In this document: positions 1 to 64,000 of the stretch, piece after piece
Layout: each line of letters begins with the position of its first letter
Position numbering within the stretch: position 1 is the first letter of the stretch
From: Escherichia coli
GTDB taxonomy: Bacteria > Pseudomonadota > Gammaproteobacteria > Enterobacterales > Enterobacteriaceae
NCBI RefSeq assembly: GCF_003018255.1
Contig: NZ_CP027440.1
DNA length: 64,000 nt
Strand: one strand, 5' to 3'
Translations under genes and position numbers: made by a program
The notes under the pieces: generated by a model
What the model saw: only the letters and a program-made list of their open reading frames with translations
Told to the model about the DNA's origin: nothing
Databases searched by the model: none

Positions 1-495
1 AAAACCCAGTTTGAAAAAGAAAAACTGGCTCAGGATCGCATTAAAACGAAAAATCAACTTGATGCAAACATTCAGCGCCTCAATTATTCACTCGACATTG
101 CCAACGCGGCAGGAATTAAAAAGCCCGTTTACAGTAATGGTCAGGCCGTTAAAGATGACCCCGATTTCTCTATTTCTCTCGGCGCAGACGGTATTGAACG
201 CAAACTGGAAATTGAAAAAGCGGTTACTGACGTTGCGGAACTGAACGGTGAATTACGTAATCGTCAGTATCTTGTTGAGCAGTTAACAAAAGCAAATATC
301 AACGATGTGAATTTTACGCCGTTTAAATATCAGTTAAGCCCGTCATTGCCAGTGAAAAAAGACGGTCCGGGTAAGGCGATTATTGTGATCCTTTCTGCGA
401 TGATCGGCGGGATGGTGGCTTGTGGTGGCGTGCTGTTGCGCTATGCGATGGCATCCAGAAAACAGGATGCCATGATAGCAGACCACTTAGTTTAA
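1..495 (+). CDS. fepE: FepE (Wzz-like chain-length regulator family), 3' portion only; 5' end lies upstream of the window
   Basis: Frame 1 is open from nt 1 to the stop at 493-495; C-terminal peptide ...ILSAMIGGMVACGGVLLRYAMASRKQDAMIADHLV with terminal TM segment; sits upstream of fepC as in the ent/fep cluster. Confidence 0.85.
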   Translation, partial: KTQFEKEKLAQDRIKTKNQLDANIQRLNYSLDIANAAGIKKPVYSNGQAVKDDPDFSISLGADGIERKLEIEKAVTDVAELNGELRNRQYLVEQLTKANINDVNFTPFKYQLSPSLPVKKDGPGKAIIVILSAMIGGMVACGGVLLRYAMASRKQDAMIADHLV

Positions 496-1307
496 CTATT
501 TGCGGTTGAAGGTGCCGTTCGTCCGAGCGGCACCACGAGCGGCGTTCCGGCAACCGGGTCGTCAATAATCATGCAGCGCAGACCATAAATGCGCTCGATC
601 AATTCAGCAGTGACAATCTCTTTCGGCGCTCCCTGAGCAACAATTTTCCCTTCCCGCAATGCAATCAAATGGCTGGCGTAACGACAGGCCTGATTAAGAT
701 CGTGCAGCACCGCCGCCAGGGTATAGCCTTTCTCGCGGTTCAGTTCGCTTAACAGTTCCAGGAGATCAATCTGATGACTGATATCCAGCCAGGTCGTGGG
801 TTCATCGAGCAGCATAATTGCCGTTTCCTGGGCCAGCACCATCGCGATCCACGCTCTCTGGCGTTGCCCACCGGAGAGGGTATCCACGCTTTGATCCGCC
901 AGATGGGTGATTCCCGTGGCCTGCATCGCTTTTGTGACGGCCTCTTCATCTTCTTTGCGCCAGCGGGTAAACAGCGGTTGATGCGGGTAACGCCCACGCG
1001 CCACCAGCTCCTGCACGGTGATATCTCCCGGCGTGGTGGCGTTTTGCGCCAACAGGCCAATCCGGCGGGCAACTTCTTTACTGGCGTAATGTTGAATGTG
1101 CTCACCATCCAGCCAGACATGCCCGTGAGCAGGCGTCATCAGGCGGCTTAAGGTACGCAGTAACGTGGATTTACCGCAGCCATTTGGCCCGATAATTGCC
1201 GTGAAGTGACCATCAGGTATTTCTACAGTCAGATTTTCCGCAACGGTATATTTGCCATATCCGAGGGTTAACTGTTCGCCACGCAAACGGGCTACTGATT
1301 CGGTCAT
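492..1307 (-). CDS. fepC: Ferric enterobactin ABC transporter ATPase
   Basis: 271-aa product starting MTESVARLRG; Walker A GPNGCGKST and ABC signature LSGGQRQR visible; track ORF (318 aa) extends 47 codons upstream, trimmed to recalled start. Confidence 0.93.
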   Translation of the reverse strand: MTESVARLRGEQLTLGYGKYTVAENLTVEIPDGHFTAIIGPNGCGKSTLLRTLSRLMTPAHGHVWLDGEHIQHYASKEVARRIGLLAQNATTPGDITVQELVARGRYPHQPLFTRWRKEDEEAVTKAMQATGITHLADQSVDTLSGGQRQRAWIAMVLAQETAIMLLDEPTTWLDISHQIDLLELLSELNREKGYTLAAVLHDLNQACRYASHLIALREGKIVAQGAPKEIVTAELIERIYGLRCMIIDDPVAGTPLVVPLGRTAPSTANS

Positions 1308-2296
1308 TTTTTGCGAGACTCCTGAATTAACAAGACGATAAGGTAAATACCGCCGAGGCTGACGGTAACGACGCCAACCGGAAGTTGATACGGCATAAAC
1401 AGTTGTTGGGCGCAGAGATCGGCCGCCAGCAGTAACAACGCCCCGCACAGCGCCGCCTGGGTCAGCCCCCAGCGAGCGGTGCCGCTAATGCGTCGGGCAA
1501 TGTGCGGCGCGACTAAAGCAATAAAGGAAATCGGCCCGGCAAGCGCTGTTGCCGCAGCGGTAAGCACCACTGCAACCAGCATCATTAACAGACGCGAACG
1601 TTCGACGCTGACGCCCAGCGCACACGCGGTATCATCGCCCATTTCCAGCAAGCGCATCCGGCGTACCAGTAAGGCGGCGGCAATTAGCATCAATATAATG
1701 ATGGGTGCGGAAGGCGAGGTTTTTGCCCACGTCAGGCCGTTGAGCGATCCGGCATTCCACAAACCTGCTGTTAGCGCCGTTTCTAAAGACGCTTTCAGCA
1801 ACAGCCAGGTATTAAAGGCCACCAGCATGGCGCGAACGCCGATGCCGATAATAATCAACCGAAAGGTGTCGATGCCGTTACGCCAGGCGAGCAGCCAGAC
1901 CAGCAGCGAGGTGACAATACCCCCCGCCATTGCTGCCAGCGCGATAGCCGTCAGATCCTGACCAAACAGCACCATCGCCACCAGTACGCCGCTCCATGCC
2001 CCGGTGTTAAAGCCCATTACGTCAGGGCTGCCGAGCGGGTTACGCATCAGCGACTGAAAAATCGCGCCGCTGACGCCCAGCGCCGCGCCAATCAACAGCG
2101 CCATCAGCACGCGTGGTAAACGCCATTCGGTGACCACCATCGTCATACTGCGCGGCGCATCGCCCATCAGCGCGGCGAATACCTGCGAGGTTTCCAGCGT
2201 GATGGCACCGCTGCGTAATCCCCAGATACCTGCAACCACACAGGCGGAAACCAGCAGCAAACAGGTGATAATTAATCGGCGAGAGACGTAAATCAT
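1304..2296 (-). CDS. fepG: Ferric enterobactin ABC transporter permease
   Basis: 330-aa polytopic membrane ORF; 4-nt overlap with fepC start; FecCD-type permease. Confidence 0.93.
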   Translation of the reverse strand: MIYVSRRLIITCLLLVSACVVAGIWGLRSGAITLETSQVFAALMGDAPRSMTMVVTEWRLPRVLMALLIGAALGVSGAIFQSLMRNPLGSPDVMGFNTGAWSGVLVAMVLFGQDLTAIALAAMAGGIVTSLLVWLLAWRNGIDTFRLIIIGIGVRAMLVAFNTWLLLKASLETALTAGLWNAGSLNGLTWAKTSPSAPIIILMLIAAALLVRRMRLLEMGDDTACALGVSVERSRLLMMLVAVVLTAAATALAGPISFIALVAPHIARRISGTARWGLTQAALCGALLLLAADLCAQQLFMPYQLPVGVVTVSLGGIYLIVLLIQESRKK

Positions 2297-3297
2297 GCGC
2301 CACCTCGCGTTTTACGTCGCACGAGGAAGATCAGCACCGGTGCACCAATAAACGCACTGACCACGGAAACTCGCAGTTCGCCGGGCACAATCACCCGCCC
2401 GATGATATCGGCAAACAGCAGCAGGGCAGGGGTGGCAAGTAGCGTGACGGGCAGCGACCAGCGATGATCTGCTCCAACCAACCAACGCGCCATATGCGGC
2501 ATCATCAGGCCAATAAAGGCAATCGGGCCAACTACCGCCGTCGCACTACCACAAAGCACGGTAATCGCCAGCAGACCAATCAACTGTGTGCGCGCCACGC
2601 GGCTGCCCAGCGCTGTCGCGGTGTCACTGCCGAGGCTTAAACTGTTCAGCGCGCGGCTCAGTAATAGCGCGGTTGCTCCGGCGATCAGCACCGGGATCAG
2701 CACAACTTTTAAGGTATATAGATTGCGAATATCCAGCGAACCGGCTTGCCAGAAACGCAGTTGATCGTAGACGTCAGGATTAAGCAGGGCGATGCCGCTG
2801 GTCAGCCCTTCCAGCACCGCCGCCAGCGCCACGCCCGCCAGGGTTAAACGCACCGGACTTAACTGCCCGCCGCCCTGGCTGCCGGTAAAGGCAACAATCA
2901 ACGAGGCCACCAGCGCCCCGGCGAAGGCCATCGCCAGTTGTTCCTGCGCGGATGAGTAACCAAACAGCGCCGCACCCAGCACAATGGCAAAGCTGGCTCC
3001 GGCGTTTACGCCAAGCAAGCCGGGGTCGGCAAGTGGGTTTCGGGTGAGGGTTTGCATTAACGCCCCGGCAAGCCCAAGCGCGCCGCCTGCCAGTAAACCG
3101 GCAAGGGTGCGCGGCAGCCGCGCGTCGAGCACGATGGTGCAGTCGGCGCTCTGGCAGGTGCCGGAGAGGGCCTCCAGCACTACGGAAGCGGGGAGTGATT
3201 TTGCCCCAATGAGCAGGCTTAATGCCGTCGCGATAATCAGTAATAACAGCAATCCGGGCACGGCAATGGCGCGTGTCACGGCAACAGAACCAGACAT
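2293..3297 (-). CDS. fepD: Ferric enterobactin ABC transporter permease
   Basis: Track ORF 338 aa (start 3309); recalled FepD starts MSGSVAVTRAIAV (334 aa), giving start 3297; 4-nt overlap with fepG; alternative start 3309 not excluded. Confidence 0.9.
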   Translation of the reverse strand: MSGSVAVTRAIAVPGLLLLLIIATALSLLIGAKSLPASVVLEALSGTCQSADCTIVLDARLPRTLAGLLAGGALGLAGALMQTLTRNPLADPGLLGVNAGASFAIVLGAALFGYSSAQEQLAMAFAGALVASLIVAFTGSQGGGQLSPVRLTLAGVALAAVLEGLTSGIALLNPDVYDQLRFWQAGSLDIRNLYTLKVVLIPVLIAGATALLLSRALNSLSLGSDTATALGSRVARTQLIGLLAITVLCGSATAVVGPIAFIGLMMPHMARWLVGADHRWSLPVTLLATPALLLFADIIGRVIVPGELRVSVVSAFIGAPVLIFLVRRKTRGGA

Positions 3298-3309
3298 ACG
3301 AACTTCCAT

Positions 3310-3328
3310 GATAATGAAATTAATTATC
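3310..3328. promoter_or_regulatory. Fur box in the divergent fepDGC / entS promoter region
   Basis: GATAATGAAATTAATTATC matches the 19-bp Fur consensus GATAATGATAATCATTATC at 16 of 19 positions; lies in the 98-110 nt spacer between fepD and entS. Confidence 0.65.
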
Positions 3329-3407
3329 GTTATCGATCTTATTTGGATATGTTAGCATGTGCAGCCTAAGAATAGGTATTTAAAATATTTGATGGCAAGG
3401 CATTGTA

Positions 3408-4658
3408 ATGAATAAACAATCCTGGCTGCTTAACCTCAGCCTGTTGAAAACGCACCCGGCGTTTCGCGCAGTATTCCTCGCTCGTTTTATCTCAATTGTG
3501 TCTCTGGGTTTGCTCGGCGTCGCGGTACCGGTGCAGATCCAGATAATGACGCATTCTACCTGGCAGGTGGGGCTTTCGGTGACGCTGACCGGCGGCGCGA
3601 TGTTTGTTGGCCTGATGGTCGGCGGTGTGCTGGCGGATCGCTATGAGCGCAAAAAAGTGATTTTGCTGGCGCGCGGCACCTGTGGCATTGGCTTCATTGG
3701 ACTGTGCCTTAATGCACTGCTGCCGGAGCCGTCATTGCTGGCAATCTATTTACTTGGTTTATGGGATGGTTTTTTCGCATCACTTGGCGTTACGGCGCTA
3801 CTGGCGGCGACACCAGCACTGGTAGGGCGTGAAAACTTAATGCAGGCCGGGGCGATCACCATGTTGACCGTGCGTCTGGGATCGGTGATTTCGCCCATGA
3901 TTGGCGGTTTACTGCTGGCGACTGGCGGTGTGGCCTGGAACTACGGGCTGGCGGCGGCGGGCACGTTTATTACCTTGCTACCGTTGTTAAGCCTTCCGGC
4001 GTTACCACCACCACCGCAGCCGCGTGAGCATCCGTTGAAATCATTACTGGCAGGATTTCGTTTTCTGCTCGCCAGCCCGCTGGTAGGAGGGATTGCGCTG
4101 TTGGGTGGTTTATTGACGATGGCGAGCGCGGTGCGGGTACTGTATCCGGCGCTGGCTGACAACTGGCAGATGTCGGCGGCACAGATTGGTTTTCTCTATG
4201 CGGCGATCCCGCTCGGCGCGGCTATTGGCGCGTTAACCAGCGGGAAGCTGGCACATAGCGCGCGACCAGGGTTATTGATGCTGCTCTCCACGCTGGGATC
4301 GTTCCTCGCCATTGGGCTGTTTGGCCTGATGCCGATGTGGATTTTAGGCGTGATTTGTCTGGCGCTATTCGGCTGGCTGAGCGCGGTCAGCTCGTTGCTG
4401 CAATACACAATGCTGCAAACGCAAACCCCGGAAGCGATGTTAGGGCGGATTAACGGTTTGTGGACGGCGCAAAACGTGACGGGCGATGCCATAGGCGCGG
4501 CGCTGTTAGGCGGTCTGGGAGCGATGATGACACCGGTTGCTTCCGCAAGCGCGAGCGGTTTTGGTTTGTTGATTATCGGCGTGTTGTTATTGCTGGTGCT
4601 GGTGGAGTTGCGGCGTTTTCGCCAGACGCCGCCGCAGGTGACAGCGTCCGACAGTTAA
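3408..4658 (+). CDS. entS: Enterobactin exporter, MFS family
   Basis: 416-aa polytopic ORF divergent from fepD with a Fur box between them; matches recalled EntS (YbdA). Confidence 0.93.
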
Positions 4659-4661
4659 TGC

Positions 4662-5618
4662 TTAAAACAGCGCCTTAAGTCGTTCCAGCACTTGCATGGC
4701 GCTGTAGTAATCCAGTCGGAACGTCTCGGTTCCCAGCGCATAAACCTGCTTGTTTTGTACTGCAGGCAGGTGCGCGAGCAGCGGATTGGCATAAATCGCA
4801 TCGGCATCTTTCTGATCACCGGCGAACAGGAATAGTGACTCGCCATTTAACCCTGCAGCCAGATTTTCCCCACCAAGCTGAATGATGTCATGGCGTTTAC
4901 CCTGGCTTTGGCTGGCATTTAACCCTGCGGGTAACTTCGCCAGCGTAAAGCCGAGTTGTTCCAGCATCTGCCCTTGTGCTGATTCCGGCGTCCAGAGATT
5001 GGCACTGTGTGCAGCGGCAGTATAGACAATGGCAGTGACCGGCTGCGGCGGTAATTTGATTTGCTCTTTCGCCGCCGCCAGTTGCTTATCAAACTGCGCA
5101 ATCCGCTCTGCCGCTTGTTTCTCATGCCCGGTAATTTCGCCAAGTTGCGTTAACAGCGCCTGCCAGCTTTTGTCGTCGTAATTGATGATTAATGTCGGGG
5201 CGATGGTGGAAAGCTGATCATACAGCGCCAGCGCCGAATCACCGCCGGTTGCGCTAATTAAAATCAGATCCGGCATTTGCGCGGCAACGGCTTCGGCGCT
5301 CGGTTCGCCGATATAGAGCCGTTGCAGTTTGCGTTCTTTCGCCACCTTGCTCCACTGGCGTAAAAAGCCCTGGTCATCCGCTACGCGGTTATTCGGCGTG
5401 GTCGCGCCGCTGGCGATCACCGGAGCATCAATCGCCAGCAGTGAGCCGGTCAGGGTGACGCTGGTGGAAACAATACGCTGCGGCTGGCTTTCTAGGGTAT
5501 GAGTGCCCCGGCTGTCAGTAATCTGACGCGGCCAGTCGGCAGCCTGAACTGCGGCTATTCCTGAAAGCAAAAGTCCTGTTAATAGAAGGGCGTTGCGGTA
5601 GAGCGGGGCGAGTCTCAC
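4662..5618 (-). CDS. fepB: Periplasmic ferric enterobactin binding protein
   Basis: 318-aa ORF with N-terminal signal peptide (..[10 protein letters not shown]); convergent with entS, divergent from entC. Confidence 0.93.
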
Positions 5619-5761
5619 AAGTCAGCTTCCTGTTATTAATGAAGTTAATGCTTCTCATTTTCATTGTAACCACAACCAGATGCAACCCCGAGTTGCAGAT
5701 TGCGTTACCTCAAGAGTTGACATAGTGCGCGTTTGCTTTTAGGTTAGCGACCGAAAATATA

Positions 5762-5782
5762 AATGATAATCATTATTAAAGC
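5762..5782. promoter_or_regulatory. Fur box in the divergent fepB / entCEBAH promoter region
   Basis: aaatGATAATCATTATtaaag contains the consensus core GATAATCATTAT exactly; ~25 nt upstream of the entC ATG. Confidence 0.7.
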
Positions 5783-5806
5783 CTTTATCATTTTGTGGAG
5801 GATGAT

Positions 5807-6982
<1,176 letters not shown>

Positions 6983-6991
6983 GGAGCGAGG

Positions 6992-8602
6992 ATGAGCATT
7001 CCATTTACCCGCTGGCCGGAAGAGTTTGCCCGTCGCTATCGGGAAAAAGGCTACTGGCAGGATTTGCCGCTGACCGACATTCTGACGCGACATGCTGCGA
7101 GTGACAGCATCGCGGTTATCGACGGCGAGCGGCAGTTGAGTTACCGGGAGCTGAATCAGGCGGCGGATAACCTCGCGTGTAGTTTACGCCGTCAGGGCAT
7201 TAAACCTGGTGAAACCGCGCTGGTACAACTGGGTAACGTCGCTGAACTTTACATTACCTTTTTCGCGCTGCTGAAACTGGGCGTTGCGCCGGTGCTGGCG
7301 CTGTTCAGCCATCAGCGTAGTGAACTGAACGCCTATGCCAGCCAGATTGAACCGGCGTTACTGATTGCCGATCGCCAACATGCGCTGTTTAGCGGGGATG
7401 ATTTTCTCAACACATTTGTTGCAGAGCATTCTTCCATTCGCGTGGTGCAACTGCACAACGACAGCGGTGAGCATAACTTGCAGGATGCGATTAACCATCC
7501 GGCTGGGGATTTTACTGCCACACCGTCACCTGCTGATGAAGTGGCCTATTTCCAGCTTTCCGGCGGCACCACCGGCACTCCGAAACTGATCCCGCGCACT
7601 CATAACGACTACTACTACAGCGTGCGTCGTAGCGTCGAGATTTGTCAGTTCACACAACAGACGCGCTACCTGTGCGCGATTCCGGCGGCTCATAACTACG
7701 CCATGAGTTCGCCGGGATCGTTGGGGGTATTTCTCGCTGGCGGCACTGTCGTTCTGGCTGCCGACCCCAGCGCCACGCTTTGCTTCCCATTGATTGAAAA
7801 ACATCAGGTCAACGTTACCGCGCTGGTGCCGCCCGCAGTCAGCCTGTGGTTGCAGGCACTGGCTGAAGGCGAAAGCCGGGCGCAGCTTGCCTCGCTGAAA
7901 CTGTTACAGGTCGGTGGTGCACGTCTTTCTGCCACGCTTGCGGCGCGTATTCCCGCAGAGATTGGCTGCCAGTTACAGCAGGTATTCGGCATGGCGGAAG
8001 GACTAGTGAACTACACCCGACTTGATGATAGCGCGGAGAAAATTATCCATACCCAGGGTTACCCAATGTGTCCGGACGATGAAGTGTGGGTTGCCGATGC
8101 CGAAGGAAATCCACTGCCGCAAGGGGAAGTTGGACGCCTGATGACCCGCGGTCCGTATACCTTCCGTGGCTATTACAAAAGCCCGCAGCACAATGCCAGC
8201 GCCTTTGATGCCAACGGTTTTTACTGTTCCGGCGATCTGATCTCTATTGATCCAGAGGGTTACATCACTGTGCAGGGGCGCGAGAAAGATCAGATCAACC
8301 GTGGCGGCGAGAAGATCGCTGCCGAAGAGATCGAAAACCTGCTGCTGCGCCATCCGGCGGTGATCTACGCCGCACTGGTGAGCATGGAAGATGAGCTGAT
8401 GGGCGAAAAAAGCTGTGCTTATCTGGTGGTAAAAGAGCCGCTGCGCGCGGTGCAGGTGCGTCGTTTCCTGCGTGAACAGGGTATTGCCGAATTTAAATTA
8501 CCGGATCGCGTGGAGTGTGTAGATTCACTTCCGCTGACGGCGGTCGGGAAAGTCGATAAAAAACAATTACGTCAGTGGCTGGCGTCACGCGCATCAGCCT
8601 GA
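6992..8602 (+). CDS. entE: 2,3-dihydroxybenzoate-AMP ligase
   Basis: 536-aa adenylate-forming enzyme; AMP-binding motif [10 protein letters not shown] present. Confidence 0.95.
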
Positions 8603-8615
8603 AGGAGAGAACACG

Positions 8616-9472
8616 ATGGCTATTCCAAAATTACAGGCTTACGCACTGCCGGAGTCTCACGATATTCCGCAGAATAAAGTCGACTGGGCCTTTGAACCGC
8701 AACGTGCCGCGTTGTTAATCCATGATATGCAGGACTATTTTGTCAGCTTCTGGGGCGAGAACTGCCCGATGATGGAGCAGGTGATCGCGAATATTGCGGC
8801 ACTACGCGACTACTGCAAACAGCACAATATCCCGGTTTATTACACCGCCCAGCCGAAAGAGCAGAGCGATGAAGATCGGGCGCTGTTGAATGATATGTGG
8901 GGGCCAGGCCTGACCCGTTCGCCGGAACAGCAAAAGGTGGTGGATCGCCTGACGCCAGATGCCGACGACACGGTGCTGGTGAAGTGGCGCTACAGCGCGT
9001 TTCATCGTTCCCCGCTGGAGCAAATGCTCAAAGAGAGTGGACGTAACCAGCTGATTATTACCGGGGTATATGCCCACATTGGCTGTATGACCACCGCAAC
9101 GGACGCATTTATGCGCGATATTAAACCGTTTATGGTGGCGGATGCGCTGGCCGATTTCAGCCGTGACGAGCATTTGATGTCGCTGAAATATGTGGCCGGA
9201 CGTTCTGGTCGGGTGGTGATGACCGAAGAATTGCTGCCAGCACCTATCCCCGCCAGCAAAGCGGCGCTGCGTGAGGTGATCCTGCCGTTGCTGGACGAGT
9301 CCGATGAACCGTTCGATGACGACAACCTGATCGACTACGGTCTGGATTCGGTGCGGATGATGGCGCTGGCGGCGCGCTGGCGCAAAGTGCATGGCGATAT
9401 CGACTTTGTCATGCTGGCGAAAAACCCGACCATCGACGCCTGGTGGAAGCTACTTTCCCGCGAGGTGAAATA

Positions 9473-9473
<1 letters not shown>
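8616..9473 (+). CDS. entB: Isochorismatase / aryl carrier protein
   Basis: 285-aa ORF; isochorismatase domain followed by carrier domain with GLDSV phosphopantetheine site. Confidence 0.95.
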
Positions 9474-10635
<1,162 letters not shown>

Positions 10636-10815
10636 ACCCGACAGAATTAAATGAGATTGCAGGAAAACTCGGTTAACGGAGTGATCGAGTTAACATTGTT
10701 AAGTTAAATATTGGTTTCAACTCCGATTTGCATGGTTGCTGTGTTGTTAAATTGTACAAAGATGTTATAGAAACAAAATGTAACATCTCTATGGACACGC
10801 ACACGGATAACAACT

Positions 10816-12921
10816 ATGAACAAATCAGGGAAATACCTCGTCTGGACAGTGCTCTCTGTAATGGGAGCATTTGCTCTGGGATACATTGCTTTAAATCGTG
10901 GGGAACAGATCAACGCGCTGTGGATTGTGGTGGCGTCGGTCTGTATCTATCTGATCGCTTACCGTTTTTATGGGCTGTATATCGCCAAAAATGTGCTGGC
11001 GGTTGACCCGACGCGTATGACGCCAGCGGTGCGCCATAACGACGGGCTGGACTATGTGCCGACGGACAAAAAAGTGCTGTTCGGTCACCATTTTGCGGCC
11101 ATTGCCGGAGCAGGTCCGTTGGTTGGGCCGGTACTGGCGGCGCAAATGGGTTACCTGCCAGGGATGATCTGGCTGCTCGCTGGGGTGGTTCTCGCCGGTG
11201 CGGTGCAGGATTTCATGGTGCTGTTTGTTTCTACGCGCCGCGATGGTCGCTCGCTGGGTGAGCTGGTCAAAGAAGAGATGGGGCCAACCGCCGGGGTGAT
11301 AGCGCTGGTGGCCTGCTTTATGATCATGGTCATTATCCTTGCCGTGCTGGCGATGATCGTGGTGAAAGCTCTGACCCATAGCCCGTGGGGAACGTATACC
11401 GTTGCGTTCACTATTCCGCTGGCGCTGTTTATGGGGATCTACCTGCGCTATCTGCGTCCGGGGCGTATTGGCGAAGTGTCGGTGATTGGCCTGGTGTTCC
11501 TGATTTTCGCCATTATCTCTGGCGGCTGGGTGGCAGAAAGTCCGACCTGGGCACCGTACTTTGACTTTACCGACGTGCAGCTGACCTGGATGCTGGTGGG
11601 TTACGGTTTTGTGGCGGCGGTGCTGCCGGTGTGGCTGCTGCTGGCTCCGCGTGACTACCTCTCAACCTTCCTGAAAATCGGGACTATCGTCGGTCTGGCG
11701 GTGGGCATTTTGATTATGCGCCCGACGCTGACCATGCCGGCACTGACCAAATTTGTTGATGGCACTGGCCCGGTATGGACCGGTAACCTGTTCCCGTTCC
11801 TGTTTATCACCATCGCCTGTGGCGCGGTGTCTGGCTTCCATGCACTGATCTCTTCCGGCACTACACCGAAGATGCTGGCGAACGAAGGGCAGGCGTGCTT
11901 TATCGGCTACGGTGGGATGTTGATGGAATCCTTCGTGGCGATTATGGCGCTGGTTTCCGCCTGTATCATCGATCCGGGTGTGTACTTCGCCATGAACAGC
12001 CCGATGGCGGTGCTGGCTCCGGCAGGGACGGCGGATGTGGTTGCTTCTGCCGCGCAGGTGGTGAGTAGCTGGGGCTTTGCGATTACCCCGGATACGCTAA
12101 ACCAGATTGCCAGCGAAGTGGGTGAACAGTCGATCATTTCCCGTGCGGGCGGTGCGCCGACCCTGGCGGTGGGGATGGCCTACATTCTGCACGGTGCGCT
12201 GGGCGGCATGATGGATGTGGCGTTCTGGTATCACTTCGCCATTCTGTTTGAAGCACTGTTTATTCTGACGGCGGTGGATGCAGGTACGCGTGCTGCGCGC
12301 TTTATGTTGCAGGATCTGCTGGGCGTGGTGTCTCCGGGCCTGAAACGGACCGATTCACTGCCTGCTAACCTGCTGGCAACGGCGCTGTGCGTGCTGGCGT
12401 GGGGCTACTTCCTGCATCAGGGCGTGGTCGATCCGCTGGGCGGTATTAACACCTTGTGGCCGCTGTTTGGTATTGCCAACCAGATGCTGGCAGGGATGGC
12501 GCTGATGCTCTGTGCTGTGGTGCTGTTCAAAATGAAACGTCAACGTTACGCCTGGGTGGCGCTGGTACCAACGGCCTGGCTGCTGATTTGTACCCTGACC
12601 GCAGGCTGGCAGAAAGCGTTTAGCCCGGATGCGAAAGTCGGCTTCCTGGCGATTGCTAACAAGTTCCAGGCAATGATCGACAGCGGCAATATTCCATCGC
12701 AGTATACTGAGTCACAGCTGGCGCAACTGGTGTTCAACAACCGTCTTGATGCCGGGTTAACCATCTTCTTTATGGTGGTCGTGGTGGTTCTGGCACTGTT
12801 CTCGATTAAGACGGCACTGGCGGCATTGAAAGAGCCGAAGCCAACGGCGAAAGAAACGCCATATGAGCCAATGCCGGAAAATGTCGAGGAGATCGTGGCG
12901 CAGGCAAAAGGCGCGCACTAA
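10816..12921 (+). CDS. cstA: Carbon starvation protein A (pyruvate/peptide transporter)
   Basis: 701-aa polytopic membrane ORF; matches recalled CstA. Confidence 0.94.
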   Translation: MNKSGKYLVWTVLSVMGAFALGYIALNRGEQINALWIVVASVCIYLIAYRFYGLYIAKNVLAVDPTRMTPAVRHNDGLDYVPTDKKVLFGHHFAAIAGAGPLVGPVLAAQMGYLPGMIWLLAGVVLAGAVQDFMVLFVSTRRDGRSLGELVKEEMGPTAGVIALVACFMIMVIILAVLAMIVVKALTHSPWGTYTVAFTIPLALFMGIYLRYLRPGRIGEVSVIGLVFLIFAIISGGWVAESPTWAPYFDFTDVQLTWMLVGYGFVAAVLPVWLLLAPRDYLSTFLKIGTIVGLAVGILIMRPTLTMPALTKFVDGTGPVWTGNLFPFLFITIACGAVSGFHALISSGTTPKMLANEGQACFIGYGGMLMESFVAIMALVSACIIDPGVYFAMNSPMAVLAPAGTADVVASAAQVVSSWGFAITPDTLNQIASEVGEQSIISRAGGAPTLAVGMAYILHGALGGMMDVAFWYHFAILFEALFILTAVDAGTRAARFMLQDLLGVVSPGLKRTDSLPANLLATALCVLAWGYFLHQGVVDPLGGINTLWPLFGIANQMLAGMALMLCAVVLFKMKRQRYAWVALVPTAWLLICTLTAGWQKAFSPDAKVGFLAIANKFQAMIDSGNIPSQYTESQLAQLVFNNRLDAGLTIFFMVVVVVLALFSIKTALAALKEPKPTAKETPYEPMPENVEEIVAQAKGAH

Positions 12922-12928
12922 AGTCAGA

Positions 12929-12971
12929 GTGAGGGGGGAATGTTGGCATAGTGCCGAGGGTTCCCCCTCAC
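12929..12971. repeat. GC-rich imperfect palindrome directly after the cstA stop
   Basis: GTGAGGGGGGAA ... 20 nt ... TTCCCCCTCAC, followed by a second G/C-tract hairpin (ccctctccccgatggggcgagggg); no T-run, so not a canonical terminator. Confidence 0.5.
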
Positions 12972-13025
12972 CCTAACCCTCTCCCCGATGGGGCGAGGGG
13001 ACTGACCGAGCGCGTTGATAGCATT

Positions 13026-13060
13026 TGTAGGCCGGATAAAGCGTTCACGCCGCATCCGGC
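13026..13060. repeat. REP (repetitive extragenic palindromic) element
   Basis: tgtaGGCCGGATAAAGCGTTCACGCCGCATCCGGCa in the cstA-ybdD spacer; matches the enterobacterial REP consensus GCCGGATGCGGCGTGAACGCnTTATCCGGCCTAC in reverse orientation. Confidence 0.75.
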
Positions 13061-13093
13061 ACTCTTTCAGCAACATGGTTAGCGGAGGCCAAG

Positions 13094-13291
13094 ATGTTTG
13101 ATTCACTGGCAAAAGCCGGAAAATATTTAGGTCAGGCGGCGAAGCTGATGATTGGTATGCCTGATTACGACAACTATGTCGAACATATGCGGGTTAACCA
13201 TCCCGATCAAACGCCGATGACCTACGAAGAGTTTTTCCGTGAGCGGCAGGACGCGCGCTACGGTGGAAAAGGCGGCGCGCGCTGCTGCTAA
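13094..13291 (+). CDS. ybdD: Small CstA-associated protein (DUF466 family)
   Basis: 65-aa [41 protein letters not shown]... downstream of cstA. Confidence 0.85.
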
Positions 13292-13300
13292 ATTGGTACG

Positions 13301-14389
13301 TCAGGCTTGAAACGATTCCACTTTTTCGAACGCTGCACGTAACGTATCTGGTGTCAGCGTGACCGGCAGGTAATGAATGGATTCCACCGGACGTAAGGTG
13401 TGGGCAATCACTTTGTCGATCTCCGCCTGATTATTGATATCCACTTCCAGCTCCGCCAGCGTAGTCGGCAGATGAAAACGCTGATACGCCTCTGTTAATT
13501 GCGCCAGCACATCATCCTGACCCAGCAAGGCGCTTTGCACCAGAATTCCGTAGGCGACTTTGGTGCCGTGGAGAAACTTCTCGGTTTGCGGCAAAACGGT
13601 CAGACCGTTATGCACGGCATGGGCCGCCGCCACACGCGTAAAACGATCGCCCAGACCACCGACCATCCCACCACCAGCAATAATAGCATCCACCACATCG
13701 CAAAATGATTGCGTTAACTGTTGTTTTTGCTGATCGCTCAGCGCCTGTTCGCTACTGTTTAACAAGACGTCGCGAATGGCCTGCGCATTATTGATCCCCA
13801 GCCGCACGGTTAGCGGCAACGTTTCTGGTTGCGGAGCCAGCACCACCGCTTCATACCATTTCGCCAGCGTGTCACCGATCCCCGCCAGCAGATATTCTTG
13901 CGGCGCATTGAGGATAATCTCTGGCTCCACCAGCACCATAAAATTGGCGTCGTCGAAAATCTCATAATGCAGCGCCTGTCCGGCATCGTTATACCAGACG
14001 GAGAGCGGTGTCCAGGCGGCGCAGGTGGCGGCGATCGTCGGAACGGCAACAAACGGCAGACCGAGACGGCGGGCGAGGGCTTTCGCGGTGTCGAGCAGTG
14101 CGCCGCCGCCGACGCCAATCACCACGCTGCGATCGTCACCGGACTCAGCCGCCAGTTGTTGTACATCGCTTTCGCTGCAATGGCCGCGAAACAAAATATG
14201 CTTTGCCCCTGGCAGTTCAAACGCTGGCGGAAGTTTTGTTTGCGCCGCAGCAATGGCGCGTTCGCCGTAGATCCACACCGCGCGAGAAAGTTGTTCATCA
14301 GTGAAAAAATCGTGCAGGTGATTGAAACTTCCGGGATGTGAAAAGTAGTTAGCCGGGCCGACGACCACGCGGATAGGATTGTGAGGCAT
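13301..14389 (-). CDS. ybdH: Iron-containing (glycerol-dehydrogenase-like) alcohol/hydroxycarboxylate dehydrogenase
   Basis: 362-aa ORF with GGG nucleotide-binding motif (VIGVGGGALLD); convergent with ybdD, 9-nt spacer. Confidence 0.9.
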   Translation of the reverse strand: MPHNPIRVVVGPANYFSHPGSFNHLHDFFTDEQLSRAVWIYGERAIAAAQTKLPPAFELPGAKHILFRGHCSESDVQQLAAESGDDRSVVIGVGGGALLDTAKALARRLGLPFVAVPTIAATCAAWTPLSVWYNDAGQALHYEIFDDANFMVLVEPEIILNAPQEYLLAGIGDTLAKWYEAVVLAPQPETLPLTVRLGINNAQAIRDVLLNSSEQALSDQQKQQLTQSFCDVVDAIIAGGGMVGGLGDRFTRVAAAHAVHNGLTVLPQTEKFLHGTKVAYGILVQSALLGQDDVLAQLTEAYQRFHLPTTLAELEVDINNQAEIDKVIAHTLRPVESIHYLPVTLTPDTLRAAFEKVESFQA

Positions 14390-14497
14390 GTTGTGTTGTC
14401 CTTATTGTTTTATTTAGACATCTAAACGTCTTGATTGCCAAATACTAGCATCGTGTTATAGTGCCTTCAACACGCAACTTCGTCAGGTACAATAAAA

Positions 14498-15658
14498 ATG
14501 ACAAATAACCCTCTGATTCCACAAAGCAAACTTCCACAACTTGGCACCACTATTTTCACCCGGATGAGCGCGCTGGCGCAGCAACACCAGGCCATTAACC
14601 TGTCGCAAGGCTTTCCTGATTTTGATGGTCCGCGCTATTTGCAGGAGCGGCTGGCGTACCATGTTGACCAGGGGGCAAACCAATACGCGCCTATGACTGG
14701 CGTACAGGCCTTGCGCGAGGCGATTGCTCAGAAAACGGAACGTCTGTATGGCTATCAACCGGATGCCGATAGCGATATCACCGTAACGGCAGGGGCGACG
14801 GAAGCGTTATATGCAGCGATTACCGCATTGGTGCGCAATGGTGATGAAGTGATCTGCTTTGATCCCAGCTATGACAGTTACGCGCCCGCCATCGCGCTTT
14901 CGGGGGGAATAGTGAAACGTATTGCACTGCAACCACCGCATTTTCGCGTGGACTGGCAGGAATTTGCCGCATTGTTAAGCGAGCGCACCCGACTGGTGAT
15001 CCTCAACACCCCGCATAACCCCAGTGCAACTGTCTGGCAGCAGGCTGATTTCGCCGCTTTGTGGCAGGCGATCGCCGGGCACGAGATTTTTGTCATTAGC
15101 GATGAAGTCTACGAGCACATCAATTTTTCACAACAGGGCCATGCCAGCGTGCTGGCGCATCCGCAATTGCGTGAGCGAGCGGTGGCGGTGTCATCGTTTG
15201 GCAAGACCTATCATATGACCGGCTGGAAAGTGGGTTATTGCGTTGCGCCTGCGCCCATCAGCGCCGAGATCCGCAAAGTGCATCAGTATCTGACCTTTTC
15301 GGTGAATACCCCGGCACAGTTGGCGCTTGCCGATATGCTACGTGCAGAACCTGAGCATTATCTTGCGTTACCGGACTTTTATCGCCAGAAACGCGATATT
15401 CTGGTGAATGCCTTAAGTGAGAGTCGGCTGGAGATTTTACCGTGCGAAGGTACATACTTTTTGCTGGTGGATTACAGCGCGGTTTCTTCGCTAGATGACG
15501 TTAAGTTTTGCCAGTGGCTGACGCGGGAGCACGGTGTAGCGGCGATCCCGCTGTCGGTATTTTGCGCCGATCCCTTCCCCCATAAACTGATTCGTCTCTG
15601 TTTTGCCAAGAAGGAATCGACGTTGCTGGCAGCAGCTGAACGCCTGCGCCAGCTGTAG
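14498..15658 (+). CDS. ybdL: PLP-dependent methionine aminotransferase
   Basis: 386-aa aminotransferase class I/II ORF; SFGKTYHMTGWKVGY PLP-lysine region. Confidence 0.92.
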   Translation: MTNNPLIPQSKLPQLGTTIFTRMSALAQQHQAINLSQGFPDFDGPRYLQERLAYHVDQGANQYAPMTGVQALREAIAQKTERLYGYQPDADSDITVTAGATEALYAAITALVRNGDEVICFDPSYDSYAPAIALSGGIVKRIALQPPHFRVDWQEFAALLSERTRLVILNTPHNPSATVWQQADFAALWQAIAGHEIFVISDEVYEHINFSQQGHASVLAHPQLRERAVAVSSFGKTYHMTGWKVGYCVAPAPISAEIRKVHQYLTFSVNTPAQLALADMLRAEPEHYLALPDFYRQKRDILVNALSESRLEILPCEGTYFLLVDYSAVSSLDDVKFCQWLTREHGVAAIPLSVFCADPFPHKLIRLCFAKKESTLLAAAERLRQL

Positions 15659-16288
15659 TTATTTGACAGTCCAGGCACGGGAATATTGACGGTCGGCAAA
15701 CAACTCTTGCAGGCCGTTAATTTGTTTCAGGCGCAGCACTTCGTCGCTGTCCATTCCCAGCTCTTTGCCAATTTTATTATCGTCCCATCCCAACTGGCTG
15801 AGTTCACGAACAATTTCGGACATGGCAGTGATTTGGTGGCGACCACGAGCGCGGTTATGACGAATAGTCGCGGCGATGCGTTGATTACGCGTACCTTCCA
15901 GACAGGTCACCGGCAAATAACCTTTTAAGCGTAATTTTAACGATGATGAGCCTTTACCAATTTCATGGCGGTGAAAACCATCCACGATTTCCAGGGCATT
16001 TTTATCCGTATGCGTGACCACAATGGGTTGGGTAAAACCATCTATTTCAATGGATTTTTTCAGCAGTTTTTTTTCGGGTGGTGCCACGTTGTTTGGGTTG
16101 TAATCATTAGGCATAAGTTGGCTGTTTTTAACCCACAGAACGCAATCCACTGGCTCTTCACGAAAGGGGCTAACCTGATGGATCGCCATGCGGATTTCAT
16201 TAATCGCTTTGATGCGATCATCTTCCGGCAAGCTGGCGAGAAATTGGGTTAAATCCTGCGTTAATCGTTGTTGCATAGTATCCCCCAT
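15659..16288 (-). CDS. ybdM: ParB/Srx-like nuclease-domain protein (IbrB-like)
   Basis: 209-aa ORF; overlaps ybdN stop by 28 nt; stop codon abuts ybdL stop head-to-head. Confidence 0.88.
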   Translation of the reverse strand: MGDTMQQRLTQDLTQFLASLPEDDRIKAINEIRMAIHQVSPFREEPVDCVLWVKNSQLMPNDYNPNNVAPPEKKLLKKSIEIDGFTQPIVVTHTDKNALEIVDGFHRHEIGKGSSSLKLRLKGYLPVTCLEGTRNQRIAATIRHNRARGRHQITAMSEIVRELSQLGWDDNKIGKELGMDSDEVLRLKQINGLQELFADRQYSRAWTVK

Positions 16289-17481
16289 TCCTGACGTTTT
16301 CCTTTTATCCGTTCGTTATAACGCTGATAGTTCTTCGCTTTCGTAGGACTAAATGATAATGCCCGGCACCAGTAATCGTTATTGAGTAAAACTTTGCATA
16401 TTCGCCGCCAGGAGGGGATATCTTTCGCGCCAATGTCCCCTTGCTGGGTTTGTGGAACTTCGATGCCTTTTTTCTGATACCAGTGCAAATAAATGGCGAT
16501 TTTATTGCGGTAATGCTCAGCTGTTTTTTCCGGCATGCTATTGAGCAGCAATAATGCATATTCTTGCCAGTCTAAATGTTCTGGCTTGAGGATTTTCCGA
16601 TGACCATAAAAATGATTATCATGTCCGGCGTAAATGCCGCCACTTTTTACCCCGCTGACTCGTGCGCACATAGCAGCCCAGCGATCCGGTTCGATAACGT
16701 GATAGAGCCATAATCCTTGCCGTTGCTCCGGGCCAAAAGGTTCGCAAATTCGCATATGACGCAGAGGAACGCCTGCCTGATACATTATATTATACAGTGG
16801 GTTACAGAGCTGTTGATGGTTAGCATACCAGGTCCAGATATCAGCCACTTTCCAGTCGTAGATGGGGTAAATGTACCAGCTATGACCGCCTGGTGCGGCG
16901 GTGGTCCAGGGCATATCATCGGCAAAACGTTGTTTATTTAAACTGGCGATGGCGACAAAACGGTTGTAGGACTCATCTGCACGGATGCCGATCATCATCG
17001 CCGCCGGACGTTTTTGTGAAAACCATTCAGCAAACTCACGCACAAATTGTTCGAAGGTCATGCCAGGCTGGTAAAAGGAGAAAAAGTCAGGATCGGTTAT
17101 CGCATCTTGCGGGGGCTGACGCACCCATTCGACATCAGGTTCCCAGCACTGCCATTCGGGTTGGTATTGAGAAAGGGAATTTTGCGTCGTAAGCGGGAGC
17201 GCAACCCAGTAAAACTCTTCGATGACATCGGCGTAAAACTCACGTAATGACTGAACATAGTTAATAGTGCATGAGAACTGCGCTTCCCAGTCGATAAACA
17301 AAACGCAGATTTTTTTGCCCATTTGTCGGGCAATTTCGGCTGTCAGATGCAGCATTAATCCGGAATCTTTACCACCCGAAAAAGAAACACAGATACGGGG
17401 TAGGGTATTAAGTGTCCAGGTAATACGTTCTTTTGCAGCTTCCAGAATATTCAGTGGAAGCGGGATTTTATAAATAGACAT
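16261..17481 (-). CDS. ybdN: PP-loop ATP pyrophosphatase / PAPS-reductase-family protein (IbrA-like)
   Basis: 406-aa ORF with PP-loop motif SFSGGKDS near the N-terminus. Confidence 0.88.
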   Translation of the reverse strand: MSIYKIPLPLNILEAAKERITWTLNTLPRICVSFSGGKDSGLMLHLTAEIARQMGKKICVLFIDWEAQFSCTINYVQSLREFYADVIEEFYWVALPLTTQNSLSQYQPEWQCWEPDVEWVRQPPQDAITDPDFFSFYQPGMTFEQFVREFAEWFSQKRPAAMMIGIRADESYNRFVAIASLNKQRFADDMPWTTAAPGGHSWYIYPIYDWKVADIWTWYANHQQLCNPLYNIMYQAGVPLRHMRICEPFGPEQRQGLWLYHVIEPDRWAAMCARVSGVKSGGIYAGHDNHFYGHRKILKPEHLDWQEYALLLLNSMPEKTAEHYRNKIAIYLHWYQKKGIEVPQTQQGDIGAKDIPSWRRICKVLLNNDYWCRALSFSPTKAKNYQRYNERIKGKRQEWGILCNND

Positions 17482-17627
17482 CTAAAAACGCTCTCTGAAC
17501 GTTACGGGGTGACTCGTGAGATGAATCCGCTAATTATAGGATAAACGAAGCAAGATAGAGCACATTATTTTATATTCACACAATGAATTAATTGATGCGT
17601 AATATATTATTTGTCAGTGGTAATGAA

Positions 17628-18530
17628 TCAGAAACTATCATTTAAACGATCTATGAATCGGGAGAAGACAAGGTTGTTCAACGAAGCCTTGTTATAGGAA
17701 ATATAAAGTTTAACCGCAGGAAGAGGTTGTTCTAGTTTTATTTCTTTTAACTTCAAAAAATCACGATGTAAATCGTACAGTTCGGTGGGCACAATGCCTA
17801 ATAAGTCAGTAACAGAAATGCTATTAATTATAGTCAACAAAGAAGAACTGCGAAATGAAACTTTACGGTTTATAAAACGTTCATCTATGTCCATTTGAAT
17901 TTCGTCAATCCCTGCTGATTTAGATATCAACAGGGTGAATTCTTCGGCGATAATTTGTTCATAGTTACTGGTATCAGTAATACGAGGATGTTTGTTGCTA
18001 CATATAAGGGAATTGCGAATAGTGTGTAACGGCATGCAGATGACAGAGCGACTAATTACTGGTTGCAGTGTAATTGCCAGGTCAGTTTTGCGTTGAACCA
18101 ACAGTTCTTCGGCATTTTCAGCTGAAAGCAGGATGTCATGGCATTCTATATCGATTGAAGTATCTTGTCTAAGACAGCGGATTAGCATGTTGTTATTAGT
18201 ACAAGAAATAAGCTGAGGACCGTAGATAATAAAATTTTTCTTTAGTTCAGACTTATTAACGATATTGATCGTTTGTTCAAGGCCTCTGAGATTTTTCTCA
18301 AGATGGTGATGCAGGTTTAACCCTGTTGTAGTCGGCGCGATACCTTTCCCTGAGCGAATGAATAACGGGTCATTAAATTGCGCACGTAAACGTTGTAATG
18401 ACTGACTAACAGCAGAGGGCGTTATATATAATGATTCTGCCGCTTTACTAATGCTGAGATGTTGATAAATACATTCAAATATGACCAGTAAATTGAGGTC
18501 AAATTTTTTTAGATCATAAAGATTAGCCAT
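17628..18530 (-). CDS. ybdO: LysR-family transcriptional regulator
   Basis: 300-aa product from MANLYDLKKFDLNLLVIFE... (HTH, GGAG SD 7 nt upstream); track ORF extends 12 codons upstream; gene is visibly AT-rich. Confidence 0.88.
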   Translation of the reverse strand: MANLYDLKKFDLNLLVIFECIYQHLSISKAAESLYITPSAVSQSLQRLRAQFNDPLFIRSGKGIAPTTTGLNLHHHLEKNLRGLEQTINIVNKSELKKNFIIYGPQLISCTNNNMLIRCLRQDTSIDIECHDILLSAENAEELLVQRKTDLAITLQPVISRSVICMPLHTIRNSLICSNKHPRITDTSNYEQIIAEEFTLLISKSAGIDEIQMDIDERFINRKVSFRSSSLLTIINSISVTDLLGIVPTELYDLHRDFLKLKEIKLEQPLPAVKLYISYNKASLNNLVFSRFIDRLNDSF

Positions 18531-18687
18531 AACATACTCCGTTGTATTGTCTCTTCCATAAATCATTCACTTGATCAATAATGTTTTTTGTATTTATATG
18601 TATTATGTTTTTCTGCTTAACTTTGGATTAAGATTTTCTAAAATAGCATAGCTGTCAGGTGGGTTACGAGCAATTCATGCGTTTTTA

Positions 18688-18723
18688 GGATGGTTGAAAA
18701 GCAAGGATATATTTCAACCATCC
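18688..18723. repeat. Perfect 12-bp inverted repeat with 12-nt spacer downstream of dsbG
   Basis: GGATGGTTGAAA-agcaaggatata-TTTCAACCATCC, 13 nt past the dsbG stop in the dsbG-ybdO spacer; no flanking U-run on either strand. Confidence 0.5.
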
Positions 18724-18735
18724 ATGAATTATCCT

Positions 18736-19482
18736 TTATTTATTCCCCATAATGATATTAAGCATTTTCTGATCGGGTAATCCGACGGCTTGTTGCAGGG
18801 TATTTTCCTTACTCATGTAATAGATAGCTGGTGTGACATTTGCCCCCAGATCGTCCATGAGTTTCTCGTTGTCGCTTAACACTTTCATTTGCTCTGTGCT
18901 TACGTTTGCAGGCACGCTTAGCTTAAGCTTGCCACCAGAGGCTTCATATTGTTGCCAGGTTTTTGCGGGATCTTTGGAGGCAAGAATTGCCGCTGCTGTC
19001 GCCGGGCTTTCTGGCTTGATAACCCCAACCAACAATGTTCTTAATTGCACTTTGCCAGAATCTACCCACGGACGAGCCTGCTGCCAGAATTGTTTACAAT
19101 ATGGGCAGAACGGATCGGCGAAGACGTAGACAATGACCGGCGCATCTTTTTTACCGTCGAGGAGCCAGTGGGATTGTTCCATCCGTTGCCACATTTCACG
19201 TCCGGCGGGTGCGTAAATTTCTTTTTCGATAAGCGTGTTACTCAGGTTTTCACCTTTTTCGTTGTACATGTAACCAGAGATAGCGTGCTTACCATCTGGA
19301 GTCAGGTAGATGGTGACGCCCATATCCTGATACTTACCGAGATAACCTTTCATTCCTCCAGGGGCATCGAACGTTTTGATGATTGTAATACCCTGTTTTT
19401 CAATCGCTTTTACTGGGGCAGGAAGTTCCTCTGCGAAGGCGATTGCAGGAAGCAGAGCCAGTAAAAGTATCTTTTTTAACAT
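18736..19482 (-). CDS. dsbG: Periplasmic disulfide isomerase/chaperone
   Basis: 248-aa product from [17 protein letters not shown] (signal peptide); CPYC thioredoxin motif present; track ORF extends 20 codons upstream. Confidence 0.93.
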
Positions 19483-19699
19483 TAATTTGTCCTTTTCAGT
19501 CAGTGCAAAAGTCGAGTAAAAGGCATAACCTATCACTGTCATAGGTAAGAGCTTAGATCAGGTGATTGCCCTTTGTTTATGAGGGTGTTGTAATCCATGT
19601 CGTTGTTGCATTTGTAAGGGCAACACCTCAGCCTGCAGGCAGGCGCTGAAGATACCAAAGGGTAGTTCAGATTACACGGTCACCTGGAAAGGGGGCCAT

Positions 19700-19853
19700 T
19701 TTACTTTTTATCGCCGCTGGCGGTGCAAAGTTCACAAAGTTGTCTTACGAAGGTTGTAAGGTAAAACTTATCGATTTGATAATGGAAACGCATTAGCCGA
19801 ATCGGCAAAAATTGGTTACCTTACATCTCATCGAAAACACGGAGGAAGTATAG
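19700..19853. promoter_or_regulatory. ahpC promoter region, expected site of OxyR control (exact operator not resolved)
   Basis: Position upstream of ahpC; ahpCF is a known OxyR regulon member; I could not pin an OxyR tetranucleotide array by eye, so only the region is given. Confidence 0.3.
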
Positions 19854-20417
19854 ATGTCCTTGATTAACACCAAAATTAAACCTTTTAAAAACCAGGCATT
19901 CAAAAACGGCGAATTCATCGAAATCACCGAAAAAGATACCGAAGGCCGCTGGAGCGTCTTCTTCTTCTACCCGGCTGACTTTACTTTCGTATGCCCGACC
20001 GAACTGGGTGACGTTGCTGACCATTACGAAGAATTGCAGAAACTGGGCGTAGACGTATACGCAGTATCTACCGATACTCACTTCACCCACAAAGCATGGC
20101 ACAGCAGCTCTGAAACCATCGCTAAAATCAAATATGCGATGATCGGCGACCCGACTGGCGCCCTGACCCGTAACTTCGACAACATGCGTGAAGATGAAGG
20201 TCTGGCTGACCGTGCGACCTTCGTTGTTGACCCGCAGGGTATCATCCAGGCAATCGAAGTTACCGCTGAAGGCATTGGCCGTGACGCGTCTGACCTGCTG
20301 CGTAAAATCAAAGCAGCACAGTACGTAGCTTCTCACCCAGGTGAAGTTTGCCCGGCTAAATGGAAAGAAGGTGAAGCAACTCTGGCTCCGTCTCTGGACC
20401 TGGTTGGTAAAATCTAA
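19854..20417 (+). CDS. ahpC: Alkyl hydroperoxide reductase, peroxiredoxin subunit C
   Basis: 187-aa 2-Cys peroxiredoxin (FTFVCPTEL peroxidatic Cys, resolving Cys in EVCPA). Confidence 0.97.
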
Positions 20418-20481
20418 ATTTCCTTTGTCTTTCGCGCTACTAACTCCGGCGCGAAATACTTCGGAAATTCACCTAATTCTT

Positions 20482-20506
20482 CGGGTGCTGCGGCACCCGA
20501 TTTTCT
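20482..20506 (+). terminator. Intercistronic attenuator-like hairpin between ahpC and ahpF
   Basis: CGGGTGC-tgcg-GCACCCG stem-loop followed by ATTTTCTT; a second hairpin (TTCGCGC / GCGCGAA) lies ~45 nt upstream. Confidence 0.45.
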
Positions 20507-20587
20507 TCCCCGCACCATGATGCAAGCTGCATCCAGGTAGCCGCAGAGGCCGCTTGCATGATGATGTTTAAAGCCCAGGAGATAAAC

Positions 20588-22153
20588 ATGCTCGACACAA
20601 ATATGAAAACTCAACTCAAGGCTTACCTTGAGAAATTGACCAAGCCTGTTGAGTTAATTGCCACGCTGGATGACAGCGCTAAATCGGCAGAAATCAAGGA
20701 ACTGTTGGCTGAAATCGCAGAACTGTCAGACAAAGTCACCTTTAAAGAAGATAACAGCTTGCCGGTGCGTAAGCCGTCTTTCCTGATCACCAACCCAGGT
20801 TCTAACCAGGGGCCACGTTTTGCAGGCTCCCCGCTGGGCCACGAGTTCACCTCGCTGGTACTGGCGTTGCTGTGGACCGGTGGTCATCCGTCGAAAGAAG
20901 CGCAGTCTCTGCTGGAGCAGATTCGCCATATTGACGGTGATTTTGAATTCGAAACCTATTACTCGCTCTCTTGCCACAACTGCCCGGATGTGGTGCAGGC
21001 GCTGAACCTGATGAGCGTACTGAACCCGCGTATTAAGCATACGGCAATTGACGGCGGCACCTTCCAGAACGAAATCACCGATCGCAACGTGATGGGCGTT
21101 CCGGCAGTGTTCGTAAACGGGAAAGAGTTTGGTCAGGGTCGCATGACGTTGACTGAAATCGTCGCCAAAATTGATACTGGTGCGGAAAAACGTGCGGCAG
21201 AAGAGCTGAACAAGCGTGATGCTTATGACGTATTAATCGTTGGTTCCGGCCCGGCGGGTGCAGCGGCAGCAATTTACTCCGCACGTAAAGGCATCCGTAC
21301 CGGTCTGATGGGCGAACGTTTTGGTGGTCAGATCCTCGATACCGTTGATATCGAAAACTATATTTCTGTACCGAAGACCGAAGGCCAGAAACTGGCAGGT
21401 GCGCTGAAAGTTCACGTTGATGAATACGACGTTGATGTGATCGACAGCCAGAGCGCCAGCAAACTGATCCCGGCAGCGGTTGAAGGTGGCCTGCATCAGA
21501 TTGAAACAGCTTCTGGCGCGGTACTGAAAGCACGCAGCATTATCGTGGCGACCGGTGCAAAATGGCGCAACATGAACGTTCCGGGCGAAGATCAGTATCG
21601 CACCAAAGGCGTGACCTACTGCCCGCACTGCGACGGCCCGCTGTTTAAAGGTAAACGCGTAGCGGTTATCGGCGGCGGTAACTCCGGCGTGGAAGCGGCA
21701 ATTGACCTGGCGGGTATCGTTGAGCACGTAACGCTGCTGGAATTTGCGCCAGAAATGAAAGCCGACCAGGTTCTGCAGGACAAACTGCGCAGCCTGAAAA
21801 ACGTCGACATTATTCTGAATGCGCAAACCACGGAAGTGAAAGGCGACGGTAGCAAAGTCGTAGGTCTGGAATATCGAGATCGTGTCAGCGGCGATATTCA
21901 CAACATCGAACTGGCCGGTATTTTCGTGCAGATTGGTCTGCTGCCGAACACCAACTGGCTGGAAGGCGCAGTCGAACGTAACCGCATGGGCGAGATTATC
22001 ATTGATGCGAAATGCGAAACCAACGTGAAAGGCGTGTTCGCAGCGGGTGACTGTACAACGGTTCCGTACAAGCAGATCATCATCGCCACTGGCGAAGGTG
22101 CCAAAGCCTCTCTGAGTGCTTTTGACTACCTGATTCGCACCAAAACTGCATAA
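20588..22153 (+). CDS. ahpF: Alkyl hydroperoxide reductase, flavoprotein subunit F
   Basis: 521-aa product from [11 protein letters not shown]; redox CHNC and CPHCDG motifs, FAD/NAD GxGxxG motifs; track ORF starts 10 codons upstream. Confidence 0.96.
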
Positions 22154-22183
22154 GAAGAAGTAAGATTCACCTGCAATTGCTTA

Positions 22184-22214
22184 GCCGCCGGGGTCAAACC
22201 TGGCGGCTTTTTTA
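22184..22214 (+). terminator. Intrinsic terminator downstream of ahpF
   Basis: GCCGCCggggtcaaacctGGCGGC stem followed by T7 run, 30 nt after the ahpF stop; a palindromic GC-rich segment preceded by an A5 run (22222-22258) may serve the convergent uspG. Confidence 0.7.
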
Positions 22215-22273
22215 TTGCATTAAAAAGCCCTGCAGGGATGGCTCCGGGCAGGGCGGGAGACTTATTCTGGCAA

Positions 22274-22702
22274 TTAACGCACAACCAGCACCGGCAAATT
22301 GGCGTGGCGGATCACGCTCGAGGCGTTAGAACCCAACAGATGAGTTGAAATTGATGGGTTACGCGAACCAATCACTACTACATCTGCATCAAGTTCTTTC
22401 GCTAACTCGTTAACTTCATCCCGCACACTACCAAAACGGACATGTTGCTTAATGCGGGAAGGATCGATGGTGAAGTGGCTGACCATCGTTTGCAGACGTT
22501 CTTCTGCTTCATGTTGCAGATGCTCTTCAAAACGACGTACATCAGCGGCAAAACGGTGCAGGCTCAGGCTGGCTGACCCCGGTAGTACGTGAAGTAGATG
22601 AATAACTCCGTCATCCTGGGCGAGGAATTCAGCGTGGCGAATCGCTTTGTCGCTCAATTCCATTTCGAAAACATCCACTGGCATGATGATTGTTTTGTAC
22701 AT
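22274..22702 (-). CDS. uspG: Universal stress protein G
   Basis: 142-aa product from [11 protein letters not shown]; track ORF extends 11 codons upstream. Confidence 0.92.
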
Positions 22703-22826
22703 AAGCATTCTCTCCTTGTTTTTGCATGTATGCATAACAGCACATTATTGGTTATGAATCTATAATTTGCGAGGCTGATTTGATCTGAATTTGCTATTGA
22801 GCTGGAAAATAAATAAAAACCAGGCG

Positions 22827-22916
22827 CTACCAGCGTTGTTCAAGGTATAGCACTGCAGCAACAATAATTGCTGCTATGAATATATAAAATGCAGTGATAC
22901 CGAGAGCTTCGCTCAT
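22827..22916 (-). CDS. Candidate 29-aa small hydrophobic (single-TM) protein, unannotated
   Basis: ATG..TAG ORF translating to MSEALGITAFYIFIAAIIVAAVLYLEQRW; below the 60-aa track cut-off; weak SD; coordinates +/-1 nt; no homology check possible. Confidence 0.3.
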   Translation of the reverse strand: MSEALGITAFYIFIAAIIVAAVLYLEQRW

Positions 22917-23058
22917 ATGAGGTTCCGCAGATGAATAGCCAGTTCAGATTAGAATGCTGCGCTTAAGAGCAAAATGATAAATCTGGTTGATATTTGAGCG
23001 GAAAGAGGATGCGAGTGCATCCTCTGGGCAAAGCGAGTTATCGCTTGTGCAGATGGGA

Positions 23059-23469
23059 TTAAAGCAGGTAGTCGCCAGCAGCTTCTGGCTGGTATTCGAG
23101 TTCCAGCACTTCAAGGTGGGTTGCAACGCCGCCCGGAAGTTCCCAGTGAATGGAATCGCCAACGCGCAGCCCCAGCAGTGCGGCACCTACCGGAGCCATA
23201 ACGGAAAGCTGAGTATTGCTGTCGGTCATTTTTGCCGGATACACCAGCGTGCGCACACGCACTTCGCCATCGCTAAGATTGCGGAATTTAACCCGGCTGT
23301 TCATTGTCACCACGTCGTGTGGCATCTCTTCTGGCGAACACATTTGGGCGCGATCCAACTCTGCGTTTAACGCGTCGGCGATTGGCAAACCAGCATAGGC
23401 GGGTTGCTCCAGCAGAATATCGATGCGTTCGGCATCCAGGTCGTTAATGATGATAGTTGGTCTGGACAT
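23059..23469 (-). CDS. rnk: Regulator of nucleoside diphosphate kinase (GreA/GreB-like)
   Basis: 136-aa ORF; matches recalled Rnk. Confidence 0.92.
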
Positions 23470-23698
23470 TTTTACTCCATGTCGTCGGTACTGCGAGTGT
23501 CGCAGATAAACATACCCAAAAGAAAACCCTCACCGTCAGGCGGCGAGGGTTTAACTCACATGATGATACTGACTGTTGCTCACTCTTTGAAGTGATTTGC
23601 GTCACATTCAGGGAATTCCTCAATGTAGCGCATTATGTATAAATCTTAATCGTCATGGTTTATGGAAGACGAATTAGCGTGTTTTGTAAATCAGAGGA

Positions 23699-24505
23699 TT
23701 AATAACCTGCTTTATCAATCACAAAGGTTTTGCCACAGTTGCCTGGGTGTGGTTGTGGCAAGAATGAGTTGGCAGAAAGCGGAGCGTTGATGGCGTCAGC
23801 TTTGATCGAGATCTGAATTTCAGTCAAATACGCAGGGTTACCCTGGCACGTTAGCTTAACTGCTTTCACGTTCTCTTTTCCCCAGCTTTTGGCAAAGGCG
23901 GCATCAAAGTCACGGCGGCTCACTGTTTTACCGTAGTTATCCGCAAGGAATTTTCCGGCTTCGCTCTCTTTAATTTCTTGATTCAGGCGTACCATCGTGC
24001 CGAAGTATGCGTCTGGATCAAAACCAAAGCAGGCACCGTGTTTGGCATATTCGTAGCGTTCCAGGCAGGAACGTCCGCCAGCTCCTGGCATGACTTCACT
24101 TAGTTTAGCGGCCGTTTCCAGTGATAACCCGGTTTCCGGCGATGAACACATTCGGCTGGCGCGCGCTTCTGGTAGATTCGGGATTGGGCGAGTAGCGCAA
24201 CCGAAGCGCATCCAGCGGCGTTCATCAACACCACGGGCAGCAACCGATTTAGGCAATCCTGGCCACAGACCATGTACGGTCAGAAAATCAGCTTTGTTGG
24301 TCGTTTCGGTTTGCAGGCGACATTCATCTCGTTCGTTACGATTTCGATCGTGTTGACTCTGGCAAAATCCGGTTTGCCAGGAGAGGGCCAGGACATAGCG
24401 ATCAAAATCGCCATACTGTTTTGCCTGCAACGCCACGGCGTTGGCAGAAGAGAAGGGAAGCAGAGAAACCGCGAGCAACGCGGCGTTACGCCAGAATGCT
24501 TTCAT
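23699..24505 (-). CDS. rna: Periplasmic ribonuclease I (RNase T2 family)
   Basis: 268-aa product from MKAFWRNAALLAVSLLPFSSANA (signal peptide); track ORF starts 6 codons upstream. Confidence 0.93.
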   Translation of the reverse strand: MKAFWRNAALLAVSLLPFSSANAVALQAKQYGDFDRYVLALSWQTGFCQSQHDRNRNERDECRLQTETTNKADFLTVHGLWPGLPKSVAARGVDERRWMRFGCATRPIPNLPEARASRMCSSPETGLSLETAAKLSEVMPGAGGRSCLERYEYAKHGACFGFDPDAYFGTMVRLNQEIKESEAGKFLADNYGKTVSRRDFDAAFAKSWGKENVKAVKLTCQGNPAYLTEIQISIKADAINAPLSANSFLPQPHPGNCGKTFVIDKAGY

Positions 24506-24553
24506 AATGGGTGTGGAACTCATACATACACTGAATATTATCTATTTAATCAT

Positions 24554-24587
24554 AAAAAAGCCCGCCAGGTGGGTTTACCTGGCGGGC
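24554..24587 (-). terminator. Intrinsic terminator downstream of citT
   Basis: 11-bp stem GCCCGCCAGGT / ACCTGGCGGGC with 6-nt loop, followed on the minus strand by a U6 run; lies between the citT stop and the rna start. Confidence 0.7.
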
Positions 24588-24618
24588 GTGATGATTTATT
24601 CAGCGTTTGGCGAACGTA

Positions 24619-26082
24619 TTAGTTCCACATGGCGAGAATCGGCCAGCCAACCAACAGCAACATAGAGATGTAAATCACCCCGAAGATTGCGCCAAGACGC
24701 CAGTAATCTTTTGATTTCACATAGCCACAGCCGTAAATAATCACCCCAGGACCGGTTGCATACGGCGTCAGACAGCCCATGATACCGATAGATAGCACCA
24801 GCAGGATACACAGTTGTTCCATTGGTACGCCCGGAATACCTTTACCGACGGCCAGAATAACCGGCAGCATGGTTGCGGTGTGCGCAGACAGGCTGGCAAA
24901 CAGGTAGTGTGCAAAGTAGAACACCAGAACCAGTACAATCACCGTTGCGTTTGGTGAGAATCCTTCCAGGTGCGTACTCATGGTATTGGCGAACCAGTCA
25001 ATAAAACCAGAACGAGTCAGGCCGTTAGCCATCACAACCAGAGTTGCCAGGTTGACCAGCGTGTTCCATGCGCTGTTATAGCGGGTAATGTCTTTCCACG
25101 GCACAACGTGCAGGGCCAGCATTAGCGAAACTGCCAGCAGACCAACCGCAGTAGCATTAATGACTTCACTGCCAAATACCCACAAACCTAAGCTGAGCAA
25201 TACAAGGCCAATCAGCGTCCACTCTCTGCGTGTCAGCGCACCCATGGTTTTTAGTTCATCACCCGCCCAGGTTGCCACTTCTTCACTGTGTGTGATTTCC
25301 GGTTTGTACAGCACGTAGGAAAGCCACGGCGCAATGATAAGCAAGATAACCCCAACCGGCAGGAAGCAGAGGAACCACTGCAACCAGCTAATCTGGATAC
25401 CGGCAATTTTGCTGACGAACTCCAGACCCAGCACGTTTGGTGCCGCACCGGTGACAAACATGGACGAACTCAGACTGGTACTAATGACCATCATCCACAT
25501 CAAATAGCCGCCAATACGACGCGCGGACGGATCGTTCGGGAATGATTTAAACAACGGCGGCAGGTTTTTAATGACCGGAAAAACCGTACCCCCGGTACGC
25601 GCGGTGTTGGACGGTGTAAACGGTGCCAGCAGAATGTCGATAATGACAATCGCATAACCCAACGTCAGCGTGCGTTTGCCCATGAATTTCACCAGGAAAA
25701 GGGCAATACGACGGCCTAACCCGGAAACTTCATACCCTAATGCAAAAATAAATGCGCCAAATACCAGCCATACCGTGGTGCTGGAAAAACCAGCCAGACC
25801 CCATTTCAGCGCCTGTTTTTGCGCATTAAACGCTGGGTCAGCTAATTCTTTGGCATCAAAGAGCAGGTAATTACTGCCAATAACGCAAATAGTAACCGCA
25901 ATAAAACTGATCGCCGTTGCCGGAATTGGCTCGAGGATCATGCCGACAATCATTGCCACAAACACTGCAAAGTAATGCCACGCCTGCGGCGGCATACCGT
26001 CAGGTACAGGGATAAGAAACATGACACCCATCACCACCAGGGGCGCCAATAATTTCCATATATTATCTTTTGCTAAAGACAT
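24619..26082 (-). CDS. citT: Citrate:succinate antiporter
   Basis: 487-aa polytopic membrane ORF at the distal end of the citCDEFXG-citT operon. Confidence 0.93.
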   Translation of the reverse strand: MSLAKDNIWKLLAPLVVMGVMFLIPVPDGMPPQAWHYFAVFVAMIVGMILEPIPATAISFIAVTICVIGSNYLLFDAKELADPAFNAQKQALKWGLAGFSSTTVWLVFGAFIFALGYEVSGLGRRIALFLVKFMGKRTLTLGYAIVIIDILLAPFTPSNTARTGGTVFPVIKNLPPLFKSFPNDPSARRIGGYLMWMMVISTSLSSSMFVTGAAPNVLGLEFVSKIAGIQISWLQWFLCFLPVGVILLIIAPWLSYVLYKPEITHSEEVATWAGDELKTMGALTRREWTLIGLVLLSLGLWVFGSEVINATAVGLLAVSLMLALHVVPWKDITRYNSAWNTLVNLATLVVMANGLTRSGFIDWFANTMSTHLEGFSPNATVIVLVLVFYFAHYLFASLSAHTATMLPVILAVGKGIPGVPMEQLCILLVLSIGIMGCLTPYATGPGVIIYGCGYVKSKDYWRLGAIFGVIYISMLLLVGWPILAMWN

Positions 26083-26132
26083 ACGGGTTCTCCGAAAATT
26101 AATATTTCCAAATTTATCAAGTGCTTAAATAA

Positions 26133-27537
<1,405 letters not shown>

Positions 27538-27540
27538 GGC

Positions 27541-29073
27541 TTATTCCTTCACCTGATGCACAACATCGATCACCGAGCCATCGCGGTAACGCACAACGGC
27601 AACGACGCGGTCGGTGAATTCAATCGGCTGTGGTTCACCGGTCAGCAGACGCGCACGTTCACGCAGCCACTCAATAGAAACCACTTTGATCCCCGCTTCC
27701 TGCAGACGTTCTGCCAGCTCCGGACGTGCCGGGTTAACAGCGATGCCGTGGTCTGTGACCAGAATATCGACACTGGAGCCCGGGGTGATGCAGGTCAGCA
27801 CGTTATCCACCAGCGTCGGAATACGACCGCGTACCAGCGGCGCGACGATGATGGAAAGCGCAGAAGAAATCGCGGTATCGCAGTGACCACCGGAAGCACC
27901 ACGCAGTACGCCGTCAGAGCCGGTCAGCACGTTAACGTTGAACTGGGTGTCAATTTCCAGCGCACTCAGTACCACCACGTCGAGACGATCAACCGATGCG
28001 CCTTTCGACCCCCAGTTAGCGTACTGGTTGGCGCTGATTTCGATGTGATTGGGGTTACGGGCCAGCGATTGCGCAGCATGGCTGTCAAAGCTCTGCACAT
28101 CCAGCAGTTTGCGGATCAGACCTTTTTCGTGCAGATCAACCATCGTTGCGGTAATACCGCCGAGGGCGAAGTCGGCGCGAATATCGCGGCTACGCATTTT
28201 GTCTTCCAGGAAACGGGTTACCGCCAGCGAAGCGCCGCCGGTGCCGGTCTGCATGGAGAAACCTTCTTTGAAGTAGCCAGAGTTAACAATCACATCCGCA
28301 GCGCTACGGGCAATAAGCAGTTCGCGCGGGTTAGTGGTCATACGGGTAGCACCAGCGCCGATTTTTGCAGCATCGCCAACGCGATCAACTTTGACGATCA
28401 GATCAACCTGATCTTGCTCAATGCTTGCCGGATTATGCGGATAAGGCAGCAGTTCTTCAGTGAGCATCACAACCTGTTTTGCGTTGTCGGCATCAACCAT
28501 TGCATAGCCGAGGGAGCCGCAGCAGGCTTTACCGGTGTAGCCGTTGGCATTGCCGAATTCATCACAGGACGGGACGCCGAGGAAAGCCACGTCGATATTC
28601 AGTTCGCCGCTCTGTACCAGATGCACACGTCCGCCGTGAGAGTGGATTTGCACCGGTTCCGCCAGCAGACCACGGGAGATCTCTTCCGCCAGCGGACCGC
28701 GCAGGCCGGAGGTATAAATGCGGGTAACCACGCCCTGGCGAATGTGTTCTACCAGCGGCGCATGGCAATCACTCAGGGAGCTGGAGGCCAGAGTCAGGTT
28801 TTTAAAGCCCATCTTCGCGATGACGTCCATCACCATATTGACGGTCAGGTCACCGCCACGGAAAGCGTGATGGAAGGAAACCGTCATGCCGTTCTGTAAA
28901 CCAGAGCGACGAATCGCTTCTTCCAGGTTGGCGCACAGTTTGCGATCTCGCGCTTTTTCAGCCTGGTAGGTTTGCTTTGGCGAGTTCTGGAAAGCGGCAA
29001 GATCGCATTCAGCGCGACGATTCCAGGCCGCTACCCGTTCTTGTCGTTGAGATTGTTCAATTTTCTGCGTCAT
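27541..29073 (-). CDS. citF: Citrate lyase alpha subunit (citrate CoA-transferase)
   Basis: 510-aa ORF; operon context. Confidence 0.94.
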   Translation of the reverse strand: MTQKIEQSQRQERVAAWNRRAECDLAAFQNSPKQTYQAEKARDRKLCANLEEAIRRSGLQNGMTVSFHHAFRGGDLTVNMVMDVIAKMGFKNLTLASSSLSDCHAPLVEHIRQGVVTRIYTSGLRGPLAEEISRGLLAEPVQIHSHGGRVHLVQSGELNIDVAFLGVPSCDEFGNANGYTGKACCGSLGYAMVDADNAKQVVMLTEELLPYPHNPASIEQDQVDLIVKVDRVGDAAKIGAGATRMTTNPRELLIARSAADVIVNSGYFKEGFSMQTGTGGASLAVTRFLEDKMRSRDIRADFALGGITATMVDLHEKGLIRKLLDVQSFDSHAAQSLARNPNHIEISANQYANWGSKGASVDRLDVVVLSALEIDTQFNVNVLTGSDGVLRGASGGHCDTAISSALSIIVAPLVRGRIPTLVDNVLTCITPGSSVDILVTDHGIAVNPARPELAERLQEAGIKVVSIEWLRERARLLTGEPQPIEFTDRVVAVVRYRDGSVIDVVHQVKE

Positions 29074-29083
29074 TTTGATTGCC

Positions 29084-29992
29084 TTATTCTTCGCGGATGC
29101 CGGAAAGTTCTGCGCGGGAGAGCACCAGACGGGCGCGATCGATAACCGGACCGTCCACCATCTTGCCGTTCAGGGAAACCACGCCGAGGCCTTCGCGAGC
29201 GGCGGCCTCGGCGGCTTCTACGACGCGGCGGGCGTGATCCACTTCTTTCTGAGTCGGTGCGTAGAGGTTGTGCAGCAGATCAATCTGACGCGGGTTGATC
29301 AGCGATTTGCCGTCAAAGCCCAGCTGTTTGATGTGGGCGGCTTCTTGCAGGAATCCGGCTTCGTTGTTAGCGTCGGAATAGACGGTATCGAACGCCTGAA
29401 TACCCGCAGAGCGCGCGGCCTGCAAAATGGAGCAGCGTGCGAACAGCAGTTCAGTTCCTTCCGGGGAGCGTTCTGTACGCAGGTTGCGCACATAGTCTTC
29501 TGCACCGAGGGCGATACCGATCAAACGCTCGGAAGCGTGAGCGATTTCCACTGCGCGGGTAATGCCCAGCGGAGATTCAATCGCTGCCAGCAGGCCGGTG
29601 CTGCCGGGTTCACGACCACAGGCTTTTTCGATGCGCAGGATCTCTTTTTCGATATCCAGAACATCCTGAGCGGTATCGGTTTTCGGCAGACGCACAACGT
29701 CCGCACCACCGCGAACGACGGCTTCCAGGTCGTTAACACCCCATTCGGAATCCAGCGCGTTTACACGCACAATGGTTTCAATATCGCGATACAGCGGATG
29801 TTGCAGCGCGTGGTAAACCATGCGGCGGGCTGTGTCTTTTTCACGCAATGCCACGGAGTCTTCGAGGTCAAACATCAGGGCATCAGCCGGGTAGATGAAT
29901 GAGTTGCTGACCATCGCGGCATTGGCACCAGGCACAAACAACATGCTGCGGCGGGTGCGAGTTTTACGTTGTTGCAGCGAAGCGGAAATCAT
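29084..29992 (-). CDS. citE: Citrate lyase beta subunit (citryl-CoA lyase)
   Basis: 302-aa product from [22 protein letters not shown]; 4-nt overlap with citD; track ORF starts 5 codons upstream. Confidence 0.93.
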
Positions 29993-30285
29993 TGGCAATC
30001 CTCCCATGGCAGAGCCGGGATACCGCTGGCGCGTGCCAGCAGGGCTTCCAGTCGTGCACGTAAAATGCAGTCCAGTGCGCCTTTGTCATCGACATTCAGC
30101 TGTACGCCGCGCACGTTGTAGCGGGCGAGAACGTCCAGAATGGTGGTGCGAATTGCATCGCCAAACTGTTTCTCAACGCTGCTGTTGATTTGCAGGTCGA
30201 TATCCTGCGTATCGAGTGGGGCGATGCGTATCATCACATCCCCAGACTCAAGGGTGCCTGCAACGGCGGGCTGGTTTATTTTCAT
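29989..30285 (-). CDS. citD: Citrate lyase gamma subunit (acyl carrier protein)
   Basis: 98-aa [23 protein letters not shown]... Confidence 0.93.
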
Positions 30286-30299
30286 TTTTCACCTGTTTC

Positions 30300-31358
30300 T
30301 CATGCGGGGGTCTTTTGACGAGCTGCCGCGTCCTGGCGGGAGTGCTCAAGCAGGTTCTGCAAATAATGCAGCGTGACTGCAGGGACCAGCGGCGCGATAG
30401 CCGTGAGATCGTTTTTCGCCAGCAGTTGACGTACCCGGGAAGCGGATATCGGCATCTCCTGGTAACGCAGCCGCTCAATTTCAACCAGTTCGATGGGCGG
30501 TGCGGAGATAGTCGGTGTTTCCAGCCAGTAGCGCATATCCTGGTTGTACTGGGCAGTAACGCGACAAAAGGGTTCAGTACCGACAAAGCGGTGAGTTACA
30601 CCCAGCGCGGGAGCGAGGTACTGACGGAAAATCTTCAGATCAATTTCGGTGTAACAATGGTTAATGACGCTCTGTTCTTTAATGAAGTAGCAAGGGAACG
30701 TAGCGCGGGAGATGATGTATTCGGAGCCGCGATGCACAGTCAGGCGTGGAATATCGGCGGTGCCTTTTAACACCAGATCCAGTCGGTCTTCATAGGGGAA
30801 GCGTGAAGAATCTTCTTTGACTAAAAACAGATGCAACCAGTCGCACTGTGCCGCAGCCTGTTGAATCAGATAACGGTGACCATTCGTAAAGGGATTGGCG
30901 TTCATCACAATGCAGCCAATCTTGTTCCCTGGATGACAAAATTTTTTCAGCGATTCGGCATAGCGTTTCAGTCGCGTGGCGCTGTTTTCCATCAGCACCA
31001 TCACGCCGGGTACGCTGGTCAGCGTGGAAAAACCGCACTGGCGGAACAGCGCCTCGTATTCGGTTTTGGTATAAATAAATAGATGCGTGCTGTGCCGCTC
31101 ATAGGCGAGGTTAATTAGCTCGGTGGCTAATGTCAGCGCCAGTCCTTCACCGCGAACGGATTCACTGATAGCAACGCATTTAATAATATTTCCGGCAATT
31201 CCACCGCACGCGATAAGCTTTTCATCGCGGGTTACGGTAATAAATACTTCGACTGTGGTGTCAACGCTCAAATCATTTTCATGCAGGAATTGGGCGATTT
31301 CCGCCATTTTTTTATTTTCTGAACGTTTTACACGGGTGAAAATATCATTGCCGAACAT
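30300..31358 (-). CDS. citC: [Citrate (pro-3S)-lyase] ligase
   Basis: 352-aa product from MFGNDIFTRVKRSENKKMAEI; track ORF extends 29 codons upstream. Confidence 0.92.
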   Translation of the reverse strand: MFGNDIFTRVKRSENKKMAEIAQFLHENDLSVDTTVEVFITVTRDEKLIACGGIAGNIIKCVAISESVRGEGLALTLATELINLAYERHSTHLFIYTKTEYEALFRQCGFSTLTSVPGVMVLMENSATRLKRYAESLKKFCHPGNKIGCIVMNANPFTNGHRYLIQQAAAQCDWLHLFLVKEDSSRFPYEDRLDLVLKGTADIPRLTVHRGSEYIISRATFPCYFIKEQSVINHCYTEIDLKIFRQYLAPALGVTHRFVGTEPFCRVTAQYNQDMRYWLETPTISAPPIELVEIERLRYQEMPISASRVRQLLAKNDLTAIAPLVPAVTLHYLQNLLEHSRQDAAARQKTPA

Positions 31359-31737
31359 AATAAATAGTATCCTGAAGGTGCATGTTGTTATCGATTTGCA
31401 ACAAATGTTGTTCGATGTTGCAAACTGATAACCTTTTATTTTCACTTGGGAGAAAGGGGGGCGATCGAGGTATATCTTTTTCTCCTTTCGCTATACATCC
31501 TAAGGAGTATTGCAGCGTGAAATTTTGATTTATTTCACATAGAGTTAGTGGTTTTTTATTTATTTAATGGTTTTAAGTTTTTTAATTAATGTAATTACGA
31601 AATGACCCGCAGGTTTAAGTGATTTAATTGATTTAATGAATAAAATTTGCCACGATTATATTTAATATCTATGTATTTTGATTCAACATTTTAATTACAT
31701 TCGTCAAAGAGGCTCGGGACAACCCGCAAGGAAAACA
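31359..31737. promoter_or_regulatory. AT-rich divergent control region between citC and dpiB
   Basis: 379-nt strongly AT-rich spacer between divergently transcribed citCDEFXG-citT and dpiBA; expected to hold both promoters and DpiA sites (sites not individually resolved). Confidence 0.4.
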
Positions 31738-33396
31738 ATGTTGCAGCTTAACGAGAATAAACAGTTTGCATTTTTCCAAAGACTGGCATTTCCGCTGCGT
31801 ATCTTTTTGCTGATTCTGGTGTTCTCAATATTTGTCATTGCAGCCCTGGCGCAATATTTTACGGCCAGTTTTGAGGACTATTTAACGCTTCATGTGCGCG
31901 ATATGGCAATGAATCAGGCAAAAATTATTGCTTCTAATGACAGTATCATCAGCGCAGTGAAAACGCGTGACTACAAGAGGCTGGCGACCATCGCTGATAA
32001 ATTACAAAGAGATACTGATTTCGATTATGTGGTGATTGGCGATCGGCACTCGATTCGTCTTTACCATCCTAATCCGGAGAAAATTGGTTATCCTATGCAG
32101 TTCACCAAACCGGGCGCGCTGGAGAAAGGGGAGAGCTACTTCATCACCGGGAAAGGGTCAATTGGCATGGCGATGCGTGCCAAAACGCCAATCTTTGATG
32201 ACGATGGAAAAGTCATCGGCGTGGTGTCGATTGGCTACCTGGTGAGTAAAATCGATAGCTGGCGGGCTGAGTTTTTATTACCGATGGCTGGCGTGTTTGT
32301 CGTGCTGTTAGGGATTCTGATGTTGCTGTCGTGGTTCCTGGCCGCGCATATCCGTCGGCAGATGATGGGCATGGAGCCAAAGCAAATCGCACGCGTGGTC
32401 CGTCAGCAAGAGGCGCTGTTTAGTTCGGTTTATGAAGGGCTCATTGCGGTGGATCCGCACGGTTACATTACCGCCATCAATCGTAACGCAAGAAAGATGC
32501 TGGGGCTGAGCTCCCCCGGACGGCAATGGTTGGGTAAACCCATTGCTGAAGTGGTCAGGCCCGCCGATTTCTTTACCGAACAGATTGATGAAAAACGTCA
32601 GGATGTGGTGGCGAACTTTAACGGTCTGAGCGTTATTGCCAACCGGGAAGCTATTCATTCTGGTGATGATTTGCTGGGGGCCATTATCAGCTTTCGTAGT
32701 AAAGACGAAATATCCACCCTCAATGCACAACTGACGCAAATTAAACAATACGTCGAGAGCCTGCGCACATTGCGACACGAGCATCTCAATTGGATGTCGA
32801 CGCTCAATGGTCTGTTGCAGATGAAAGAGTATGATCGCGTGTTGGCGATGGTGCAGGGGGAGTCTCAGGCCCAGCAACAGCTTATTGATAGCCTGCGCGA
32901 GGCGTTTGCCGATCGCCAGGTGGCGGGGCTGCTTTTTGGTAAAGTGCAGCGCGCCCGCGAACTGGGGCTAAAAATGGTCATCGTCCCCGGAAGTCAGCTT
33001 TCGCAACTGCCGCCAGGACTGGACAGCACCGAGTTTGCAGCCATTGTTGGCAATTTACTTGATAACGCCTTCGAAGCCAGCCTGCGTAGCGATGAAGGAA
33101 ACAAGATCGTTGAATTATTCCTCAGCGATGAAGGCGATGATGTGGTGATTGAAGTCGCCGATCAGGGCTGCGGCGTTCCAGAGTCTCTACGAGACAAAAT
33201 ATTTGAGCAGGGTGTCAGTACGCGTGCTGACGAGCCCGGCGAACATGGCATTGGGTTGTACTTGATTGCCAGCTACGTAACGCGCTGCGGTGGTGTTATC
33301 ACTCTCGAAGATAATGATCCCTGCGGTACCTTATTTTCAATCTATATTCCGAAAGTGAAACCTAATGACAGCTCCATTAACCCTATTGATCGTTGA
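31738..33396 (+). CDS. dpiB: Sensor histidine kinase of the citrate two-component system
   Basis: 552-aa product from MLQLNENKQFAFF; two TM segments flanking a periplasmic domain, PAS and HATPase regions (GIGLYL); also called citA; track ORF starts 20 codons upstream. Confidence 0.93.
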   Translation: MLQLNENKQFAFFQRLAFPLRIFLLILVFSIFVIAALAQYFTASFEDYLTLHVRDMAMNQAKIIASNDSIISAVKTRDYKRLATIADKLQRDTDFDYVVIGDRHSIRLYHPNPEKIGYPMQFTKPGALEKGESYFITGKGSIGMAMRAKTPIFDDDGKVIGVVSIGYLVSKIDSWRAEFLLPMAGVFVVLLGILMLLSWFLAAHIRRQMMGMEPKQIARVVRQQEALFSSVYEGLIAVDPHGYITAINRNARKMLGLSSPGRQWLGKPIAEVVRPADFFTEQIDEKRQDVVANFNGLSVIANREAIHSGDDLLGAIISFRSKDEISTLNAQLTQIKQYVESLRTLRHEHLNWMSTLNGLLQMKEYDRVLAMVQGESQAQQQLIDSLREAFADRQVAGLLFGKVQRARELGLKMVIVPGSQLSQLPPGLDSTEFAAIVGNLLDNAFEASLRSDEGNKIVELFLSDEGDDVVIEVADQGCGVPESLRDKIFEQGVSTRADEPGEHGIGLYLIASYVTRCGGVITLEDNDPCGTLFSIYIPKVKPNDSSINPIDR

Positions 33397-34045
33397 GGAC
33401 GAAACGCCGCTGGCAGAGATGCATGCGGAATATATTCGTCACATTTCCGGATTCAGTCAGATATTACTGGCGGGAAACCTGGCGCAGGCCCGAATGATGA
33501 TCGAGCGTTTTAAGCCGGGGCTAATCTTGCTTGATAACTATCTTCCTGACGGTAGAGGGATTAATTTACTGCATGAACTGGTGCAGGCGCATTATCCCGG
33601 CGACGTGGTGTTTACCACTGCAGCCAGTGATATGGAAACGGTGTCTGAAGCCGTACGTTGTGGTGTATTTGATTATCTCATTAAGCCAATTGCCTATGAA
33701 CGGCTGGGGCAAACGCTAACCCGTTTCCGCCAGCGTAAACATATGCTGGAAAGTATTGATAGCGCCAGCCAGAAGCAAATTGATGAGATGTTTAATGCCT
33801 ATGCTCGCGGTGAACCCAAAGACGAACTGCCGACCGGCATTGACCCCTTGACGCTAAACGCAGTGCGAAAACTGTTTAAAGAGCCTGGTGTGCAACATAC
33901 GGCAGAAACGGTGGCGCAGGCACTGACTATCAGCCGCACCACTGCCAGACGTTATCTTGAATATTGCGCCAGCCGCCATCTGATTATTGCTGAAATTGTT
34001 CACGGCAAAGTTGGCAGACCGCAACGCATATACCACAGTGGGTGA
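33365..34045 (+). CDS. dpiA: Response regulator of the citrate two-component system
   Basis: 226-aa ORF with receiver domain (LLIVEDE..., phospho-acceptor Asp in LILLDNYLPDG); overlaps dpiB by 32 nt; also called citB. Confidence 0.93.
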   Translation: MTAPLTLLIVEDETPLAEMHAEYIRHISGFSQILLAGNLAQARMMIERFKPGLILLDNYLPDGRGINLLHELVQAHYPGDVVFTTAASDMETVSEAVRCGVFDYLIKPIAYERLGQTLTRFRQRKHMLESIDSASQKQIDEMFNAYARGEPKDELPTGIDPLTLNAVRKLFKEPGVQHTAETVAQALTISRTTARRYLEYCASRHLIIAEIVHGKVGRPQRIYHSG

Positions 34046-34085
34046 CATGATAAAGCCGGAGGAAACTTGCCTCCGGCATGACTAT

Positions 34086-35471
34086 TTACTTGCCTGTGAC
34101 CGCGGCTGCCGTTCCTGGCACCATCAGCTCTGTAGCAACGATAACAATCACCAGCCCAACAAGCACCGGCACCGAGGTGCGTTTTACGACTTCAAATGGT
34201 GAGATTTTCGCCATCCCGGCAACCGCAACGACTACGCCAGAAACGGGTGACAGGGTACGGCCGAGGTTTGACGCCTGCAGCATTGGGATAGTCAAATACG
34301 CCGGGTTAATGCCGGAAGAGTGCGCCAGTTTCGGGATCATCTCAACAAACGCATAAAACGGCGCATTGCCTGAACCGGTCGTGACTGCCGCCAGCATTGT
34401 CAGGATCACCAATACCAGCATCAGGATGATGCTCGCCGAACCAAACGAGGTAGCGATAGAAATCAGACTTTGAATAAAGCCGATGGTGCTAAGCCCCTGA
34501 GCGAATACCCCAGCGGCAACCAGCAGCATCACCACGTTTGCAAATGCATCTGCCATCCCGCGATAAGCCACTTCCAGACCAGAGAAAACTTTCTGGGTAT
34601 TAAAGCTGCGGATGAACTCCAGAATGGAGGCAATCAGCATACAAATCACCAGAATAGTGATGATGTGTAATTGCGGACCCCATTTGCCGTCAAAAATCAG
34701 CACTCCGATGATCGGCGTGAACGGCAAAATGGCATAAAACGCAGGGGCAGTGGTGGTGATTTCACTGACATCTAACATTTCATGAGAGATGTGTTCTTTT
34801 TTATCCAGATAACGTTGCCAGAAGAAGTGGGCGATTGCCATGCCGATAATTGCAGCAATTGAGATAGGCAGCGTCGTTTTGAAGGCGAAGTCAATCAGCG
34901 ACATTTCGGAAGCCTGCGCCGCCAGCACCACATCCCCTGAAGTCGGTGCGAGAATAATCGCCGCCGGGGAGGCACAAATAGCAGCAGCTGCACCACGGCT
35001 GATACCAACGTTTACCATCACCGGAAACAGGGTTGCCATCAGCAAAACACCCAGACCGGTCGCGGAAGAGACGGCCAGAGACATCAGACAGGCGACAAAA
35101 TAGGCGGCAATCATCAGCAGGTAAGGGGAGTTAATATACTGCAATGGTTTTGACGCCAGCTTGACCACCATATCATTCGCGCCGATATGGGTCATGTAAG
35201 CGGCAAAGCCACACAGCATCATAATCATCATGCCGAGGTCGCCGCCGCGGCTCATTAGCAATATTTTAACGTATTCAACGATATCCGTGGCGCTGTAGCC
35301 TGTTGAAGTTTGGCTGGACGGTAACACTTTGTGCCCCATAATGGCACTGATAATCAGCAATAACAGGCCACCGACAAATAACACGCCAGTGGCAGAATAC
35401 CCTTTAATGATGTAGCGAGCTACACCCACAATAACCACAACCCCAATAAGGAGTTCAATGAATGTCAGCAT
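34086..35471 (-). CDS. dcuC: Anaerobic C4-dicarboxylate transporter
   Basis: 461-aa polytopic membrane ORF, uninterrupted. Confidence 0.93.
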   Translation of the reverse strand: MLTFIELLIGVVVIVGVARYIIKGYSATGVLFVGGLLLLIISAIMGHKVLPSSQTSTGYSATDIVEYVKILLMSRGGDLGMMIMMLCGFAAYMTHIGANDMVVKLASKPLQYINSPYLLMIAAYFVACLMSLAVSSATGLGVLLMATLFPVMVNVGISRGAAAAICASPAAIILAPTSGDVVLAAQASEMSLIDFAFKTTLPISIAAIIGMAIAHFFWQRYLDKKEHISHEMLDVSEITTTAPAFYAILPFTPIIGVLIFDGKWGPQLHIITILVICMLIASILEFIRSFNTQKVFSGLEVAYRGMADAFANVVMLLVAAGVFAQGLSTIGFIQSLISIATSFGSASIILMLVLVILTMLAAVTTGSGNAPFYAFVEMIPKLAHSSGINPAYLTIPMLQASNLGRTLSPVSGVVVAVAGMAKISPFEVVKRTSVPVLVGLVIVIVATELMVPGTAAAVTGK

Positions 35472-45420: not shown

Positions 45421-47322
45421 TTAATGGTCCTCCGCTGCGGCAACCGCTGGATTTTCCGCAGGCAGATCGGTGTTGTTATCACCCAGCATAATGTGGTCGA
45501 GGATCTGGCGCATCAGCGTACCAACCGCTGGACCCGCGCCACCGTTCTCCAGAATCATGGCGACAGCCACTTGCGGATTGTTGTATGGCGCAAAGGCAGT
45601 CATCAGTTTGTGGTCACGTAAACGCTCGGCAATTTTGTGCGCATTATAGGTTTCGTTCGCTTTCAGACCGAAGACCTGAGCTGTACCAGATTTCGCCGCA
45701 ATTTTGTACGGTGCGCTGGCAAAGTATTTATGCGCCGTACCGTTAGGGCGGTTAGCAACACCGTACATACCGTCTTTTGCTAGCTCCCAGTAACCGGAAT
45801 GAATATCGCCGACGGGCGGTTCATGCGGTTGTACCCATGGCACCTGTTTGCCGTCTTCGGCGGTGCTCATCAGCAAATGCGGAACCTTCACGATACCGTC
45901 ATTAATCAGGATCATCAGTGCCTTACTCATCTGGATTGGGGTCGCTGTCCAGTAACCCTGACCGATACCAACCGGAATGGTGTCACCCTGATACCACGGT
46001 TTTTTAAAGCGTTTCTGTTTCCATTCGCGGGTAGGCATGTTGCCGGAACGTTCTTCCGCCAGGTCGATACCGGTGTAATGACCATAACCGAATTTACCCA
46101 TCCATTCGGAGAGGCGATCGATCCCCATATCGTAGGCCACCTGATAGAAGAAGGTATCCGCAGATTCTTCCAGCGATCTTGTGACATTCAGACGCCCGTG
46201 GCCCCATTTTTTCCAGTCACGATAACGTTTTTCCGACCCTGGCAGTTGCCACCAGCCGGGGTCAAACAGCGTCGTATTGCGCGTGATCACCCCGGCACTC
46301 AATGCCGAAACCGCAACATAGGGTTTAACTGTAGACGCGGGAGGATAAACCCCCTGTGTGGCGCGGTTCACCAGCGGTGTATTCGGGTCGTTCAGCAAGG
46401 CGGAATAATCTTTGCTGGAGATACCGTCAACAAACAGGTTTGGGTCATAACTAGGCGTGGAAACCAGCGCCAACACCCCACCTGTACGCGGATCGGTGAC
46501 TACCACAGCTGCGCGGCTACCCGCCAGCAGCGTTTCAATATATTGCTGGAGTTTGAGATCCAGCGTCAGGTAAATATCGTGTCCGGCTTGCGGTGGTACT
46601 TCTTTTAACTGGCGGATAACACGCCCACGGTTGTTAACTTCAACCTCTTCATAACCGGTCTGACCGTGCAGCACGTCTTCATAGTAACGTTCAATGCCCA
46701 GCTTACCGATATCATGCGTTGCCGCATAGTTGGCCAGTTTGCCGTCATTATTCAGGCGTTCGACGTCTTTATCGTTGATTTTCGACACATAGCCGATGAC
46801 GTGGGTCAACGCCGAACCGTAAGGATAGTAACGACGTTTATAGCCTTTAACTTCAACACCCGGAAAACGGTACTGGTTGACGGCAAAGCGAGCTACTTGT
46901 ACTTCGGTCAGGTTAGTTTTCACCGGAATAGAGGTGAAACGGTGTGAACGTGCGCGCTCTTTTCGGAATGCCGCAATATCATCATCGGTCAGATCAACCA
47001 CGCTGCGCAAAGCGTCCAGCGTTTGCTGCACGTTATCGACTTTCTCCGGCATCATTTCTATCTGGTAGATAGTGCGGTTGAGAGCCAGAGGGATACCGTT
47101 ACGGTCGTAGATAATGCCGCGGCTGGGTGCGATAGGCACCAGCTTAATGCGGTTTTCATTAGAGCGGGTCTGGTAGTCGGTAAAGCGAACAATTTGCAGA
47201 TTATACAGGTTGGCGATAAGCACGCCGGTCAGCAGCAAAATCCCCAAAAAGGCGACCAGCGCCCGGCGCACAAACAGCGCGGACTCTGCCGTATAGTCGC
47301 GAAAAGAGTTCTGTAGTTTCAT
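45421..47322 (-). CDS. mrdA: Peptidoglycan D,D-transpeptidase PBP2
   Basis: 633-aa ORF with transpeptidase motifs STVKP and KSGTA. Confidence 0.95.
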
Positions 47323-47352
47323 CCGCTGCGTTTTCTACTCAAAGCTCACTTA

Positions 47353-47820
47353 TCACTCACGGTGATAAGGATGGTTGGTGGTGATGCTCCACGCCCGGTA
47401 CAGACTCTCTGCGACCAGCACGCGAACCAGCGGATGGGGAAGGGTAAGTGCCGACAGCGACCAGCTCTGCTCCGCCGCCGCTTTACAGGCAGGCGACAAC
47501 CCTTCAGGCCCGCCAATCAGTAGACTGACGTCGCGACCATCCAGCTTCCAGCGTTCCAGCTCAGCGGCTAACTGCGGCGTATCCCAGGGCTTGCCTGGAA
47601 TATCGAGGGTGACAATGCGGTTTTTGCCTGCGGCCGCCAACATCTGCTCACCCTCTTTGTCGAGTATGCGCTTGATGTCCGCATTCTTGCCGCGTTTTCC
47701 GGCCGGAATTTCAATCAGCTCGAAGGGCATATCTTTCGGAAAACGACGCAGGTACTCGGTAAAACCGGTTTGTACCCAGTCCGGCATTTTCGTTCCCACG
47801 GCGACAAGTTGCAGCTTCAC
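47353..47820 (-). CDS. rlmH: 23S rRNA (pseudouridine1915-N3)-methyltransferase
   Basis: 155-aa SPOUT-family ORF; also called ybeA. Confidence 0.93.
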
Positions 47821-47823
47821 GCA

Positions 47824-48159
<336 letters not shown>

Positions 48160-48400
48160 TCAAATAGATAAAAATGGTCTGTCAGTATACCTGAACCAGA
48201 GGCGATTTCGGGACAATTGTCGCCGAATCGGCTTTCGAAAGTGGGCTATCATCCCACCCCGCGCCGCAGATTGCATCGCCATTTTTGTAAAACAATTTCT
48301 ACAAAGTCGTGTCTGGCGGAAAAAGTCTGGCTGCGGAGAATATCAGCCTGCCCGGGGCTGTCAATGGTCGTTGCGGCTTACCCGTAAAAAAACAGAAAAG

Positions 48401-49012
48401 TCATGCATTCTCGACCCCGATGGCACGGCTATTGAGGACGCGTAGCGTCGCGAATTTTTGGTTGATATCAATGGCGCTCCAACACCCCTGGTCAACGCGG
48501 AAATGCCACATAGACTCGGCAGGCATGCCAATTAAACGAGCAATTAACAGACTCAGTACGCCCTGATGGCTGACGACTAAAATATTCTGATAGTGCTGAT
48601 ATTCACTAAGCCTTGCGATAAATCGTTCCACACGTTGCGAAAATGCCTGAAATCCTTCACCGTTCGTGGGGATAGCATGCTGCCAGTCATTGCACCACGC
48701 GCTATAGTTTTCGGCATCTTCTTGCATGAGGTCACGATGATGTCGCATCTCCCAGTCGCCAAAAAACATTTCATTGAGTTCAGGGATGATATGAACGGGG
48801 TGCTGGCGGTCACTAAGAACCAGTCGCGCGGTATGCTGTGCCCGTTCCAGTTCACTGCATAAAACCAGGTCAAAGGAAACATCATGTAGCAGCGTATGCA
48901 GATTTTGCGCTTGCTCAATACCGCGCGCGGTCAGGGGTGTGGGCGCATGACCGCTGTACAGACCATCGACATTCGCTTGCGTTTCACCATGACGAATTAA
49001 CCACAGTCGCAT
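48401..49012 (-). CDS. cobC: Histidine-phosphatase-family alpha-ribazole phosphatase
   Basis: 203-aa product from MRLWLIRHGETQANVDGLYSG (RHG motif); track ORF starts one Met upstream. Confidence 0.9.
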   Translation of the reverse strand: MRLWLIRHGETQANVDGLYSGHAPTPLTARGIEQAQNLHTLLHDVSFDLVLCSELERAQHTARLVLSDRQHPVHIIPELNEMFFGDWEMRHHRDLMQEDAENYSAWCNDWQHAIPTNGEGFQAFSQRVERFIARLSEYQHYQNILVVSHQGVLSLLIARLIGMPAESMWHFRVDQGCWSAIDINQKFATLRVLNSRAIGVENA

Positions 49013-49035
49013 CATGCCCTCCGTAACGACAGGTA

Positions 49036-49677
49036 TCAGCGATACAAGCCTTGTTGGTTAATGTAAGTCAGTACCGGTTCCGGTAATAAATCCTCACACG
49101 ATTCACCATTTTGCAAACGTTCGCGGATGATGGTCGCCGAGATGTTAAACCACGGCGTTTCAGCCAGATAAATTTTACCGGCAGGCTGAAGGTGAAGATC
49201 TTCCGGGTTATGTGTCAAATGATCCTCCAGCCATTGCTGATATTGTGGTTGTGCCATTTCAAGTGGGTAACCAGGACGCCGACAGACGATCAAATGTGCA
49301 TTGTCGAGTATCGTTTCGTATTCGTACCAGGTCGGAAAGGTCAGCAATGAATCCTGACCAATAATAAACGCCAGCGGCACGTCCGGTCCTTGCTCCTGCC
49401 GCCACTCTTTCAGTGTTTGCGCAGTGTAAGAGGGGGCATTGCGCTTTAGCTCGCGTTCATCAAGAGTAAATAATGGCTTGTCGGCAATCGCCAGTTCAAG
49501 CATGTGTTTACGCTGCATGCTGTTTGCTTCCGGCTGGGGACGATGCGGAGGAACATTATTAGGGATGATTGTGACCCGCGTCAGACCAATCAAATTCGCC
49601 AGCGTTTCCACGGGTTTAAGATGACCATAGTGCACCGGATCAAAGGTGCCGCCAAACAGAGCCTGTAAAGATTTCAT
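49036..49677 (-). CDS. nadD: Nicotinate-nucleotide adenylyltransferase
   Basis: 213-aa product from [20 protein letters not shown]; track ORF extends 21 codons upstream. Confidence 0.93.
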
Positions 49678-49678
49678 A

Positions 49679-50710
49679 TCAACCGTCGATAAATACGTCC
49701 GCCAGGGGTTTATGGCACAACAGAAGAGATAACCCTTCAAGCTCTGCCCACACTGACTGACCGTAATCTTGTTTGAGGGTGAGTTCCGTTCGTGTCAGGA
49801 GTTGCACGGCCTGACGTAACTGCGGATGGCTTAAGCGATTTAACGCCTCGCCCATCATGCCCCGGCGGTTCTGCCATACCCGATGCTTATCAAACAACGC
49901 ACGCAGTGGCATATGGGCAGACTGGCGTTTCAGGTTAACCAGTAACAACAGTTCACGTTGTAATGTGCGCAACAAAATAACCGGTTCGCTGCCTTCCAGA
50001 CGCAGTTGCTGAAGAATATGCAACGCGCGCTTACTTTTTCCCATCAACAAAGCATCAACCCAATGAAAAGGGGTGAAATGCGCGGCATCATTCACCGCCT
50101 GTTCAACGCGAGGTAATGTCAGTTTGCCGTCTGGCCAGAGTAGCGATAAACGCTCCAGTGCCTGAGCCAGCGCCAGCAGGTTACCTTCATAACAGTAGCA
50201 GAGCACCTGATTCGCCGCGTCATCCAGCTCTAAGTTGAGCTGTTTTGCGCGCACAGCAACCCAGCGGGGAAGCTGAGCCTGCTCCGGTGTCTGACAGGTC
50301 ACCTGCACGCTGCGATTCGCAAGAGCAGTAAACCAGGCGGCATTTTCTTGCGCTTTGCTTAATTTATTGCCGCGGACGATCAACAGCAGGTCGTCATGCA
50401 GAAGTCCGGTGAGTGTGAGAAGTTGTTCATTGATCGCCGCATTCGGTCCGTTTTCTGGTAACAACAGCAATAGCGTTTGTCGACTGGCAAACAGACTCAT
50501 GGCCTGGCATAACGAAAAGATCGCATTCCAGTCAGTGTTGGGATCAATGGAAAAAGTGTGGTGTTCTTCGAATCCTTGTACCGCAGCTACCTGACGAATA
50601 GCGTCCTGGCTTTCCTGCAATAACAGAGGATCGTTACCAAGTAAAAGATACGCCGCGCGCAGCCCTTCATTGAGCTGCGCGCGGAGTTGTTCCGGGTACA
50701 ACCGAATCAT
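49679..50710 (-). CDS. holA: DNA polymerase III delta subunit
   Basis: 343-aa ORF between lptE and nadD. Confidence 0.94.
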
Positions 50711-51291
50711 CAGTTACCCAGCGTGGTAGAGACGCGTGCAGGCGTTGCCGGAGTATCCGTTGTGGTCGACGTCTGTTCTTCGTCGGAACGAATATCCGCA
50801 GCACGGATGCTTGGCAGCTTACGAATCAGCTGTTCGGCAGCACGGTCGTACATCTCTTTTACGATCATGTCTTGTTCGTTATCTTTCGCTAACGCCATTT
50901 GCGGGTTATCGAAGAACGAACGGAAGACTTTGGCGCTAATCGGGTAGATGTCACGGCCGGGGATCAACACGGTCGCATTGACCGTCATGATCATCTGATA
51001 CTCTGCTGTTTGACCGTTACGGAATACCGATGCGGTATCTTTCGCGATGCTCACTTTACCCAAACGCAGGGATGGAACGTCCTTACGCGTGGTTTCTTTA
51101 TCAAGCAACTCGACACCATTTAGACGTAACTGGTTACGCACCGCACGGCTTAATGGCCCGTTCGGATCGCCTGAGTCCAGGATCATGACCTTCATAGTGG
51201 AAGGAACCTGCGTGGTATCACGCAGATGCCAGCCACACCCGGCGGTGATTAACACCGCCAGAGATAACAACAATGTTGCCAGATATCGCAC
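50710..51291 (-). CDS. lptE: LPS-assembly lipoprotein LptE
   Basis: 193-aa ORF with lipobox (ITAGC). Confidence 0.94.
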
Positions 51292-51305
51292 GCTTCCTCC
51301 CGCGC

Positions 51306-53888
51306 TTAGCCAACGACCAGATTGAGGAGTTTACCGGGTACGTAAATCACTTTACGCACGGTAACGCCATCAAGATATTTTGCTACCAGATGTTCCTGGC
51401 CAGCACGTTCGCGAACCTGTTCTTCCGTTGCGTCCACCGGAACGGTGATTTTTGCACGGACTTTACCGTTAACCTGCACCACGACCAGCGTGGAGTCTTC
51501 CACCATCGCTTTTTCGTCAGCAACCGGCCACGGCGCGTTGTCGATATCGCCTTCGCCTTTCAGTTCCTGCCACAGCGTGAAGCAGATGTGCGGGGTGAAC
51601 GGGTTAAGCATACGGACAACGGCCAGCAGTGCTTCCTGCATCAGGGCGCGGTCCTGCTCGCCATCGGTCGGTGCTTTCGCCAGTTTGTTCATCAGCTCCA
51701 TAATCGCCGCAATTGCGGTGTTGAAGGTCTGACGACGGCCGATATCATCGGTCACTTTAGCGATCGTTTTATGCACATCGCGACGCAGCGCTTTCTGATC
51801 TTCAGTCAGCGCATCAACGTTCAGTGCCGCAACATCACCTTTCGCTGTGTGCTCGTAAACCAGTTTCCAGACACGTTTCAGGAAGCGGTTAGCCCCTTCC
51901 ACGCCGGATTCCTGCCATTCGAGAGTCATATCAGCCGGAGAAGCAAACATCATAAACAGACGAACGGTGTCCGCGCCGTAACGTTCAACCATCACCTGCG
52001 GGTCGATACCGTTGTTCTTCGACTTGGACATTTTGCTCATGCCGGTATAAACCAGTTCATGGCCTGCCGCATCTTTCGCTTTCACGATACGGCCTTTCTC
52101 GTCACGTTCAACGATAGCATCAACCGGGGAAACCCAGTTACGTTCGCCGTTTTCGCCAACATAGTAGAAGGCATCTGCCAGCACCATACCCTGACACAGC
52201 AACTGTTTTGCTGGTTCGTCAGAGTTCACCATGCCTGCATCACGCATCAGTTTGTGGAAGAAGCGGAAGTAGAGCAGGTGCATAATGGCGTGTTCGATAC
52301 CACCAATGTAGATATCCACCGGCAGCCAGTAGTTAGCCGCTTTGGAATCCAGCATACCTTCTTTGTACTCCGGGCAAGTGTAGCGCGCATAGTACCAGGA
52401 GGACTCCATAAAGGTGTCGAAAGTGTCGGTTTCACGCAGCGCTGGCATACCGTTAACGGTAGTTTTTGCCCACTCCGGATCTGCTTTAATCGGGCTGGTA
52501 ATGCCGTCCATCACCACATCTTCCGGCAGGATCACCGGCAGCTGGTCGTCCGGGGTCGGCATTACGGTACCGTCTTCCAGCGTCACCATCGGAATCGGCG
52601 CGCCCCAGTAACGCTGACGAGAAACACCCCAGTCGCGCAGGCGGTAGTTCACTTTACGCTCGCCAACGCCCATCGCAGTCAGTTTATCGGCGATGGCGTT
52701 GAAGGCCGCTTCATGGTCAAGACCGTTGAACTCGCCAGAGTTGAACAGCACGCCTTTTTCAGTCAGGGCTTGCTGAGAAAGATCTGGCTCAGAGCCGTCA
52801 GCTGCCAGGATAACCGGTTTGATGTTCAGGCCGTATTTAGAGGCAAACTCGTAGTCGCGCTGGTCGTGACCCGGAACCGCCATAACTGCGCCCGTGCCGT
52901 ATTCCATCAATACGAAGTTTGCTGCCCAAACGGGAATTTCTTCGCCCGTTAATGGGTGAACCGCTTTAAAGCCAGTATCGACGCCTTTTTTCTCCATCGT
53001 CGCCATTTCAGCTTCGGCAACTTTGGTGTTACGGCATTCGTCAATAAAGGCGGCCAGTTCAGGATTATTTTCCGCCGCTTTCTGTGCCAGCGGATGACCC
53101 GCAGCCACCGCCAGGTAGGTACAACCCATAAAGGTGTCCGGGCGGGTAGTGTAAACGGTCAGCGTGTTGTCATAGTCGTTAACGTTGAAGGTGATTTCCA
53201 CGCCTTCGGAACGACCGATCCAGTTACGCTGCATGGTTTTAACGGTGTCTGGCCAGTGATCCAGTTTATCCAGATCGTTGAGCAGCTCGTCAGCGTAAGC
53301 GGTGATTTTGATAAACCATTGCGGGATCTCTTTACGCTCAACTTTGGTATCGCAGCGCCAGCAGCAGCCGTCGATAACTTGTTCGTTCGCCAGTACGGTC
53401 TGGTCGTTCGGGCACCAGTTGACTGCAGAAGTCTTCTTATATACCAGGCCTTTTTTATACAGCTCGGTGAAGAATTTCTGTTCCCAACGGTAGTATTCCG
53501 GCGTACAGGTTGCCAGCTCGCGGCTCCAGTCATAACCAAAGCCCAGCATTTTGAGCTGGTTTTTCATGTACGCGATGTTGTCGTACGTCCACGGTGCCGG
53601 TGCGGTGTTGTTTTTCACCGCCGCGCCTTCCGCAGGCAGACCAAACGCGTCCCAGCCGATCGGCTGCAGGACGTTTTTGCCCAGCATACGCTGGTAGCGG
53701 GCGATCACGTCACCGATGGTGTAGTTACGTACGTGGCCCATGTGTAGTCGACCAGAAGGATAGGGAAGCATAGACAGGCAGTAATACTTCTCTTTGCTCT
53801 CGTCTTCGGTTACTTCAAATGTGCGCTTCTCATCCCAATGAAGCTGTACTTTGGATTCTATCTCTTCCGGGCGGTATTGCTCTTGCAT
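51306..53888 (-). CDS. leuS: Leucyl-tRNA synthetase
   Basis: 860-aa product from [18 protein letters not shown] and KMSKS motifs present; track ORF extends 47 codons upstream. Confidence 0.96.
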
Positions 53889-54122
53889 GGCAGCCAGTGG
53901 TCCTGTTTTCAATACGGCTACAAATGTAGCGTTGAGGTGGTTTTTCAGATCCGCATAGCATAGCCCAAACGTCCGCGTCAAAACAGCCTTTCGCGCACTC
54001 GACGTTGAAATGATGCCCGGATTATTCATACATTAATTTACAGAGTTTGTGGGCGTATTAGCAAAGCAAGGAACAAAGAACGTCTATTATTATAGTCAGT
54101 TAACGACCCGGGAGATGAAACG

Positions 54123-54605
54123 ATGAACAAGGTTGCTCAATATTACCGTGAACTGGTCGCGTCACTGAGCGAACGCCTGCGCAATGGCGAACGTGATATC
54201 GACGCACTGGTGGAACAGGCGCGCGAGCGCGTAATAAAAACAGGGGAGTTAACGCGAACCGAGGTCGATGAGCTGACGCGAGCTGTCAGACGTGACCTGG
54301 AAGAGTTCGCCATGAGCTATGAAGAGAGCCTGAAAGAAGAATCTGACAGCGTCTTTATGCGGGTGATTAAAGAAAGCTTGTGGCAGGAGCTGGCAGACAT
54401 CACCGATAAAACGCAGCTTGAATGGCGCGAAGTTTTCCAGGACCTCAATCATCACGGGGTTTATCACAGCGGAGAAGTGGTAGGGCTGGGAAATCTGGTC
54501 TGCGAGAAATGTCACTTCCATCTCCCGATCTATACACCGGAAGTGCTGACGCTATGCCCGAAATGTGGTCATGATCAGTTCCAGAGACGTCCGTTCGAGC
54601 CGTAA
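54123..54605 (+). CDS. ybeL: DUF1451 family protein with C-terminal zinc-ribbon-like CxxC pairs
   Basis: 160-aa ORF; CEKCH ... CPKCGH near the C-terminus. Confidence 0.9.
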   Translation: MNKVAQYYRELVASLSERLRNGERDIDALVEQARERVIKTGELTRTEVDELTRAVRRDLEEFAMSYEESLKEESDSVFMRVIKESLWQELADITDKTQLEWREVFQDLNHHGVYHSGEVVGLGNLVCEKCHFHLPIYTPEVLTLCPKCGHDQFQRRPFEP

Positions 54606-54649
54606 TGAAATGAGTGGTGCCGGATGGCGTGATGTCATCCGGTGAGTGA

Positions 54650-55585
54650 TTAAGCGTAAAATTTCAGACGATCAGCCAGTAAATCAACAAAGCCCTGACG
54701 ATCAACATCGACCATTACGGTGGCATTCGGTTTATTGCCAGTCAGATAATAATAATCAACAACCGTCATACCCTGGGTATATTTCCCTTGTGTTTCCACG
54801 CCAACCCAGCGCTCAACAGTGGTAAACAACTCCGGTTTCAACAGCCAGGCGATGGTGCATGGGTCATGCAGTGGTGCGCCGACAAAGCCCCATTTTTCGT
54901 CTTTATGATATTCGAGGAAGAAATCCAGCAGTTCGGCAACAATGGTTGAAACAGGGTTGCCAATCGCGCGGAAACGCTCAGTGTCTTCAACGTGGATTTG
55001 TGCTTTGTGAGTAACATCCAGACCGGCCATCACCACCGGAATTCCTGACTGGAAGACAATTTCTGCCGCTTCCGGGTCAACGTAAATATTAAATTCAGCC
55101 GCAGGCGTCCAGTTACCAAGCCCCATTGCGCCGCCCATAATCACGATACGGGCAATTTTGCTATGCAGTTCCGGGTGGCTATTGAGCAGCAAGGCAACGT
55201 TAGTTTGCGGTCCGGTTGAAACAATGGTGATAGGTTCCTCACTTTCACACAGCGTTTTCGCCATCAGCTCCACCGCCGTACAGTTTTGCGGTGCGAACGT
55301 CGGTTCCGGTAATGCCGGGCCGTCGAGACCGCTTTCGCCGTGCACATTGTCCGCAATAATCAAATTACGCATTAACGGTTTTACCGCGCCGCCTGCTACC
55401 GGAATATCGGTGCGATTAAGCAAGGTCAGCATACGCAGAACATTGCGTAAGGTTTTTTCTGGTGTCTGGTTTCCGGCGGAAGACGTAATTGCTTTGACAT
55501 CAAGCTCTGGTGAGGCGAGGGCAAGAACTATTGCGATAGCGTCGTCATGACCTGGGTCGCAATCTAACAGAATTGGCAGTGCCAT
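54650..55585 (-). CDS. rihA: Pyrimidine-specific ribonucleoside hydrolase
   Basis: 311-aa product from [19 protein letters not shown] (DxDxxxDD motif); track ORF extends 11 codons upstream. Confidence 0.93.
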
Positions 55586-55702
55586 TGTTGCTCCTTGTTG
55601 TGTGCTTCTTTGCGACAAGGGTACCGCTAGGATGTAACAGATACGAGGAGCGAAACGATAAAGCGTGAGATGGCGCGCACTTGGGTATGCGCGCCAGAGT
55701 GA

Positions 55703-56428
55703 TTAATGCAGGATTTTCGCGAGGAAGTCTTTTGCGCGGTCCGATTTCGGATCATCGAAGAAAGCGTCTTTCGGCGAGTCTTCGACAATTTTACCCTCGT
55801 CCATAAAGATCACCCGATTCGCCACTTTACGGGCAAAGCCCATTTCGTGGGTCACCACCATCATGGTCATTCCTTCGTTCGCCAGTTCCACCATCACGTC
55901 CAGCACTTCGTTGATCATCTCCGGATCCAGCGCCGATGTCGGTTCGTCGAACAGCATGGCAATAGGATCCATACACAATGCGCGAGCGATCGCCACACGC
56001 TGCTGCTGACCGCCGGAAAGCTGCGCCGGAAACTTATTGGCATGTGCGGAAAGCCCGACGCGCTCCAGCAATTTCAATGCTTTTTCACGAGCCGGCGCTT
56101 TATCGCGTTTAAGCACTTTCACCTGCGCCAGGGTCAGGTTTTCGATAATCGACAGATGAGGGAACAGCTCGAAATGCTGGAATACCATCCCGACGCGGGA
56201 ACGCAGCTTTGCCAGATCGGTTTTCTTGTCGTTAACCACGATGCCATCGACGGTGATTTCACCTTGCTGCACCGGTTCGAGGCCGTTGACGGTTTTAATC
56301 AGCGTTGATTTGCCGGAACCAGACGGGCCGCAAACCACCACCACTTCGCCTTTTTTCACTTCGGTTGAGCAGTCGGTCAGCACCTGAAAGTGACCATACC
56401 ATTTTGAAACATTTTTCAGGGTAATCAT
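55703..56428 (-). CDS. gltL: Glutamate/aspartate ABC transporter ATPase
   Basis: 241-aa ORF; Walker [10 protein letters not shown], signature LSGGQQQR. Confidence 0.95.
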
Positions 56429-57102
56429 TATGCTGTCCTTCTTTTCAAGTAGCTGACCAACAACGACGCGCTAAGGCTAATAACGAAATAAACAAATCCG
56501 GCAAACAGGATCATCTCAACCTGCGTACCATCACGCTCACCAATGGTTGAAGCGGTACGGAAGAAATCGGCCAGAGATAACACATACACCAGCGAGGTAT
56601 CCTGGAACAGTACGATGCCCTGAGTGAGCAGCAGCGGCACCATCGCGCGGAAAGCCTGCGGCAGAATAATCAGTTTCATCGACTGCCAGTGAGTCATCCC
56701 CAACGCCAGCGCGGCGCTCGACTGACCACGGGAAATACTTTGAATACCGGCACGGATAATCTCTGAATAGTAGGCCGCTTCAAACATCGAAAACGCCACC
56801 ATTGCCGAAATTAAACGGATATCATTTTTTGGCGATAATCCCAGCACGTTTTGCAGAAATCCCGGCACAATCAGGTAAAACCACAGCAAAACCATGACTA
56901 AAGGAATCGAGCGGAATACGTTAACATAGGCTTTGGCAAACCACGCAACAGGCGCAAAGCTGGACAAGCGCATCACCGCCAGCATGGTGCCCCACAAAAT
57001 ACCAATCACCACTGCCGTGACGGTGATTTTCAGCGTGATCACCAGCCCGTCGAGCAGATATGGCAGGGAAGGAACAATGGAACTCCAGTCAAACTCGTAC
57101 AT
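56428..57102 (-). CDS. gltK: Glutamate/aspartate ABC transporter permease
   Basis: 224-aa membrane ORF; 1-nt overlap with gltL. Confidence 0.94.
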
Positions 57103-57842
57103 TATTTGCCCCCCATGTTGCCGGGCAGACGAACTTTACGTTCAACCAGCGTCATCACCAGCATGATAAAAGCGTTAATCAATACATACGCCAGCGTGAT
57201 GGCGGTAAACGACTCCCAGGCGTGGGCCGAGTAATCGAGCAATTTACCCGCCTGCGCCGCCATATCCACCAGACCGATAGTCGAGGCGATGGCGGAGTTT
57301 TTCACCAGGTTCATCATCTCTGAGGTCATCGGCGGGACGATAACGCGATAAGCATTAGGCAGCAGTACGTAGCGGTAAGCCTGCGGTAGCGTCAGACCCA
57401 TCGCCAGCGCGGCATTTTTTTGCCCACGCGGCAGCGACTGAATAGCGGCGCGTACCTGTTCGCAAACACGGGCGGCGGTAAACAGCCCCAGGCAGAGCAT
57501 GGATGAAAGGAAAAACTGAATATTGGGATCCAGCTCTGCCTTAAACCACATGCCGATTTTCTCTGGCAGCAGCTCCGGGATCACCAGGTACCAGGTAAAG
57601 AATTGCACAATCAACGGCACGTTGCGGAACAGTTCGACATACAACGTACCCAGACCGGAGAGAAAACGGTTTGGAACGGTACGTAAAATGCCGAAAAATG
57701 AACCGACGAGGAAAGCGATAATCCAGGCGCAGATCGACAAAGCGATCGTCACCTGAAAACCACTCCAGATCCAACCAAGATAGGTGGTGTTGCCGAACGG
57801 GGCTTGTTGTAAAAAAATACCCCAGTTCCAGTCTATAGACAT
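57102..57842 (-). CDS. gltJ: Glutamate/aspartate ABC transporter permease
   Basis: 246-aa membrane ORF; 1-nt overlap with gltK. Confidence 0.94.
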
Positions 57843-57855
57843 AAATCTACTCCAG

Positions 57856-58011
57856 AAAAAAGAGGGTAGCAGCGTTAACTGCTACCCTCGAAGATTGTTA
57901 CCCAGCGTATTGCGGTTTTCAGGCCCGATGGGGAACGACCACCAGGCGTATAGTCTGTCCGTGCTACGTAACAATCGAGAGGGCTGGAATTTCCGCCCCT
58001 GGTTCTTGTAA
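57856..58011 (-). ncRNA. sroC: SroC-like sRNA derived from the gltI-gltJ spacer
   Basis: 169-nt gltI-gltJ spacer ends, on the minus strand, in an 11-bp GC stem (57862-57872 / 57879-57889) followed by a U6 run; SroC is known to be processed from this spacer; 5' end not determinable here. Confidence 0.5.
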
Positions 58012-58920
58012 TTAGTTCAGTGCCTTGTCATTCGGTTCTTTGAACAGTGCTTTCATTTCGTCTGACAGTTCGAAATTCATGTTCAGGTTTTTCGGCGGAA
58101 TTGGATTTTTGAACCACTTATCAAACCATTTTTCCGCTTCACCGGAGGTCTGCACCTGAGCGATGGTATCATCCATCAGCTTTTTGAACTGCGGATCGTC
58201 TTTACGCAACATGCAACCATAGGCTTCCTGAGACTGCGGCTTGCCGACGATTTCCCAGTTGTCTGGTTTCTTCGCTTTCGCACGTTCACCGGCCAGCAGA
58301 GCATCATCCATCATAAAGGCAACGGCACGACCGCTTTCCAGGGTACGGAAAGAGTCACCGTGATCTTTGGCGCTGATGATGCGCATATTCATTTTTTGCT
58401 CTTCATTCAGTTTGTTGAGCAAAACTTCAGAGGTGGTGCCGGAAGTGACGACTACGGCTTTGCCTTTCAGGTCGGCAAAATCTTTGATATCGCCGCCCTT
58501 TTTGGTCAGCAGGCGCGTACCGACCACGAAAATAGTGTCAGAGAAAGCCGCCTGTTTTTGGCGTTCGGCATTGTTGGTGGTAGAACCGCATTCAAAATCG
58601 AAAGTGCCGTTTTGCAGCAGTGGAATACGGTTTTGTGAGGTGATCGGAATCAATTTCACCTGTAAGTCTGGTTTGTTGAGTTTCTTTTTCACTGCTTCAA
58701 CAATGGCGTTGGAGTAATCCTGCGAGTAGCCCACCACTTTTTGCTGATTGTCGTAATAAGAGAAAGGTACTGAAGATTCACGGTGACCGACGACAATCAC
58801 GCCGTTTTTGGCGATTTTGTCCAGCGTACTGCCTGCTGCCGGGGCGGCGTCATCTGCCTGTGCCAGTCCTGCGGAAAGCGCCAGGGCCAGGATTGCTGTG
58901 GCAGGTTTACGTAATTGCAT
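58012..58920 (-). CDS. gltI: Periplasmic glutamate/aspartate binding protein
   Basis: 302-aa product from MQLRKPATAILALALSAGLAQA (signal peptide); track ORF extends 25 codons upstream through the 5' UTR. Confidence 0.94.
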   Translation of the reverse strand: MQLRKPATAILALALSAGLAQADDAAPAAGSTLDKIAKNGVIVVGHRESSVPFSYYDNQQKVVGYSQDYSNAIVEAVKKKLNKPDLQVKLIPITSQNRIPLLQNGTFDFECGSTTNNAERQKQAAFSDTIFVVGTRLLTKKGGDIKDFADLKGKAVVVTSGTTSEVLLNKLNEEQKMNMRIISAKDHGDSFRTLESGRAVAFMMDDALLAGERAKAKKPDNWEIVGKPQSQEAYGCMLRKDDPQFKKLMDDTIAQVQTSGEAEKWFDKWFKNPIPPKNLNMNFELSDEMKALFKEPNDKALN

Positions 58921-58962
58921 ATCCAACTCCTTTATCTTCTGCGTTAAGAACGCATGGATACC

Positions 58963-58986
58963 CGTTGTGAGTGTTTGTGTTGTTAT
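58963..58986 (-). promoter_or_regulatory. C/A-rich element in the gltI 5' UTR, the type of site bound by GcvB sRNA
   Basis: Minus-strand sequence AUAACAACACAAACACUCACAACG lies ~45-65 nt upstream of the gltI start; gltI is a documented GcvB target. Confidence 0.5.
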
Positions 58987-59374
58987 CATCTGCAACTTTA
59001 TTGTGCAGTGTTGTGCTTGTTAGGTAACATTTAGTTTGGCTAAATGTAAAGATATTGCTGTTTTATTGTTTGTTTTTGCGAGATGCGCCGCACCATTCCG
59101 AAGCAAAATTCTTAAATCGCACCTTTTTGGTGCTACCGCTGATTTGTGGTGGTGCAACCCGGTTGCGTCGCGGCTGATTTCATTGCTTACACAGTAAATA
59201 AAGCAACTTACATGCCAAAAAATACTTATAGGTGAATTAATTACGATTGTAATGTTAGGCTGAAATAGTCATATTTCGGACAGGGTTATCTTTTCGGCAT
59301 GGGACGTTTGCCGGGATGATAACTGCACACGGGAAAAATGCTTTTTACCTGTCTTTTCAAGGAAGAATCACCTT

Positions 59375-61252
59375 ATGTCTGCATCTTCGGTTAAGCCGTT
59401 AAATGTTCAATTACCCGCAATAACCCTTATCCTTTTTGCGCTCTGTGTTGGGATATTTTGTTACCTCGCACAATGGATGAGTTATGAAGAAGTCGATCAA
59501 TCCGCACTTATCCATCTCGGTGCTAACGTTGCTTCTCTCACGTTGTCGGGTGAATCCTGGCGCTTATTGAGCAGTGTCTTTCTGCACAGCAGTGTTTCTC
59601 ATTTGCTGATGAATATGTTTGCACTCCTGGTGGTGGGGGGAGCGGTGGAACGTATTCTGGGGAAATGGCGACTCCTGATTATCTTGTTATTCTCCGGCAT
59701 CTTTGGTGGGCTGATCAGCGCCTGTTATGCGTTACGCGAAAGTGAGCAGATAGTCATCAGCGTTGGGGCATCCGGGGCAATTATGGGAATAGCGGGCGCT
59801 GCGATAGCAACACAGCTTTCTTCAGGTGCGGGTACACACCATAAAAACCAGCGGCGAGTATTTTCTCTGTTGGGTATGGTGGCGCTGACACTGTTGTATG
59901 GTGCCCGGCAAGCAGGAATAGATAACGCTTGCCACATTGGCGGCCTGATTGCGGGGGGCGCGTTGGGTTGGCTGAGTGCGCGTTTAGTTGGGCAAAATCG
60001 GCTCGTTACGGAAGGCGGGATTATTGTTGCGGTCACTCTTCTTCTGACCGGGACTATCTGGTTTGTGCAGCAGCAGATTGATGAATCAGTTTTACAGGTC
60101 AGGCAAAGCCTGCGTGAAGCGTTTTATCCGCAGGAGATTGAACAAGAGCGACGACAAAAAAAGCAGCAGTTAGTGGAGGAGCGCAACGCCCTCAGGGAAA
60201 CATTATCCGCTCCGGTAAGTCGTGAGCAGGCCAGTGGTGATTTACTCGCTGAGATTGCCGATATCCATGATATGGCGATCAGTCGGGATGGTAATACGTT
60301 GTATGCCGCAATTGAAAACACCAACAGCATTGTTGTTTTCGACCTCGGACAAAAGAAAATCCTGCATACCTTTACAGCGCCCATAGCGAAAGAAAAGTCA
60401 GTCAAACATTGTGGTGGCTGTAAAGATCAGGGCGTCAGATCGCTGGCATTAAGCCTGGATGAAAAGTTGATTTATGCGACTTCATTTGAAGCGAATGCAG
60501 TATCGGTCATTAACGTGGCGACGGGGGAGATTATTCAGTCGATTACCACCGGCGCCCATCCTGACAGCCTTATCCTCTCGCGTGATGGCACAAAAGCCTG
60601 GGTGATGAATCGCACCAGTAATAGTGTGTCAGCCATTGATCTGGTGACTTATCAGCATGTGACGGATATCCCGCTGGAGAAATACGACGGGACGGGGACG
60701 AGCGGTAAACCAGGCGCCTGGGTTATGGCACTTTCCCCGGATGAAAAAACATTGTTGATACCCGGTATGGTCAGAGGCGACATTGTACGCATCAATACCA
60801 TCACGCATCAGAAAGAAGACTTTCCCACAGGTGATGCGCGTGGTATCGTTTCTGCGATGGGATTCCGACCAAAAAATGGCGAGATTATTTTTGCCGATAG
60901 CCAGGGGATTTCACGTATAAGCGTAGGGGATCAACAAGCCAGCATTATGACGCAATGGTGTAGCAGGAGCGTTTATTCCGTTGAGGGTATTAGCCCGGAC
61001 GGTCAATATTTAGCGTTGGTGTCATATGGCCTGCAAGGTTATGTCATCCTGCTCAATATTAATGCCGGGCAGATTATTGGCGTTTATCCTGCCAGCTACG
61101 TTAATCACCTTCGTTTTTCAGCGGATGGTAGAAAGATATTTGTTATGGCGAAGAACAGGTTAATCCAAATGGACAGGACGCGCTCGCTTGATCCGCAGGC
61201 AATTATTCGGCATCCCCAATATGGCGATGTGGCTTGTATCCCTGAACCGTAA
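59375..61252 (+). CDS. Rhomboid-family intramembrane serine protease (seven predicted TM segments) fused to a C-terminal ~7-bladed YVTN-type beta-propeller
   Basis: 625-aa ORF with AAGGAAG SD ~10 nt upstream; rhomboid signatures WR (62-63), H71-x4-H76-x3-N80, GASGA with Ser133 (nt 59771-59773), H187 in CHIGGLIAGG (nt 59933-59935), seventh hydrophobic segment ~211-230; charged linker, then repeated ~40-aa blade-like segments. Confidence 0.85.
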   Translation: MSASSVKPLNVQLPAITLILFALCVGIFCYLAQWMSYEEVDQSALIHLGANVASLTLSGESWRLLSSVFLHSSVSHLLMNMFALLVVGGAVERILGKWRLLIILLFSGIFGGLISACYALRESEQIVISVGASGAIMGIAGAAIATQLSSGAGTHHKNQRRVFSLLGMVALTLLYGARQAGIDNACHIGGLIAGGALGWLSARLVGQNRLVTEGGIIVAVTLLLTGTIWFVQQQIDESVLQVRQSLREAFYPQEIEQERRQKKQQLVEERNALRETLSAPVSREQASGDLLAEIADIHDMAISRDGNTLYAAIENTNSIVVFDLGQKKILHTFTAPIAKEKSVKHCGGCKDQGVRSLALSLDEKLIYATSFEANAVSVINVATGEIIQSITTGAHPDSLILSRDGTKAWVMNRTSNSVSAIDLVTYQHVTDIPLEKYDGTGTSGKPGAWVMALSPDEKTLLIPGMVRGDIVRINTITHQKEDFPTGDARGIVSAMGFRPKNGEIIFADSQGISRISVGDQQASIMTQWCSRSVYSVEGISPDGQYLALVSYGLQGYVILLNINAGQIIGVYPASYVNHLRFSADGRKIFVMAKNRLIQMDRTRSLDPQAIIRHPQYGDVACIPEP

Positions 61253-61253
61253 G

Positions 61254-61278
61254 AAAAAAGGGCATGATAATCATGCCC
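61254..61278 (-). terminator. Intrinsic terminator downstream of lnt
   Basis: GGGCATGA-taa-TCATGCCC stem followed on the minus strand by a U6 run; begins 2 nt after the rhomboid-fusion stop on the plus strand, where no T-run follows. Confidence 0.6.
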
Positions 61279-61329
61279 CACAACTCAATGAGAAAGTATG
61301 TTTTGTTCATGCCGGATACATCAGGCACA

Positions 61330-62868
61330 TTAATGTTTACGTGCTCGCAGACTCATCAGCACAGCTGCAAAACCAAACAGTGCCGTCAGCACCCACAGCG
61401 GCCAGTTGCCGGTACGTGCGTACGGTGTGAGTCCGGTAGTCGGCGTCACGTTAGTGGTTAACACCTCGCGGGTGAACTGCGGGATCATCGCCTGAATCTC
61501 ACCCTGCGGGCCAATCACCGCCGTAATGCCGTTGTTGGTGCTGCGCAACAGTGGGCGCGCCAGCTCCAGCGCACGCATTCGCGCCATCTGGAAGTGCTGC
61601 CATGGACCAATAGACTTACCAAACCACGCATCGTTGGAGATAGTCAGCAGATAGTCGGTATCCGGGCGGAAGTTATCGCGCACTTGCTCGCCGAGAATGA
61701 TTTCGTAGCAAATGGCCGCAGTAAGTTGAATGCCATTCAACGACAGCGGTGGCTGAATATATGGTCCGCGGCTGAATGAAGACATCGGCAAATCAAAGAA
61801 CGGTGCTAACGGACGCAGTATCGACTCCAGTGGGACAAACTCGCCAAACGGCACCAGATGGTTTTTGTTATAGCGATCGGCTGATTCATAGCTGTACGGT
61901 GCGCCTTTACCCAGTGTGATGATGGTGTTGTAGGTATCGTAGCGGTTCTGTTTATTGAGACGCGCGTCGACAATCCCGGTGACCAGCGAGCTCCCTTTAT
62001 CGCGCAACTCACCGTCCAGAGCTTTGAGGAACGGTTGCTGATTAATTTCCAGATCGGTTATCGCCGACTCCGGCCAGATAATCAACGATGATTTGCCCAT
62101 CAGCGGTGCCGTTGCGTTGTAGTATATCTTCAGCGTATTAAGTAGCTGGTCTCCGTCCCATTTCAGCGATTGCGGAATATCGCCCTGAACCATCGAAACC
62201 TGAATAGTTTTTTCCGGTTGCGGGGTAAACCACTGGATGTAACGCAGCGGGAAGGGAAGGGCAAACAGCACGACGGCCACCACCAGCGGACGCCAGTTGC
62301 GTTTGACCAACGCCAGTGCCAGCAGGCCGCTAACCATCATCAGCAGGAAGTTAATGGCTTCCACGCCCATTATCGGTGCCAGCCCTTTTAACGGGCCATC
62401 AATCTGGCTATAGCCGAACTGTAACCACGGGAAGCCTGTTAGTACCCAACCGCGCAGAAACTCGGTCACTTGCCAGAGAGCAGGGGCGGCAATCGCCACG
62501 CGCAGCCAGGTGGTTTTCGGCCACAGACGCGACAGCACGCCAGCAAACAGTCCGGTATACAGCGACAAATACGCCGCCAGCAGTACCACCAGGAAGATGT
62601 TAACCGGGCCAGGCATTCCGCCAAAGGTCGCGATGCTGACATAGACCCAGTTAATACCGCTGCCAAAGAGGCCAAATCCCCAGCAAAAGCCAATAGCGGC
62701 AGACTGGAGTGGACGGCGGTTAAAGGTCAACGCCTGAAGCCCCATCAGCGAAATAATCGCCGCAGGCCAGACGTCGTAAGGAGAGAAGGCCAGCGTTCCG
62801 CAGGCACCGAATAATAACGCCAGCAGCAGGCGAATGCGCTGGCGTTCAATTAATGAGGCAAAAGCCAT
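61330..62868 (-). CDS. lnt: Apolipoprotein N-acyltransferase
   Basis: 512-aa ORF, N-terminal polytopic region plus C-terminal nitrilase-like domain. Confidence 0.95.
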
Positions 62869-62892
62869 GTAGTTATCTATCCAGTTTCGGTT

Positions 62893-63771
62893 TTATTCAT
62901 CCAGCTTCGGCTGGGGTGAGTCATCCGGGATTTTGACATGAACCTGAATAATACGCCGACTGTCGGCCATCGCCACTTTGAACTGGTAACCGTCGATGTC
63001 GATGGTTTCGCCACGCGCCGGAAGATGCCCAAATGCCTGCATCACCAGACCACCGATAGTGTCAACCTCTTCATCGCTAAAGTGGGTGCCGAACGCTTCG
63101 TTGAAGTCTTCAATAGAAGCCAGTGCGCGCACGGTCCAGGTATGACGACTCAGCTGACGGAAGTCGATATCATCTTCTTCGTCATACTCGTCTTCAATCT
63201 CACCAACAATCAGTTCCAGGATGTCTTCAATGGTCACCAGACCGGAAACCCCACCGAATTCGTCAATGACGATCGCCATGTGGTAACGCTGAGAGCGAAA
63301 CTCTTTCAGCATCCGGTCTACGCGCTTACTTTCAGGAACGACAACCGCCTGACGTAACACTTTGTCCATGCTGAAGGCTTCAGCATCGCTGCGCATAAAC
63401 GGCAGCAAGTCTTTCGCCATCAGAATCCCTTCAATGTGATCTTTGTCTTCGCTAATCACCGGGAAACGTGAGTGGGCGGACTCGATGATGACATCAAGGC
63501 ATTCGTCCAGCGTCTGGTTGCGTTTCAGGGTAATCATCTGGGAGCGGGGGATCATGATGTCGCGAACGCGTTGGTCTGCGATGTCCATCACCCCTTCGAG
63601 CATATCGCGCGTATCTTCGTCGATAAGGTCGTTCTGCCCGGAATCACGGATCAGCGCCAGCAGTTCGTCACGGTTTTTCGGTTCACCGTGGAAAAGTTGG
63701 CTGAGTAACAGGGAGAAAAATCCCTTCTTGTTGCTTATCGTGTCACTACTGTGTGAATTGTCGTCGCTCAT
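62893..63771 (-). CDS. corC: CBS-domain Mg/Co efflux-associated protein
   Basis: 292-aa ORF downstream of ybeY; also called ybeX. Confidence 0.94.
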
Positions 63772-63860
63772 GGCGTCGTATGGGTTCTCATGTTAGTTAA
63801 TCAAAACGCCGTCGTTAATCACCAACGGCGGGGACGTCTGCCAGTCAAATGCCTGGCAAA

Positions 63861-64000
63861 TTATTCTTTCTCGGCAATGTACGGATCCTCATAGCCCAGA
63901 GCAAGCATAATCTCTGTTTCGATGGCTTCCATTTCTTCTGCTTCGTCATCTTCGATGTGATCGTAACCTAACAAATGCAGACTGCCGTGCACCACCATAT
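63861..64000 (-). CDS. ybeY: Endoribonuclease YbeY, 3' portion only; start lies beyond the window end
   Basis: Minus-strand frame open to the window edge; C-terminus ...[38 protein letters not shown] with metal-binding HxxGYDH motif. Confidence 0.88.

Follow-up and report, generated by a model that had tools for sequence, protein, structure and literature searches.

A probably never-occupied allele of the ybeL/rihA site in Escherichia coli

The ybeL/rihA junction and its hairpin

The window, i.e. the whole stretch of Escherichia coli DNA that was analysed, comprises 64,000 nucleotides. Within it, ybeL (positions 54123–54605, plus strand) codes for an intact zinc-ribbon DUF1451 protein of 160 residues, and rihA (54650–55585, minus strand) for an intact pyrimidine-specific ribonucleoside hydrolase of 311 residues. 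Both assignments are based on the list of open reading frames and on the RefSeq annotation of the collinear strain 104 and of CFT073. The YbeL protein is 100% identical to that of K-12; RihA, whose annotated ATG is at position 55585, is 98% identical. The stop codon of ybeL (TAA) occupies positions 54603–54605 and that of rihA (TTA on the plus strand) begins at 54650. The two genes are thus separated by a spacer of 44 nt (54606–54649) with the sequence TGAAATGAGTGGTGCCGGATGGCGTGATGTCATCCGGTGAGTGA, which probably represents an unoccupied insertion site of ancestral type. The convergent arrangement across 44 nt had been described in a sequence-only reading of the window, and it is confirmed by the limits of the reading frames and by the RefSeq coordinates of strain 104.

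The same reading had pointed to a short inverted repeat in the spacer. This repeat is exact and consists of the 7-nt arms CCGGATG (54620–54626) and CATCCGG (54636–54642) with the loop core GTGAT; it belongs to a decayed REP-type palindrome at positions 54619–54643. The 64-kb window contains a single occurrence of the two arms combined, and 100 dinucleotide-preserving shuffles yielded none. Folding of the spacer as RNA yielded a hairpin with a 10-bp stem, including G-U pairs, and a 5-nt loop. The folding energy is -17.9 kcal/mol for the plus strand (z = -2.2) and -11 kcal/mol for the minus strand (z = -2.5). The hairpin is located 13 nt from the stop codon of ybeL and 6 nt from that of rihA. 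It is not an intrinsic (Rho-independent) terminator, as a U-tract is missing: no T-run follows it on either strand, and a terminator scan made no call. A search of the spacer against Rfam matched no family.

The core of a REP is present in the form of GCCGGATG at positions 54619–54626 and CATCCGG at 54636–54642, and the full CATCCGGC core is found in other genomes with an empty ybeL/rihA site. The location between two convergent stop codons is extragenic, as is typical of REPs, and the hairpin is presumably transcribed. Counted within the 64-kb window only, GCCGGATG occurs twice and CATCCGGC four times. One further REP lies at 13031–13061 and matches the REP inside the K-12 block described below. 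Canonical REPs carry a GTAG/CTAC tetranucleotide beside the palindrome, which is a recognition feature for RAYT proteins. The spacer of the window ends in ...CATCCGGTGAGTGA and contains no CTAC tail; orthologous spacers from Citrobacter end in ...TATCCGGCCTAC. Because of the missing tail, the hairpin was classified as REP-derived and not as a canonical REP. According to PMC12306157, REPs protect upstream mRNA from 3' exonucleases and can stall ribosomes near stop codons. By analogy, the hairpin would most likely act as a 3'-end structure on both convergent transcripts, those of ybeL and rihA.

The ybeQ–hscC block and its distribution in E. coli

In the K-12 strain MG1655, the stop codons of ybeL and rihA are 7,976 bp apart, and the interval contains ybeQ, ybeR, djlB, ybeT, ybeU, djlC, hscC and nothing else. 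The gene list that the sequence-only reading had given for K-12 is exact, and the comparison did not place ybeL next to rihA in this strain. Homology between the window and K-12 stops one to two bases past the ybeL stop codon and restarts at the rihA stop codon; approximately 42 nt of the spacer stand opposite the 7,976 bp of K-12. No 12-mer is shared between the spacer and any of the three island-bearing loci tested, which include K-12 and ST131. Residual fragments of the island genes, for which a search had been suggested, were not detected within the 64-kb window: all tblastn matches had E > 0.07, and the sole blastn match of the island to the window aligns a REP with a REP.

Part of the K-12 block is duplicated in tandem with a period of 2,797 bp, and the two copies have diverged to a nucleotide identity of 72–77%. 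The two units are ybeQ-ybeR-djlB and ybeT-ybeU-djlC, so that a Sel1/TPR gene, a DUF1266 gene and a J-domain gene are each present twice; the duplicated stretches correspond to positions 5528–6622 and 8325–9419 of the K-12 locus (L001). HscC is the third Hsp70 of E. coli, and its partners are the tail-anchored J-proteins DjlC and probably DjlB (PMC8215388). Its abundance is very low, its loss causes sensitivity to Cd2+, and its sporadic distribution has been put down to horizontal transfer (PMC8215388). The possibility that the missing block is an anti-phage defence system was also considered. A search of the block proteins against PADLOC-DB yielded two sub-threshold matches to the N-terminus of PtuA (E = 1e-4 and 5e-3), in which no stretch passed alone, and no match for the other six proteins. 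Lacking a credible match, this candidate was rejected.

The frequency of the block was determined in a sample of 5,426 complete E. coli genomes. The contiguous ybeL-rihA junction was found in 964 of them, and each of these junctions aligns to the window as a single collinear stretch with 97.4–99.9% identity. Island DNA is present in 4,449 genomes, 3,663 of which contain at least 80% of the island in one place; approximately 790 genomes possess shorter forms. Island DNA is absent altogether from 977 genomes. This number is close to the 964 empty junctions, and the empty-site strains therefore do not carry the block elsewhere. The proposal that the segment is strain-variable is borne out by these counts. 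With genomic islands the K-12 block shares this variable presence and an atypical composition, its GC content being 46.9% compared to 51–53% in the flanks. According to the annotation, its seven genes code for chaperones or repeat proteins only, it contains no integrase and it is not adjacent to a tRNA gene. A search for direct or inverted repeats at its ends was negative. The block thus lacks the mobility genes, the tRNA adjacency and the flanking repeats of classical mobile genomic islands.

Among well-known strains, the full block is present in K-12, O157:H7, 042 and SMS-3-5, and a short form in EC958 (ST131). CFT073 and IAI39 are empty and both contain the same type of 44-nt spacer. The ST131 type, which is the common short form, measures 5.17 kb; it has lost ybeR and djlB, and its ybeQ is a pseudogene. 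It lacks approximately 2.8 kb, which corresponds to roughly one duplication unit, and the endpoints are non-homologous; a 3' fragment of ybeQ and a 126-nt tail of djlB are retained. About 18% of E. coli, including major lineages of extraintestinal pathogens, are thus naturally devoid of HscC, DjlB and DjlC. For this poorly understood chaperone system, the empty-site strains can be regarded as natural knockouts.

The window differs from K-12 at three further sites. In the lipA-lipB interval, the gene of the LysR-type regulator YbeF is truncated (window positions 39953–39960): the window lacks 403 bp of the sequence of K-12 and strain 104, and the 5' part contains no ORF of at least 90 residues. 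In CFT073, ybeF is a pseudogene too, with a different breakpoint, and the window contains approximately 195 bp that are absent from CFT073; its nearest genomes (JNE23-011 and NC101-type) are collinear with it at ybeF. The gene of the zinc-dependent alcohol dehydrogenase YbdR, which measures 1.24 kb in K-12 and is located between uspG and yldA, is absent from positions 22720–22998. Here, 278 bp replace approximately 1.6 kb, and strains 104 and 042 are arranged likewise; ybdR is therefore a second K-12 gene that is missing from this genome. Finally, gltI and lnt are separated by an ORF of 625 residues (59375–61252, plus strand); at this location K-12 contains an IS5, and SMS-3-5 is empty. The ORF is annotated as a rhomboid-family intramembrane serine protease in 104, CFT073, 042 and ST131-type genomes.

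Origin of the empty allele

In order to obtain outgroups, species-representative genomes were scanned for YbeL loci and the neighbouring genes were annotated by tblastn. E. albertii, E. fergusonii, E. marmotae, E. ruysiae and S. bongori are not represented at the ybeL/rihA locus in this survey. In approximately 30 outgroup species loci, ybeL is directly convergent on rihA; these empty loci belong to ten Citrobacter species, S. enterica subsp. arizonae, Pseudocitrobacter, Kluyvera, Enterobacter and Lelliottia. Most of their spacers consist of one or two REP-type palindromes with a GCCGG-type opening and are usually 35–160 nt long. In Citrobacter, Salmonella and Pseudocitrobacter, TGCCGGATG opens the spacer a few bases past the ybeL stop codon. 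In an alignment of 10 sequences from Escherichia, Citrobacter, Kluyvera and Enterobacter, GCCGG and TCCGG form invariant columns at the same position, and the non-palindromic bases of the spacer differ from genus to genus.

In a record labelled E. coli SCPM-O-B-8794 (L007), the leuS gene is 4.6% diverged, a distance from E. coli equal to that of E. whittamii. Its empty spacer differs from that of the window by four substitutions and a 5-nt indel and contains a perfect 11-bp palindrome (CGCCGGATGAC/GTCATCCGGCG). Relative to this palindrome, T54618, G54627 and T54643 of the window are three stem-weakening changes, of which T54643 converts a G-C pair of the hairpin to G-U. Within E. coli, a base-by-base comparison of five empty spacers revealed distances of one to two substitutions. 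At position 54643, the other four spacers contain a C and the window a T. A 60-nt probe matched 579 empty-site genomes; each of the 579 deviates from the window in one or more bases, and T54643 occurs in none of them.

About 42 nt of the spacer are missing from the island alleles, and their arrangement resembles that of the outgroups; the spacer is therefore not the product of a deletion. We consider it probable that the window carries an ancestral-type allele of the ybeL/rihA site that was never occupied, that its REP spacer is orthologous to those of the outgroups, and that the alleles are exchanged by recombination. The conserved REP spacer would then supply the polarity, with the empty state being ancestral and the block an insertion. 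The sequence-only reading had proposed that the segment was either never acquired or lost. The first option agrees with the outgroup-type REP spacer and with the absence of shared 12-mers; the second, in which the 44 nt are a deletion scar, does not. REPs are a dispersed family, and the likeness of motifs between the spacer and the outgroups could reflect this family instead of orthology.

The multi-copy nature of REPs, as illustrated by the elements at 13031–13061 of the window and between djlC and hscC of the island, is also the argument for a second scenario, in which a clean deletion of the block was followed by the insertion of a mobile REP into the new junction. However, this scenario requires two events, and the REP must have reproduced the position and orientation that it has in four other genera. 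Furthermore, E. coli and the 4.6%-diverged L007, the spacer of which has diverged in line with its flanks, must have arrived at an identical outcome. The palindrome of the window is decayed and devoid of a CTAC tail and is thus not fresh. We therefore regard a deletion with subsequent colonisation by a REP as very unlikely.

Even less likely is a de novo deletion, in which an ancestor bore ybeQ–hscC, illegitimate or site-specific recombination cut it out, and the 44 nt were left as a scar. Decay of the block does occur, since the ST131 types have lost approximately 2.8 kb and other partial forms exist, and further species of Escherichia carry the island. On the other hand, the island-bearing alleles tested contain nothing that corresponds to some 42 of the 44 nt, and the position and orientation of the spacer agree with those of the outgroup REP. 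The collinearity of the 964 empty junctions with the window, with spacers that differ by one to two substitutions, likewise argues against a scar, and the island contains neither repeats nor a recombinase that could mediate an excision. An assembly artefact, i.e. a block that is present in the genome and was collapsed or misjoined, can be practically dismissed, because the identical junction occurs in 964 complete genomes, including the independently finished CFT073 and IAI39, and because the 977 genomes without island DNA anywhere nearly equal the empty junctions in number.

Several other histories were considered and abandoned. The island could have been ancestral and the empty site a deletion, given that Salmonella has hscC; this is contradicted by the outgroups with empty REP spacers, and the Salmonella cassette is less conserved at the protein level than its flanks and has junctions that cannot be aligned with those of E. 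coli. The idea of two insertions that flank an ancestral REP was dropped because no 12-mer of the spacer occurs in the island and because the djlC-hscC interval contains another REP copy than the spacer palindrome. A scar formed by microhomology via GCCG(T)AATGAAAT near the ybeQ terminator was rejected as well, as this is a short chance match to which the remaining spacer lends no support.

The sequences of the left and right island junctions are common to K-12, ST131, Escherichia sp. E1V33 and E. whittamii. This points to one insertion event within the genus. One old insertion would have replaced the whole spacer in most Escherichia and left both stop codons intact. The inserted DNA would have been the low-GC cassette ybeQ-ybeR-djlB-ybeT-ybeU-djlC-hscC, without mobility genes. 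The K-12 island is 95–97% identical to other E. coli copies, 92% to that of E1V33 and 89% to that of E. whittamii. It diverges faster than the flanks, yet in step with them; neither allele has therefore moved recently between species.

At the same site, S. enterica subsp. enterica contains ybeQ, ybeR, djlB, ybeU, djlC and hscC plus an extra gene for a 412-residue protein, and no ybeT. An adjacency of ybeL and ybeQ has been stated for strain SL1344 (PMC3261920). The proteins of the Salmonella cassette are 46–83% identical to those of E. coli, compared to 91–95% for YbeL, RihA and GltL, and the junction DNA cannot be aligned with that of E. coli. The cassette of Salmonella thus goes back to an insertion of its own or to a very ancient one. 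The 412-residue gene, which lies between hscC and rihA, is unannotated and has no Pfam match. At the opposite end of ybeL, which directly adjoins leuS in E. coli, S. enterica subsp. enterica contains extra genes (L085/L086, 17741–21680); they code for a sigma-54 activator that carries a PrpR_N domain, for a KdgT transporter and for a dehydratase of the GD_AH type.

Exchange of alleles and use of the site by other cargo

By their established phylogroup labels, CFT073 and ST131 belong to B2, and IAI39 and SMS-3-5 to F; the empty and the occupied state coexist within both groups. Between IAI39 and SMS-3-5, the divergence is 0.54% in leuS, 1.9% in ybeL, 2.0% in rihA and 0.14% in gltL. The same trend, albeit weaker, is seen between CFT073 and ST131, with values of 0.27%, 1.0%, 1.1% and 0.7% for these genes. 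Such a local peak at ybeL and rihA is expected if a recombination tract replaces the whole allele from ybeL to rihA. These divergence profiles suggest that homologous recombination through the flanks carries either allele between backgrounds. Both alleles would have persisted since the insertion, recombination in the flanking core genes would swap them within E. coli, and the island state would hence not follow the phylogroup. Within 300 nt on either side, no flanking SNPs are linked to the island state, and the divergence of the window next to its own junction is only mildly raised. An old polymorphism that has undergone much recombination accounts for this pattern, and the history of the window lineage is not readable from the flanks: its empty allele may have been kept vertically or re-imported from another E. 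coli.

The ybeL-rihA interval contains unrelated cargo in other taxa. Chaperone-usher fimbrial operons were found in two Citrobacter, TPS/ShlB two-partner secretion pairs in Leclercia, Silvania, Klebsiella oxytoca and K. grimontii, and an Hcp gene plus a 266-residue protein without known function in Enterobacter quasihormaechei. Some loci contain secreted proteins of no known function downstream of ybeL, and in Escherichia sp. MOD1-EC7003 the interval is extended by 2.5 kb (the loci with other cargo downstream of ybeL are L016, L020, L034, L050, L055, L057, L071, L079 and L008). In many Kosakonia, Siccibacter and Citrobacter loci, rihA is absent and ybeL adjoins gltL. Given the varied cargo across genera, the ybeL/rihA site is an insertion hotspot. 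It is recurrently used without mobility genes, and its allele states are apparently swapped by flanking homologous recombination.

In MOD1-EC7003 (L008, 19095–19130), five tandem GCCGGAT heptamers with several REPs behind them lie between djlC and hscC; this expanded cluster occupies the position of the single REP of K-12.

The two states have a parallel in Salmonella, where subsp. enterica is occupied and subsp. arizonae empty, and the polymorphism spans Escherichia species. A more speculative and rather doubtful reading is that the site is a REP-marked, integrase-free hotspot at which the HscC-DjlB/C cassette forms a long-lived presence/absence polymorphism under balancing or niche-dependent selection. 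If this were true, the poorly understood third Hsp70 system would confer both a conditional cost and a benefit.

Comparison with known systems

Chromosomal integration hotspots between conserved core genes are an established concept of E. coli comparative genomics. The ybeL-rihA interval resembles them in that it holds unrelated cargo in different taxa. In contrast, it contains no integrase, tRNA gene or phage attachment site, and the REP palindrome is its sole landmark. With REP/BIME elements, the hairpin of the window shares the GCCGGATG...CATCCGG(C) core, the extragenic position at 3' ends and the absence of a U-tract. It differs from them in being short and decayed, in lacking the CTAC/GTAG tail and in carrying the three stem-weakening substitutions relative to L007. 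The ybeQ–hscC region of K-12 occupies the same chromosomal site between the stop codons of ybeL and rihA; it is absent from the window and replaces the REP spacer in K-12.

The closest counterparts of the junction are those of CFT073 (NC_004431) and IAI39 (NC_011750), which have the same gene order leuS-ybeL-rihA-gltLKJI and spacers that are one to two bases different from that of the window. The leuS gene of CFT073 is 1.3% diverged, however, which assigns the window to a different lineage, and even the nearest genomes of the window are only 98.8–99.4% identical over 24–50 kb. The empty configuration of ybeL and rihA has been contained in finished public genomes for many years, and the absence of the block is an ordinary accessory-gene polymorphism of an already known kind.

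Follow-up and report, generated by a model that had tools for sequence, protein, structure and literature searches.

The question raised by this locus is whether gltI is flanked by the two RNA elements of the GcvB/SroC feed-forward loop, a GcvB target site in its 5' UTR and the sponge RNA SroC in the spacer before gltJ, as a first-pass annotation had proposed. The window (the whole stretch of DNA analysed, 64,000 nucleotides) belongs to the E. coli chromosome. The genes follow the order lnt, a 625-aa rhomboid-family gene, gltI, gltJ, gltK, gltL, and rihA; the rhomboid-family gene is on the plus strand and all others are on the minus strand, as are all of the features described below. The 1.6 kb gltI-sroC region has exact counterparts in several RefSeq genomes, strain 104 being identical over window positions 57700-59300, and was found in 5423 of the 5426 complete E. 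coli genomes. The locus is with high confidence the native E. coli gltI-sroC-gltJKL arrangement, bearing two published RNA elements of the loop.

The gltI coding sequence occupies positions 58012..58920 (stop codon 58014-58012) and encodes a periplasmic Glu/Asp-binding protein of 302 aa, as annotated in a 100%-identical RefSeq genome. The protein matches the NCBIfam model NF008063 (glutamate/aspartate ABC transporter substrate-binding protein) along its full length (residues 1-302 of 302) with 666.7 bits against a cut-off of 375, and differs from its K-12 counterpart by three amino acids. The gene for GcvB itself is absent from the 64-kb window. The proposal that both partners of the circuit flank gltI therefore holds for the GcvB target site and for the SroC sponge, but gcvB lies elsewhere. 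The gcvB gene shares 99% or more of its sequence with the K-12 gene in 5389 of 5425 E. coli genomes, which makes K-12 GcvB a fair proxy for this strain, and the K-12 sequence was used in all pairing computations.

The presumed 5' UTR of gltI contains a C/A-rich tract, AUAACAACACAAACACUCACAACG (58963..58986, -66 to -43 from the gltI ATG), which reads from 58986 to 58963 exactly as first quoted and, by analogy with Salmonella experiments and from E. coli interactome data, is the probable target site of GcvB R1 as well as a putative translational enhancer. C or A is found at 21 of its 24 bases. Such a composition by itself is nothing unusual: counted on either strand, 21/24 is reached at 16 loci of the window. 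Pairing to GcvB is more discriminating. The R1 region (K-12 GcvB nt 59-95) was scanned against 25,584 41-nt tiles from both strands of the window, and the tiles covering the tract took ranks 1 and 2, at -38.2 and -35.7 kcal/mol against a background mean of -16.2 kcal/mol (sd 4.2), with the caveat that these duplex energies are inflated, as bulges are allowed and intramolecular structure is ignored. The margin is modest, the next-best tile (within lnt) reaching -35.4 kcal/mol. The predicted duplex with the tract comprises about 30 pairs over GcvB nt 61-95. This in silico check supports the earlier assignment of the tract as a GcvB-type site. When the whole 140-nt leader was instead paired with full-length GcvB using RNAduplex, the gltI leader was unremarkable, with 764 of 1826 tiles as good or better; those duplexes are meaningless whole-molecule pairings, and the R1-only 41-nt tiles were used in their place.

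The predicted fold of the leader leaves the tract largely unpaired (mean predicted unpaired probability of 0.8 vs 0.55 for the whole leader) and places it between two predicted, conserved hairpins. Directly 5' of it, in the MFE fold, is H1 (58990..59008, CUGCA...UGCAG), which has a predicted counterpart at the matching place in almost every ortholog, the stem sequences being different in Enterobacter, Kluyvera, and Raoultella. H2 (58933..58960) separates the tract from the Shine-Dalgarno sequence in the fold and has an inner UGCGUU/AACGCA and an outer UAUC/GAUA stem. Compensatory changes in H2 are found across genera: GCGUU/AACGC, GCGUC/GGCGC, GCAUC/GAUGC, and GCGCC/GGCGC.

The tract sits at a constant position in 44 of 45 orthologous leaders, with its flanks kept and its 3' edge at -41 to -44. 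Its length is genus-specific, being 7 nt shorter in Salmonella and some Citrobacter and longer in Raoultella. Pairing with R1 is predicted for every ortholog leader except that of Intestinirhabdus, with energies from -24 to -38 kcal/mol. In Salmonella the experimentally defined gltI site lies about 45 nt upstream of the AUG, according to PMC3879156, which cites Sharma 2007, and in the alignment of 45 leaders, which includes S. enterica diarizonae, the tract in the window is orthologous in position to this site. As far as the Salmonella site of Sharma et al. 2007 is described in PMC4474525, PMC3879156, and PMC7534054, the two share the gene, the position (3' edge about 43-45 nt upstream), the flanking hairpins, the partner region R1, and the core AUAACAACA...UCACAA. 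Relative to Salmonella, the Escherichia tract has gained 7 nt in length (an extra C-AAACAC), and its predicted duplex is the strongest among the orthologs (-38.2 vs -31.3 kcal/mol in S. enterica diarizonae). Direct verification of the R1-gltI pairing and of GcvB/Hfq-dependent repression comes from Salmonella (PMC4474525, PMC3879156). In E. coli, an interactome drawing on RIL-seq, CLASH, and MAPS lists the gltI R1 pairing as "conserved" (PMC9299463).

On the other side of gltI, the spacer was searched against Rfam. A full-length SroC sRNA of 163 nt (RF00369) was found at 57854..58016, its score of 172.6 bits being well above the gathering score of 45 (E = 2.3e-37, model positions 1-163 of 163). 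It begins 2 nt ahead of the gltI stop codon and ends past the terminator U-run. On the operon strand SroC therefore takes up the final 5 nt of gltI together with the whole gltI-gltJ spacer. The alignment to K-12 sroC (b4763), proposed at the outset as a check, gave 162 of 163 identical bases with equal boundaries. The single difference, A75G, changes an A-U to a G-U pair in the stem-loop SL2, and G is the Rfam consensus at this position. The RNA is predicted to be strongly folded, with an MFE of -65.7 kcal/mol and a z-score of -6.0 relative to dinucleotide shuffles. The locus, the 163-nt length, the fold, the sequences and spacing of the two GcvB-binding sites, and the terminator are all shared with RF00369, K-12 b4763, and Salmonella SroC (PMC4474525).

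The predicted Rho-independent terminator of gltI and SroC (57856..57889) was identified by a terminator scan and by folding. It consists of GAGGGUAGCAG-UUAA-CGCUGCUACCCUC followed by UUUUUU, and in silico its 12-bp stem contains 7 G-C pairs and has an energy of -22.7 kcal/mol. Position 57856, from which the first-pass annotation of this region starts, is the last U of the run. The hairpin in the spacer had been interpreted as the 3' end of SroC. The hairpin is real and RF00369 matches in full, but SroC fills the entire spacer and is not confined to its terminator end: the hairpin and the U-run make up only its last fifth. A weak Rfam match to sbrA (25.1 bits, gathering score 45) was merely the terminator hairpin and was rejected. 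The gltJ ribosome-binding site and start codon (57840..57853, GGAG at 57853-57850 and ATG at 57842-57840, from sequence and annotation) begin 3 nt past the U-run. Expression of gltJKL therefore requires read-through of the terminator.

Two stretches of SroC are exactly complementary to GcvB. BS1 (UCGUUCC, 57932..57938, SroC nt 79-85) lies in the apical loop of SL2 and is an exact 7-nt complement of GcvB nt 13-19 in its SL1. BS2 (GGACAGAC, 57953..57960, SroC nt 57-64) lies in an internal bulge and is an exact 8-nt Watson-Crick complement of GcvB nt 156-163 (R3/SL4); it coincides with a site mapped by probing (PMC4474525). The gap between them is 14 nt; this spacing and the lengths of the two sites (7 and 8 nt) agree with the GcvB contacts of SroC described by Miyakoshi, Chao & Vogel in 2015 (PMC4474525). 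Taken over the entire SroC, 7-mer complementarity to GcvB is only mildly enriched (6 observed vs 1.9 expected, p ~0.04). The two RNA elements of the locus contact different parts of GcvB: the leader tract pairs with R1, whereas SroC pairs with SL1 and R3/SL4 and not with R1. These SroC contacts on GcvB are published (PMC4474525, PMC9299463).

The conservation of SroC was analysed using a 17-nt core seed searched against a collection of species-representative genomes, which returned 63 loci, 58 of them in Enterobacteriaceae. The other five came from non-enteric genomes, had no GltI in their vicinity, and were discarded as chance matches to the 17-mer. Covariation was counted on 57 orthologs plus the window (58 sequences) with the MFE fold of the window sequence as the structure. 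In this alignment 90.5% of the cells are paired, vs 39-52% after the 3' partners have been shifted by 1-3 columns, and double-sided changes occur in 166 cells vs 57 +/- 8 in shuffles. In the SL2 stem under the BS1 loop compensatory changes are found at 6 of 9 pairs, and the loop itself (GGUCGUUCCCC) shows no change in 56 of the 58 sequences, the exceptions being two Siccibacter with a U to C change. The terminator core GGGUAGC/GCUACCC and its U-run are likewise conserved in the orthologs. As BS2 was part of the search seed, its conservation cannot count as separate evidence. Escherichia SroC carries an insertion of about 9 nt relative to most other genera, which extends the terminator stem from about 7 to 12 bp.

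SroC has been reported as a discrete, Hfq-bound RNA that is processed by RNase E, carries a 5' monophosphate, and shortens the half-life of GcvB, in Salmonella and in the K-12, O157, and O111 strains of E. coli (PMC4474525, PMC11347164, PMC9731577). In stationary-phase E. coli 67,138 GcvB-SroC chimeras were recorded, and sroC is listed as a sponge pairing at SL1/R3 (PMC9299463). In K-12 the 5' end of SroC falls exactly at the main RNase E site of the gltI 3' UTR. Deletion of sroC in Salmonella prolonged GcvB's half-life from 1.7 min to over 15 min.

All features of the locus agree with the published mechanism. The present analysis supplies the sequences and how they complement GcvB, the folds, the conservation and covariation, and the start of gltI, while Hfq dependence, RNase E processing, regulatory outcomes, and transcription starts would carry over from the experiments in Salmonella and E. 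coli K-12. In such a scheme the G/U-rich R1 of GcvB would pair, with the assistance of Hfq, with the single-stranded tract at -66 to -43. Pairing would mask the translational enhancer, block 30S binding, and lower gltI translation, and it would also expose the gltI mRNA to decay by RNase E. The leaky Rho-independent terminator in the spacer would stop most transcripts, giving a gltI-sroC transcript of about 1200 nt and a read-through gltIJKL mRNA. A 5'-end-dependent, Hfq-guided RNase E cut 2 nt before the gltI stop codon would then release the 163-nt SroC. Its pairing with GcvB (BS1 with SL1, BS2 with R3) would trigger GcvB breakdown by RNase E, and the loss of GcvB would relieve the repression of gltI and of the other genes in the GcvB regulon. 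For the strain analysed here a discrete SroC species, the corresponding transcription starts, and GcvB-dependent regulation are thus presumed.

The leader could be read in two other ways, one of which does away with the UTR. A 327-aa ORF (58995..58012) in the mechanical ORF list starts at TTG 58995, 25 codons 5' of ATG 58920, and the frame is open from there; were this ORF the real gltI product, the supposed UTR would be coding sequence. The first-pass annotation had considered it an artefact, correctly in view of the 302 aa annotated by RefSeq and the NF008063 match to the whole of the 302-aa protein. The longer ORF is an artefact because the Shine-Dalgarno AAGGAG (58927..58932, read from the sequence 6 nt upstream of ATG 58920) is invariant and because upstream indels between genera are not multiples of three, for example the 7 nt by which the E. 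coli tract exceeds that of Salmonella. Indeed, AAGGAGT shows no variation at this place among the orthologs, all of which have a signal peptide starting with MQLRK, and TTG 58995 falls within the 3' arm of H1. The TTG start has almost no chance of being correct, and gltI should be called at 302 aa. The other reading accepts the UTR and sees in the E. coli tract only a cis translational enhancer, an ACA/CA-repeat that recruits ribosomes, with the complementarity to R1 a by-product of composition and of no regulatory consequence. CA/ACA motifs alone do enhance translation (PMC3879156), C/A richness of the same degree occurs at the 16 window loci mentioned above, and compensatory-mutation tests of the gltI 5' UTR site in K-12 were reported as inconclusive (PMC11347164). 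However, the tract ranks first for R1 pairing among the 25,584 tiles, and GcvB-gltI chimeras and MAPS enrichment were reported in E. coli. In K-12 only the gcvB+ strains showed a decrease of gltI that depended on RNase E, and in Salmonella the transplanted element confers control by GcvB. The roles of enhancer and target are moreover not mutually exclusive, and an enhancer without a target role is quite improbable.

The spacer invites a similar simplification, namely that the element between gltI and gltJ is merely an attenuator within the operon, setting the excess of GltI over GltJKL, and that any stable 3' fragment has no role in trans in this strain. The terminator does stand 3 nt ahead of the gltJ ribosome-binding site and has been described as leaky (PMC4474525), and ABC transporter operons typically oversynthesise the binding protein. 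Yet an attenuator needs the terminator alone, and the 130 nt upstream of it fold with a z-score of -6 and covary. Upstream of the terminator an invariant SroC loop complementary to GcvB SL1 has also been kept, and the E. coli SroC and GcvB homologues are functional in a two-plasmid assay. The attenuator role is real, but as an addition to the sponge role and not as an alternative to it. As the sole function of the spacer it is very improbable. The reading retained for both sides of gltI is thus that of the published loop, with a GcvB target site in the leader and the SroC sponge in the spacer.

The locus also departs from K-12 further upstream. The gltIJKL operon is known as an NtrC/sigma54 operon (PMC4987338, PMC4066584, PMC9731577), and both sigma70 and sigma54 promoters were stated for it by Miyakoshi et al. 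in 2022 (PMC9731577). In the window a sigma54-type element of the putative distal promoter, TGGCAT-GTAAG-TTGCT, was found by pattern match with 2 mismatches at 59202..59217, about -297 to -282 from the gltI ATG. The pattern is not enriched window-wide (186 matches vs 232 expected) and the match alone means little. The site at -297 is credible because it is conserved across species: TGGCAY-N5-TTGCW occurs at -289 to -307 in all 43 of the orthologous leaders that reach that far, with a variable N5. A second candidate for a sigma54 promoter, CTGCAC...TTGCAG at -90 to -70, was rejected, as its elements stand 2 nt too far apart and GG is missing; hairpin H1 accounts for it better. A proximal sigma70-type promoter is suggested by the -35-like TTTACA at 59045..59050, which is located inside a highly conserved block and is present at -122 to -134 in the window and all 45 orthologous leaders. 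A scan for consensus sigma70 promoters across 57700-59450 found no canonical promoter.

In K-12 MG1655 gltI, sroC, and gltJKL are collinear with the window and about 97.5% identical, but the 625-aa rhomboid-family gene upstream of gltI is missing. In addition, an IS5 copy (IS5D) is inserted at CTAA (window 59024-59021, -103 to -100), just downstream of the TTTACA block, and separates this block from the leader. The strain of the window has no IS5, and the native sigma70-like and sigma54-like elements adjoin gltI. A 201-nt query across the insertion site was covered to at least 80% in 5070 of 5423 E. coli genomes; the IS5-bearing K-12 is therefore the atypical state, with about 93% of complete E. 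coli genomes keeping the native promoter region contiguous with gltI. In K-12 the insertion reportedly dampens SroC induction under nitrogen limitation (PMC9731577). The K-12 biology from which the first-pass annotation assigned the roles of both elements stems from a locus that IS5 rearranged about 100 nt upstream of gltI, and K-12 therefore serves imperfectly as a reference for this strain. The IS5 difference and the upstream promoters are already published.

The same is true of the GcvB site and of SroC at gltI, published for both Salmonella and E. coli. Their recognition here is a correct re-identification and nothing new: the GcvB-gltI-SroC loop is a textbook case of an mRNA-derived sponge, and while the discovery value is small, the practical value lies in annotation, as sroC should be annotated over the entire spacer. 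The two Escherichia-specific expansions, the 7 nt in the tract and the approximately 9 nt that extend the terminator stem of SroC, might affect the quantitative behaviour of the loop. That they tune it in a manner unlike Salmonella is a speculative and unlikely proposition. If it were true, the expanded tract would form a near-continuous duplex of about 30 bp over all of R1, and the gltI leader of IS5-free E. coli might titrate or destabilise GcvB. The stronger terminator (12 bp vs about 7 bp) might also alter how much SroC is made relative to gltJKL read-through. Both effects would depart from the result in Salmonella, where deletion of the tract left the half-life of GcvB unchanged.

The gltI leader of Intestinirhabdus alba (locus L032) lacks the C/A tract, the target site of GcvB region R1. 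The sequence found there instead is AUAAUCCUUCCUUACAACGG, and the predicted R1 duplex reaches only -21 kcal/mol. This species keeps the GcvB sponge RNA SroC.

In the alignment of SroC orthologs with the window (A1), the SroC terminator takes different forms. In Escherichia an insertion of about 9 nt (window 57862-57889, minus strand; A1 columns 138-168) produces a 12-bp stem. Kluyvera carries a different insertion in the same place, and in most other genera the stem is about 7 bp long (GGGUAGC/GCUACCC). Usually 42-53 nt separate the gltI stop codon from the SroC core, but the gap is 103-173 nt in Kosakonia sp. S29 (L017), Phytobacter diazotrophicus (L044), Citrobacter braakii (L021), and I. 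alba, which indicates that extra sequence is inserted at, or immediately upstream of, the 5' end and processing site of SroC. In Siccibacter colletis and S. turicensis (L010 and L042) the 3' third of SroC, terminator included, is replaced by unrelated sequence, and both species have a U-to-C change in the loop of BS1, one of the GcvB-complementary sites of SroC (GGCCGUUCC). Siccibacter SroC may be a truncated or altered form, similar to the one previously described for Yersinia (PMC4474525).

Within E. coli, two allelic differences separate the window from K-12. One is at 58988 (-68 from the gltI ATG), where the R1 duplex has its 5' edge: U in the window, C in K-12. At 57942 (SroC nucleotide 75) the window has G and K-12 has A. 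The 45-nt segment around the tract is matched exactly in only 653 of 5420 genomes, so the segment found in the window is a minority form.

A further difference from K-12 lies upstream. In K-12 MG1655 an inserted IS5D element (K-12 locus L001, 4852-6046) separates the gltI leader from the conserved promoter block. Its CTAA target, which is duplicated in K-12, corresponds exactly to window 59021-59024 (CTAA, minus strand), where the window strain has no insertion. A 201-nt query across this site was at least 80% covered in 5070 of 5423 E. coli genomes. The K-12 insertion is already known and has been tied to weak nitrogen induction of SroC (PMC9731577). Upstream of the insertion site, at -297 from gltI (window 59202-59217, minus strand), there is a sigma54-type element, TGGCAT-GTAAG-TTGCT. 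Its GG and GC elements are kept, with a variable spacer, at -289 to -307 in all 43 enterobacterial orthologs which extend that far. The element fits the established regulation of gltIJKL by NtrC and sigma54.

Between gltI and lnt the window contains a 625-aa ORF (59375-61252, plus strand) annotated as a rhomboid-family intramembrane serine protease, with a rhomboid domain at its N terminus and YVTN-type beta-propeller repeats towards the C terminus. Of 5426 complete E. coli genomes, 3237 have this ORF, with identities of 90-100%; K-12 lacks it. At 8696-9601 of locus L003, from E. coli strain 104, which is identical to the window over 57700-59300, rihA is directly followed by ybeL and leuS, whereas in K-12 its neighbour is hscC. 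The block of K-12 genes that lies in between therefore appears to be absent in the lineage of strain 104, as read from the strain 104 genome.

Follow-up and report, generated by a model that had tools for sequence, protein, structure and literature searches.

What does the extra gene between gltI and lnt encode in the stretch of Escherichia coli DNA analysed here (64,000 nucleotides, hereafter the window), and what does a rhomboid protease gain from the large repeat domain fused to its C-terminus? The physiological roles of bacterial rhomboids are poorly defined and their choice of substrates is an open question. We consider it probable that the gene, here called rhom7, is the orthologue of Shigella sonnei Rhom7 and that its product is an active inner-membrane rhomboid protease carrying a propeller on which clients or partners dock, accessory to the life of E. 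coli. The features on which this reading draws are collected in Table 1.

Table 1. Features of the rhom7 locus, with positions in the window and the basis of each assignment
Feature	Position	Strand	Basis
rhom7 open reading frame, ATG start, 625 aa + stop	59375..61252	+	ORF call, RefSeq WP_001561633.1
Six-TM rhomboid core, residues 14-204	59414..59986	+	Pfam PF01694, 2NR9 alignment, AF2 helices
Catalytic Ser133 codon (GASGA, TM4)	59771..59773	+	2NR9 alignment, family alignment, S133A in Rhom7
Catalytic His187 codon (TM6)	59933..59935	+	2NR9 alignment, family alignment, H187A in Rhom7
Seventh TM helix, residues 209-232	59999..60070	+	Hydropathy maximum 1.87, AF2 helix 209-232
Charged helical linker, helices 237-250 and 253-275	60071..60238	+	AF2, family alignment
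Predicted seven-bladed YVTN beta-propeller and C-terminal tail, residues 289-625	60239..61249	+	AF2, 1L0Q, TIGR02276
C346-G-G-C349, loop between blades 1 and 2	60410..60421	+	Family alignment; putative disulfide loop
C529	60959..60961	+	Family alignment; putative disulfide with C621
C621, near the C-terminus	61235..61237	+	Family alignment; putative partner of C529
GC-rich terminator-like hairpin between convergent rhom7 and lnt	61259..61279	.	T-run on the lnt (minus) strand
Polymorphic segment	59166..61335	.	154 bp instead in gene-less E. coli (O157:H7, NT1F10, K-12)

The reading frame is real and intact. Its coordinates match those in RefSeq for E. coli 2014C-3338 (100% identical across the 2.3-kb query), where the product is labelled "rhomboid family intramembrane serine protease", an AGGAAG Shine-Dalgarno sequence lies 5' of the gene at 59360-59365, and the catalytic residues and all four cysteines listed in Table 1 are undamaged in the window allele.

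The N-terminal part of the protein belongs to the rhomboid intramembrane serine proteases (MEROPS S54), with a match to PF01694 over residues 59-201 (E 3e-29, 102.5 bits) and a phmmer alignment of approximately 190 residues of the core to Haemophilus influenzae GlpG (2NR9, E 6e-11). In this alignment the WR, HxxxN, GxSG and H-GG motifs all line up, with "gasga" opposite "glsgv" and "nachiggl" opposite "naahisgl", so that Ser133 and His187 fall on the catalytic dyad. The profile check that the first-pass annotation had called for therefore recovered the rhomboid core, and the hallmarks it had picked out are in place: W62-R63 in the L1 loop, H71-x4-H76-x3-N80 in TM2, G131-A-S133-G-A135 and C186-H187-IGGLIAGGALG. 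Ser133 and His187 are each present in 50/50 members of the family, as are R63 and H76 (50/50 each), with N80 in 49/50 and W62 in 46/50. More specific assignments were rejected. The protein is not a GlpG equivalog (TIGR04239, 50.8 bits against a cut-off of 250; NF008155, 44.9 against 335), nor is it a rhombosortase (TIGR03902, 45.6 bits against a cut-off of 84).

The first-pass annotation had also mentioned a second rhomboid in S. sonnei, and the same gene is indeed meant, as judged from the shared locus and residue numbering and from P0005 and P0006, S. sonnei proteins 93% identical to the product. The gene for P0006 sits between gltI and lnt, and the wider context, gltLKJI / rhomboid / lnt-corC-ybeY-ybeZ, is shared with S. 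sonnei. Rhom7 has been described as SSON_0610 (UniProt Q3Z4D6), with active-site residues Ser133 and His187, seven predicted TMDs and a C-terminal domain, in a species with only two rhomboids (Liu et al., EMBO J 2020; PMC7232013); the link to SSON_0610 runs through the species, the residue numbering and the two-rhomboid statement, the 93% being measured against P0005 and P0006. Together these observations support orthology between rhom7 of E. coli and the S. sonnei gene. The two proteins share the Ser133/His187 numbering, the seven TM helices and the large C-terminal domain, and differ as alleles at approximately 7% of amino acids.

The activity of the Shigella protein is already in print. In S. 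sonnei Rhom7, S133A and H187A each abolish activity, the core cleaves transmembrane segments with a helix-breaking proline, and the substrates comprise TatA in an artificial substrate and, upon Rhom7 over-production, orphan HybA and FdnH (PMC7232013). Cleavage of the artificial substrate, which bears only a TMD and 16 periplasmic residues, proceeds without TM7 or the C-terminal domain; at native levels in S. sonnei, cleavage of HybA and FdnH is undetectable, and the double rhomboid mutant has no phenotype (PMC7232013). By analogy, the E. coli allele is predicted to perform dyad-dependent proteolysis as S. sonnei Rhom7 does. The gene and its activity are already published and databases annotate the gene; the finding of the first-pass annotation is downgraded on that account, and the discovery is a modest one.

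A sigma-70 promoter scan of the region 5' of the gene returned nothing convincing, a search for an FNR-type site at 58921-59374, undertaken because the reported Rhom7 substrates are anaerobic, gave no match with up to 2 mismatches allowed, and the sole match of an Rfam scan was sroC, downstream of gltI. The gene is probably monocistronic and accessory in E. coli.

The seventh hydrophobic segment, noticed at first pass, is present at approximately residues 209-232 by hydropathy and in the AlphaFold2 (AF2) model. The data support a rhomboid core with its N-terminus in the cytoplasm, so that the chain passes through TM7 out of the cytoplasm and into the periplasm; on the side predicted to be cytoplasmic, the N-terminal segment and three loops together hold 9 lysines and arginines, compared to 3 in the periplasmic loops, and only 13 residues precede TM1. 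Beyond TM7, the linker spans 47-48 residues in most family members while its sequence is free to vary, and a conserved P278/V281/A286/G288 motif follows the two linker helices.

The cysteines bear on the same question of topology. Exactly four are found in the C-terminal domain of 40/50 family members; across the 50-member alignment C346 and C349 are present or missing only as a pair, and C529 and C621 are jointly absent in 4/50 sequences. Loss in two pairs points to two disulfides, 346-349 and 529-621, and these in turn to a periplasmic location, so the earlier suggestion that the C-terminal domain lies outside the cytoplasm is supported by two covarying cysteine pairs, and the propeller is probably periplasmic. 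The CGGC pair had been placed at first pass between the first two blades, and there it is found, the loop that joins blades 1 and 2 being 22 residues long, but it is no special CxxC motif. Within Enterobacteriaceae, and only there, its spacing is Cx2C; other taxa mostly have Cx4C, with spacings of up to approximately Cx12C. A thioredoxin-like, metal-binding or redox motif was rejected on the grounds of this variable spacing and of the loss of the pair together, independently of C529/C621; the CGGC is instead a shortened version of a family-wide Cx4C loop that is probably disulfide-bonded.

The domain itself is predicted, from modelling, to be a seven-bladed YVTN-type propeller. The AF2 model (mean pLDDT 86.5) has seven helices in the membrane and two in the linker, and its 28 strands make up seven four-stranded blades, with pLDDT mostly above 85 across the propeller; strand 289-292 is assigned as closing blade 7 on DSSP strand order alone. 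The TIGR02276 YVTN repeat model scores 52.8 bits, passing its curated cut-off of 27.85, and the best PDB match of the propeller is the YVTN protein 1L0Q (Foldseek E 6e-17, phmmer E 4.5e-25). The estimate of about seven repeats made at first pass agrees with the seven blades of the model; six had been listed, and the missing one is blade 5, at approximately 504-539. With a pTM of 0.63, and an rmsd above 20 A when full-length AFDB analogues are superposed, the models leave undefined where the propeller stands with respect to the active site.

We propose that the propeller would bind proteins in the periplasm, standing as a platform at a constant height over the membrane. Clients would dock there by their folded periplasmic part, or a partner protein would, and such docking might tune which membrane proteins reach the active site, with the propeller itself standing outside catalysis. 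The harmless deletion of the C-terminal domain in the artificial-substrate assay and the undetected native cleavage of HybA and FdnH, both described above, count against docking, as does the structural look of the conserved residues in the propeller (the YVTN repeat signature, Gly, Pro and Cys). With only a TMD and 16 periplasmic residues, that substrate does not probe the docking of a folded domain. To name the propeller substrate-recognising, as at first pass, overstated the case, since cleavage of the artificial substrate survived its deletion. A more specific form of the proposal, which we regard as doubtful, would make the propeller a receptor for orphan iron-sulfur subunits exported by Tat (HybA/FdnH type), or for another class of client, recognising their folded domains in the periplasm, with the 47-48-residue linker as a ruler setting the TM segment of the client at the rhomboid gate. 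If true, it would make this the first rhomboid family with an extracytoplasmic substrate-selection domain.

Alternatively, the propeller could be a regulatory sensor, binding a small molecule, a metal or an envelope component and thereby switching the protease, comparable to the N-terminal domain of YqgP and divalent cations. Related YVTN/lactonase-type propellers do occur in redox enzymes and ligand-binding proteins, and the low native activity of Rhom7 under laboratory conditions (PMC7232013) would be consistent with this. However, NCBIfam matches to specific redox or ligand families (hydrazine synthase beta, the quinohemoprotein amine dehydrogenase beta subunit and YncE) all fall far below their cut-offs, the YncE equivalog being rejected at 35.8 bits against 400 (NF052280). 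No group of polar residues hinting at a binding site for a ligand stood out at a conservation of 80% or more, and deletion of the domain switched cleavage of the test substrate neither on nor off. Taken together, we find a sensor very improbable.

Comparison across the family indicates that the C-terminal domain is kept for a reason. The same architecture has a patchy distribution in Enterobacterales, Burkholderiales, Rhodocyclales and Pseudomonadales, being maintained at approximately 25-30% identity in Budvicia, Cedecea, Janthinobacterium, Duganella, Paraburkholderia, Variovorax and others, and a 53%-identical orthologue occupies the same locus in a Klebsiella-like enterobacterium. The core and the C-terminal domain alike have a dN/dS of approximately 0.2, with the C-terminal domain at 0.17-0.24 out to the 53%-identical orthologue (dN 0.38), whereas the neighbouring genes have values of 0.00-0.09, making rhom7 5-10 times higher. 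Both domains are under purifying selection, which is moderate and weaker than on the neighbours. The low dN/dS, the retained architecture and the fixed linker length support a functional propeller.

Within E. coli, the presence of the gene varies. It lies between gltI and lnt in 3231/5426 complete genomes (~60%) and is missing from the remaining ~40%, and several lineages carry broken alleles, with frameshifts, truncations and, in one case, an in-frame 94-aa deletion; rhom7 has been lost or broken in many E. coli lineages. The gene-less allele is a replacement and not a clean absence, as its 154 bp are partly diverged homologous sequence in which diverged upstream sequence is retained (alignment score 51, compared to a shuffle mean of 25 and maximum of 40). 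The statement at first pass that K-12 has nothing between gltI and lnt held for the rhomboid but not for the interval as a whole, since K-12 has an extra IS5 upstream of the polymorphic segment, at approximately 59020-59027. The earlier observation that mobility genes and flanking direct repeats are missing was borne out, with only chance-level 12-27-mers, direct or inverted, being found. Insertion by a mobile element was rejected on this evidence, and is countered as well by the orthologue at the same locus in the Klebsiella-like enterobacterium and by the diverged upstream sequence still present in the "empty" allele. The history of rhom7 may be one of ancestral presence with repeated loss, or of transfer by recombination in the flanks.

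This pattern of absence and breakage, together with a dN/dS above that of the neighbours an S. sonnei mutant without a phenotype and a native activity below detection, raises the question of whether rhom7 is a decaying accessory gene, a leftover that now does little or nothing in E. coli and whose reading frame in the window has simply escaped damage so far. We think this quite unlikely, as a dN/dS of approximately 0.2 is far from neutral in both domains, including in the comparison with the Klebsiella-like orthologue, the main intact cluster holds 8814 distinct member sequences, and the window allele retains its catalytic residues and four cysteines.

An active protease with a docking propeller remains our preferred reading. 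Bacillus subtilis YqgP (GluP), with its C-terminal TPR domain, and Staphylococcus aureus ActH are precedents for a protein-binding extracytoplasmic repeat domain after TM7, and the remark at first pass that such a protease would be mechanistically unusual was overstated, as both already pair TM7 with an extracytoplasmic TPR domain. ActH also suggests a different division of labour. Its extracellular TPRs bind and activate LytH and suffice alone, the rhomboid domain being dispensable, and the propeller of Rhom7 could likewise moonlight, for example as a scaffold or activator for a partner in the periplasm or membrane, with the core as an anchor or in a separate role. That the C-terminal domain is not needed for proteolysis of the test substrate, yet is under selection comparable to that on the core, would be consistent with this. 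In contrast, the invariance of the dyad in all 50 propeller-bearing members indicates that protease and propeller are kept together, and the fixed linker length suggests geometric coupling to the membrane core. In addition, the surrounding genes give no conserved hint of a partner or of substrates, being unrelated to one another in Janthinobacterium, Uliginosibacterium, Duganella and Pseudoduganella; glycerol dehydrogenase, an S9 peptidase, UbiH, malate:quinone oxidoreductase and an alpha/beta hydrolase are among them. We judge moonlighting of this kind unlikely.

In total, only the propeller fold and its role go undescribed in the searched literature, in which nothing relevant was found on a rhomboid-propeller fusion; the word "propeller" is absent from the Rhom7 paper, where the C-terminal fold is not named (PMC7232013). 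To that account are added the predicted propeller and its putative disulfides, the length-conserved linker, the constant pairing with the dyad and the purifying selection. Candidate natural substrates are available for few bacterial rhomboids, of which Rhom7 is one, and the role of its 390-residue periplasmic domain, so far treated as a black box, is now directly testable. K-12, the usual model for rhomboid studies, is without this second rhomboid that most E. coli isolates carry.

Set beside known systems, Rhom7 combines familiar parts in a layout of its own. With GlpG of E. coli and H. influenzae, the six-TM model rhomboid, it shares the catalytic core and motifs, but GlpG has a cytoplasmic N-terminal domain and lacks TM7 and a periplasmic domain. 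The propeller shares its seven-bladed fold and YVTN signature with the Methanosarcina mazei S-layer protein 1L0Q and with E. coli YncE (3VGZ, E 4e-4), which, unlike Rhom7, are soluble or surface proteins without a protease. Closest in layout are YqgP and ActH, which like Rhom7 join a rhomboid core and a seventh TM to an extracytoplasmic repeat domain of a protein-binding type. There, the repeats are three TPRs, whereas Rhom7 has a seven-bladed YVTN propeller with two putative disulfides and no TPR match; YqgP and ActH have a cytoplasmic N-terminal domain that Rhom7 lacks, and they occur in Firmicutes whereas Rhom7 occurs in Proteobacteria. Rhom7 is an analogue of YqgP and ActH in layout and not a member of their type.

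The first-pass annotation had placed a rhomboid protease fused to a periplasmic beta-propeller between gltI and lnt, and both the ORF listing and RefSeq bear the gene out (see table). The 2.3-kb rhom7 region is 100% identical to that of E. coli 2014C-3338, in which exactly the same ORF is annotated as a "rhomboid family intramembrane serine protease". Because the true gltI start lies downstream of that of the mechanical ORF, the real gltI-rhom7 intergenic region is about 454 bp; it is AT-rich (GC 0.40-0.45), and a simple scan of it found no convincing sigma-70 promoter for rhom7. FNR-like half-palindromes (TTGAT-N4-ATCAA, at most 2 mismatches) occur 49 times in the whole 64 kb, compared to 31 +/- 5 expected from shuffles, and none of the 49 lies upstream of rhom7.

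Features of the rhom7 locus and of its gene-less counterpart (window coordinates unless another locus is named)
Feature	Position	Strand	Remarks
rhom7 ORF, 625 aa, ATG start	59375..61252	+	ORF listing; RefSeq WP_001561633.1
Shine-Dalgarno AGGAAG	9 nt before rhom7 ATG	+	Sequence
gltI, true start	near 58920	-	One side of rhom7
gltI, mechanical ORF	58012-58995	-	TTG start, 25 codons upstream of annotated start (MQLRKPATAIL..., ~58920)
sRNA sroC	57854-58016	-	Rfam RF00369, 172.6 bits; expected in this operon, between gltI and gltJ
lnt, stop	61330	-	Other side of rhom7, convergent
GC-rich hairpin	61259-61279		Between rhom7 and convergent lnt
22-nt imperfect direct repeat	60444-60465 / 60726-60747		Copies 282 nt apart, 77% identical; codes for "LSxDEK" where blades 2 and 4 begin
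154-bp filler (gene-less allele)	4167-4320 of L003, a gene-less E. coli locus		In place of window 59166-61335

All of the motifs read from the sequence are present at the residues assigned to them (W62-R63, H71-x4-H76-x3-N80, G131-A-S133-G-A135, C186-H187-IGGLIAGGALG and C346-G-G-C349). Profile searches recovered the rhomboid core, with Pfam Rhomboid (PF01694) matching residues 59-201 (E 3e-29). A phmmer search against solved structures aligned residues 13-204 with H. influenzae GlpG (2NR9, E 6e-11) with WR, HxxxN, GxSG and H-x-GG all in register, placing Ser133 and His187 on the catalytic dyad. Scores far under the cut-offs of the GlpG and rhombosortase equivalog models led to rejection of both assignments.

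The second rhomboid reported in Shigella sonnei is the same gene. The window protein shares 93% identity with two S. sonnei proteins (P0005 and P0006), the second of which has the same gene context (gltLKJI / rhomboid / lnt-corC-ybeY-ybeZ). Species, locus, residue numbering and architecture identify the window gene as the Rhom7 orthologue. Besides GlpG, S. sonnei has one other rhomboid, SSON_0610, whose name Rhom7 refers to the seven TMDs predicted in it (Liu et al., EMBO J 2020, PMC7232013). There, S133A or H187A abolished cleavage of an artificial TatA-TMD substrate, and plasmid-expressed Rhom7 cut the TMDs of HybO, HybA and FdnH as well as full-length HybA and FdnH when orphan. Cleavage at native Rhom7 levels was not detectable, and S. 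sonnei lacking both glpG and rhom7 had no phenotype across many assays (PMC7232013). Together, the sequence analysis and the published Shigella work demonstrate an active rhomboid that cuts proline-containing TM segments of single-pass proteins, with catalysis requiring neither TM7 nor the propeller.

The C-terminal domain is matched weakly by Pfam propeller models (THOC3 1.7e-5, YNCE 1.3e-4, Lactonase 8e-3), while TIGR02276, the YVTN repeat model of NCBIfam, reaches 52.8 bits against a curated cut-off of 27.85. Sequence matches to solved structures include 1L0Q, a YVTN propeller of archaeal origin (E 4.5e-25), and E. coli YncE (E 4e-4). An AF2 model based on a 50-sequence alignment (A2) of full-length relatives (mean pLDDT 86.5, pTM 0.63) contains seven TM helices, the last of which (residues 209-232) corresponds to the seventh hydrophobic stretch already noticed, followed by two further helices (237-250 and 253-275) and 28 beta-strands forming seven four-stranded blades (289-600). 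Strand order suggests that strand 289-292 closes blade 7. The blade missing from the six originally listed, out of about seven YVTN-type blades proposed, is blade 5 (~504-539). Foldseek against the PDB returned 1L0Q at the top (E 6e-17), then G-beta subunits, hydrazine synthase beta and Lp49. Between TM7 and the conserved P278/V281/A286/G288 motif lie 47-48 residues in most of the 50 members; this linker, modelled as the two helices, is ~46% E/D/K/R/Q and not conserved in sequence. That its length is fixed while its sequence varies suggests a role as spacer, holding the propeller in a defined geometry to the membrane core. Given the pTM, and full-length AFDB analogues that superpose with rmsd > 20 Å, the propeller-core orientation is not reliably predicted.

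Several observations support the periplasmic location proposed for this domain. With the N-terminus held in the cytoplasm by the rhomboid core, an odd seventh helix places the C-terminal domain outside, and K+R counts are 9 in predicted cytoplasmic segments (N-terminal segment and three loops) versus 3 in periplasmic loops. The cysteine pattern provides the stronger evidence. Exactly four cysteines occur in this domain in 40 of 50 family members and exactly two in eight of the other ten, the remaining two having three and five. Relatives P0242 and P0164 lack the cysteines at 346/349 and keep those at 529/621, and P0092, P0144, P0162 and P0109 show the reverse. Such loss by pairs points to two probable disulfides, 346-349 and 529-621, and thus to an oxidising compartment, making a cytoplasmic C-terminal domain very unlikely. 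As the first pair is Cx2C in the enterobacterial branch only and mostly Cx4C elsewhere ("CPHNMC"), CGGC is read as a short disulfide loop, and a thioredoxin-like or metal-binding motif was rejected.

Comparison of the gltI-lnt interval found the rhom7 region (at least 80% of the 2.3-kb query) in 3231 of 5426 complete E. coli genomes (~60%). O157:H7 and NT1F10 carry the 154-bp filler instead. K-12 also has this allele and lacks the gene, as the annotation stated, but its interval is not empty, since it carries IS5. As first reported, no mobility genes or repeats flank the polymorphic segment. The first ~80 bp of the filler are a diverged homologue of the rhom7 upstream sequence (alignment score 51; shuffles mean 25, maximum 40), and the filler contains a REP-like palindrome (GCCGGATAA...GATGCCGCATCCGGT). 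Gene-carrying and gene-less haplotypes have unusually diverged flanks (~92-95% identity), suggesting an old polymorphism.

A 53%-identical orthologue occupies the same locus on metagenomic contig L004, its protein also being named from Klebsiella sp. RHBSTW-00484, and K. aerogenes has a related protein on record. An exhaustive representative search yielded many single-stretch full-length relatives (610-690 aa, 28-35% identity). Genome and cluster look-ups and AFDB name relatives in Escherichia whittamii, E. fergusonii, Budvicia aquatica and Cedecea neteri, and in Janthinobacterium, Duganella, Pseudoduganella, Paraherbaspirillum, Uliginosibacterium, Paraburkholderia, Variovorax and Phytopseudomonas. 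The fusion is therefore an established, patchily distributed proteobacterial family and not a one-off; no gene neighbours are conserved across these taxa.

Nei-Gojobori comparisons of the window with S. sonnei, E. whittamii, Escherichia sp. MOD1 and the L004 orthologue gave rhom7 dN/dS of 0.19-0.24, compared to 0.00-0.09 for lnt, gltI, gltJ and corC; rhom7 as a whole is far less constrained than its housekeeping neighbours. This fits the finding that several E. coli protein clusters consist of broken alleles: P0001 (frameshift at His187, 440 aa, 640 member sequences), P0002 (489 aa, starting at Met137) and P0026 (336 aa, N-terminus missing, C349W). These clusters of truncated products are large and point to independent pseudogenisation in several lineages, and a rival explanation is that rhom7 is a gene in decay. 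The two domains are alike, however, with dN/dS of 0.22-0.34 for the core and 0.17-0.24 for the C-terminal domain, indicating that the propeller is kept by selection. A fourth broken allele, P0030 (531 aa, Logan assembly), has lost 94 aa in frame and with them parts of the three blades 2-4; the deletion endpoints fall exactly on the direct repeat, and the loss looks repeat-mediated. Versus S. sonnei, dS is 0.10-0.15 for gltJ, gltI, rhom7 and lnt and 0.016 for adjacent corC, a drop suggesting a recombination boundary between lnt and corC.

The observation is thus confirmed and its structural interpretation supported. Neither the gene nor its protease activity is new, both having been published, and databases already annotate the gene. 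The Rhom7 paper leaves the C-terminal fold unnamed, with zero occurrences of "propeller" (PMC7232013), a 2025 review lists Rhom7 (Q3Z4D6) with no comment on domains, and full-text searches pairing rhomboid with YVTN or propeller gave no relevant hits. Against this literature, the predicted seven-bladed YVTN propeller appears new, as do the two covarying cysteine pairs, the length-conserved linker, the family distribution and the selection on the family.

The propeller would be a periplasmic protein-binding platform stabilised by two disulfides. The TPR domains of YqgP and ActH suggest, by analogy, that its best-supported role would be docking, in which it would bind the folded periplasmic portion of a client or partner; the artificial substrate had only 16 periplasmic residues (PMC7232013), so its cleavage did not probe docking. 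Rival readings make the propeller a ligand-sensing regulator, or give it an ActH-like function independent of proteolysis. The initial description of the architecture as mechanistically unusual was overstated, as there are precedents for a rhomboid with a TM7 and a repeat domain outside the cytoplasm: YqgP and ActH carry TPR domains there, the window protein a predicted propeller.
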